From contig NC_057719.1 in the NCBI RefSeq assembly GCF_004010195.1, forward strand, positions 31,997,982 through 32,049,899: DNA of 51,918 bases, read 5' to 3'. The translations under genes were made by a program, and so were the position numbers. Below the pieces are notes generated by a model. The model saw only the letters and a list, made by a program, of their open reading frames with translations, made no database searches and was not told the origin of the DNA. Positions 1-51,918 of the stretch are shown one piece after another; the stretch's first letter is position 1; each line of letters starts with the position of its first letter. Source of the stretch: Chiloscyllium plagiosum. Taxonomy: Eukaryota.

Positions 1-889
1 CTCTTATGCTCGCATCCAAATCATTTATGTAAATGACAAAAAGTAGAGGACACAGCACTGATCCTTGTGGCACTCCACTTGTCACAGGCCTCCAGTCTGA
101 AAAACAACCCTCCACCACTACCCGCTGTCTTCTACCTTTGAGCCAGTTCTGTATCCAAATGGCTAGTTCTCCCTTTATTCTGTGAGATCTAACCTTGCTA
201 ATCCGTCTCCCATGGGGAACCTTGTTGAACACCTTACTGAAGTCCATATAGATCATATCTACCACTCTGCCCTCATCAATCCTCTTTGTTACTTCTTCAA
301 AAAACTCAATCAAGATTGTGAGATATGATTTCCCATGCAAAAAGCCATGTTGACTATCCCTAATCAGTCTTTGCCTTTCCAAATACATGTACATCCTGTC
401 CCTTTGGATTCCTTCCAACAACTTGCCCATCACCGACGTCAGGCTCACTCGACTATAGTTCCCTGGCTTGTCCTTATCACTCTTCTTAAACAGTGGCACA
501 ATGTTAGCCAACCTCCAGTCTTCTGGCACCTTACCTGTGACTATTGATGATACAAATATCTTAACAAGAGGCCCAGCAATCACCTCTCTAGCTTCCCACG
601 GAGTTCTAGGGTACACCCGATCAGGTCCTGTGGAGTTATCCACCTTTTTATGTTTCAAGACAACCAGCACTTCCTCCTGTGTAATATGGACATTTTTCAA
701 GGTGTTACCATCTATTTCCCTACTTTGTATATCTTTCATATCCTTTTCCACAGTAAATACTGATGCAAAGTACTTGTTTAGTATCTCCCCCATTTTCTGC
801 GGCTCCACACAAAGGCCACCTTGCTGATCTTTGAGGGGCCCCATTTTCTCCCCAGTTATCCTTTTGTCTTTAATGTATTTGTAAAAACT
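1..889 (-). mobile_element. CR1-clade LINE ORF2 (RT) fragment, runs off the window edge
   Basis: The minus strand encodes FYKYIKDKR...D(F)[12 protein letters not shown]...[17 protein letters not shown]. It is closely similar to the + strand copies at 7.4-8.5 kb and 25.8-28.8 kb. Confidence 0.92.
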
Positions 890-1165
890 CTTCATCCAGT
901 GCATTCTTCGCTTCTGCATGGGGTGGGATGTAGACCGCTGTCAGGATGGCAGAGGAGGGCATACATGATAAGAAGTATCTTATCTATAATATATTCTAGG
1001 TCTGTAGACCTGTAACTCCCCAGGGTCGCCATGTCTGAGCACCAGGGAGGTGTTGATTAGGAGGCAAGCCCCACCACCCTTGCCTGCCCGCGGGTCCATT
1101 TGATGAACTGAGAAACTCTGAGGTTGTAAGGCACACTCAGGTGAAGCAGGGATGAGCCATGTCTC
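890..1165 (-). mobile_element. Rex1/Babar-type LINE endonuclease (APE) fragment
   Basis: The minus strand translates with frameshifts as [56 protein letters not shown]. This matches the Rex/Babar GGGVC...TAVYIPP pattern. Confidence 0.7.
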
Positions 1166-1339
1166 TGTTAATAGTGTGGACTAGGCCAGATCACTCAAAA
1201 TATTCTTGAGTAGGCAGCCCCAGACCATAACTTTGCAATTTGTTTTGGTAAGTGTACAGTGAAAATTACCTGGAGTAAACTAGCTAGGTTGATTACCAGG
1301 TTGGCAGATTGGTAAGGATGGGATCAAGTATGATTTTCC

Positions 1340-2303
1340 CTCTTGTTGGTTCCCTCACCACCTGCCGGAGTCCCAGTCTACCAGTTGTATCCTTTAGGAC
1401 CTGACCAGCTCGATCAGTAGTGCTGCTGTTGAGCCGCTCTTGGTATTGAAATCCCCACTCAGAATACATTTTGCACCCTGGAAAACCTCAGTACTTCCTC
1501 TAGGTGGTGTCAATATGGAGGAGTACTGATTCATCAACTGAGGGAGGACAGTGCATTGTAATCAGTAGGGGATTTCTTTGCCCATGTTTTGCATGAAGCT
1601 GGAGTCAATATTGAGGACTCCCAGCGCAGCTCTCTTCTGACTGTATACTCTCAGAGTCATAATGTGCCAGACATCGCCATCACTGTCCCTGTCACCAGCT
1701 CTGCTGGGTCTGTCCTATCTGTTGGAAAGGACATATCCAGGGATAGCGATGGTGATGTCTGGAACATTGTAAGGTATAATTCTGTGATTATGACCATGTT
1801 AGGCTGCTGCTTGACTAGTCTATAAGATAGCTGTCCCAATTTTGGCACTAGCCCCCAGATATTGATAAGGATGATGTTGTAGGGTCGACAGAGTTGTTTC
1901 TGTCATTGTCTTTTCCTGTGCTTAAGTCGATGCCAGGTAGTCCATATGGTTTCATTTCTTTGTTGAGACTTTGTAGTGATTGATACAACTGAATGATTTG
2001 CTCAGCCATTTCAGAGGCAGTTGAGAGTCAACTACCTTGCTGTAGGTCTGGAGTCACATGTAGACCAGACTGGGTGAAGATGACAGATTTCTTTCCCTGA
2101 AGAACATTAGTGAACCAGATGGTTTTTTCTGACAATCAACAATGATTTTATTGTCATCAGCAGATTACAAATTTCAGAATTTTTAAATTGAATTCAAATT
2201 CCATTATCTGCTGTGATGGATTCTGAACCTGGGTCCTCAGAACATTAGCTGAGTTTCTAGATTAATAGTCTAATGATAATAGTCCAGTGCATTGGCTTCC
2301 TCC
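1340..2303 (-). mobile_element. 5' part of a CR1/L2-group LINE: tRNA-like head + SINE-like body + APE N-terminus
   Basis: The minus strand has a degenerate B box (GGTTCAGAATCC, ~2217-2230), then a body shared with the SINE at 45.6-45.9 kb. It then reads NIWGLVPKLGQLSYRLVKQQPNMVIITELYL...VGDFN...STTDRAGQVLKD...LRQVVREPTRG (frameshifted). Confidence 0.75.
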
Positions 2304-2319
2304 AACTGTGGGAGAAGAA

Positions 2320-2412
2320 AATGGTAGTGTGGGATTAAATTAGACAGTTCTTTCAACAAATTGATACAGGCAGGCATGACAGGCTGAATGTCCCCCTTCC
2401 ATGTTGTAAAAC
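2320..2412 (+). mobile_element. Old CR1-type 3' tail fragment
   Basis: It ends in ggctgaatgtcccccttccatgttgtaa, resembling the CR1/HE1 tail 'gggccgaatggcctccttctgtgctgta'. Confidence 0.45.
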
Positions 2413-4003
2413 TACTTTATATACTCGTGTAGAAGTCAAATTTTTTAGACTTCTTAAGAGTAAAATTTATGGTGTCAGCTATTACATGGTTACTCCTTTT
2501 GAGGGGCTGAAATTCATATTACAGTCCAATATACCGTATCATTACCAAAAGCCCAAATGATCTCTAAACAAGTAAAGAAAATAAACACAACAAATTACGG
2601 TAATTCTACAAATGCTACAGGGGAACTGAGATGAAAAGTGTGGTGCTGGAAAAGCACAGCCGGTCAGGCAGCATCTGAGGAGCAGGATATTCGATGTTTC
2701 CTGCATAAGCTCTTCATCAAGAATGTGGATGGGAGAGGGGGATGTGAGATAAATAGGAGGGGAGTGGGGCTGGGTGGAAGGTAACTCGGAAGGTGATAGG
2801 TAGATGCAGGTGGTGAGGTGATGGTGATAGGTTGGAGCGGAAGTTGGAGCGGATAGATGGGAAGGAAGAGGGATGGGTGGGACAGTTCAAGAGGGTGGTG
2901 CCGATTGGAGGGTTGGATCTAGGATGAGGTGGGGGGGAGGGGAGATGACGAAGCTGGTGAAATTGACATTGATACCATGTGGTTGGAGGGTCCCAAGGCA
3001 TTCTTCCTCCAGGCATCAGGTGGCTGTGATTTGGTAATGGAGGAGGCCCAGGACTTACATGTCCTTGGCGGACTGGGAGGGGGAGTTGAAGTGGTCAGTC
3101 ACAGGGTGGTGGGGTTGTGTGATGCATGTGTCCTGGAGATGTTCTTTGAAACATTCCACAGATTGGTGTCCTGTCTCCCAAATGTAGAGGACACCACATC
3201 GAGAGCAACGGACGCAGTAGCTGAGGTGTTTGGGCATGCAGGAAAATCTCTGTCAGATGTGGAAGAATCCTTTGCGGCCTTGGATGAAAGTGAGTGGGGA
3301 TTTCTTTCCCTGAAGGACATTAGTGAACCAGATGGGTTTTACACCTCTTGTGGTGGCAAGGGAAGGTGCTGGGAGTGGAGGGTGGGTTGGTGGAGGACAT
3401 GGATCTAATAAGGGAGTTGCGGAGAGAATGGTCTCTGCAGGATGTTGGTAGGGCTGGGGAGGGAAATATATCTCTGGTGGTGGGATTTGACTGGAGGTGG
3501 CAGAAATGGCAGAGGATGATGCGTTGTATCCGGAAATTGGTGGGGTGGAAGGTGAGGACCAGGATGTTCTATCCTTGTTGCAGTTGGAGGGATGGGGTTC
3601 AAGGGCAGAGGTGTGGGAAATGGGGGAGGTGCGCTAGAGGGCATTGTTGACTACGTGGGAGGGGAATTTGCAGTCCTTGAAGTAGGAGGACATCTGGGAA
3701 CTGAGCTCAGTTGAGCTACACACCAAGGGAGGTTGTCACCTGGCTCTGACCTGATGCGTCTTAAACTTTCATGCTAAATTAGTGTGAATTGTACATCAAA
3801 ACACATAATAGCATGAAAAAAATCATTTCCTCATCATAACATTTATGTACAGGATAATACCTTGACTCACAAATGTTGATCTGTTATCTGTGAAGAATTA
3901 GGATAGAATTTTGCACGAGATACTTGCAAAATCCCAGATTTTTGGCCAAAAATAGGGGATTGACTTTTCCATGAGATTGACTTTAACTTGAGTATTTACA
4001 GTA
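2413..4003. mobile_element. Non-autonomous Tc1/mariner (Tc2-like) element, interrupted by a Penelope insertion
   Basis: TA-flanked 25-bp imperfect TIRs: ctttatatactcgtgtagaagtcaa (2415-2439) versus the reverse complement of 3977-4001, ctgtaaatactcaagttaaagtcaa (19/25 identical). Confidence 0.6.
2630..3700 (-). mobile_element. Penelope-like element 3' part (RT C-terminus + GIY-YIG endonuclease + 3' region)
   Basis: Minus-strand ORF pieces include YCVRCSRCGVLYIWETG...FKEHL...PVTDHFNSPS (GIY-YIG). The 3' end is shared with other Penelope-like copies here and carries a decayed hammerhead-like motif at ~2690-2722. Confidence 0.85.
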
Positions 4004-4261
4004 TGTAATTCTATGGTTCAGAAGCCTGGGTATGTTGCTGTTTGGGAAGTGACCGCAGGTAGGAGTAATGGCTTCCTGCTGTAGTCTTGGAAATTTTAGT
4101 CATCTGTTGTGTGGTCTGTAAATTTACTAAGTAGTTTGTACTCAGTTTGGAATTGTGAGGAGAGATGACTACAAAATCAGAGGATTCTGACCTGCACATT
4201 CATTGACCCAGGGGTGATAGCCCTTCTGCAGGAAGGTATAATAACATCAGCCAGTGCACTT

Positions 4262-4350
4262 GTAAAAGATCAATGACCTGAAAAATTAATGTTTCTTCTC
4301 TCCCAACAGATGTTGCCTGACGTGCTGAGTGTTCTCAGCAATTGTGTTTG
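4262..4350 (+). mobile_element. Short decayed Penelope-derived 3' end fragment
   Basis: gacctgaaa...tctctcccaacagatgttgcctgacgtgctgagtgttctcagcaat resembles the arm at 19631-19729. Confidence 0.5.
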
Positions 4351-5303
4351 TTCTTTAACCAGTGCAGCTCATGGATTGAGTTATGTTCACAGTGATAAAC
4401 CATTTCAAAACCCTCCTCATTCCCCACTCCCCCCAGTCAAATTGAGCTCCATCAGGAACAATTAAGTAATGAGTTGACTTATGTAGCACTGCAAATGCAA
4501 AGAATAACAGGCAGGTTTGACAGAAACAACTTAATTATTATTAAGTACAAGTATGTGAATAAGTAAACACAGTGTGAAAATAGGTGACGACAGAAAAACA
4601 ATAGGACTAAAGGTTTGGTTCACCTGTAGCAGGAGGTTTTGCATCTGTTGCTCTTTATGCAAATGGAATATTCAGTTTCATGACATGAAATGGATTTAAC
4701 TATTAAATGTTATGTATAATATGTGTTTGTTATGATAGAAGTTATTTTATGCTCCCATCTGAGATAAATTTCTGGTAGATAAGCTATTAGGCTTGGTTAA
4801 TAACATTAGGAAGGTATTTATTTTATTTTACAACTATTGAAGAGTGAAGCACTGAAAAGCAGAGGACAGATACAGATACATTGCTCAGCATCAATATAGA
4901 ATACACAATCAGGGAGGTGGCCAAGGATTTCAAAGCCAGCAGCAACATGTGGTGAGCAAGGCAGTTGTGAAGCTCTTCAAAGTTAGCGCAACTGTGGAAA
5001 AGAGTTTGAGCGCCAACTGGTTATGTCTGAAGTCCATTATTTGATTCAGGAACATGAGATGCTCTGATTGAAAAGGAAGCTTTGTTAGTTACATGTGCTT
5101 ATGAGAGATTGTCAGATTATGCCATAGATCTGAAAGTGGTATTGAAACAAATCATAAACCTTCAAAGTCTCTACTAGATGGGAAGGAATCTGCAAGAATA
5201 ATTCCAAAAATAGAAAGATTTGACTTCTATTTCATGAGATTGGCTTTCTAAACTGTCTATGTGAACAGGAATGTGTACATCATGGCAGCTGCACCTCTCC
5301 AGC

Positions 5304-5347
5304 GTGACAGTTGACCAGAGTGACAGTTGACCAGAGTGACAGTTGAC
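5304..5347. repeat. 16-bp tandem repeat (gtgacagttgaccaga) x2.75
   Basis: Directly visible. Confidence 0.9.
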
Positions 5348-7382
5348 TGCCTTATCAGGTATAGTCTTCATCCAAGAAATTGAGCCAAAGAATCGAACCA
5401 CGGTAATGCACTGGCCAACAGTTCACAATGGCTTAGCCAGATTCTACAAGAACATATGAGAGACCAAAGTGACACACCATCCGCCCATATTGCTCCAGTG
5501 TTGGCCACATCAAAGGCCCAGTGGTGTAACCATGAAAATGTATTTTGAACATGGGAATCATTTTATCATTTTGAGTGCCCAGGATCAAGGATATTACCAA
5601 ACTCCGGGAAGTGGATTATGGTCAGTCTTGCAGATCTTGCTGAAACAAGGCAGGATATTGCAGTACATCAAACAGGGAACTGTGCACAGGTCAGTCAGTG
5701 GTGTGGTCAGTCATCTGTCAGGGCTGTCCCTTCAAATTGGTCAGAGGTGGCCACATTCAGTTCCTGGGGGTCAACTTAATGGCAGTCAAATAGAACTTAG
5801 GGAAATCAATGGTGGGAATTGGAGGCACCATGCTAGGATGCAGAGGGGAGAATCATTAAGAGGGTGCAATTGAAGATAAAAGGGGGGATATATGATAACA
5901 CATAGGAGTACATGGATTACGGGGGAAGGGGAAAGGTGTAATCAACATTCACAGCCACCCTGGCTTCTACTCAGCATAGCCTGGTGGCATGGTCTCCTCT
6001 GCTGGTCCTGAGGGATCCAGAAGCACTGCATTTCAACACTCTATCCACCAAGATAGAGCAACATGGAGCCAACTTACCTTTGTACAACACCTCCAAAGTT
6101 ATGCATAGGAACGTACCAGGCAGCTCTGAACTAACAGAACTTGACTTAATGCAGGATTGCATGTTAAAAATGGTGTGGGAATCAAGGGAGGCCAAGGCTG
6201 TAGTGAGCACCTCACCTCTGATGAGAAGGAAGAGAGGATGACCCAGGTGTAATAGAGGGACAACGCATAGCTAATGAGGTGAGCTTCAGAGAAATCTCAC
6301 TCGGGCTGATGGACAGAAATCCTCCATGAAACTCATCAGAATGTGCCTCAGTAAAAAGTCTTCAATTTGACTGATTAAAGAGACATGCTGTGGCATGTTC
6401 TGTCCTGTCCACATAAGTATTAAACAGTTAAAGCCCATAGAAAAATTTAAGCATAACAAGAAAAATGAGTGCCAGCCATTTGCCACTGACAATAAATTTG
6501 GTGTCTGTGTAAACCCTGTCTCTCTAGATTAGCAAATACTTGTTTAAACAGTTTCTCTTATTTCTTATATGTTTCACCATTTATCTCATTGACGTGCCAA
6601 ACAGAGGTCCAGATCTCCCAATACGAAAATAATTGCTGATCGGAATGGTACGTCTCGACCATGAAGAATTCCCGATGCAACAGACTTTGTGGTAATTTCC
6701 AGGGAAATTGAAACTAAGGATGGACAATTACTCTGCATCAGTAACCCTTCAAAAAATCGCCAACTCTGTGTTAGGGACTTTACAGGGTTCCGACCTACGC
6801 ACTTCAACAGTTAGTTGGGAAAAGTTAGAGGAATTAGAACTCCTCGATAACTATAAATTTGATTTAAAACTCACCCCAAATCACCATTTACCCGACTGAT
6901 GATTTCTTCACACCCCCACATCCTGATATCCCACTGACACCCTATTTCACTCCCTCCAAACCTGACTGTGATATTTGTGCCTCGTAGGATCATGCCATGA
7001 ATCCTCTCTTCATGACTGTGTCTAAGGCCCTAAGCAGCTTACAATGGAGAGGATTGAGTGAGTCTTAACAAGCTGTTATCTTTACAAGTAGCAGCTTATC
7101 GCATGATAGTAATTAGGCACAAGTTACATTAACAAGACAGACATTGTTACAAAGACTGTGAGGAGGTCTCTCAATATATGTCTTCACTTTACAAGGTCCT
7201 AATGTGTTCTACCTTACCCCACCCAAAGTTGTATGACATCATCAGATTGGGTGGAGCAAAATGCAGTCTCCAACATTAACCCTTTCAGAATGATTACCAA
7301 GCACCTCCCCATCCCTAAGCGCCCTCCACACCATCACTCACCTGAACTCTGAATTCCTAGGGACTCCTCAGACTCATCAGAC

Positions 7383-8495
7383 TGTTAAAGAAGGGCGGTA
7401 AGGACAAGCCAGGGAACTATAGACCGGTGAGCCTGACCTCAGTGTTGGGCAAGTTGTTGGAGGGAATCCTGAGGGACAGGATGTACATGTATTTGGAAAG
7501 GCAAGGACTGATTAGGGATAGTCAACCTGGCTTTGTGCGTGGGAAATCATGTCTCACAAACTTGCTTGAGCTTTTTAAAGAAGTAACAAAGAAGATTGAT
7601 GAGGGCAGAGCAGTAGATGTGATCTATATGGACTTCAGTAAGGCGTTCGACAAGGTTCCCCATGGGAGACTGATTAGCAAGGTTAGATCTCATGGAATAC
7701 AGGAAGAACTAGCCATTTGGATAAAGAACTGGCTCAAAGGTAGAAGATAGAGGTGGTGGTGAAGGGTTGTTTTTCAGACTGGAGGCCTGTGACCANNNNN
7801 NNNNNNNNNNNNNNNNNNNNNNNNNNNNNNNNNNNNNNNNNNNNNNNNNNNNNNNNNNNNNNNNNNNNNNNNNNNNNNNNNNNNNNNNNNNNNNNNNNNN
7901 NNNNNNNNNNNNNNNNNNNNNNNNNNNNNNNNNNNNNNNNNNNNNNNNNNNNNNNNNNNNNNNNNNNNNNNNNNNNNNNNNNNNNNNNNNNNNNNNNNNN
8001 NNNNNNNNNNNNNNNNNNNNNNNNNNNNNNNNNNNNNNNNNNNNNNNNNATTTGAGCTATGGGGAGAGGCTGAACAGGCTGGGGCTGTTTTCCCTGGAGG
8101 GTTGGAGGCTGAGGTGTGACCTTATAGAGGTTTACAAAATTATGAGGGGTATGGATAGGATAAATAGACAACGTTTTTTCCCTGGTGTCGGGGAGTCCAG
8201 AACTAGAGGGTATAGGTTTAGGGTACGAGGGGAAAGATATAAAAGAGACCTAAGGGGTAACTTTATCACGCAAACAGTGGTACGTGTATGGAATGAGCTG
8301 CCAGAGGATGTGGTGGAGGCTGGTACAATTGCAACATTTAAGAGGCATTTGGATGGGTGTATGAATAGGAAGGGTTTGGAGGGATATGGGCCAGGTACTG
8401 GCAGGCGGGACTAGATTGGGTTGAGATATCTGGTCAGCATGGACAGGTTGGACCTAAGGGTCTGTTTCCATGCTGTACATCTCTATGACTCTATC
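7383..8495 (+). mobile_element. 5'-truncated CR1 LINE (RT to 3' tail), contains an N-gap
   Basis: It encodes NYRPVSLTSVLGKLLE...QPGFVRGKSCLTNL...DFSKAFDKVPH and RVWNELPE...FKRHLD, and ends in the tail ctctatgactctat. Confidence 0.95.
7796..8049. other. Assembly gap (N run)
   Basis: Ns. Confidence 1.
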
Positions 8496-9257
8496 TCAAT
8501 GCCTGACTGCTAACTACCTGACCTCAGCTGGATTCCCTTCCTGACAATTATCACCCTCTCTCCCAACCTCCAGACTCTTCATCGACCAATCTCAACTCTC
8601 CATGGCGAGAAAAACAAGACTCACCCTAATAGCTCTCAACCTCCACCTAAAGTCAACAACCCTGAACTTTTCCAAGACCTTACCCTTGTCTGTCACCAAA
8701 CCCCCTTCCCCATCTGCTACCCCACCCACCTGGCACCCAACCCCACTTACGTCACTGCCATCCTATCTCCACATTTAGTTTACATACTTCACTTCTCTCT
8801 ATATCTGCACAGTGTCTTTAGGCCTTCAAACATTGAAGATGATCATTTCAACTGCTAGAGAAGTACTTGGTTTCAACATGATTCTCTCAGTTGCTATGGA
8901 GTCCTGGACTGGATTACATTACTTCAATTAGGAAGGCCTCAGATGTTCACCTGCAAAACCCCTCGAGAGGTAAGTAGGCTATTTTTGTCTGCTCTGGGTT
9001 GGAAATCGGCATTCTGACCAGATCAGAAGATTTGGGCTTGAATTTCTTTTACATGTCATGACCAATTCTGTATGATTTTTTAAAGGTTGCATTCAGACGA
9101 TTTAAATGTCTTACCTGCTTTTCTCAATGGCTTTAACATAATATCATAGATACTTGATGCTAAAAACCTGCCAACTACCAGGAATGTTAAAAAGAATTCA
9201 GAGATAAGTGATTTAGTTTCTATAATAGCTAAGGTTAAGGCTAGCACGGCCGAGAGA

Positions 9258-9310
9258 ACGTGAGAGTGAGTGAGAGAGAGGGAGAGAGAGAGAGAGACAC
9301 AGAGAGAGAA
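9258..9310. repeat. (GA)n-rich microsatellite
   Basis: gtgagagtgagtgagagagagggagagagag... Confidence 0.85.
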
Positions 9311-9329
9311 AATGATGATCGGTAGTGAA

Positions 9330-9660
9330 ACAGCAGCATGAAGATGTGAGGATTGAGAGATTGAGCCCAGCACAGGAGAGAGATTGAACCCTCATGGGGA
9401 AAGCACCACATAGAGTGACTGCAGCTAGACAAGGATTGTAAGTTGGATCTTTTAGCTTTATTTCTTCTTTACTATTTTATACTGACAAGAGCTGAAATGT
9501 TGAACTATTTCTTCATTATTCCACTTTTTAACTCAAGATTTTGTACCAAGGTACCTTGTACTTAAGATAGCGCTGTGAGTGGTGACATTGTAAACTTTTC
9601 ACTGTACTCCTGTATCCCTGAACTTTAGTACACATGACAATAAAACCTAATCCTACTTCT
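9330..9660 (+). mobile_element. Probable non-autonomous retroposon with a Rex/Babar-like 3' tail
   Basis: It ends in cttttcactgtactc...gtacacatgacaataaaacctaatcct, resembling remembered Rex-type tails. No ORF. Confidence 0.35.
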
Positions 9661-10348
9661 AATCAGCAGCATGATCCTGGGTTGCACTGAGATGTCCAGG
9701 TCTTTTGTCTTCAGGAACATTGCAAGTTTGTATCGTGAGCCTTAGAGATGTTTTTAATGTTTGTGGTGTGCAGCTGTTTCAATGAATATGATGAGAGAAA
9801 ATAACCTCCTTCGGTGCTGCAAATGTCTCTGATTCTATGGTTATATTTTACTATAAATTTGTATATATCTCATATTGCTGGTGTTCTCATCAATCTTGAA
9901 GTTCTGATTGAATTCACAAAAGAAGCACCAATGCTAGGAACCTTTCTTTTTGATCATCCAGGCCCACAGAAAATAAAATAGAATAAACCAATAGAGTAGA
10001 AAAACATGGAAGTAGGAATAGAGATGTGCAATTTGGCCTTTGAGAGCTGGATGTTGGAGTACATGGGCTGAAATTGAATGACCTTGGCTAGGAAGGGATA
10101 ATATTAATCCAATTGTTATCCAGTACAAGAAATGTCTGTGCGTGGCTATCAATTTTGGACAAGTTTGCTCTTAACTTCGATATGACCCCTGATGAATCTC
10201 ACTGACAAGTTTATAAAATACATACTGATTGATGAGTCACTAATGAGGAAGTTTACATTGAAAGTAATTACAGGTAAAATAAAGGGAATGATTCAAAGAA
10301 TTTTGCTTCCATGTAGAAGGTCCTTGGCTCAAGAAAGTTTCAACCAGA

Positions 10349-10660
10349 AGCGACACAGTGGCTCAGTGGTTAGAACTGCTGCCTCACAGCACCAGGGACC
10401 CAGGTTCGATTCCAGCCTCGGGTGACTGTCTGTGTGGCGTTTGCACATTCTCCCTGTGTCTGTGTGGGTTTCGTCCGGGTGCTCTGGTTTCCTCCCATGG
10501 TCCAAAGATGTGCAAGTCAGGTGAATTGGCCATTCTAAATTGTCCATTCTGTTAGGTACATTAGTCAAAGGGAAATGGGTCTGGGTGGGTTACTCTTCGG
10601 AGGGTCGGTGTGGACTTGTTGGGCTGAAGGGCCTGTTTCCACACTGTAGGGAATCTATGA
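10349..10660 (+). mobile_element. HE1-type V-SINE (tRNA-derived)
   Basis: A box (gtggctcagtgg), B box (ggttcgattcc), V-domain core (tttgcacattctcc...ggtttcctccc...tccaaagatgtgca) and a CR1-like tail. Confidence 0.93.
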
Positions 10661-10928
10661 TTCGGAGATGCCGGTGTTGGACTGGGGTGTACAAAGTTCA
10701 GGTGATTGTGGAGGGCTCGATCGTAACACAGAATTTATAGCAAAAATTTGCAGTGTGATGTAACTGAAATTATACATTGAAGAATTGATTGTCTGTCAAG
10801 CCTTTCATCTATTAGAATACAGTGATAATTTCACTTCTTTCATGTGTAAATCACAAAACCCTTTTTTTTAAAGTTACATTCTCGGGTTAGCTGTTAACAA
10901 TGGTGATAGCTAGACAATATGTTGAAGG
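10658..10928 (-). mobile_element. Probable Penelope-like 3' fragment inserted in the SINE tail with a 13-bp TSD
   Basis: The direct repeat tgtagggaatcta lies at 10645-10657 and 10929-10941. The family call comes from resemblance to a remembered shark Penelope-like end (cggagatgccggtgttggactggggtgtacaaag). Confidence 0.5.
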
Positions 10929-11093
10929 TGTAGGGAATCTAAGCGGTGTTGAAGAAGAACATTCACTTCTTTCATGTGTAAATCACAAAACCCTTTTTTT
11001 TAAAGTTACATTCTCGGGTTAGCTGTTAACAATGGTGATAGCTGGACAATATGTTGAAGGTGTAGGGAATCTAAGCGGTGTTGAAGAAGAACA
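10830..11093. repeat. 132-bp tandem duplication
   Basis: 10830-10961 and 10962-11093 are identical except for one substitution (gctagac/gctggac). Confidence 0.95.
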
Positions 11094-11878
11094 CATAATA
11101 TCTTTTCAAAGAAACTCATTTTCTCAGCAAGAGTTGGAGACTACTGCTCGGACTGGATAGGCCAAGACTATTGGTAAGCTGGAAAATTGAGCATCTTTGT
11201 GCCAGTAGACTGTGGAGCTTGGTGGGTGCAGATGCAGGAATTGTGATTGGGATGCTGCAAAGTTGTAGGGGTGGCCTATACCTGTCCAGAATAGAGTGGC
11301 CCATGTCTGCTCACACAAACTGGCCGACCTTAGAAAGACAGCCTGTCCTAGCATTAGTACACAAGATGGCTGAAAGGAGATAAACAAGACAAACAGTCTG
11401 TTCCCGCCTTTAATTAAAGAAAACAACAGCACCTTTGGCAAAGCCACTCCAAAGATAGTGAAAAGGACCCAGCCTGTTCCCATTCAAAACTGTTCTGATG
11501 AGAAGACTTCAAATCTGATAAATGAGTAACTCCAGCCTCATTAAATGAAAGGATAATTGTCCTAGTAAATTAACAGATACCAAGTGACAGATACAGCCCA
11601 AACATTCCCTAAAACAGCTGAGGGTGCAACAGCTAAAGTTATCTTACAGTACTTAGTTTCTTGAAATAACTTAGAATATTAAGAAAAAGAGTCTTATCAT
11701 CATAAGTGCAGGTTTCAGCCTAAAAAATAGGTGCATGTAACCAAAGCCACAAAGGAAACAAAAAGCATTTAAACCTAGAAGTGAAGATTAGTTAGCTTTA
11801 GGAATTGACTTCTTTTACACCTTGAGCAAAATAGATTGTTCATAACCCATTAATCAAAGTCTTGACAGTAGAAGTAGC

Positions 11879-12683
11879 TGTATTATTTTAAACTTTATAA
11901 CTAACTTTATAAATCTTAAAGCAAGTAATTTAAAACTAACTTCCTTTTGTATTTTTACATATATAATCAGGACAGTAGGAAATACAAGAGAAGTAACTGA
12001 ATTTGATAAAATGGAATACAATGATTAACAGAATTCAAGCTGTCTTTAGAGACAAGCCAGCCTGAGATAGGCCTGAAGGAGTACTTTGGAATGTGAATGA
12101 ATAGGATGCACAGGAAAATCCCAAGGCCTAGGGAGTTTAGTTGAAAAGTACGGTGCTGGTAAAGTACAGCACGTAGGCAGCATCTGAGGAGCAAGAGAAT
12201 CGATGTTTCGGGCATATGCCCATGGATGAAGGCTTCTCTTGCTCCTTGGATACTGCCTGACCTACTGTGATTTTCCAGCACCACACTTTTCAACTCTGAC
12301 TCTCCAGCATCCGCAGTCATCACTTTGTCCTCGACAGTATAGTGTCTGTTAGACACCATGAGATCATCGGAACCTGGGACTGTCCATAGGAATGCCCATC
12401 ATTGATTAGGTGTCTCACAGGATTAGGTACACAGAGTAAGAGGGAAAGACATAGTGACCACATTGTATATGATCATTATAACTGAAAATGTGTAAGAATA
12501 CTGTTTTTCTTACTGTAAAATTACAGTGTGTCATGGATCTCCTTTCTGAGGCCAGTCTTAGGGAAGATCCTTTGGCCCTCTCCCTGCATTAACCGGTTTC
12601 TGCTTGAATAAAAATCTTCCACTTGCCAGAATTCTGCTTGCCTCCTGAATCTTCAATCCTGGTCAGGGAAAACTACTCCCACA
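11879..12683 (+). mobile_element. Possible solo LTR, interrupted by the palindromic Penelope-like element
   Basis: TG...CA bounds, AATAAA at ~12607 about 70 bp before the end, no ORF. No TSD found. Confidence 0.25.
12143..12332. mobile_element. Inverted-repeat (head-to-head) Penelope 3'-end element
   Basis: gaaaagtacggtgctggtaaagtacagca...ggcagcatctgaggagcaagagaa is mirrored by ttctcttgctccttggatactgcc...ttccagcaccacacttttc. Partial hammerhead remnants lie at the centre. Confidence 0.8.
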
Positions 12684-12831
12684 GATGTGTAGAGTTTCAG
12701 GCTCCCTGATATTGTGAATGTCTAAAGCAAGAAGGTTGCTAAGGAGAATGCTTCAGGAGTTATTCCCTTTGTGAGAGGGCAGGTTATTAACATCTAGATC
12801 ACATTCTTATCATAACTGAGAACAGTTACAC

Positions 12832-12985
12832 GATCACCATTAGGCTCGCATTCCATTCCAGAGTTTTATTGAAATCAAATTTCACCATCTGCATGGTGGG
12901 ATTTGAATCTATGTCCCCAGAACTTTAGCCTGGAATCCTAGTTCACTGGGCCACTGCCATTGCCACTTTGTCACCATTTGCCCAC
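12832..12985 (-). mobile_element. Head fragment of the second tRNA-like SINE family
   Basis: The minus strand has B-box-like GATTCAAATCC followed by caccatgcagatggtgaaatttga. It is homologous to 2150-2303. Confidence 0.65.
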
Positions 12986-13107
12986 GGTTAGCCACAGATG
13001 ATTCATCCTTCTTAGAGAGTACCTTTTTCTCAATGGAATATGGCTTTGTTAAAAGTTGTGAAATTTCTTCTTAAACATCTGCCACTGATTATGAATGCAG
13101 AAGGTTA

Positions 13108-13408
13108 GGGGTGGCACAGTACCTCAGCAGTTAGCACTACAGCTTCACAGTACCAGAGATCTGGGTTCGACTCCAACCTCGGGCGATTGTGTGGAGTTTG
13201 CATTCTCCCCATGTCTGTGTCGGTTTCCTTCTGGTGCTACAGTTTCCTCCCACAGTCCAAAGATATGTAGGTTAGGTGGATTGGCCATGCTAACTTGCCC
13301 ATGATGGCCAGGGATGTGCAGGTTAAGTGGATTAGCAAGGGGATAGGGTAGGGGGATGGGTCTGGACTCCTCAGAGGGGCAGTGTGGACTCAATGGGCTG
13401 AATGTCTT
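13108..13408 (+). mobile_element. HE1-type V-SINE, tail interrupted by a CR1 insertion (tail resumes at ~17598-17620)
   Basis: B box ggttcgactcc and V core are present. The tail gggctgaatg| continues after the LINE as ccttccacattatagtgattct. Confidence 0.88.
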
Positions 13409-16400
13409 CAAAGAACAAAGAGCAAAGAAAATTTGCTCTTCGGCCCTCCAAGCCTGAGCCGATCCAAATCCACTGTCTAAACTTATTGCCCAATTCCTAA
13501 GCACCTGTATCCCTCTGCTCCCCACCTACTCCTGCATTTGTCTAGACGCACCTTAAATGAATCTTCCATGCCTGCCTCTACCACCTCTGCTGGCAACGCG
13601 TTCCAGGAACCTACCACCCTCTGTGTAAAGTACTTGCCGTGTATATTCCCTTTAAACTTTTCACCTCTTACCTTGGAAAGCGTGACCTCTCATTACTGTA
13701 TCCCTCACACTGGGAAAAAGCTTATCTCTATCTACCTTGTCTATACCCTTCATGAGTTTGTAGACCTCAATCAGGTCCCCCCTCCATCTCCTTTTTTCTA
13801 ATGAAAACAATTCTAACCTACTCAACCTCTTCATAGTTAGCACCTTCCATACCAGGCAACATCCTCGTAAACCTTCTCTGCACCTTCTCCAAAACGTCCA
13901 CATCCTTTTGGTAATGTGGCGACTAGAACTGTACACAGTATTCTAAATGCAGCCAAAACAATGTCTTGTACAGTTTTAACATGACCTGTCTGCTCTTATA
14001 CTTAATACCCCGTCTGATGAAGGCAAGCATATCATATGTCTTCTTGACAACTCTATCCACCTGTACAACCACCTTCAAGGTACAATGGACCTGAACTCCC
14101 AGATCTCTCTGCTCATTAACTTTACCCAAGGCTTTTCTGTTTACAGTATAGCTGGCTCTGGAATTAGACTTCCTAAAATGGATCACCTCACATTTGTCTG
14201 GATTGAACTCCATCTGCTATTTCTCTGCCCAACTCTTCAGTCTATCTATTTTCTTCTGTATTCTTTGACAGTCCCCTATGCTTTCTGCTATTCCAGCAAT
14301 TTTCGTGTCATCGGCAGACTTACTAATCTGACCAACAATACCTTCATACAGATTATTATATCACAAACAACAGTGGCCTCAGCACTGATCTCTGTAGAAT
14401 ACCATTGGTCAGCTTTTTCCATTTCGAGAAACTCCTCTCAACTACTACTCTCTGCCTCCTGTTGCTCAACCAGTTCTTTATCCACCTAGCTAGAACACCC
14501 TGCACACCACGCGACTTCACTTTCTCCATTAGTTTACCATGGGGAACCTTATCAAACACCTTACTAAAGTCCATGTATATGACATCTGCAGCCCTTCCTT
14601 CATCTATCAACTTGGTCACTTCCTCAAAGAACTCTATTAAGTTGGTCAGGCATGATCTACCCTGCACAAAACCATGTTGCCTGTCACTGATAAGCCCATT
14701 CTTTTCCAAATATAAATCAATTTTATCACTCAGTACCTTCTCCAGAAACTTTCCCACCACTGAAGTCAGGTTCACTGGTCTGTAGTTACTTGGAATATCC
14801 CTACCAACTTTCTTGAACAGGGAGACAGCATGAGCAACCCTCCAGTCCTCTGGCACCTCAGCTATGTTTAAGGATGCTACAAAGATATCTGTAAGGGCTC
14901 CATCTATTTCCTCTCTCACTTTCCTCCGCAACCTGGGGTAGATCCCATCCGCTCCTGGGGATTTGTCCACTTTAATATCCTTTAGCCTACCCAACACATC
15001 TTCCCTCCTTATGTCAATGTGATCCAGACTAAACAAACTTCTATTTCTAATCTCAGCGTTCATCACCTCCTGTTCCTCAGTGAACACTGATGCAAAGTAA
15101 TCACTGAGAATCTCACCCATTTTCTCAGGTTCGACACACACACAACCTTTCTTCCTTATCCTTTAGTGAACCAACCCATTCTCTAGTTACCCTCTTGCTT
15201 TGTATATAAAAATAAAAGTCCTTGGGATTCTCCTTAATTCTGCTCGCTAAAGTTATTTCATGACCCCTTTTAGCCCGCTTGGTTCCTCGCTTAGGATGGG
15301 TCCTACTCTCCCGCTATTCTTCCAAGGCCTGTTTTGTTCTTAGCTGCCTGGACCTTATGCATGCTTCCTTTTTCCTTTTCGCTAGTTGCACGATTTCTCC
15401 TGTCACGAATATTGTCTTTCCTATCCCTTGTTTTCAAAGGGACATGCCTATCCTGCACTTTTTTCAACCTATCTTTGAAAGCCTCCCACATATCAAATGT
15501 GGACTTTCCTTCAAATAGCTGTGTCCAAGTCACATTTCCCACCTCCTGCTTAATTTTGATATAATTGGCCTTGCCCCAGTTAGTACTCTTCCCTTAGGAC
15601 CATTTTCATCTTTGTCTACGAGTATTCGAAAACTTACAGAATTGTGGTCACTATTCCCAAAGAAATCCCCCACTGCAACTTCTACCACCTGGCCTGGCTC
15701 ATTCCCCAATTCCAGGTCCAATATGGCCCCTTCCCTCGTTGGACTATTGACATACTGCTGTAGAAAAATTTCCTGAACGCTCCTTACAAATTTTGCCCCA
15801 TCCAGACCTTTGACACTAAGTGTATCCCAGTCAATGTTGGGAAAATTACCACCATCCTGTTGCCTCTACATCTTTCCATAATCTGTTTACCTATTTGTTC
15901 CTCTACCTCACGCTCATTGTTGGGAGGCATGTAATACAGCCCCAACAATGTAACTGCACCATTCTTAATTCTCATCATTCATAATGCCTCACTGCTCAAG
16001 CCCTTAATGGTGGCTTCCTTTAGCACAGCCGTGATATCATCCTCGACCATCAATGCAACTCCATCCCCCCCTTTTACTTCCCTCCCTATCCTGTCTGAAG
16101 CATCTATATCCTGGAACATTCAGTTGCCAATCATGCCCTTCCTTCAACCAAGTCTCTGTGATCACAATAACGTCATACTCCCAGGCACCAATCCAAGCCC
16201 TAAGTTAATCTGCCTTACCCACTGTACTCCTTGCATTAAAGTATATGCACTTCAGGCTGCCAGTTCTTTTGCGTTCATCTGTTCTCTGCCTGCTCTTCCC
16301 CTTGGTAATGCTAACTTCATGATCCATACAGTCTAGTTTCCACCTCACTGTCTACTAGTCTTCTCTTCTGGTTCCCAGCCCACTGCCACATTAGTTTAAA

Positions 16401-17597
16401 ACCTCCCAATAGCAGTAGCAAAAACTCCCCCAAGGACATTAGTTCCAGTCTGGTTCAGGTGTAGACCATCCAATTTGTAATAGTCCCACCTTCCGCAGAA
16501 CTGGTCACAATGTCCCAGAAATCTGAACTCCTCCCTCCTACACCATCCCTCAAGTCATGTCTTCGTCCTGCCTATTCTTTCATTTCTGCCCTGGCTAGCA
16601 CGTGGTACTAGTAGCAATCCGAGATCACTGCCTTTGAGGTCCTCCTCTTTAACTTTCTCCTAGCTCCCTAAATTCTGCTTTCAGGACCTCATCTCGTTTT
16701 TTACTTATATCATTGGTGCCTATATGTACCAAGACAACTGGCTGTTCACCCTCCCCTTTCAGAAAGCTCTGCAGCCGATCGGTGACATCCCTGACCCGAG
16801 CATCTAAGAGTCTGTTGTTCGTCCACAGAACTGCCTATCTACTCCCCTCACAATAGAATCCCCAATGACTATGGCCCTATGAATCTTTTTCCCGCCCTTC
16901 TGGACAGCAGTGCCCGCCACAGTGCCATGATCTTGACAACTGCTGCCCTCCCCTGGTGAGCTATCTCCCCCAACAGTATCCAAAACAGTATACCTGTTTT
17001 GGAGGGAGATGACTGCAGGGGACATCTGCTCTGCCATCCTGCTCTTTCTCTGCCTTTTTGTCACCCATTCTCTGTCTCCCTCAGCAATTCTAATCTACGA
17101 TGTGCCAAGTTCACTAAAAGTGCTATCCACGATCTCCTCAGCATCGCGGATGCTCTACAGTGAGTCCATCCGCAGCTCCAGAGCCGTCATGCAGTCAAAC
17201 ACGAGCTGCAGCTGGACACACTTCTTGCAAGTGTAAGAGTCAGGAACGTCAGACACATTTCTAAGCTCCCACGTCAAGCAAGAGGCACATACCACAGGTC
17301 TGAGGTCCCATGCCATTGCAAATCTTAGCTTTATATCAACTAACTAAAACCAAACAATGCCCTTAAATATATAAAGAAAAGAAAGAAAAAAGTAATAAAA
17401 GCCTTGCCTTACAGAGTGCTTTTTCTTCTGGTTAGAGGAAGGTAGGCAGAAGGGGGAGTACTACATGTGTTGTACCTCGGGTTTAGCTACTGTCCAAATT
17501 TATACTAAGTTCTTACCTTCCCGGCAACCTCCTTGTCTCCAACGTCACCTCCGCTCTGTCTCCCGCTGCTCCTGTCCAGGAGCAGCGGGAGACACCT
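13409..17597 (-). mobile_element. Near-full-length decayed CR1 LINE (5'UTR, ORF1 zinc finger/coiled coil + SGNH esterase, ORF2 APE-RT, tail)
   Basis: ORF1 starts at ~17315 and contains CKKCVQLQL...LELRMDSL, GDSIVRG (~16860), HIGTND (~16715) and DGLHLN (~16460). ORF2 contains YYMPPN, SDHNS, QHGFVQGRSCLTNL and DFSKVFDKVPH. The 3' tail is a (gttcttt)-type repeat. Many stops and frameshifts. Confidence 0.95.
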
Positions 17598-19486
17598 CCT
17601 TCCACATTATAGTGATTCTCTGAAAATGGGAGGTGTTGAGAGACAGGATTGCGTTACCAAGACCTGGGAAGAACAAGAATCAGGGCCAGTAAGTGAGCCA
17701 TGTAGTGTGACAGCCAGGAGCCGGACTCCAGGAACCGGGGTCAGGGAGGGCCAAAACCCTGGGCTGAAGTTGGTGGGTGACGGACGCTGGCTACTCTGCT
17801 ACTTACGCATGTTATAGTGTTACAAATGAATCAAGTGACTGGCTAGAGGGTTCTTTTAAAGAGAACATTTGAGAATAATCAGTTCAGTGTAAAATATTTA
17901 ATTAGAGAACAGGCCCAGTAGATGCCTTCAGATGGACCAAAAGTACAATATTCTTTTCTTTTTAATTGATAGACACATGAAGGTTCACTTCCCCTGTAAG
18001 TTGTTTTGTCATTTTAAATATCAATCCGTTTACTGTGTTAGCATATTTAAGAAACTGAGGACATAACAAAACTTTAGCAGTTTTACTTGCTCTGATGATC
18101 TGCATCTTGTCATCTGCTGATCTCATTGCTAGGTCTATCTGAGGTGAATTTCACTGTGATACAAGAACTCAGCTGCTTTAGTCTTCTTGTCTTAAATACT
18201 GACTGACTTGCATTTGTCTTTCTGCGGTTAGTCCTTTTACTTCATTCCAAGTATTATATTCAGCAATTCTAGCCAAGCTTTTCTCTTCAGAAATCAACGT
18301 TGCTATTGCAGTCATATTGTAATCACTGATATCGGTGGTCAGAAATTCATCACACAAGCTCAAAATCCCATCAATTTATATCAAATATTTCCAGGAAAAA
18401 AGCCACTGTTAGAATTTTTTTGCAGATGGAAATATCTGTAATAAATGCAGACCATTAGTTTCAATGTAATGCGGTATTCATAACAAATAGTTGACAACTT
18501 TTCTGAAGGCTAGTAAAAGCCTGAAGTAAAATAACTTTCAGCAACCTCAATCAAGGCATCAGTGAATATGAATCCATTGTCACCACAATTTACATAAACA
18601 AGTAAATCAGTATTTAAACCAAAAACATAACATAGTTCCAATATTTTCCTCTTTGTACAAATATGATAAATTGACTTTATTCTTTATTATTTACTTAGCA
18701 AGTTTTGAGAAGATTTGTTATTTAATTATTATTTACAACAAGCTAATAAAATTGTGAAATGGTTGTAATCAAGTAAGATGGCCAATGTTCATTTCCCTAC
18801 CAAACCATAATTAGTTCTAGTTTTTAAAAACACCACTGCCAAAAGTAATCATTTTAATAAATACTCAGTATACTTCAAATCAAGTTATATATTTAAAATA
18901 TGAAAGAACCAGATATTTATTTAATTTTCCCTTTTTATGTATTAAATATTAATCCACTTCCCTTTCCAAAAGAAACATGGGTCCTGTTCTGAACATGTTT
19001 AGTTAACATTTATTGAAGTATTCCATATTGTAACTAATCTCTCAGTAAGCACTGTTGTAATTTCTTTCTTGGCTCTTTAGTTAATTTGATGATTGCAGAT
19101 GGGAGTTTGAGGGGTTGTGATTTTGGTTGGGGGTTGGGGGAGGAGAGGTGGCAAGCAATGGTCTGGGTGATTTGAACATGAAGCCAGAAGGAACACTGCA
19201 GCTTCTCGCAGTTTCATACTCACTTAAGAAATTGTTAACTTTGTTTTGGTGGCAGCCTGGAAGTGGCTCACAGGTCACCATCAGCCCGCTGAATGGAAAG
19301 ATGGAGTTAAATTGTCTGCTCAATTTTCTACATTGCTAGCCCTTGGGGACTGCCTGCAAACCTAGTTTTCCTGATTACAGCAGGCTGCCTCCAGGCAACC
19401 CAATAATGCGGGCTGGTCCTTCGGCATGTATTGAGCAACTTATTTGCACTTAATGTTTTAATAATCCTGAACATCTCAATTGGATC

Positions 19487-19729
19487 CTAAGTAAAAACCG
19501 AAAGATCTGCGGATGCTGTAAATCAGAAACAAAAATAGAAATTGCTGGAAAAGCTCAGCAGGTCTGGCAGCATCTGTGGAGAGAAATCAGAGTTAACATT
19601 TCTGGTTGAGTGACCCTTCCTCAGAACTGGCAGTTCTGAGCAAGGACCACTTGACCCGAAACATTAACTCTGATTTCTTCCCACAGATGCTGCCAGACCT
19701 GCTGAGCTTTTCCAGCAATTCTTATTTTT
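19487..19729. mobile_element. Palindromic Penelope-derived element with two opposed hammerhead-like motifs
   Basis: About 97-bp inverted arms centred at 19630. Flanking direct repeat atctcaatt(g/a)gatc at 19473-19486 and 19730-19743. Confidence 0.88.
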
Positions 19730-20211
19730 ATCTCAATTAGATCACCCAGTAATTTGTAGTAGCATGAATCAAATAGTACTTTACTCAGTTTGAATGATCT
19801 TCTTTTATGTTTGTTTTTGTCTAACAGAGTTTTGGCAATTATGTTATTTCAAGTTACAGATCTCAATTGATCCTCCTCAATCCATGTAGGTCAATTTTAG
19901 TTACTTGTGACAGTTTTGGTTCATGTGCAGTAGCTCAAGTGGCTTACGAATCATTAACTAGGACATAATGACTATTGATGTCAATACAGCTGAACCTTAT
20001 AAATAAACAAAAGCTCATTTTGTGGGCATAGCTCTGTAAAAACTGGGATACTGAAAGGCAATGTAACTCTTTTCAGGCTTGAGGAAGTCAGAAATGCCAA
20101 ACTACTCGATAAAAACTGCGCGTTCAAATATTTAATTGGATCAGGCATGGATTAAGGACGCCAACAGCATTGAGTGAAGTAGTAATGGTAAGCAAACACT
20201 GCATGTACAAA

Positions 20212-20346
20212 TAAAATAAAGAACCACAGGTGCTGGAAATCTGCAAAAGAAACATAAGTTGCTGAAGAAACTCAGCAGGTCTGGAAGCATCTGTGGTGAG
20301 AAAACAGGGCTAATGTTTTGGGTCCAGTGACATTTCTTCAGGGACT
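20212..20346 (-). mobile_element. Penelope-derived 3' end (single arm)
   Basis: Homologous to 19495-19629. The minus strand reads cctgaagaaatgtcactggacccaaaacatt, a decayed hammerhead. Confidence 0.75.
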
Positions 20347-20711
20347 ATACTAAACAAGAATCAAAGGGTAAACAAGTACTGTTAGGGCATTTTCTGTAAA
20401 TAGGGACCCTGTCTTAATGTAATGTAGCAGTTTCATAAAGAAAAGAGTGGGTCAGTGTAAGAAGGACCATAGGAGCAGGAGATAAAAAAAAACAACTGTC
20501 ACTTAACCTGTTTCTACCTGTTAGAGGCAAAGTGTGACAATATAGGAATAGAGGTAGGTGATCAGTGAGTATTTCATCAGTGTCTTTTTTTTTGATTGGC
20601 CAAGTGATTTAATCAGGAAACGTCATTGCAGTTAATGAGTACAAATAAGAAATTCACTTTTAAAATATTTAACTCCCCAGTGAATTAATTAATAGAATAG
20701 AGAAGGCTGGG

Positions 20712-21277
20712 GGTTAAGGGAAAGAAAAAAATAATAACCAGGGGACTTAGAATCCAAAAAAATATATAGAACCAGAAGATTCAGCACCTCTTCAATTTAG
20801 GGCACTGACTCTGTGCTGGCTGGGCCACAGTCAGTGTGTTCCTGCTGATACTCTGTGTTTTGAGATTAGATTAGATTCCCTACAGTATGGAAACAGGCCT
20901 TTCAGCCCAAGTCCACGCCAACCCTCCGAAGAGTAACCCACCCAGACCCTTTCCCCTAACCTATATTTGCATCTGACACGATGGGCAATTGAATATGGCT
21001 AATTCACCTGACCTTAACATCTTTGGATTGTGGGAGGAAACCCACACAGACACAGGGAGAATGTGCAAACTTCACACAAACAGTCATCCGACAGAGGAAA
21101 TGAAGCCGGGCCCCCTGGTGTTGTGAGGCAGCAGTGCTAACCACTGAGCCATTGTGCCACCTATTTTGGCAGAGGAGAGTTTCTTTTTCTTTAACCCCAC
21201 CCCTACCTTTTTCCGGGGAGGATGTTTGTTCATTTTGGTTTTCTTTATTGTTTTCTGTGTGTAAAAAAAGGAAAAAA
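20712..21277 (+). mobile_element. TSD-flanked retroposed composite (Tx1 tail + LTR downstream half), with HE1 inside
   Basis: A 13-bp direct repeat agagaaggctggg lies at 20699-20711 and 21278-21290. The 3' end is A-rich, and the insert begins ggttaa+A-tract+ataaccagg. Confidence 0.65.
20863..21161 (-). mobile_element. HE1-type V-SINE
   Basis: The minus strand has head ggtggcacaatggctcagtggttagcactgctgcctcac, the V core and an (aatct)n tail. Confidence 0.92.
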
Positions 21278-21334
21278 AGAGAAGGCTGGGCAGGTGGCGT
21301 GTTGCAGCTATATTACGTGACAGCTTGTGGATGC

Positions 21335-22380
21335 TGCAAGGTTCGATACTGGGTCCACTGCTTTTTGTCATTGATATAAATGATTGGGTTGTGAATACAG
21401 GAGGAATGGTTAGTAATTTTGCAGATGACATCAGAATCGGTAGTGTAGCAGACAATGCAGAAGATCTATCTCCGATCTTAATCCGATGGGCTGAGGAGTG
21501 GCAGATGGAAATTAGATAAATATGAAGTGTTGCTTTTTTTTTATTCATTTGCGGGATGAGGGCATCACTGGCTAGGCCAGCATGCATTGCCCATACCTAA
21601 TTGTTCAGAGGGCAGTTAAATTCAGTAGGGCAAATCAGCGCAGTACTTATACATTTAATGGTAAGGTACTGGGGAGTGTTGCTGAACAAAGAGACTTTGG
21701 TTTCAGGTTTACAGCACCTTGAAGATCAAGTCGTAGGAATACAGGGTGGTGAAGAAGGTATTTGGTACACTTGCCTTTATTGGTTAGTGCATTGAATATA
21801 GGAGTTGGGAGGTCATGTTGCAGGATGTTGGTTAGATGATATTTGGAATAACACATTCAATTCTAGTTTTCTTGCTATAGGAAGGATGTTGTTAAACTTG
21901 AGAGGATGCAGAAAAGATTTACAAGGGGTTGGAGGTTTGGAGCTCTCGGGAGAGGCTGAATAGGCTGCGGCTGTTTTTCCTGGAGCATTGGAGGTTGAGG
22001 GGTGACCTTGTAGAGGTTTATAAAATAATGAGGGGCATGGATAGGGTGAATTACTATGGTCTTTTTCTTAGGGTGGGGGAGTCCAAAACTAGAGGGCAAA
22101 GGTTTAAGGTGAGAAGGGAAAGATTTAAAAGGGATCTAAGGGGCAACCTTTTCATGCAGAGGTTGGTGAGTGTATGGAATGAGCTGCCAGAGGAAGTGCT
22201 GGAGGCTGGTACAATTGTAATGTTTGAAAGGCATCTGGATGGGTACATGAATAGGAATGGTTTAAAGGGCCAAATGCTGGCAAATGGGACTAGATTAATT
22301 TATGATATCTGGTATCTGGTTGGCATGGATGAGTTGCACTAAAGGATCTGTTTTCATGCTGTACAACTCAAAGACTCTAG
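21335..22380 (+). mobile_element. 5'-truncated CR1 LINE
   Basis: QGSILGPLLFVIDIND...FADD...WQME; RLRGDLVEVYKIM; VWNELPEE; CR1 tail. Confidence 0.93.
21534..21620 (-). mobile_element. 5'-truncated copy of the second SINE (3' tail + poly-A) inserted in CR1
   Basis: The minus strand reads ttaactgccctctgaacaattaggtatgggcaatgcatgctggcctagccagtgatgccc...aataaaaaaaaa and splits CR1 gtgttgc|att. Confidence 0.8.
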
Positions 22381-22719
22381 GTACAATCCATAGTGGCCAC
22401 ATCTGCAGCAAGTGTTGGCTGCTTGAGGACCTTCAGCTCAGAGTTGTTGAGCTGGAGTCCAAACTATGGTTTCTGTGATATATTAGATAGAGGGAGAACT
22501 ATATGGACACTGTTTCAGCATACAGTCACACCCCTTATGTTAATGTTTGTGGTCAAGGATAGAAGGATGCGACTGTCAGTGAGGCAGATATGAGGATGTT
22601 TAATTTAGCTTTGGCCAAAATTTAGAATTTAGCAGTTGATACAAGTTTTTTCCCAATATGGATGGGGGCACAGATTGTATGGAGGGCTAGTGAACTGCCG
22701 TGGTCCAGAGTGTCAAGTT

Positions 22720-24420
22720 ATAATACTATGCCTTTAAGAGATGTTCTTGAAGAGGGATGGTATCAACATGTCTGCTTCAGACATAATTGGTAAACAGCTT
22801 TGAACTTTGAAATGCTGCTCCAATTAAGCAACATCCTTACTAGCTTAACCCTCTAAAATTAGTGCAGATACAAAAAGAAATTGAAAGAGTCAACAAAATC
22901 AAAGTGTGTTTCAACATATGGAGCTCAACAATTCTGATGGTGCCAAAACCAAATGGTACCCAATGGATTGTGTGAGGACTATCACAAAGTCAATGCAGTT
23001 ACAATATCCGATTTGAATCCGTTCCACATTTGGAAGACTGTATTGAGATGGTGCGACAAGCAATTTGTATTTCTAAGGTGGGCATACTCGAAGGATACTG
23101 ACAAGTCCCTTTATCTGAAAGAGCAAAAGAAATTTTGACTTTCATAATGTGGAATGGACTTTGCCAGTTTAAAATCATGCTCTTTGCTATGAAGAATGTG
23201 CCAACCACATTTCAAAGACTAACCAATAAGGTCATTTCAGGATTACTCAATGATATAGTGTACATAGACTATCTGGTGATTTTTAGTCACACATGGAAGG
23301 AACATTTGGAGCATCCAGCAGAATTGTTTGATCGACTCTAGGAGGTAGGTTTGGTGATAAATCTGGCTAAGAGTGAGTTCGCAAAAGTCCAAGTTACATT
23401 CTTGGGCCATACCACTGGATGTGGACTGATGTGAAAATGGGTTGTGAAAACAAAGGTTATTGGGAGTTTCCCATACTATCGATAAAGAGGGTAGTACTGC
23501 GAATCCTGGATCTGAATGGTTTGTACCTAATTCTGGCCGTGTTGTTGCTCCACTGACTTGTTGAAGAAGTACAGAAAATTTCAGTGGACTGATGAGTGTC
23601 AGAGGCATTTGATAGTCTGAAAGCTGCCCCAATGTTAGCAACACCCAAATACATGAAGCCATTCAACTTGGCAAGTAATATAGATGTCAAAGCTGTACTC
23701 TTGCAAGAAAACAATTAGAGTATGAGATAACTGGATATTTTTCCAGAAAATTGAATGTTCATCAAAAGATATGTTCCACCTTTGAAAAAGAGATGGTGTT
23801 GGGGCTGCAACATTTCAACATTTATATTGACAGTAATGTATTAGAGACTATTGTTTATACTGATCATAACTCCTTAATAGTTTTGGAAAAATTTAAGGAT
23901 AAACGTACCAGACTGTTTAGTTGGAGTTTATTGTTACACCCATTCAATTTGAAAATTATACACTTGGCAGGATGAGAGAGTATAATTGTGCCGACACATT
24001 GTCATGACTATCATGAAGCAAGACAAAGGCGTTCATTGTTGGAGGAAATGGACTGAGGTGAATTGTATAATTGAATGTTTGCAAGCTTAGATTTAATGTA
24101 ATGTTTTTAGATAATGTAGCGTACTAACAGCATGAGACCAAAGGTTTCGAATGTAAAGCCATCTGTGTATATTGATGGTTCATTTCTTTTTTAAGGGGAG
24201 AGAAGTGTGATGATTATGTGCCTTTATGGCATGTTCTGCCCCATTTCTCTTGAAGAGCGGTTTTGTCACCATGGTGTTGATATGTCTGTTTCAGAAGCAA
24301 TTGGCAAACAACTTTGATCTCCTTAAGTGTTGTTTTAAAATGAAACAAAAGAAGCATGACTCAGGCTCACACAGACCCAGGACATTAGTTTTGTTTCGGT
24401 TGAGGTTTGAAGTTGCTCTG
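22720..24420 (+). mobile_element. Gypsy LTR retrotransposon remnant (RT-RNase H, PPT, 3' LTR start), Gmr1-like order
   Basis: PIKQHPY; MVPKPNG; DYHKVNAVT; MKNVPTTFQRL...VYIDYLVIFS; STFEKE...VYTDHNSL...RLFSWSLLL. The PPT aaggggagagaag at 24193-24205 is followed by TGTGA. The LTR end is uncertain. Confidence 0.88.
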
Positions 24421-25323
24421 TGAGCTCACCTTCTCCTGAAAGGCATGACTCACACAGCACAGCGATGTAACACCAGAGATCCCAGGCTATGGCCGCAGCA
24501 TGATGTTCAGGTCTGTCATTGTTGGGCTTGTCCACAAGGGAGCTGATGTTCCAAATCCAGAAATCCATTTTGGTGGGTGAGGAAAGTTGCAGTGGAAGGT
24601 GCTTGGGTGTGGATTCTTTTAATATGCCGTGGTCACTGCACACCAATGGTCCCAACGGAATGAGGTCTCCTCCCTATGGTAGGGAAAATCCTAGATGAAT
24701 GGAAGCCAGGCACTATTGCAGGTTAGGAAGGTAACAAATACTCATCTTCCACCAATCATTGCCAATCACTACTATGATAGAGTAGGAGGTAAAGCCCATA
24801 GTGATGGTAACCAGCCAAGGTAGGTATCAGTACGGGGGTGAATAGTAATAGAGGTGTGGAACCAATTTGGGTAGGAAACAGGAATGAAAGAAATCACATA
24901 TGGTAATTGTCTATAGGCCTTTGAAGAATGACTTTACTGTAGTATAAAGAATAAATTGGGAAATAATGGAGGCTTGTAAGAAGGGCAAGACAATTGTCAT
25001 GGGTTACTTTAATCTGCATATTGACTGGACAAATCAGATGGGTAAGGGTAAAAAAGAATTTATAGAGGACATCAGGGATTGTTTCTTAGAACAGTATGCT
25101 GCAGAATCACCAGAAATGGGCTATTTTATATCTGGTGCTGCGTAATGAGATAGGATTAATAAGATTACTTATAGTTAACATTGACAAGGAAGTAGCAATT
25201 ACAACCTGGTAGGATTTCATGTTCAGTTTGAGGTAGAGCAACTTGGGTCTCAAACCAATATAGTCAACTAAATTAAGGATAATTATAGAGAGATGAGGCA
25301 AGAGATGCCTAAATGAGCTGGGA

Positions 25324-25640
25324 AGATTAGATTAGATTACTTACAGTGTGGAAACAAGCCCTTCGGCCCAACAAGTCCACACCGACCCGCCGAAGCGCAA
25401 CCCACCCATACCCCTACATTTACCCCTTTAACCTAACACTACAGGCAATTTAGCATGGCCAATTCACCTGACCCGCACATCTTTGGACTGTGGGAGGAAA
25501 CCGGAGCACCCGAAGGAAACCCACGCAGACACGGGGAGAATGTGCAAACTCCACACAGTCAGTCGCCTGAGGCAGGAATTGAACCCGGGTCTCTAGCGCT
25601 GTGAGGCAGCAGTGCTAACCACTGTGCCACTGTGCTGCCC
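25324..25640 (-). mobile_element. HE1-type V-SINE (young, well preserved)
   Basis: The minus strand has A box gtggcacagtgg, B box ggttcaattcc, the V core and an (aatct)n tail; many CpGs are retained. Confidence 0.95.
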
Positions 25641-25777
25641 ACTTAGACAGAGGTAAATCAGTGGATATATTTCATAATGCTTGGTAAAACTTTACTGTAG
25701 ACTAAAAGAAGGAGTTGATGAGAAGGAAGAATCACCCATGGTTAACAAAGGTATTCAAAGAGAATATCCACTCATGG

Positions 25778-28700
25778 TGGAGAGGGGCCAGCAAGAGGTC
25801 ATTGCCCACATTGGAACCAACGATATAGGAAGGGAAAAGGTTGAGATTTTGAAGGGAGATTACAGAGAGTTAGGCAGAAATTTAAAAAGGAGGTCCTCAA
25901 GGGTAGTAATATCTGGATTACTCCCAGTGCTATGAGCTAGTGAGGGCAGGAATAGGAGGATAGAGCAGATGAATGCATGGCTGAGGAGCTGGTGTATGGA
26001 ATAAGGATTCACATTTTTGGATCATTGGAATCTCTTTTGGGGTAGAAGTGACTTGTACAAGAAGGACAGATTGCACCTAAATTGGAAGGGGATTAATATA
26101 CTGGCAGGGAAATTTGCAAGAACTGCTTGGGAGGATTTAAACTCGTAAGGTGGGGGGGAGGCGGTGGGACCCAGGGAGATAGTGAGGAAAGAGATCAATC
26201 TGAGACTGGTGCAGTTGAGAACAGAAGTGACTCAAACAGTCAGGGCAGGCAGGGACAAGGTAGGACTAATAAATTAAACTGTATTTACTTCTATGCAAGG
26301 GGCCTAACAGGGAAGGCAGATGAACTCAGGGCATGGTTAGGAACATGGGACTGGGATATCATAGCAATTACAGAAACCGGGCAGGACTGGCAGCTTAATG
26401 TTTCAGGATAAAAATGCCACAGGAAGGATAGAAAGGGAGGCAAGAGAGGAGGGGGAGTGGCATTTTTGATAAGGGTTAGCATTACAGCTGTGCTGAGGGA
26501 GGATATTCCCGGAAATACATCCAGGGAAGTTATTTGGGTGGAACTGAGAAATAAGAAAGGGATGATCACCTTATTGAGACCCCCTAATAGTCAGAGGGAA
26601 ATTGAGACACAAACTTGTAAGGAGATCTCAGTTATCTGTAAGAATAATAGGGTAGTTATGGTAGGGAATTTTAACTTTCCAAACATCAACTGGGATAGTG
26701 TTAAGGGTTTAGATGGAGAGGAATTTCGTCAGTGCGTACAAGACATTTTTCTGATTCAATATGTGGATGTACCTACTAGAGAAGGTGCAAAGCTTGACCT
26801 ACTCTTGGGAAATAAGGCAGGGTAGGTGTTTGAAGTGTCAGTGGGGGAGCACTTTGGGGCCAGCGATCATAATTCTATTCGTTTTAAACTTGTGATGGAA
26901 AAAGATAGACCAGATCTAAAAGTTGAAATTCTAAATTGGAGAAAGGCCAATTTTGACGGTATTAGGCAAGAACTTTTGAAAGCTGATTGGAGACAGATGT
27001 TCGCAGGTATAGGGACGGCTGGAAAATGGGAAGCCTTCAGAAATGAGATAACAAGAATCCAGAGAAAGTATATACCTGTCAGGGTTAAAGGGAAGGCTGG
27101 TAGGTATAGAGAATACTGGATGATTAAAGAAATTGAGGGTTTGGTTAAGAAAAAGAAGGAAGCATATGTCAGGTATAGACAGGATAGATTGAGTGAATTC
27201 TTAGAGTATAAAGGAAGTAGGAGTATACCTAAGAGGGAAATCAGGAGGGCAAAAAGGGGACATGAGATAGCTTTGGCAAATAGAATTAAGGAGAATCCAA
27301 AGGGCTTTTACAAATATATTAAGGACAAAAGGGTAACTAGGGAGAGAATGGGGCCCCTCAAAGATCAGCAAGGAGGCCTTTGTGTGGAGCCACAGAAAAT
27401 GGGGAGATGCTAACTGAATATTTTGCATCAGTATTTACTGTGGAAAAGGATATGGAAGATATAGACTGTGGGGAAATAGATGGTGACATCTTGCAAAATG
27501 TCCAGATTACAGAGGAGGAAGTGCTGGATGTCTTGAAACGGTTAAAGGTGGATCAATCCCTGGGACCTGATCAGGTGTACCTTAGAACTCTGTGGGAAAC
27601 TAGAGAAGTGATTGCTGGGCCTCTTGCTGAGATACTTGTATCATCGATAGTCACAGGTGAGGTGCTGGAAGACTGGAAGTTGGCAAACGTGGTGCCACTG
27701 TTTAAGAAGGGTGGTAAGGGCAAGCCAGGGAACTATAGACCAATGAGCCTGACCTCAGTGGTGGGCAAGTTGTTGGANNNNNNNNNNNNNNNNNNNNNNN
27801 NNNNNNNNNNNNNNNNNNNNNNNNNNNNNNNNNNNNNNNNNNNNNNNNNNNNNNNNNNNNNNNNNNNNNNNNNNNNGGTGCTGGGCCCTCTACTTTTTGT
27901 CATTTACATAAATGTTTTGGATACGATCATAAGAGGTACAGTTAGTAAGTTTGCAGATGACACCAAAATTGGAGGTGTGGTGGACAATGAAGAAGGTTTC
28001 CTCAGATTACAACAGGATCTGGACCAGATGGGCCAATGGGCTGAGAAGTGGCAGATGGAGTTTAATTCAGATAAATGTGAGGTGCTGCATTTTGGGAAAG
28101 CAAATCTTAGCAGGACTTATACACTTAATGGTAAGGTCCTAGGGAGTGTTGCTGAACAAAGAGACCTTGGAGTGCAGGTTCATAGCTCCTTGAAAGTGGA
28201 GTCACAGGTAGATAGGATAGTGAAGAAGGTCAGAGTATTGAAGCAGGGGTTGGGAGGTCATGTTGCAGCTGTCCAGGACATTGGTTAGGCCACTGTTGGA
28301 ATATTGCATGCAATTCTGGTCTCCTTCCTATTGGAAAGATGTTATGAAACTTGAAAGGGTTCAGAAAAGATTTACAAGAGTTTTGTCAGGGTTGGAGGAT
28401 TTGAGCTATAGGGAGAGGCTGACCAGGCTGGAGCTGTTTTCCCTGGAGCGTTGGAGGCTGAGGGGTGACCTTATAGAGGTTTACAAAATTGAGGGGCATG
28501 GATAGGATAAATAGACAAAGTCTTTTCCATGAGGTCGGGGAGTCCAGAACTAGAGGGCATAGGTTTAGTGTGAGTGGGGAAAGATATAAAAGAGACCTAA
28601 GGGGCAACTTTATTATGCAGAGGGTGGTACGTGTATGGAATGAGCTGCCAGAGGAAGTGGTGGAGGCTGGTACAATTGCAACATTTAAGAGGCATTTGGA

Positions 28701-28848
28701 TGGGTATATGTGTAGGAAGGGTTTGGAGGGATATGGGCCGGGTGCTGGCAGGTGGGACTAGATTGGGTTGGGATATCTGGTCGGCATGGTCAGGTTGGAC
28801 TGAAGGGTCTGTTTCCATGCTGTACATCTCTATGACTCTATGACTCTA
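25778..28848 (+). mobile_element. CR1 LINE truncated within the ORF1 esterase; ORF2 APE-RT decayed; contains an N-gap
   Basis: HIGTND, DRLHLN; CIYFYARGL...AITET; GNFNFP; SDHNS; FADDTK; tail (ctatgact)n. Confidence 0.96.
27778..27876. other. Assembly gap (N run)
   Basis: Ns. Confidence 1.
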
Positions 28849-29089
28849 AATCAAAAGAGATAGTGCTCAAACTGCTCATTTAACAGGCATTACACTATGA
28901 AAACGATAGGCTGGGAAATCTGTCATGGAGCAGTTTGACTGTTTTCAGTACTTCAAGTGGTAGGACTGCATCACAAAATATGTCGTCCTCAGTACGACTG
29001 AGGTGCCTAGCATTGACTGCATTCTTTTCTAACACTAGATGAAATGGATAGCATATGAGTTGTGCATGAAGGATTTCAGAATGCTAAAA

Positions 29090-29285
29090 CTTAGCAGGAC
29101 TTATACACTTAATGGTAAGGTCCTAGGGAGTGTTGCTGAACAAAGAGACCTTGGAGTGCAGGTTCATAGCTCCTTGAAAGTGGAGTCACAGGTAGATAGG
29201 ATAGTGAAGAAGGTCAGAGTATTGAAGCAGGGGTTGGGAGGTCATGTTGCAGCTGTCCAGGACATTGGTTAGGCCACTGTTGGAA
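29090..29285 (+). repeat. 196-bp local duplicate of CR1 segment 28106-28301
   Basis: Identical by eye, including the same internal deletion (gtgaagaagg|tcagagtatt). Confidence 0.93.
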
Positions 29286-30335
29286 CCTGCAAACTTAAAA
29301 ACTGTCCCTTATAGAACACAGTGCTCCAGAAATTAAGTTAAGGTGCCCCTCACAAATATTTCAAGGACCAGTTGAAAAAGCAGCTCTTTTGGACTCCTCG
29401 TGATTGAGACCAGGTGAACTTCATTGACTACGAAGTTCTTGATTGGAGTTGTTAATGTGGGCCAATCGGGAAAGCTGACCAATATAACCAGGAGAGTGGA
29501 GTCCATTATTTCTCCTTCCAACTCTATTTTGATTTAGTCCCTACCCTCCCCTTCACTGTTTTGATCACACAGCATTGCCCTTTGATGTGAAGGGCAGTGT
29601 TTGTCACTGGCCACCCGGGCGTTTTCCTATCTTCCTGGTGGTGGAATTTGAATAAAGATTCATGCACTTTGTGTCTCTCACTGTGTCTCACACCTACATC
29701 CACACATCATTGGTGCTGGGGATAAAATAAGCACTACCGCACTTAGGTGGTAGTGTGGGGTTAAATATGAAAAAAAGAAAAGAAAAAAAATATAACCAGG
29801 AGAGTGGAGTGCATTACTTCTCCCTCCAACTCTATTTTGATTTAGTCCCTATCCTCCCCTTCACTGTTTTGATCACACAGCATTGCCCTTTGATGTGAAG
29901 GGCAGTGTTTGTCACTGGCCACCCGGGTGTTTTCCTATCTTCCTGGTGGTGGAATTTGAATAAAGATTCGTGCACCTTGTGTCTTTCACTGTGTCTCACA
30001 CCTGCACACACACACACCATGGGTGCTGGGGAAAAAAAAATAAGCACTACCGCACTTAGGTGGTAGTGTGGGGATTAAAATAGAAAAGTTAAAAAAAAAT
30101 AAATAAATAAAAAAATAAATTAAAAAAAATAAACACAGTCTAGCTGTCCCTTGATGTGAAGGGCAGTGTTTGTCACTGGCCACCCGGGTGTTTTCCTATA
30201 TTCCTGGTGGTGGAAATTGAATAAAGATTCGTGCACTTTGTGTCTTTCACTGTGTCTCACACCTACACACACACACCATGGGTGCTGGGGAAAAAATAAG
30301 CACTACCACCTAATTGCGGTAGTGCTTATTTTTTC

Positions 30336-30341
30336 NNNNNN
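30336..30341. other. Assembly gap (short N run)
   Basis: Ns. Confidence 1.
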
Positions 30342-30786
30342 TGTCTCACACCTGCACACACACCATGGGTGCTGGGGAAAAAATAAGCACTACCGCGGTT
30401 AGGCGGTAGTGTGGGGGTTAATAGAAATAAAAAAAAAGAAAAAAGAAAATAAAAGAAAAAAAAGAACAGGAGTTCACACAACATTGTCCTTTGATGAGAA
30501 GGGCACTGCTTGTCACTGGCCACTCGGGTGTTTGCCTATCTTAAAAAAAATATAACCAGGAGAGTGGAGTGCATTACTTCCCCCTTTTGTGAAGGGCACT
30601 GCTTGTCACTGGCCACTCGGGTGTTTTCCTATCTTCCTGGTGGTGGAAATTGAATAAAGATTCATGCACCTTGTGTCTCTCACTGTATCTCACACCTGCA
30701 CGCACACACCATGGGTGCTGGAGAAAAAATAAACACTACCGCAGTTAGGCGGTAGTGTGGGGGTTAAATTTAAAAAGAGAAAAAAG

Positions 30787-30903
30787 ATGGGGATCCAAGA
30801 TGGCGGCGACCCAGTAAGACTGAGTCAATGTTTATATCTGAGAGTTTTGTTTATTTTTGTAAACTTGTAAAAATGTTAAATTTCTAATAAAAATATCTAT
30901 AAA
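30787..30903 (+). mobile_element. Tiny bipartite L1-like retroposon (5' end + 3' end) in an A-tail
   Basis: It starts ggggatCCAAGATGGCGGCG (YY1-type L1 5' motif) and ends AATAAA...poly-A. It is flanked by aaaaagagaaaaaa at 30772-30785 and 30904-30917. Confidence 0.6.
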
Positions 30904-31589
30904 AAAAAGAGAAAAAAAAGAAGAAAAAAAAAATATAACCAGGAGAGTGGAGTGCTTTACTTCCCACTCCAACTCAATTTTGATTTAATCCCTGCCCTCC
31001 CCTTCACTGTTTGATCACACAGCATTGCCTTTTCCTCCTGGTGGTGGAAATTGAATAAAGATTCGTACACCCTATGTCTCTCACCTGCACACACACAACA
31101 TGGGTGCTGGGGAAAAAATAAGCACTACCGCAATTAGGCGATAGTGTGGGGGAAAAAAAAAGGAAAAATCTAGGGTGCTGTGGAAAAAAAAATATAACCA
31201 GGAGAGTGGAGTGCATTACTTCCCCCTCCAACTCTATTTTGATTTAATCCCTGCCCTCCCCTTCACTGTTTGATCACACAGCATTGCCCTTTGATGTGAA
31301 GGGCACTGCTTGTCACTGGCCACTCGGGTGTTTCCTTTCTTCCTGGTGGTGGAAATTTGAATAAAGATTCGTGCACCTTGTGTCTCTCACTGAGTCTCAC
31401 GCCTACACACACAACAAAAAATAACCAGGAGATTAGAACTTCCTCAGTTGAAGACTGACATTGAGTTGTTTGGCCACATCCAGTACACTGTGCATTAGTA
31501 AATAAAGGGTGATTTGGTGCTGGGACCCAGCCTCTGTGCAGTTATTTCAGTCGTGATGGGAGAAAACAGAACATGCCTGAGGAAGATTC

Positions 31590-32110
31590 ATCTTATTTCA
31601 TATGTTTGTGTGATTAAACTCTTCTATGCTTCAGCATGTGCCAGTAGCCATCATTGGTTGAAGAGTTTGTGTTCTGTTCAGAAGTGGCTGTATATGCTTT
31701 CTGTCAAGTCTGTCTGCTTTTTAACGCATCGTATTGAAGGAAATAAAGTGAAAGGTTGGCTTTGCTATACCAGTGTAGATTGGGAAACTGTCTGACAGGG
31801 CTTCATTCTCTTTAAGCTGACCTTTCTGCAGTTCACGGAGTATAGTTAGGAAACTTCAAAAGCATCTCAATCTAGATATTATCTTCAAATGTCTTTGCAA
31901 ATCTTGGCAAGATCTATAAAAGAAACATCCAGGCCCATGTTTAGTTCTCTAGACTTCTCCTGGATTTGACTCAGCACAACATTCATGTCTGTGATCCCCT
32001 GAATCTACATTGACTTCCAGGGAGGCTTTCTTCAGCTATAGTTGGGAAAGTCTTTTTGAAGCATTCTGGCCAGGATTTCCTTGGTAATTATAAGGCAATG
32101 TTTCTGTGAT
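31590..32110 (-). mobile_element. RTE-clade LINE RT fragment (old)
   Basis: The minus strand reads, with frameshifts, KEILARMLQK..IAEESLPGSQCRFRG..TDM..VLSQIQEKSRELNMGLDVSFIDLAK, matching the RTE 'LPESQCGFR...RQLQEKCRE...FIDLTKAF' pattern. Confidence 0.75.
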
Positions 32111-32389
32111 TTCAACAGTCAGACTTGTCTCTCTGGTTTATAGAGGTTATTTTGAGTGATTCTGTTTTTGTCTTTGCTTTGAACGTATGTGAAAATAAAA
32201 ATGTTTAATGTGATAAGTTCAGATAAGAGGGATATCTACAGTAATGCACAATGCTGGTACTCAGTGATTAGTAGAAGCAATGGAAAGTGCTAATCAAAGA
32301 CAAAGTCTTTTTAAGGAAAGAAGATGATTCAACAAGTTTTATGTTAATGACTCAAATGTTCAAATTATGGAAATTATTGATAATTCTGG

Positions 32390-33031
32390 CATCCAAGTTC
32401 AGCAGACAGTAGGGAAAGCAAGTAGAATGTTGGCCTTGATTTCAAAAGGAATGGTGTCTAAAAGTAGGGAGGCTTTGCTAAAACTGGACAAAGCACTACT
32501 CGGACCACAGTTGGAATATGGTGAACACTTGTGGATACCTTATCTAAGGAAAGATATACTGGCATTGGAGGAAGTCTGGAGACTAGTTTCACTCTGCTGA
32601 TACCAACAACTGTGTTAGGAGGGTAGTATGTGTAGATTGAGCCTGCACTCATTAGAATATACAAGACTGAGAATTAGCCTTATGAAATACAACAGAGTCT
32701 TTAGGGGACTTGACACTGCAGATGCAGAAAGGTTGTTTCCCCTTCTGGCAGAAAAAGAGGACGTGATCTCACATATTTGAGACAGAGATGAGGAGGACTT
32801 TCTTCTGTCAGAGGGTTGTGAATCCGTGGAATTCTATACTACAGAGGGCTGTAGTGGTAAGGTTGTAACATTTATTCAAAGTTGAGATTGACAGACAGAT
32901 TTGTAATCAGTAAGGGGATCAAGGGTTATGGGGTAATGGCAGGAAAGTGGAGTTCAGGATTCAGACCAGCCATGATCTTATTTACCGGCAGAGCAGACTC
33001 AATGGGCTGAATGACCTATGTCTTATGGTCT
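32390..33031 (+). mobile_element. Old CR1 3' fragment
   Basis: QVQQTVGKASRMLALISKG...PQLEY...WIPYLRKDILALE; tail gggctgaatgacctatgtcttatggtct. Confidence 0.85.
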
Positions 33032-33124
33032 TGTGTGTGTTACAATGAAGCATAATCTGAGACCAGGAGTCATAATTGTTACCTTGAAGGCATTTCTCAT
33101 ATGTTCCCGTCAGTCATTGGTGTA

Positions 33125-33265
33125 AACATATGAACTTACAAATTTGGGACAGGAGTAGGCCATTCAGTTCCTTGAGTTTGCTCTGGCACTTGATAAGATC
33201 CTGGACAACCTGATTGTGGCCTCCAGTTTCTGGTCTACACCTGTGCCCTTTGATTCCCTTGTGCA
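33125..33265 (-). mobile_element. CR1 3' tail fragment
   Basis: caggagtaggccattcag...ttgataagatc is the antisense of a CR1 tail. Confidence 0.6.
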
Positions 33266-34529
33266 CAAAACATGGAGAAGAATCAGTTCACTATGCAACC
33301 ATGAGGAGTGGAAAAATCTCTCTCTCATTAATTTTAATTACCTCCACCTTTTTACAAGATGAAAAGTTTGAATAATAAAAGAACCCCTCTGCTATCACTG
33401 GGATTACCCTAAAATAAAGGTGTTACGTGTTGTGAACAGTACACTTCGAATATTGAGCAGGATATATAATGCTCAGTTCTGACGTCAAGAACTACAAAAG
33501 CCATACTTCAATTCACTTGACTTTCTAATTGAAAGGACTGGTACAAATGCCAGAAAATAACAGGCTACTTTAAAAAAATACATTACATTATTCTTCCATT
33601 ATCTAACTGTGAAGGAACAACTGTAGACACCTTGTGAATCAATAGCCTCTCTTATCATAAAGTGCTCTATCACTTTGTGTTCTCATGAGCTTGCTATATC
33701 ACGTTCTTGAAAGCATACATTCATGTTAATCTGCAGGAAATTACTAGCATCAGTACTTCAGCTCACATCCAAAAGGTGTCTGGAACAGCTTCTCGCATCA
33801 GAGAAGTTTGAATTACAGACCATGTTACAATTTCAAGTTGAGCTGACGACTACCACCGATCTGGAACTTTCTATTTTCCCTGTTTCATTAAATTGTCAGT
33901 AAGACTCAATCATCCTGCTCCTCTGTTAAAGATAAATTTGTTGCAAAAAACAAGATTGTAGTCAAAGGTATTGCCGCAACCTTTGAGTTTGCTGCACTCT
34001 CACCACACACACATTTATATGTTATTGAAAATTAAAGAGTTATTGGCCTAGCTTTTACTGCAATGGAGAATCTAGTTTTGGTGCTAGTAAGTTCAACTTT
34101 TTCCCTGTAACCTTTTCCTCAAAGTAAGTTGTTGCAATAGTGAGTCAATAACAGTGCAGTAATGGTGTTGTGGATCTCAGTGAATGATGCATTGTTTAGT
34201 CTATCTCTGAAACCAATTAGATCTCAGGATTGAGAAAGAAACAGAGTAATATTGGACAAAGAAATAGTAGAACTTAATATCAAATCAGATACAGAAGAAG
34301 GATGACAGGGAGAGAACTGAGATTGGAGAGAAGAAAAGGATTAAGGAAAGTTAAGAAAAACCTTGTCAATTTTAACTTTTCTGATTTTCTCTAACCAAAC
34401 TTTATTATCTGCAGCAATGAGACTTTGCCATTTAAATGGTTACTTTTCCGAACCAGAAGGATGTTTGGTATTGTAGGAGCATCGCCTCAATAAAAATAAC
34501 TTACTTTAAATAGTATGTCAAACTTTTTT

Positions 34530-34830
34530 AAAAACCCAAAAGAATTGCAGGTGCTGGAAATCAGAAACAAAAACAGAAATATTTGATTATCAAAACAATT
34601 TGATTCATGCTATTACAAATTACTGGGCGATCTAATTGAGATAAAAATAGGAATTGCTGGAAAAGCTCAGCAGGTCTAGCAGTATCTATGGAGACAAATC
34701 AGAATTAGTGTTTAGGTAACCCTTCTCCAAGTGGAGTTGTTATGAAGGGTCACTGGACTCTAAACATTAACTCTGATTTCTCTCCACAGATGCTGCCAGA
34801 CCTGAGCTTTTCCAGCAACCTCTGTTTGCA
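34530..34830. mobile_element. Second palindromic Penelope-derived element (same family as 19487-19729)
   Basis: ttgctggaaaagctcagcaggtctagcag... is mirrored by ...atgctgccagacctgagcttttccagcaa. A central gaagggtcactggactctaaacattaactc is a decayed hammerhead. Confidence 0.82.
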
Positions 34831-35689
34831 CTCCTAACATTTTGCTGCATGTTTGATTGATAATTAATGTGCAAATGGAACAATTGATGAAACTCAGGGA
34901 GGTGGTAGCAAAGCTTTTGTAATTACAAGACTTACAATGAAGTGCGGCAAGTCATTTAGCATCCTGTGGCGAGTCACCATTCAGGAGGCATCTCTTCCTT
35001 GTCACCGGTTGTAGAATGATTTAGATGTTAACATCAATAAAGGCTATTTAGCTCACTAACAATTTGGCACCAAATTTGAGCCATTTTGATTTGAAAATAA
35101 TGTGCTTGCTAGGCTGGAATAAAACTGTTGACATCAGTAAGAAAAGATCTAACTGTTTTGTGATGGCGTGACACATTGCATGTTCTGGTTGACAAGAAAG
35201 TTATATTTGGCCCTTAACATATTCAGCAAACGACCTCTATTGAGTTTTCCTTGCCTCCCTGAGGAAGCCTACTTAAAGCCATCTTTGATGAGAGCTAATT
35301 TCAACTTTTTGACATGTCTTACTGCTTCTTCAACTCCCGTGGTTCATTGGACTGAATAGTCTGTGCTGTTGACTTCACCACAGTGTCTATTAAGACTGCT
35401 CTGTTATCAGCCAGCAGGAGATGCATTCAATCAAGTCAACTAATCTATATTAGTTAATCCTGCAGATAAATTTCCTCACTTCTATGCTGCAGTACACTTC
35501 AACCACCCAGAGTGCTGGCAGAGAAATGATGAGAAGCTCTCAATTATAGCAAGTGAATAACGGTGGGTAGCATTTCTAAGACGTGAGCACCAATATTTTC
35601 AGCTTAATAGCAATTAGGTGACACAGAACTGTGGCCTGTTGCAGGAATAGGTATGACAAATTTTGGTGTGACCTTTTGAATTCTGACGT

Positions 35690-38600
35690 TTATAGAACTT
35701 AGAAAAGTACAGCACAGAACAGGCCCTTAGGCCCACAATGTTGTGCCGCAACTTAATCCTAATGTAATATATAGTAATTTAACCTACGCACCCCTCAACT
35801 CACTGCTATCCATGTGCATGTCCAGCAGTTACTTAAATGTCCCCAATGACTTCACTTCCACCACCTCAACTGGCAACGCATTCCATGCATTCACAACTCT
35901 CTGCATAAAGAACCTACCTCTGATGTCTCCTTTATACCTTCCTCCTAAACTATGACTTCTAGTACCAGTCAATCCTGCCCTGAGTAAAAGTCTCTGGCTA
36001 TTGACTCTATCTATTCCTCTCATTATTTTGTACACCTCGATCAGGTCTCCTCTCTTCCTCCTTCTCTCCAGAGAGAAAAGTCCAAGCTTTTCAACCTTTC
36101 TTCATAAAGCAAGCCCTCCAGTCCAGGCAGCATCCTGGTAAACCTTCTTTGCACCCTCTACAAAGCTTCTGTATCTTTCCTATAGTAGGGTGACCAGAAC
36201 TGGCCACAATATTCCAAGTGTGGTCTCACCAGGGACTTGTAGAGCTGCAGCAAAACCTCGCGGCTCTTAAACTTGATATCCCTGTTAATGAAAGCCAAAA
36301 CACCATATGCTTTCTTAACAACCCTATCCATTTGGGTGGCAACTTTGAGGGATCTATGTACTTGCACACCCAGATCCCTCTGTTCCTCCACACTGCCAAG
36401 AATCCTGTCTTTAATCCTGTATTCAACATTCGGGTTCGACCTTCTTACTGCTTCCCATTTATCCAGGTTGAACTCCATCTGCCATTTCTCAGCCCAGCTC
36501 TGCATCCTGTCGATGTCGTGCTGCAGCCTGCAATATCCCTCTATACGATCGATGACACTTCCAACCTTTGTGTCATCTACAAATTTACTAACCCATCCTT
36601 CAACCTCTTCATCCAAGTCATTTATAAAAACTACAAAGAGCAGAGGTCCAAGAACAGAGACTGCGGGACCCCACTCAACACTGACCTCCAGGCAGAATAC
36701 TTTCCATCTACAGCCACTCTCTGCCTTCTGTCAGCCAGCCAATTCTAAATCCAGATAGCCAAATCTCCCTGTATCCCATACTTCCTGACTTTATGGATCA
36801 GCCTACCTTGGGGAACCCCATCAAATGCCTTGCTGAAGTCCATATACACCACATCTACTGCTTGACTGTCGTCAACCTGTCTTGACACCTCCTCAAAGAA
36901 CTCAATAAGATTTGTGAGGCATGACCTGCCCCTCATAAAGCCATGCTGACTGCATTTAATCACACTATGGTTTGCCAAATAGTCATAAATCCTATCCCTC
37001 AGAATTCTTTCCACAACTTTGCTGACCACAGACGTAAGAACTGACTGGTCTGTAATTGCCAAGGATTTCCCTATTACCCTTCTTGAAAAGTGGAACAACA
37101 TTCGCCTCCTTCCAATCCTCCGGTATGACCCCCGTGGAGGGTGAGGAGACAAATATCTTCTTCAGCGGCTTAGCTTTCTCACTTCCTGGAGCAGCCTAGG
37201 ATAGATCTGGTCTGGCCCTGGGGACTTATCAATCTTAATGTTTTCCAAAATTTCAATCACATCAGCTTCATCAATCTTGATCTGGTCAAGCCTGTATCCC
37301 AGCTCCTCTAAGTTTTCGTTTACAACAAGTTCCCTTTTCTTGGTGAAAACTGAAGCAAAACACTCATTTAGGGCTTCCCCTATCTGCTCAGACTCCACGC
37401 ACAAGTTCCCTCCACTATCCCTGTTTGGCCCTACCTTCTCCCTGATCATTCTCTTATTCCTCACGTATGAGTAAAACACCTTTGAGTTCTCCCTAATCCG
37501 TCTTGCCAAGCCTTTTTCGTGCCCCCTCCTGGCTCTCCTCAGTCCATTTCTGAGCTCCTTTATAGCGAGCCTGTAATCCGCTAAAGATGTGCTAGATCCT
37601 TGCTCCCTCCACCTTACTTTAGCTGCCTTCTTCCCTTTGATGAGAAGTTCCTCTGTTCTCGTCATCCAAGGTTCCTTAATCTTACCCCTTCTTACCTGCC
37701 TCAGAGGAACAAATTTGTGCATCACTCGCAACAACTGCTCCCTAAATAGTCTCCACATGTCTGCTGTCCCCTTTCTGTGGAACAATTCCTCCCAGTCTGT
37801 ACTTCCCAACTCCTCGTCAGCCTGTCTACATACTGAGAAAGGAAACCCTCCTGAACACACCTGACAAAAATGGCTCCATCCAAACCATCTGCATTTAGGA
37901 GGTTCCAGTCAATATCGGGAAAGTTGAAATCACCCACAACAACAACCCTGCTACTTTTGCATTTTTCCAGAATCTGCCCGTCTCTGAGTTCTTCAATCTC
38001 TCTACTGCTATTAGGTGGTCTGTAGAAAACCCCCAATGTGGTGGCTGTTCCCTTGCTGTTCCTAACTTCCACCCATACTGACTCAGTAGACAAACCTTCC
38101 TCAACAACCTTTGTTTCTATAGCTGTGATGCACTCTCTAATTAGCAATGCTACACCCCTCCTCTTTTTCTACCCTCCCTATTCTTTTTAAACGTTCTAAA
38201 TCCTGGAACATCAAGCAACCATTCCTGCCCCTGTGAAACCCACATCTCTGTTATGGCCACAACATCGTAGCCCCAAGTACTGATCCACACGTTCAGTTTG
38301 TCACTCTTATTCCGGACACTCCTTGCATTAAAGCAAACACACTTTAACCGATCCCTATGTTTCATTGTGTGAGAAACCTTCCTGATAGATTCAATATATT
38401 TCATTGTGTGAGAAACCTTCCTGATAGATTCAATATATCCTGTAATTGTCCCGTCTGCAACTGACCCCCTCTCAGACATGTGGCTCTGATTCCCACCCCC
38501 TGCCAAACTAGTTGAAACCCTCCCGAATTGCATGAGCAAATCTCCCACCCAGGACATTTGTCCTCGTTCTTCATGTACAGGACTACCTTCCCCAGAAGGT

Positions 38601-39625
38601 ATCCCAATGGTCTAGGTATCTGAAGCCCTCCCTCCTGCACCAGCCTCACAGCCACGTGTTAAACTGCATTCGCTGACTGTTCCCCATCTCACTATCTTGT
38701 GGCACCGGTAGCAAACCTGAGATCACTACTCTACTCGTCCTGCTCTTCAGCTTCCAACCTAACTCTCTGTAGTCACTTTTCATATCCTCAATCCCTTTCC
38801 TGTCTATATCATTGGTGCCAATATGTACCATAATTTCTGGCTGCTCACCCTTCCCCTTCAGAATCTTGTAAACCCGATCGGTGACATCCTGGACCCTGGC
38901 ACCAGGGAGACAACATACCTTCCGGGAGTCCCCTTCCTGACCACAAAACCTCCTGTCAATCCATCTAACTATTGAGTCCCCTACCACTAGCGCTATTCTA
39001 TTTCCCCCCCACTTCCTTCTGAGCCACAGTGCCAGGCTCAGTGCCAGAGACCTGACAACGATGGCTTACCCCTTGTAGGCTGTCCCCACCAGCCCTATCC
39101 AAACCGGTATACTTGTTGCTGAGGGAAACAGCCACAGGGGATCCCTGCTCTGACTGTCAGTTCCCTTTCCTCCCCCTGACAGTAACCCAGCTGTCCTTAT
39201 TCTGTGTCTGGGGAGTGACCACCTACCTGTACATCCTTTCAATTTCCCCCTCAGCCTCCCGAATAATCTGTAGTTCATCCAGCTCCAGCTCCAGTTCCCT
39301 AACTCTGTTTTCAAGGAGCTGGAGCTGGGTGCACTTCCCACAGATATAGTTGGCAGAGACATGTGAAGTGTCTCTCATCTGCCACATTCTGCAGGAGGAA
39401 CATGCAACTGCCATAACATCCATATCCCACTACTCTGAAAGCCCGCACAGGACTAAACAAAGGAAGAGAAGAAAAAAAAGAAACCTGAAAACTTACCTCA
39501 GTTACAGACCCTTAGTAAGGTAGAGGAGGTGAGTGGGAGGGAGGCCCTATGTTGTAGGGTCTCTGGTTCACCCACTTAAAATCTTCCCAGAAGTCCTTCG
39601 CTTCTCCCTCACATCTCTCGGCAAA
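35690..39625 (-). mobile_element. Near-full-length decayed CR1 LINE (different subfamily), with an internal deletion near 37812
   Basis: ORF1 MDVMAVACSSCRMW...CGKCTQLQLLENRVRELELELDEL (39423), VGDSIVR...LPGARV...HIGTND. ORF2 CFNARS...AITE, FYRPPN, GDFNFP, QHGFMRGRSCLTNL, FVDDTK. 3' tail present. Confidence 0.96.
38360..38438. repeat. ~40-bp tandem duplication inside CR1
   Basis: tttcattgtgtgagaaaccttcctgatagattcaatata occurs twice. Confidence 0.92.
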
Positions 39626-39724
39626 TGGAGTTGACTTGTTCACATCTACTTGTATAATTGTTGTGAATGAATCAGATATTCATGTCTTCACATGAGGCTG
39701 CAATTGATTGACAGGAAATTTGAA

Positions 39725-40080
39725 CTGAGCCCTCTATACTAATGTGTCAATGACTTGGATGAAAGAAAGTTTGCAGCCAGCAGTATGCTAAGAAGCAAGT
39801 TTTGCTGCTAAGTTAGCTTCAAGTGGAAGTAGGATGTTACAAAGAGACATAGATTTGCAGAGCAGGAAACCTGTAACAAATGAGTTCAATATAGTGAAAA
39901 CTGACCAATCAAAATATCCTGTTCATGATGACAAACCAGGAATTGTGGAGGAGCATGGATTTGGTGTCAATGTATGCAATTGCAAGTAAACAAGCAGAAA
40001 AAGTAATCCAAAAGACAAATGAATGTGTCTTCTTATCTCAAAAAGCTGAATTGAGAAAGGAGGGAATTATGTTTTTAAAA
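39725..40080 (+). mobile_element. Highly decayed CR1 RT fragment
   Basis: caatgacttggatgaa..aagtttgcag..ttacaaagagacataga..gagttcaat reads as NDLDE/KFA/LQRDID/EFN remnants. Confidence 0.45.
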
Positions 40081-40664
40081 CAACAGAAAGCAGCTAGAGT
40101 GGAACAATGGTTCAAATCTTCTGGTCTTTGGATTATTGGGCACTTCATGTATGATAGAAGATGAACAACAGAACACTGTGGAAATCCTGATTTGTGGATC
40201 CACGTGGAAATTTCCTTGGAAGCTTACATTGCAATGGCAATTCCAATGTTCTCTGGACTTTCCCTGAATGACTGCAACTTAATGGGGGGGGTCACGTGGA
40301 TAGCTATCCAGTTGTTAGATTAAATCCTGATTTTAACCTGATCACATGACTACATGTTTATCCAAATCCAATTGTCCCCATCCCCATAACCACTCAATTA
40401 TTCTCTCGACAACTGCACTATCTCTACAGCTCACCCTTTGACCTGAACTGGTTGTCCTTTGACCTGAATTCCCACTCTTCCACCAATCATCATACCCATT
40501 GCACCCTTATCCGTGCACCCATCTACTTACTCACCTCCCCACCTCCCCATCCATTTATCCAACATCTATTCACTCAGCCTTCCAACCACCAACCTACTCA
40601 TCACCCACTCAATCAATTATGAACTTGCTCATCACCCATTCACCTCCCTCCCCACCTCACCTAT

Positions 40665-41150
40665 CTCGGAGAATGCTGGAGAAGAAACTGCTGGATCAGG
40701 CAACTATGAGTCATAACCCAGCAGGAAAGGGATGGTCTTTTTCCCAGTCATGTTGGGGTAATGATCCAAGGAGAATTGTATCAGAGACCTTGGAAGGAGT
40801 GGAATAACCTAGTGATAAGACAGTTTACCTGGTGCTGCGTTGAAGGCCTCAGAAGGTGTGTATTTATTTCAGGGGTATTATTGAATAAAAGGCCTGTGGG
40901 GGAGGGGGGGAAGACGCTGAGAACTTTGGGGAAGGGATTGGTGATAAGGAAAGGAAGACTTGCAGAGGGGAGATTAGAGATTTGAGGTTTGGTTTATGGC
41001 ACAGAATGTGAAGTTGACTGACGTAGGATTGCAGGTATGGCACAAGGATTATAGCATTTGGGGAGGAAGTCAAAAAACTGATTAGGATGAGGAGATGGCG
41101 CTTCCATAATGGTTGATTTTTAACTCTAGGAGGCAATATTCATTGCATCT
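40665..41150 (-). mobile_element. Possible old L2-like LINE fragment
   Basis: Pyrimidine-rich minus strand with weak RT-like remnants only. Confidence 0.25.
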
Positions 41151-41484
41151 CTGAAGTTGTCATGCTTTCTGACAAACATGACTGGACAGAGAAATTTAAA
41201 ACAAAGAAGTGATGAGGCACAGAATTGAATGAAACTGTCTAATCCTCCTCCTGAGAGCAGGTTTATAGCTTGTGACCACAGGGTTTGACTTTTGGTAGTT
41301 TAACCTCCTACATAAACCTCCAAAATCTGGGATGAGATTCCCCTTTATGCCTGTGTATGTCAAATTTCTTTTTGAAAAGATTATTTTCACAAAGCGTTGT
41401 TTTTACTTGTTGCTTATCCTTGGTGATGGTAGAAAGACTCATTCTTTTTTCTCTGTTCAAGGGAAGTAAGCAGTGTTGACAAAG

Positions 41485-41636
41485 TTACCCATCCCTAAAT
41501 GCCATTGGGTGGTACACTCTGTCTGGTATGGGTATACCCACAATGGATGTAGGACGAGAATTCTAGGATTTTGACTCAGTATCAATTACGTTGCAGGTAG
41601 GATGGTGTGTGACTTGACTGGGATCTTTCCCATTCC
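41485..41636 (-). mobile_element. Decayed 3' end of the LINE that shares its tail with the second SINE
   Basis: cccatccctaaatgcc (tail antisense) is followed by acccacaat...aggattttgactcag...aggatggtgtgtgacttg rather than by the SINE body. Confidence 0.5.
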
Positions 41637-41649
41637 TAGTTAAGTGACA

Positions 41650-42805
41650 AGGTAGACAGGTAGGAAGATAGAAGAACACAGCAAGCCAGGCAGCTTTAGG
41701 AGCTAGAAAGGTCGATGTTTTGGGCGTAACCCTTCTTCAGGACTTGGGGTGGGTGTAGGAGGAGCTGCAGATAAAAGGGGTGGCGGGGGCAGGGTGGTGA
41801 AGTGGGGATAGGTGGAGTAGGTAGAGGGTACGACCTGGTTGGTCAATTGGAGGAATGAGTCTGGTAGGTGGCTGGGACAAGAGGGAGGGGCTGGGAAAGG
41901 AGTCTGGGGAAGGGAAAGGAGGTCATTTGAAATTGGTGAACTGAATGTTGAGTCCTCTGGGCTGTAGGCTACTCGGGGGAAGATGAGGTGTTGTTTCTCC
42001 AATTTGCAGTTGGCTTCCTTGAGGCAATGGAGGAGACCAAGGATTGTCATGTCGAAAAGGAAGTGGGAAGGGGAATTAAAATGGGCGGTGAGAGGGAGGT
42101 CCGGTCAGCCCCTGAGGGCCTGGCTGAGATGCTCAGTGAACCGTTCCCTAAGTTTATGTTTGGTCTCCCCGATGTAGAGAAGACCACATTGGGAGCACCT
42201 GATGCAATAAACTAGGTTGGAAGAGAGGCAGGTGAACTTCTGTCTCACCGAACGTAAACTTAGGGAACGGTTTGCTGAGCACCTCAGCCGGGCCCTCAGA
42301 GGCCGACCGGACCTCCCAGTCACCGTCTATTTTAATTCCTTTTACCACTCCCTTTCCGACATGACCATCCTTGGCCTCCTCCTTTGTCACAACAAACCAA
42401 ATCATAAATTGAAGGAACAACACCTCATCATCCACCTGGGTAGCCTACAGCTTGGAGGGATCAACATTGAGTTCTCCAATTTCAAATAATCTCCCTTCCC
42501 ATCACCTGAAGCACTTCCCAGCCCTTCTCTCTCCCCTCTACTCCTCCCTGCCACCAACTGGATTCGTTCCTCCCATTGACCCACTAGGTTGTACCCTCTA
42601 CCTATCTTCACCTATCCCCATCTCACCACCCTGCCCCACCACTCCCTTTATCTGCAGCTCCTCTTACACCCACTCCCAGTCTTGAAGAAGGTTACACCCG
42701 AAACATGACTTCTCTAACTCCTGATACTGCCTGGCTTGCTGTGCTCTTACAGCCTCCTGCCTGTCTTTGGATTCCAGCATATGCAGCTTCTTTGTGTCTC
42801 TAATA
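41650..42805. mobile_element. Penelope-like element with a ~550-bp inverted duplication (GIY-YIG C-terminus + 3' end on both strands)
   Basis: Minus arm: NLVYCIRCSQCGLLYIGETKHKLRERFTEHL. Plus arm: RKLRERFAEHL...MTILGLL...INIEFSNFK. The junction is at ~42250. Confidence 0.9.
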
Positions 42806-43889
42806 TGACAAGGTGGCAATATCATTTAGTGATTCTTATTTGTACTGAATGTCTTGTTCAGCCACACCCCAGGCCTTTCACTTCAACCAATTATTATTAA
42901 GATATGATAACAAATGACAATTGAAACAAAGCCAGTTCCAACATTTAAGATGGAACAAAATAATTGAAAAATGAATATGCTTCCAATCATATGAAATTGC
43001 TGTAGTGAAGAGCTGTCATTTTGTGAGGGGCTAAATGGCTTATTTCTGTGCTAACATCTCTAACATAAATGAAAATATGTGCATTCATAAATCTGTGTTT
43101 ACATTGTACATTTTTATTTTTGCTGTCCAGATTTAGGATGATTTATGTTTTCTTTCACTTTTTGATTAATGTTCTCTGACACAACTGTGGTAATCCAATA
43201 AATTCACCAGCGTATTTCCCTTTAGATCTATAGAGCACTGTCCTCAAAGCTGTCAAAATGATTGCAGTTCCTGATCATGCATTGATCGCAAACACTGTAG
43301 CTCTATGAGTAATAAATACACTGCCTTTGGGTAAGTTGTTCATGTGCCTGAGAATACAGCAGAAAGAGGCACCATGAGCCAAAAATAGAATGATCTATAT
43401 TGGCATTGGGCTAATAAATACACTGTAGGTTCTTGTTTCAATTAAATGCTGTACTATTGGTAGGACTATCTAGTTAATATAAGATTATTCCAAAAGCAAG
43501 GTGCTCAAACTTGTATGTATGTAAGAGTGAGAAGATCAGAGCAAAGAAAAAAAGACCCCATTTTTAGTAATTGTTTCTAAAGCAGAACAATTTGTTCGGC
43601 TGAATCTGAGGTGAGAAGTGTAAACCAATTTTTAATAGTATGCAACAATAAATAACTAAGCTAAGCCAGTTCCAACATTAAACTTAATTAAAACAATTCC
43701 AAAGAAAAATAGTTTAGATCAGAATAAGTTGCTTTAGTAAACGGGTAACTGGATTGATACATTTTTATTGCAGATAGAATTATTAACTAGGTCTATATTC
43801 CTAAATCTGTGTATACATTGTCAATTATTATTTTTGCTATTTATTTTGCAGTTTTGTTGTTTATTGCTTCAATTTCAACCACATTATGG

Positions 43890-44216
43890 AATCATACAAT
43901 CCCTACAATGCAGAAGGAGGCTATTCAGTCCATTGAGTCTGCAATAACTCTCCAAAGAGTATCCCACCCAGACCCAGACCCCCACCTAGCTAATCCACCT
44001 AGCTTAACACATCCCTGGACATTACTGGATAATTTACCATGGCTAATCCACCTCACCTGTACAGCTTTGGACTGTAGGTGAATACCGGAAGAAACCCACG
44101 CAGGCATGGGGAGAATGTGTAAATTCCACACATCGAGTCACAGACAGACTGGAATCAAACTTGGATCCCTGGTGCTGTGAGGCAGCAGTGCTAATCACTG
44201 AGCCACTGAGCTGCTC
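43890..44216 (-). mobile_element. HE1-type V-SINE (older)
   Basis: The minus strand has head gtggctcagtgattagcactgctgcctcacagcaccaggga, the V core and a CR1-like tail. Confidence 0.88.
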
Positions 44217-44954
44217 ATATTAATTATCACTCATCTTCCAGGATTATTTGACTTTGTAAAAAATACCAACTAACCATACATTATGATGTGACTTATTTTT
44301 CTGATTTAATTTTATTTGGCTTTTTCTGATCTTGCTAGTTGTCTTGTCTTTGATTTTGCTGGTCATTTTCTCTATGGCCGTACTTAGTTTTAGGGATTTT
44401 GTCTATTACTCTATGGCTTAGATTTTCCATTTTAAAGTTAAATATGACATCGTGTGTTAGTTAGCATCATATCTGCCAATGCCCTGGACAAGTTATCTCA
44501 TGCAACCACATGGTTCTCAGCTCATTACATGTGCAAATGTGGATACACTGGCAAGGCATTCATCTGCACTTTCCAATAGCACAGAGATGGTCACCTTGGT
44601 GGGTAATCTATCTAGTGTAGGCTTGGGGATGCAATCTGATGGCTGAGACCCTGAGAAGATCTACAGCAATGGGAGTGAGAAACACTCAGGGTTTCCAGAC
44701 ACTCAAAGGGAGAGACCAGGCATTAGCACAACTTCATGGAAAAGAGGTGCCTCTGTACTTGACAGCCATTGACATACTCAGCCGGCAGAGAGAGCCACAT
44801 AGGAATATCAGACAAGTGTGCCAGACATCCTCCATAGATTGGAGTGAGAGATAGAGGAGTCTGTCATGCTCTCTCTACTGTGTAATCTACCTTTTATGAG
44901 CATTTGGCTCCCTCCATGAAAAGTGTGACCGTCACTGTCAAGACCTATGTAAAA

Positions 44955-45230
44955 CAGAGGGAAATGATTTAAAAGGCACCTAAGGGGCAACTTTTTCGTG
45001 CAGAAGGTGGTGCGTTTAAAGAATGGGCTGCCAGAGGAAGTGGTGGAGGCTGGTACAATGTCATCATTTAAAAGGCATCTGGATGGGTATATGAATAGGA
45101 AAAATTTAGAGGGATATGGGCCAAATGCTGGCAAATGACACTGGATTAATTGAGGATATCTGGTTGACAAGGATGAGTTGGACCAAAGGGTCTGTTTCCC
45201 TGCTGTACAACTTTATGACTATATGACTCG
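44955..45230 (+). mobile_element. Short 5'-truncated CR1 3' end
   Basis: LPEEVVEAGT..FKRHLDGYM; tail ttatgactatatgactc. Confidence 0.9.
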
Positions 45231-45591
45231 AGGTCAGTCATACCCCAACACTTATGTATTTGCCTCTGAGTCATCGAAGTAGTACAATGTCAATATCTGA
45301 GCTGGTGGTCAAGTGTGTAAAATTAAGTGACACTTTCTGCTTTATGATTACCTTCTTGTTCTTATCTCTTCCACTTATACTTTTGCCTGAGGAAATGGCA
45401 GTTTTTTGGTATCTGAAACGATAAAGGCTGTTGAAGACTTGGTGATGGTTGCATCAATGTTGGTGAGTACCCTTTACTCCATGAGGTTATGGATATGTAG
45501 CTGGGCCTCTCCCACTTTGATTCAGCTCTGCTGCCTCTGTTTAACAACCTCTTGTCTAGCACAAGGCAGGGAAATACATCCATGAGTATAC

Positions 45592-45920
45592 TTCTTTTCT
45601 TCCATGAGTTGTGGACATCACTGGCTAGGACAGCATTTATTGCCCAGCTCTAATTGCCCAGAGTACAGTCAGAGTCAAGCACATTATTGTTTGTCTGGAG
45701 TCACACTCAGGCCAGACCAGGTAAGGATGGCAGATGTCCCACAGAGCCCTAGTGAAACAGATGGTATTTTACACCAATTAACAGTGGTTGTGGGTTGCCA
45801 TTAGGCTAGCTTTTTGTTCAGTTCAAATTTTAACCTCTATTATGTTGGGGTTCAAACAACTGTCTCTAAAACAGTCTGTATTATTAATCCAAGTGATGTT
45901 AGTGCTATGCTACTGCTTGT
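45592..45920 (-). mobile_element. Complete but decayed copy of the second tRNA-like SINE
   Basis: The head and body are homologous to 2020-2303 (ctggagtcac, ccagac, tagtgaa.cagatgg) and are joined directly to the tail gggcaattagagctgggcaataaatgctg. Confidence 0.75.
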
Positions 45921-48064
45921 CTTGGAGCAATATCTGTGAGTGATGTAGCTATCATGCTAGCAGTGTGTATGGAATGTGAGTGTGAGGTTTACACCAATAT
46001 TAATCATATGTGGCTAATATGAAGCTATGAACCATTTGGGATTCCTGGTAGGTTGGTGAAGTAGGTGTGGTAGAATGTGCACAGTGTGAACTTAGACATC
46101 CAGTGGTGGGATAAGATACTTGGAAATACATTCATTAACTACCTGTGCATCTTGAGTAGCTCCACATCAAATCATTGACTCATTGCATTGATCACCACAG
46201 CCATCTGTCTGCACTGTTAGTCTCAAAGGTCTCCCAGCCATCCGTGCTTAGATCTTATTTCTCTTCATTGTCACTTTCTCCACCACGGCTTCCATTCCCA
46301 TCAGAAACACATAGAGCACATTCTTCCCTCTGTGCCATTATTCACTCTTACCTCTGGACAAACACTTCTGTAAACAGTTCCAGCTCCTGCTCCAGCCAGT
46401 TCTCTTCCAAGAGGTACCAGTAGATTTATACATTAGCTTTAAGAGGTTATAGTCTTGTAAGATCTTGGGTCCCCTCTTGAGGCACACATTCTTCCAAATG
46501 CACATTTGGTACAATCTGCACATAGCTATCATGCAGATTAGCTGTCAGTACCACATTTGCATACTGTTTACAAAATGTGTGTGGTCCAATCATATGTGAT
46601 CATCTACATGTCTATTTTCAGCAGTCATTGAATTTTGGCCCTTGATCTGTTGGGATGTTGGCACTACTGAAATCTTTGCATTGAGACATGGATTTCCACT
46701 TCTTGTTCCTGCTAATGGATTCTTGAATATTCAATTCAATTAAGCGATTTCATTGAAATCTATTTGCCATTTAAAATTTGGGCAAAGAATATTAGGCAGA
46801 GCTAAAATTTAATTCACTGAACAATTGTCTCTTTATATATCCTGTAACCTCCAACAGATCTTGCATTCGCATATTATCAAAGTGGCTCCTGACTGGTTAT
46901 TTCAGTGCAGCAAGGTCCCCTGCCTTCCATCCTGCACCTTCTGTTCTTTGCTACTATGCCTGACAATCACAATGGTCAGATGCATTGTGCTGCCAAGATC
47001 TATTTCAATAATCCTTGCTCTCAATTATGTCAATTTAAAAATAACTCTTGTTGTATACCCTTACAAAAAAAAACCTTTACATGTTTCCGTACAGGTTTTA
47101 TTTTGCACTTGTCATCTGCTGCCATGTTTCTGAGATGGTCCTCACAAATTTGCCTTTGAAATGATGCTGAGATATATGATTTGACATGTGAAGACAAACA
47201 AATTGTTTTGAGAGACTATTTATTTATTGAAAACCATGTGCTACATAGAAGCACCATTAACCATTGGATCCAATGCATTTAGTGTGTTAAGTGCACTGAA
47301 ATGTTACAATTGGAAAGCTTAAGTGGGAATTGTTACATTACAGGAGTATAGAGATCCATGTTCAAAGGATAATTCAAAGATTTTATTTCTTATTATTGTG
47401 ATCACAGTGAAAAGTTGTTCTGAGCATTTTTGTTCAATTTGAATCAGGAAAAAAGAAAGCATCAGATCTTCTGAGTATATTTAGGATTTTTGGATTTGTA
47501 TATTTATGTTAGGTAACAAATGTAAAATGTCCAAGCTAAAGAACTTTTGAGCAAATAGACATTTTTGAGTAGACTTACAATACAAATGAACAGTGATGTA
47601 TAATGCTGAAAGAGAACAACAATATGACATCTCTCAGAAAAGCAGATTGGTAAATACCTAGAATATAGTCAACAGTGTTGAGCATGATATTTTAGCCTGT
47701 CAGCACATATAAGTTCATAAGACAATAAGATGGAAGAGTTTAAGTGGACTATTCAGCCAATTGAATCTTATTCAATGAGATCATAGTTGAGCTGATGAGC
47801 TTCAACCACTTCCCTAACTTATCATCATAATACTTGATGCCATTACTGATTAAAAACCAACTTCTTGCCCTTAAATATATGTAATGACCTAGCCTTGACA
47901 GCCCTCTGGGATAAAGTGTTCCACAGACTGACACCCTCATCCTTGTCTTAAAATGAATGATCCCTAACTCCAAGATTCAATTCTCCAAGATTACCATCTG
48001 TTCCTAAAATATGTCACAAGAGGAAATAACCTTTCTACATCTACCTTGCCAAGGCCCCTAAGAA

Positions 48065-48622
48065 CTTTGAACAAAAACAGAAAGTGCTGGAGAAACTTAA
48101 TAGGTCTGGTAGCATCTGTAGAGAGAGAAACAGAGTTAATGTCAAGGAGTCCAGTGACCCTTCATCTGAACCAAAAGTAACTGGGAAAGAGTGGCATTTA
48201 TTCTGATGATGGGATGGGGACCAGGAAATAGAGTCCATGGGGATGATTCCCAGAGAGAGAGTGAGAGAGAAATAGATAGGCAAACAAAAGGATTGCTGCT
48301 GATAAGCTGAGACAAGGAGATGAATGCTGGGTAGGGTGTTAATGAGAAGCAGAAATGGTTGGATATGGATAGATTGTGCTAGGAGCAACCCATACAAAAC
48401 AGGAGCTAGTGGTATGGGTTGAATGAGGGCTGGAAGGTGTGTCGGGGCAGACTGAGGGTTGGAAGATTTTTTCAGGGCACATCGAGAGTCGGTAGGGGCA
48501 TAGGGGTGGGCTGCCTTTGAGGGGCAGGAAGTGGGAGGGTCAGGCCTTTTGCTAGGTTACTAGGAGTGTCTGTGTAATGAATGCAGAGGAAGTCATTCAC
48601 ATTCTGAAGTTGTTAAACTCAA
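48065..48622 (-). mobile_element. Penelope-like 3' end with a 10-bp TSD
   Basis: TSD cccctaagaa at 48055-48064 and 48623-48632. The minus strand begins EFNNFR (compare EFSNFK), and the terminus is homologous to the 19.5-kb arm. Confidence 0.8.
48421..48578 (+). repeat. 158-bp dispersed duplicate of 49995-50152
   Basis: 154/158 identical by eye. Confidence 0.9.
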
Positions 48623-49175
48623 CCCCTAAGAATCTCGTATGTTTCAGTAAGGTCATGCCTTAGTCTTCTAAACTGCAATGAGTACAGGCCCAACCTATTC
48701 AACTTCTCCTTATAAGATGGTTTGTCCTAGGAATCAATCTGAGTGAATCTCCTCAAACTGCTTCTGATGCCAATATATTTTTTTCTTCAAGAATGGGACC
48801 AAAGCTGTTAACGGTATTCCACGTGTGGTATGATATTGCCTTGTTTAGTTTTAGCAAGACCTCCCTACTTTTATATTCTATTCTCCTTTTAAATAAAGTC
48901 CAACAGTCCATTTGCCTTCCCTATTACCTGCTGAGGTTGAATGCTGGTTTTTGTGTTTCATGGACAAGGACGTCTAAGCCCTTCTGTACTTCAGTTTTCT
49001 GCAATTTTTCCCCCACTTGAATAATTTTCAGCTCTTTTATTCTTTTTGCCAAAGTGAAAATCCTCACATTTTACCACATTATATGACATCTGCCAGCTTT
49101 TTTACCAGTCACTCAATCCAACTATATTCCTCTGTAGATCACTGTATCATCCTCACTACTTGCTTTCCCATCTAT

Positions 49176-50890
49176 TGTTATGTCATTGCAGTGATTGGAA
49201 CCAACTGGATCTCACTGATTGAGATCCTTAATTGGGATTGGCCCAATTAGAGAGACTAGGCTGACCAATGTAACCAGGAGACACGACATGGTGCTGGGGA
49301 GAAATAAGCACTACACTGTGTGGCAGTGGGGAGAATTAAAAAAAAAACATGGGATGATTGGATGGACTGTCCTAGAGGTGGCCAGAAGATATTTCAGGGC
49401 AGACCAAGATGTAGAAGGTGTGTCAGGGCAGACTGAGGGCCGGAAGGGGCATGGGTGGACCGAGAGCCGGAAGGTGCATAGGGGCAGGCCGTCTTAGAGT
49501 GGCCGGAAGGTGGGAGGGACGGGGGGCTTGCTCAGTTTCTGGGGGTATTGTACGCACTGTTTTTATGTAACTGGACTGTCTTGTATGTATAAATGTCATT
49601 GTTACTGTTTGTAATGCTTGAAACTGGGATTTGAGGTTTGTCTTCATTTCCTTGAAAACTGGTTGAATGTTGAGGTTTGCGGCTTGGCTTTGCCATTCCT
49701 CTTCCTTTGAAAATTGCCGTATCTCTGTTTACAGCTATAAATGTTAATTATTTTGTAAACTGAATTGTTTAATAAAATATATAGCCAGGAGACACAACAT
49801 GGTGCTGGGGAGAAATAAGCGCTACTACTGGTTAGCAGTAGTGGGGAGGGGGGTGTGGTGGTGGGGAGAATTTTAAAAAAAAACAAGGGATGATTGGATG
49901 GACTCTCCTAGAGGTGGCCAGAAGATATGTCAGGGCAGACCAAGATCTAGAAGGTGTGTCAGGGCAGACTGAGGGCCAGAAGGGGCATGGGGCGGAATGA
50001 GGGCTGGAAGGTGTGTCGGGGCAGACTGAGGGTTGGAAGATTTTTTCAGGGCACATCGAGAGTCGGTAGGGGCATAGGGGCGGGCTGCCTTTGAGTGGCA
50101 GGAATTGGGAGGGTCAGGCCTTTTGCTAGTTTACTAGGAGTGTCTGTGTAATATGCGCTGTTTTATTGTTCAGAAGGTCAGACTGTTTTGTATGTGGGGT
50201 TTGTGTCTCCTGTTTCCTCTTTGGTTAGTTGAGGTGGAATTTGGGGTTCATCCACATTTCCCCAAGAAATGATTGTACAGTGGAGTTTGTGGTTTGGCCT
50301 TGCTCTCCCTTTCCCCTGTAAATAGCTGTTTCTAGTGAACTGCTGTTTATTGTTCACTGTTGACTGCATTTTGTACAGTTTGATAAAATTTAAAAATATA
50401 ACCAGGGATGCCTGGCCAAGCTGGTCATTAACAGGTCCAGTAGTGAGCTGTAAAGGGGACATTATGGCTGATTGCCTGCCCCTCTACCGTGGTTATGTTC
50501 AGGCCCAGGTGTCCCTGGAGACGCAGCAGGCAATGACTACCAATACTCACGATCTTCAGGAAGAGGAGGGCACCGCGGTGGCTGGAATGCTTTGATTTAG
50601 TCTCTACCCTCTCCTTCACTTTTCCTTTCACGCAAGCGTTGCCCAGCTGGGGATCTGCTTGTCACAGGTTCCTTGGCCACATGGGTGTTTTTCCTGGTGG
50701 TGCAATATTAATAAAGTTGTCTACACAACTGGTGCTTTTCATTGTGTCCTGCACCTACACACACATGATATGGGTGCTGGGGAATATAAACACTGCTGCT
50801 ATATGACAAAGAAAAAAAGAATAAACAGATGATCTAGAATCTCTAGTTCAGGGGACAGACTCTGAGCTGACTGGCCACAGTCAGTGTGTA
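49176..50890 (+). mobile_element. Second LTR-like copy split at the same motif by a three-unit Tx1-related array
   Basis: The upstream gctgaccaatgtaaccaggaga (49260-49281) matches 29474-29495. Unit junctions are at ~49271, ~49781 and ~50399. The downstream half resumes at 50820 (gactctgagctgactggccacagtcag). Confidence 0.65.
50408..50819 (+). mobile_element. Tx1-clade LINE ORF2 C-terminus + 3'UTR
   Basis: LAKLVINRS / ADCLPLYRGYVQAQVSLE...WLEC resembles Tx1 ORF2 ends. The 3'UTR is homologous to the array units (ttcctggtggtg...aataaag...tgggtgctgggg). Confidence 0.75.
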
Positions 50891-51691
50891 TTGTTGTTGT
50901 TTCTGTTTTTTGGTGGAAACCTAATTTCTGAACTCGTTGATCTACATGGCTGTTTGTTAACTGGTACTCCATTTTTATTGAGGACTGATTTCTGAACTGG
51001 TTGATCTACACAGTCAATGTGTTACAGGTGTATCTCAGTCCTCATTAGGGAACTGTTCTCTCACTGGCTGGTTACAGCCTGTGTGTTACTCTTTTCTTTT
51101 ACTTTGGGAAAAGGACAATGCCGATTTTATGGCAAGGCTTAGCCCTTGCACTCTGGTTTTCTTTCTTTTTTGCATGTGTTTTCACCCCTTTGGTGTTTAG
51201 ACTGAGCCCCTGTGAGATACTGCATCTTTCCAGATGAGCTGTTCCTGTGTGAGTAGGCCTGCCCTCTATGGGTGGACCAGGCCTCTGTAAAGACTGAACA
51301 CCTGCGTGTGTGTGTGTGTTGGGAGGTCAGCATTTGCTGCCTGTTGCAGTGGACTCTGCCTGTTGGAGTTGACCAAACCCCATGTGAGTTAATTATCTTT
51401 TATAATGAACTGTATTCGTGTGAGTGGGCCTGGTCCTCTGTAGATGGACCAAGACTAGGGAGACTGAAAACCTGTGGGGTGTGCATTTGCTGCCATCAGG
51501 ACTGGACTCTGCATATCAGAGTAGACTCTGCCTTTGGTTGTGGACTCTGTTTCTGGCAATAGACACTGCATACTAGAATGGACTCTCTTCCTGGGAATGA
51601 ATTCTGCATTCTGAAGACCCGGTGTACAGAAGTGAGTCTGTTTGTTGGTAATTGACTCTGTCTTGTTGCTTGTTGGGTTTATCACCTGCAC

Positions 51692-51918
51692 TAGGAGAAA
51701 GTGAGGACTGCAGATGCTGGAGATCAGAGCTGAAAAATGTGTTGCTGGAAAAGCACAGCAGGTCAGGCAGCATCCAAGGAACAGGAGAATTGATGTTTCG
51801 GGCATAAGCCCTTCTTCAGAAGTGAGGAGGGTGTGCCAAGCAGGCTAAGATAAAAGGTAGGGAGGAGGGACTTGGGGGAGGGGCATTGGGAATGCGATAG
51901 GTGGAAGGAGGTTAAGGT
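51692..51918 (-). mobile_element. Penelope-like element 3' end, runs off the window
   Basis: Homologous to 2630-2800 and 12143-12332. Confidence 0.85.
51787..51823 (-). ncRNA. Minimal type I hammerhead ribozyme-like motif (Penelope-associated)
   Basis: The minus strand reads CUGAAGA-A-GGGC-UUAU-GCCC-GAAA-CA-UC. Core and stem II are intact; the CG loop has decayed to CA and stem I is weak. Confidence 0.6.

Follow-up and report, generated by a model that had tools for sequence, protein, structure and literature searches.

The question raised by this locus is why a series of similar LINE 3' ends lies head to tail inside a short LTR-like repeat, and whether these ends arrived by separate insertions into one target. 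The window analysed here is a stretch of 51,918 nucleotides of the Chiloscyllium plagiosum genome, in which the array takes up positions 29474-31549. We consider it likely that a high-copy LINE of the Tx1 clade inserts at a single point within a short dispersed repeat shaped like an LTR, regenerating its target and stacking there repeatedly. This reading is based on the array itself, a spacer that is not part of the element, the affinity of the element to Tx1, the other host copies that were hit and the presence of two allele sets. The locus, referred to as locus A below, is laid out as follows.

29401..29483, forward strand: left half of the LTR-like host, with a TG start and CCAAT words at 29462 and 29479
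29482..29495, forward strand: first copy of the target motif in its 14-nt form (from motif scan and sequence)
29496..29789, forward strand: U1, with the last ORF2 codons, 3' UTR, terminal hairpins and A-rich tail; allele set 1
29790..30129, forward strand: motif copy 2 and U2, with the 5' junction of U1, allele set 1 and a different tail
30130..30335, forward strand: variant spacer and U3, with a deeper 5' truncation and a fold-back end at 30301-30335
30336..30341, no strand: assembly gap of 6 N
30342..30462, forward strand: U3b, a 3' end and tail, belonging to U3 or forming a unit by itself
30463..30549, forward strand: variant spacer and U4, with its own 5' break and an early A-run end; allele set 2
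30550..30786, forward strand: motif copy and U5, with the common junction and about 65 nt absent after the first 20; allele set 2
30787..30910, forward strand: short L1-like insertion within the U5 A tail, between the arms of an imperfect A-rich duplication
30933..31168, forward strand: motif copy and U6, with the common junction and two internal blocks absent; allele set 2
31169..31191, forward strand: tiny piece resembling the GGTGCTG word of the unit plus an A-run
31192..31420, forward strand: motif copy and U7, with the common junction and an early A-run end; allele set 2
31421..31432, forward strand: last motif copy in its 12-nt form
31433..31549, forward strand: right half of the host, with AATAAA at 31501 and a TTTCA end

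Alignment within the window places seven or eight Tx1 3' ends, all head to tail, in the interval 29496-31420. The preliminary description had spoken of about eight; the array itself stands, and the count is seven or eight owing to the gap and the fold-back that split U3 from U3b. The six spacers whose positions it had quoted are exact copies of ATAACCAGGAG (29484, 29792, 30552, 30935, 31194 and 31421), and the two variant spacers that it had put at about 30129 and 30465 were found at 30130 and 30463. With one mismatch or fewer, ATAACCAGGAG has 9 matches in the window versus 1.14 expected, the maximum in shuffled sequences being 4. The repeated target is 14 nt long at five sites and 12 nt long at the last one. 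The five units said to share a truncation point do so (U1, U2, U5, U6 and U7), with the junction CAGGAGA/GTGGAG, and U3 and U4 combine the variant spacers with deeper 5' breaks. Four of the units are not complete 3' ends, since U4 and U7 end early inside an A-run and U5 and U6 are devoid of internal blocks.

Because the 6-N gap is directly preceded by a fold-back of 35 nt, the middle of the array is assembled unreliably; the fold-back is probably an assembly artefact, and U3 and U3b may be one unit. The left junction is present in read data, as a single contig of run X15 covers 29304-29542 with 1 difference, X15 being a top holder and possibly the sample behind the assembly itself. The 124-nt segment at 30787-30910 is not Tx1. 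It has a CAAGATGGCG head and a T-rich end bearing AATAAA, is surrounded by an imperfect, A-rich duplication following TTT/AAAA, and has no further copy in the window; it looks as if the 5' end of an L1 had been joined to an L1 3' end. The piece at 31169-31191 is possibly a further minimal insertion. Early ends in poly(A) runs, at the equivalents of 29574-29692, are common among contig joints, as in U4 and U7, and those lying 30-55 nt past an AATAAA of the 3' UTR, at about 29651, could be due to that word.

Some other repeats of the window were recorded alongside. A CR1-like piece of 200 nt occurs twice (28102-28301 and 29086-29285), with 99.5% identity, 984 nt apart and near an N gap; it was probably either duplicated by the assembly or copied very recently. 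Positions 10830-11093 consist of two 132-nt tandem copies with 99% identity, possibly a scaffolding overlap. Decayed fragments of reverse transcriptase and endonuclease, presumably CR1/L2-like judging by their motifs, lie on both strands at 1-900, 7361-8494, 13571-17033, 21349-22379, 25789-28846 and 35857-39374.

For the identity of the unit, positions 29290-29830 were compared with the reads or contigs of one raw-read run and three contig sets, covering three organisms. The unit belongs to a dispersed family, with a depth of about 6380 in 1934 million letters, which corresponds to 8,000-15,000 copies for an assumed genome size of 2.5-4.5 Gb. At 29494, 2458 reads of run X22 extend upstream into ORF2 sequence (agreement 0.92), and a loose end at the same position is also seen in runs X15, X5 and X11. 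The upstream extension of the X22 reads translates, by eye, as LFRERWAPQG, in frame with VECITSPSNSILI and its stop; from 31206 onward, the window encodes the same VECITSPSNSILI and stop, matching the end of protein P0005. By its sequence, the unit is therefore the ORF2 C-terminus plus 3' UTR of a high-copy LINE. Because most reads crossing 29494 run on into ORF2, the spacer is target and not the terminus of the element, so that the description of the spacer as regenerated target, rather than as the element's own end, is borne out.

The assignment of this LINE to a clade came from a chain of C-terminal homologies. A longer relative in the window (50405-50794) is 70% identical to the unit and has kept an ORF2 remnant of about 190 nt (50405-50594). 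A first protein search with this remnant as query gave no match among 33 candidates. Later, three of its four matches (P0001, P0002 and P0004) were dropped as repetitive proteins, P0003 of the whale shark being the sole credible relative, with 65% identity over 34 aa. P0003 in turn matches P0005 at an E value of 1.2e-21. P0005, which served as a proxy, has 622 aa and the C-terminal end RARWAPQGLEVVIDPFNHLLV, and its matches to RVT_1 and zf-RVT are weak, below the curated cut-offs. The best of its four matches, and its best named relative, is the Xenopus Tx1 ORF2 (Tx1L, YTX2_XENLA, P0009), with 41% identity over 99% of the length and an E value of 1.5e-138. Its match to human L1 ORF2p is far weaker (E about 1e-6), which supports a Tx1 affinity of the family, via C-terminal fragments of 34 aa and about 24 aa. 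The Tx1 assignment of the preliminary description is thus upheld by the chain from window to P0003, P0005 and Xenopus Tx1 ORF2. The APE-type endonuclease domain PF03372 was seen in the relatives P0009 and P0010, while the window shows neither an RT nor an endonuclease of the family itself. An atlas search with P0003 gave no usable match, and one with P0005 returned RT/zf-RVT clusters in which the clade level is not resolved. There were no related loci of P0005 in metagenome or prokaryote contigs, and viral and metagenome contigs gave no match in a pattern scan with the unit. As an aside, the first 500 or so aa of P0012, a stingray protein annotated as VWA7-like, are a Tx1-like ORF2, and P0012 is probably a gene model that fuses a LINE to a gene.

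The copies also look like those of Tx1-type elements in being 5'-truncated, in having an A-rich tail and in being associated with a target site duplication. Two adjacent hairpins can form before the tail (29709-29760 and equivalents, 49287-49337 and 49798-49848), and in 7 of 8 ends the terminal hairpins fold better than shuffled sequences, with z values of -2.6 to -3.5. At the second host copy described below, the second hairpin is retained although its stem is made of other letters, a hint that the 3' end may be recognised by its structure.

With the array removed, the host is a repeat of 212 nt, running from TG at 29401 to CA at 31549. Its left half is dispersed and begins at about 29400, the read depth being 0 up to 29384 and 18-45 over 29404-29479. 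The immediate flanks, CTCG on the left and GTCG on the right, match in three of four bases. TG...CA ends, CCAAT and TATA-like words, an AATAAA and dispersal give the host the shape of an LTR. No gag or pol Pfam domains were found in 64 ORFs of at least 38 aa near the three candidate sites (64 of the 90 listed ORFs were scanned), and such an absence is to be expected of a solo LTR. A scan of viral contigs for the host pattern was empty. An LTR is the likeliest label for the host, going by sequence features, and the target motif, TATA-like by its shape, may be a promoter element. Targets of the Keno or Dewa type, i.e. snRNA, tRNA or rRNA genes, were considered and set aside, as the window has no Rfam match at the gathering score and no tRNA.

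Two further places in the window were compared with this host.

49191..50892, forward strand: second host copy (locus B), split at the insertion point of the array (anchored alignment)
20627..20862, forward strand: possible third host copy (locus C), in which a minimal insert resembling a tail precedes the motif at 20734

Locus B has motif variants at 49270, 49781, 50398 and 50821 and three inserts between them, of which one is an older Tx1 end and the other two are composite units extended far at the 3' side. The left halves of the two hosts (29401-29483 and 49191-49269) are homologous when anchored at the motif, as none of 2000 random segments of the window scores as high. The same holds for the right halves (31433-31549 and 50826-50895), likewise anchored, with 2 of 2000 random segments as high; unanchored local alignment of the right halves scored 35 against a shuffle maximum of 41. 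AATAAA is absent downstream of the last motif of locus B. The composite units (49270-50397) consist of a 60-nt Tx1 3' end with hairpins, an A-run and 440-520 nt of G-rich/T-rich sequence ending near AATAAA-like words, and may represent a Tx1 subfamily with a long 3' extension gained by read-through. At locus C, the right side scores 83 against locus B (shuffle maximum 33) and the left side is equalled by 7 of 2000 random segments; the anchored comparison of its right half to locus A gave no support, with 701 of 2000 random segments scoring as high. As a host copy, locus C is possible on these alignments, though weaker than locus B.

The contigs extend this pattern past the window. Unit-to-unit joints were ranked by support, with the tail at 29764-29830 outside the count, and among the best 12 of 62, from three organisms, the unit is immediately preceded by the motif or one of its variants in 10 and lacks it in 2. 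Among the 9 listed joints with an A-run between two units, 8 have the motif. The listed motif-led joints resume at many different 5' breaks, and other contigs join the left half of the host plus motif to the unit at 29534, 29580, 29623 and 29630 (among the 15 listed of 45 such joints). In organisms B and C, the contigs that span the unique left flank stop at 29492 and 29488, respectively. Independent insertions of the same position and orientation are therefore found in separate target copies, at loci A and B and in the joints, and the proposal of a sequence-specific insertion holds beyond this locus. The spacers elsewhere vary, with forms such as TAAACAGGAG, TAAGCAGGAG and TAAAACAGGGG. At 48396-48578, the motif variant AAAACAGGAG is followed by 158 nt that are 97.5% identical to 49995-50152, with no tail, and the flank of this variant gave no alignment to the host. 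At 80% likeness, the unit is about 140 times deeper than the left half of the host (about 6380 versus 45), so that this host variant cannot hold most of the copies; the host family must be much bigger and more diverged than this variant suggests, or else many units are located at other sites.

Whether the array stems from one insertion or many was assessed from the differences between the units. U1-U3 and U4-U7 fall into two allele sets at 29537, 29543, 29597, 29600 and 29615 (where covered), and at these five sites 31-49% of all reads have the second allele. Since local descent would not recreate allele sets that exist genome-wide, the units are not one duplicated insertion, and the locus-specific clade that would have spoken for plain tandem duplication was not what we found. 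In addition, tails and 3' ends differ between the units of the array. U1 and U2, which are adjacent and 95% alike, possibly go back to one local duplication. They differ at 13 places, of which U1 alone accounts for 10 and U2 alone for 1-3, a lopsidedness with a p of 0.039 for 10 of 12 (0.01-0.09 over the range, calculated by hand), which fits better with insertions of unequal age than with a single duplication. The variant spacers at 30130 and 30463 resemble the form TAAACAGGAG common elsewhere more than the motif of this locus, and U2-U4 may have been brought in jointly by a read-through transcript of another array.

The 5' break shared by five units is specific to this locus. The preliminary description had named microhomology with the target as a possible cause. 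Such microhomology is present, the element reading CAGG and then GAGTGG and the target CAGGAGA, yet it does not suffice for five identical breaks because the junction is uncommon elsewhere: it occurs in 1 of the 10 motif joints among the best 12 of 62. By depth over 29480-29493, 0 to about 50 of about 3000 reads could carry it, a rough estimate that may miss junctions bearing the commoner motif variant. At a rate of 0.1, the chance of five in seven is near 2 in 10,000, as calculated by hand. At locus B, two neighbours likewise share one 5' break, there CAC, unlike the GTGGAG of locus A; these neighbours have 81% likeness over 246 nt and are less similar beyond that, in the downstream direction.

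Under the likely reading of repeated insertion, the endonuclease would nick just before the TATA-like word, at a site of the type ATAA[A/C]CAGGAG, the element would be inserted by target-primed reverse transcription, and the second cut would fall 12-16 nt downstream; we infer the enzyme and both cut positions by analogy with R1 and Tx1. Each event would leave a fresh copy of the word on either side of the insertion, in front of the element and after its poly(A) tail. Any such copy could be hit again, and 5'-truncated tails would pile up head to tail, accruing over time and from more than one source subfamily. The spacers in the listed joints reach 1-5 nt past CAGG(A/G)G. At a filled site, the second cut would then leave a primer ending in element sequence, and this end would pair with the incoming cDNA in the existing register. 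That a second cut 1-5 nt past CAGGAG left such an element-derived primer, with pairing in the same register, is our tentative explanation of the five-unit break, and we see not quite an even chance for it. Templating by the neighbour over a longer stretch could also account for the gaps of U5 and U6. U7 has 3 private changes in 210 nt and looks young for a founder, although templating requires U7 to be the oldest. Alternatively, the common break may stem from a local duplication followed by gene conversion, or from array transcripts that were inserted anew. The more general idea that arrays inherit their 5' break from the neighbour, later cDNAs of unrelated source subfamilies being joined in register, with a fixed junction per array at a TATA-like LTR word used by at least two Tx1 subfamilies, is conceivable and at present doubtful.

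Other accounts of the array as a whole have to be weighed against targeted, repeated insertion. The family might favour a short A-rich word plus CAGG anywhere, the host being merely one carrier of such a hot spot; arrays would form alike, and to say that the element targets an LTR promoter would be an overstatement. The 140-fold excess in depth, the variability of the spacers elsewhere and the variant at 48396, where a 97% copy of part of a locus B unit lies beside a flank unaligned to the host, are what one would expect from a hot spot. We nevertheless regard this as unlikely, as both well-supported arrays of the window sit at one point of homologous hosts and contigs join the left half of the host and the motif to units at several breaks. 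Moreover, the 80% cut-off for reads misses most host copies, the hosts of loci A and B aligning only with gaps and many mismatches.

Still less probable, in our view, is that one or two insertions were multiplied at the DNA level, by slippage or unequal crossing-over between the motifs and with later gene conversion. The five identical junctions, uncommon elsewhere, would follow readily from such a process, as would the 308-nt tandem formed by U1 and U2 at 91% and the common junction of two neighbours at locus B, and Stage and Eickbush report amplified unique events among tandem-like R1 copies (PMC2718515). However, multiplication in place is at odds with the two genome-wide allele sets, with the differences in tails, 3' ends and internal gaps, with the lopsided divergence of U1 and U2 and with the varied breaks of other arrays, and the locus B neighbours are just 81% alike over their 246 nt. 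It is hardly credible that unit and spacer together form a non-autonomous element or satellite monomer with the motif as its own end. Five units do start at the same base behind the same 14-nt lead, but reads that cross 29494 mostly enter ORF2 and not the motif, the depth over 29480-29493 hardly exceeds that of the host, and host sequence flanks the motif on both sides.

Several published systems resemble targeted, repeated insertion as described here. Tx1 is known as a target-specific clade (PMC4640811, PMC3747384, PMC5753468), and Tx1L of Xenopus laevis inserts into the transposon Tx1D (PMC4494074), a non-autonomous piggyBac element, whereas the present target is an LTR-like repeat. The crocodilian families Tx1-8_Crp and Tx1-4_AMi prefer specific groups of LTR retrotransposons (PMC4494074). 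They are like the present family in being Tx1 elements and, if the host repeat is an LTR, in preferring LTR elements, and differ in host lineage; their site within the LTR element is absent from the main text of that paper and possibly given in its supplementary S3/S4. The same work calls a family target-specific when one sequence type makes up more than 20% of its flanks, and reads tandem SINEU-3 copies that sandwich a TSD as sequential insertions (PMC4494074). SINEU-3 and Tx1-Mar in Mariner-N4_AMi share with our case the hit on fixed regions of a transposon and the tandem copies around a TSD. In contrast, their target is a DNA transposon and the units are SINEs, as opposed to truncated LINE tails stacked 7-8 deep. 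R1 arrays in Drosophila 28S rDNA have a 14-bp TSD spacing that reflects insertion into a regenerated target, and their 5' junctions show 1-5 nt of microhomology (PMC2718515). They resemble the present array in TSD-spaced copies and a regenerated target and differ in the R1 clade and the rDNA target. In the parts of PMC2718515 available to us, no statement was found on neighbours sharing a truncation point via templating. A shark Tx1 target or a TATA-directed Tx1 was not found in the literature covered, which holds little of the subscription journals and of Repbase Reports. The novelty that the preliminary description attached to an LTR-targeting, stacking Tx1 was overstated, as both LTR-preferring Tx1 elements and TSD-spaced tandems are in print (PMC4494074, PMC2718515).

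As principles, both the targeting of LTR elements by Tx1 and TSD-spaced stacking were known before. What is new is a case from a cartilaginous fish among the few vertebrate LINEs that aim at another mobile element, in which a very high copy number is combined with a short, definable target, giving a natural data set for the specificity of the APE endonuclease and for second-strand priming. Should the site prove to be a functional LTR promoter, the LINE would inactivate such promoters and at the same time gain safe places to land. The locus-specific 5' junction that is common to units of different subfamilies deserves further attention. If arrays do inherit their break from the neighbour, each array junction would be a record of second-strand priming on a target remodelled by the element.
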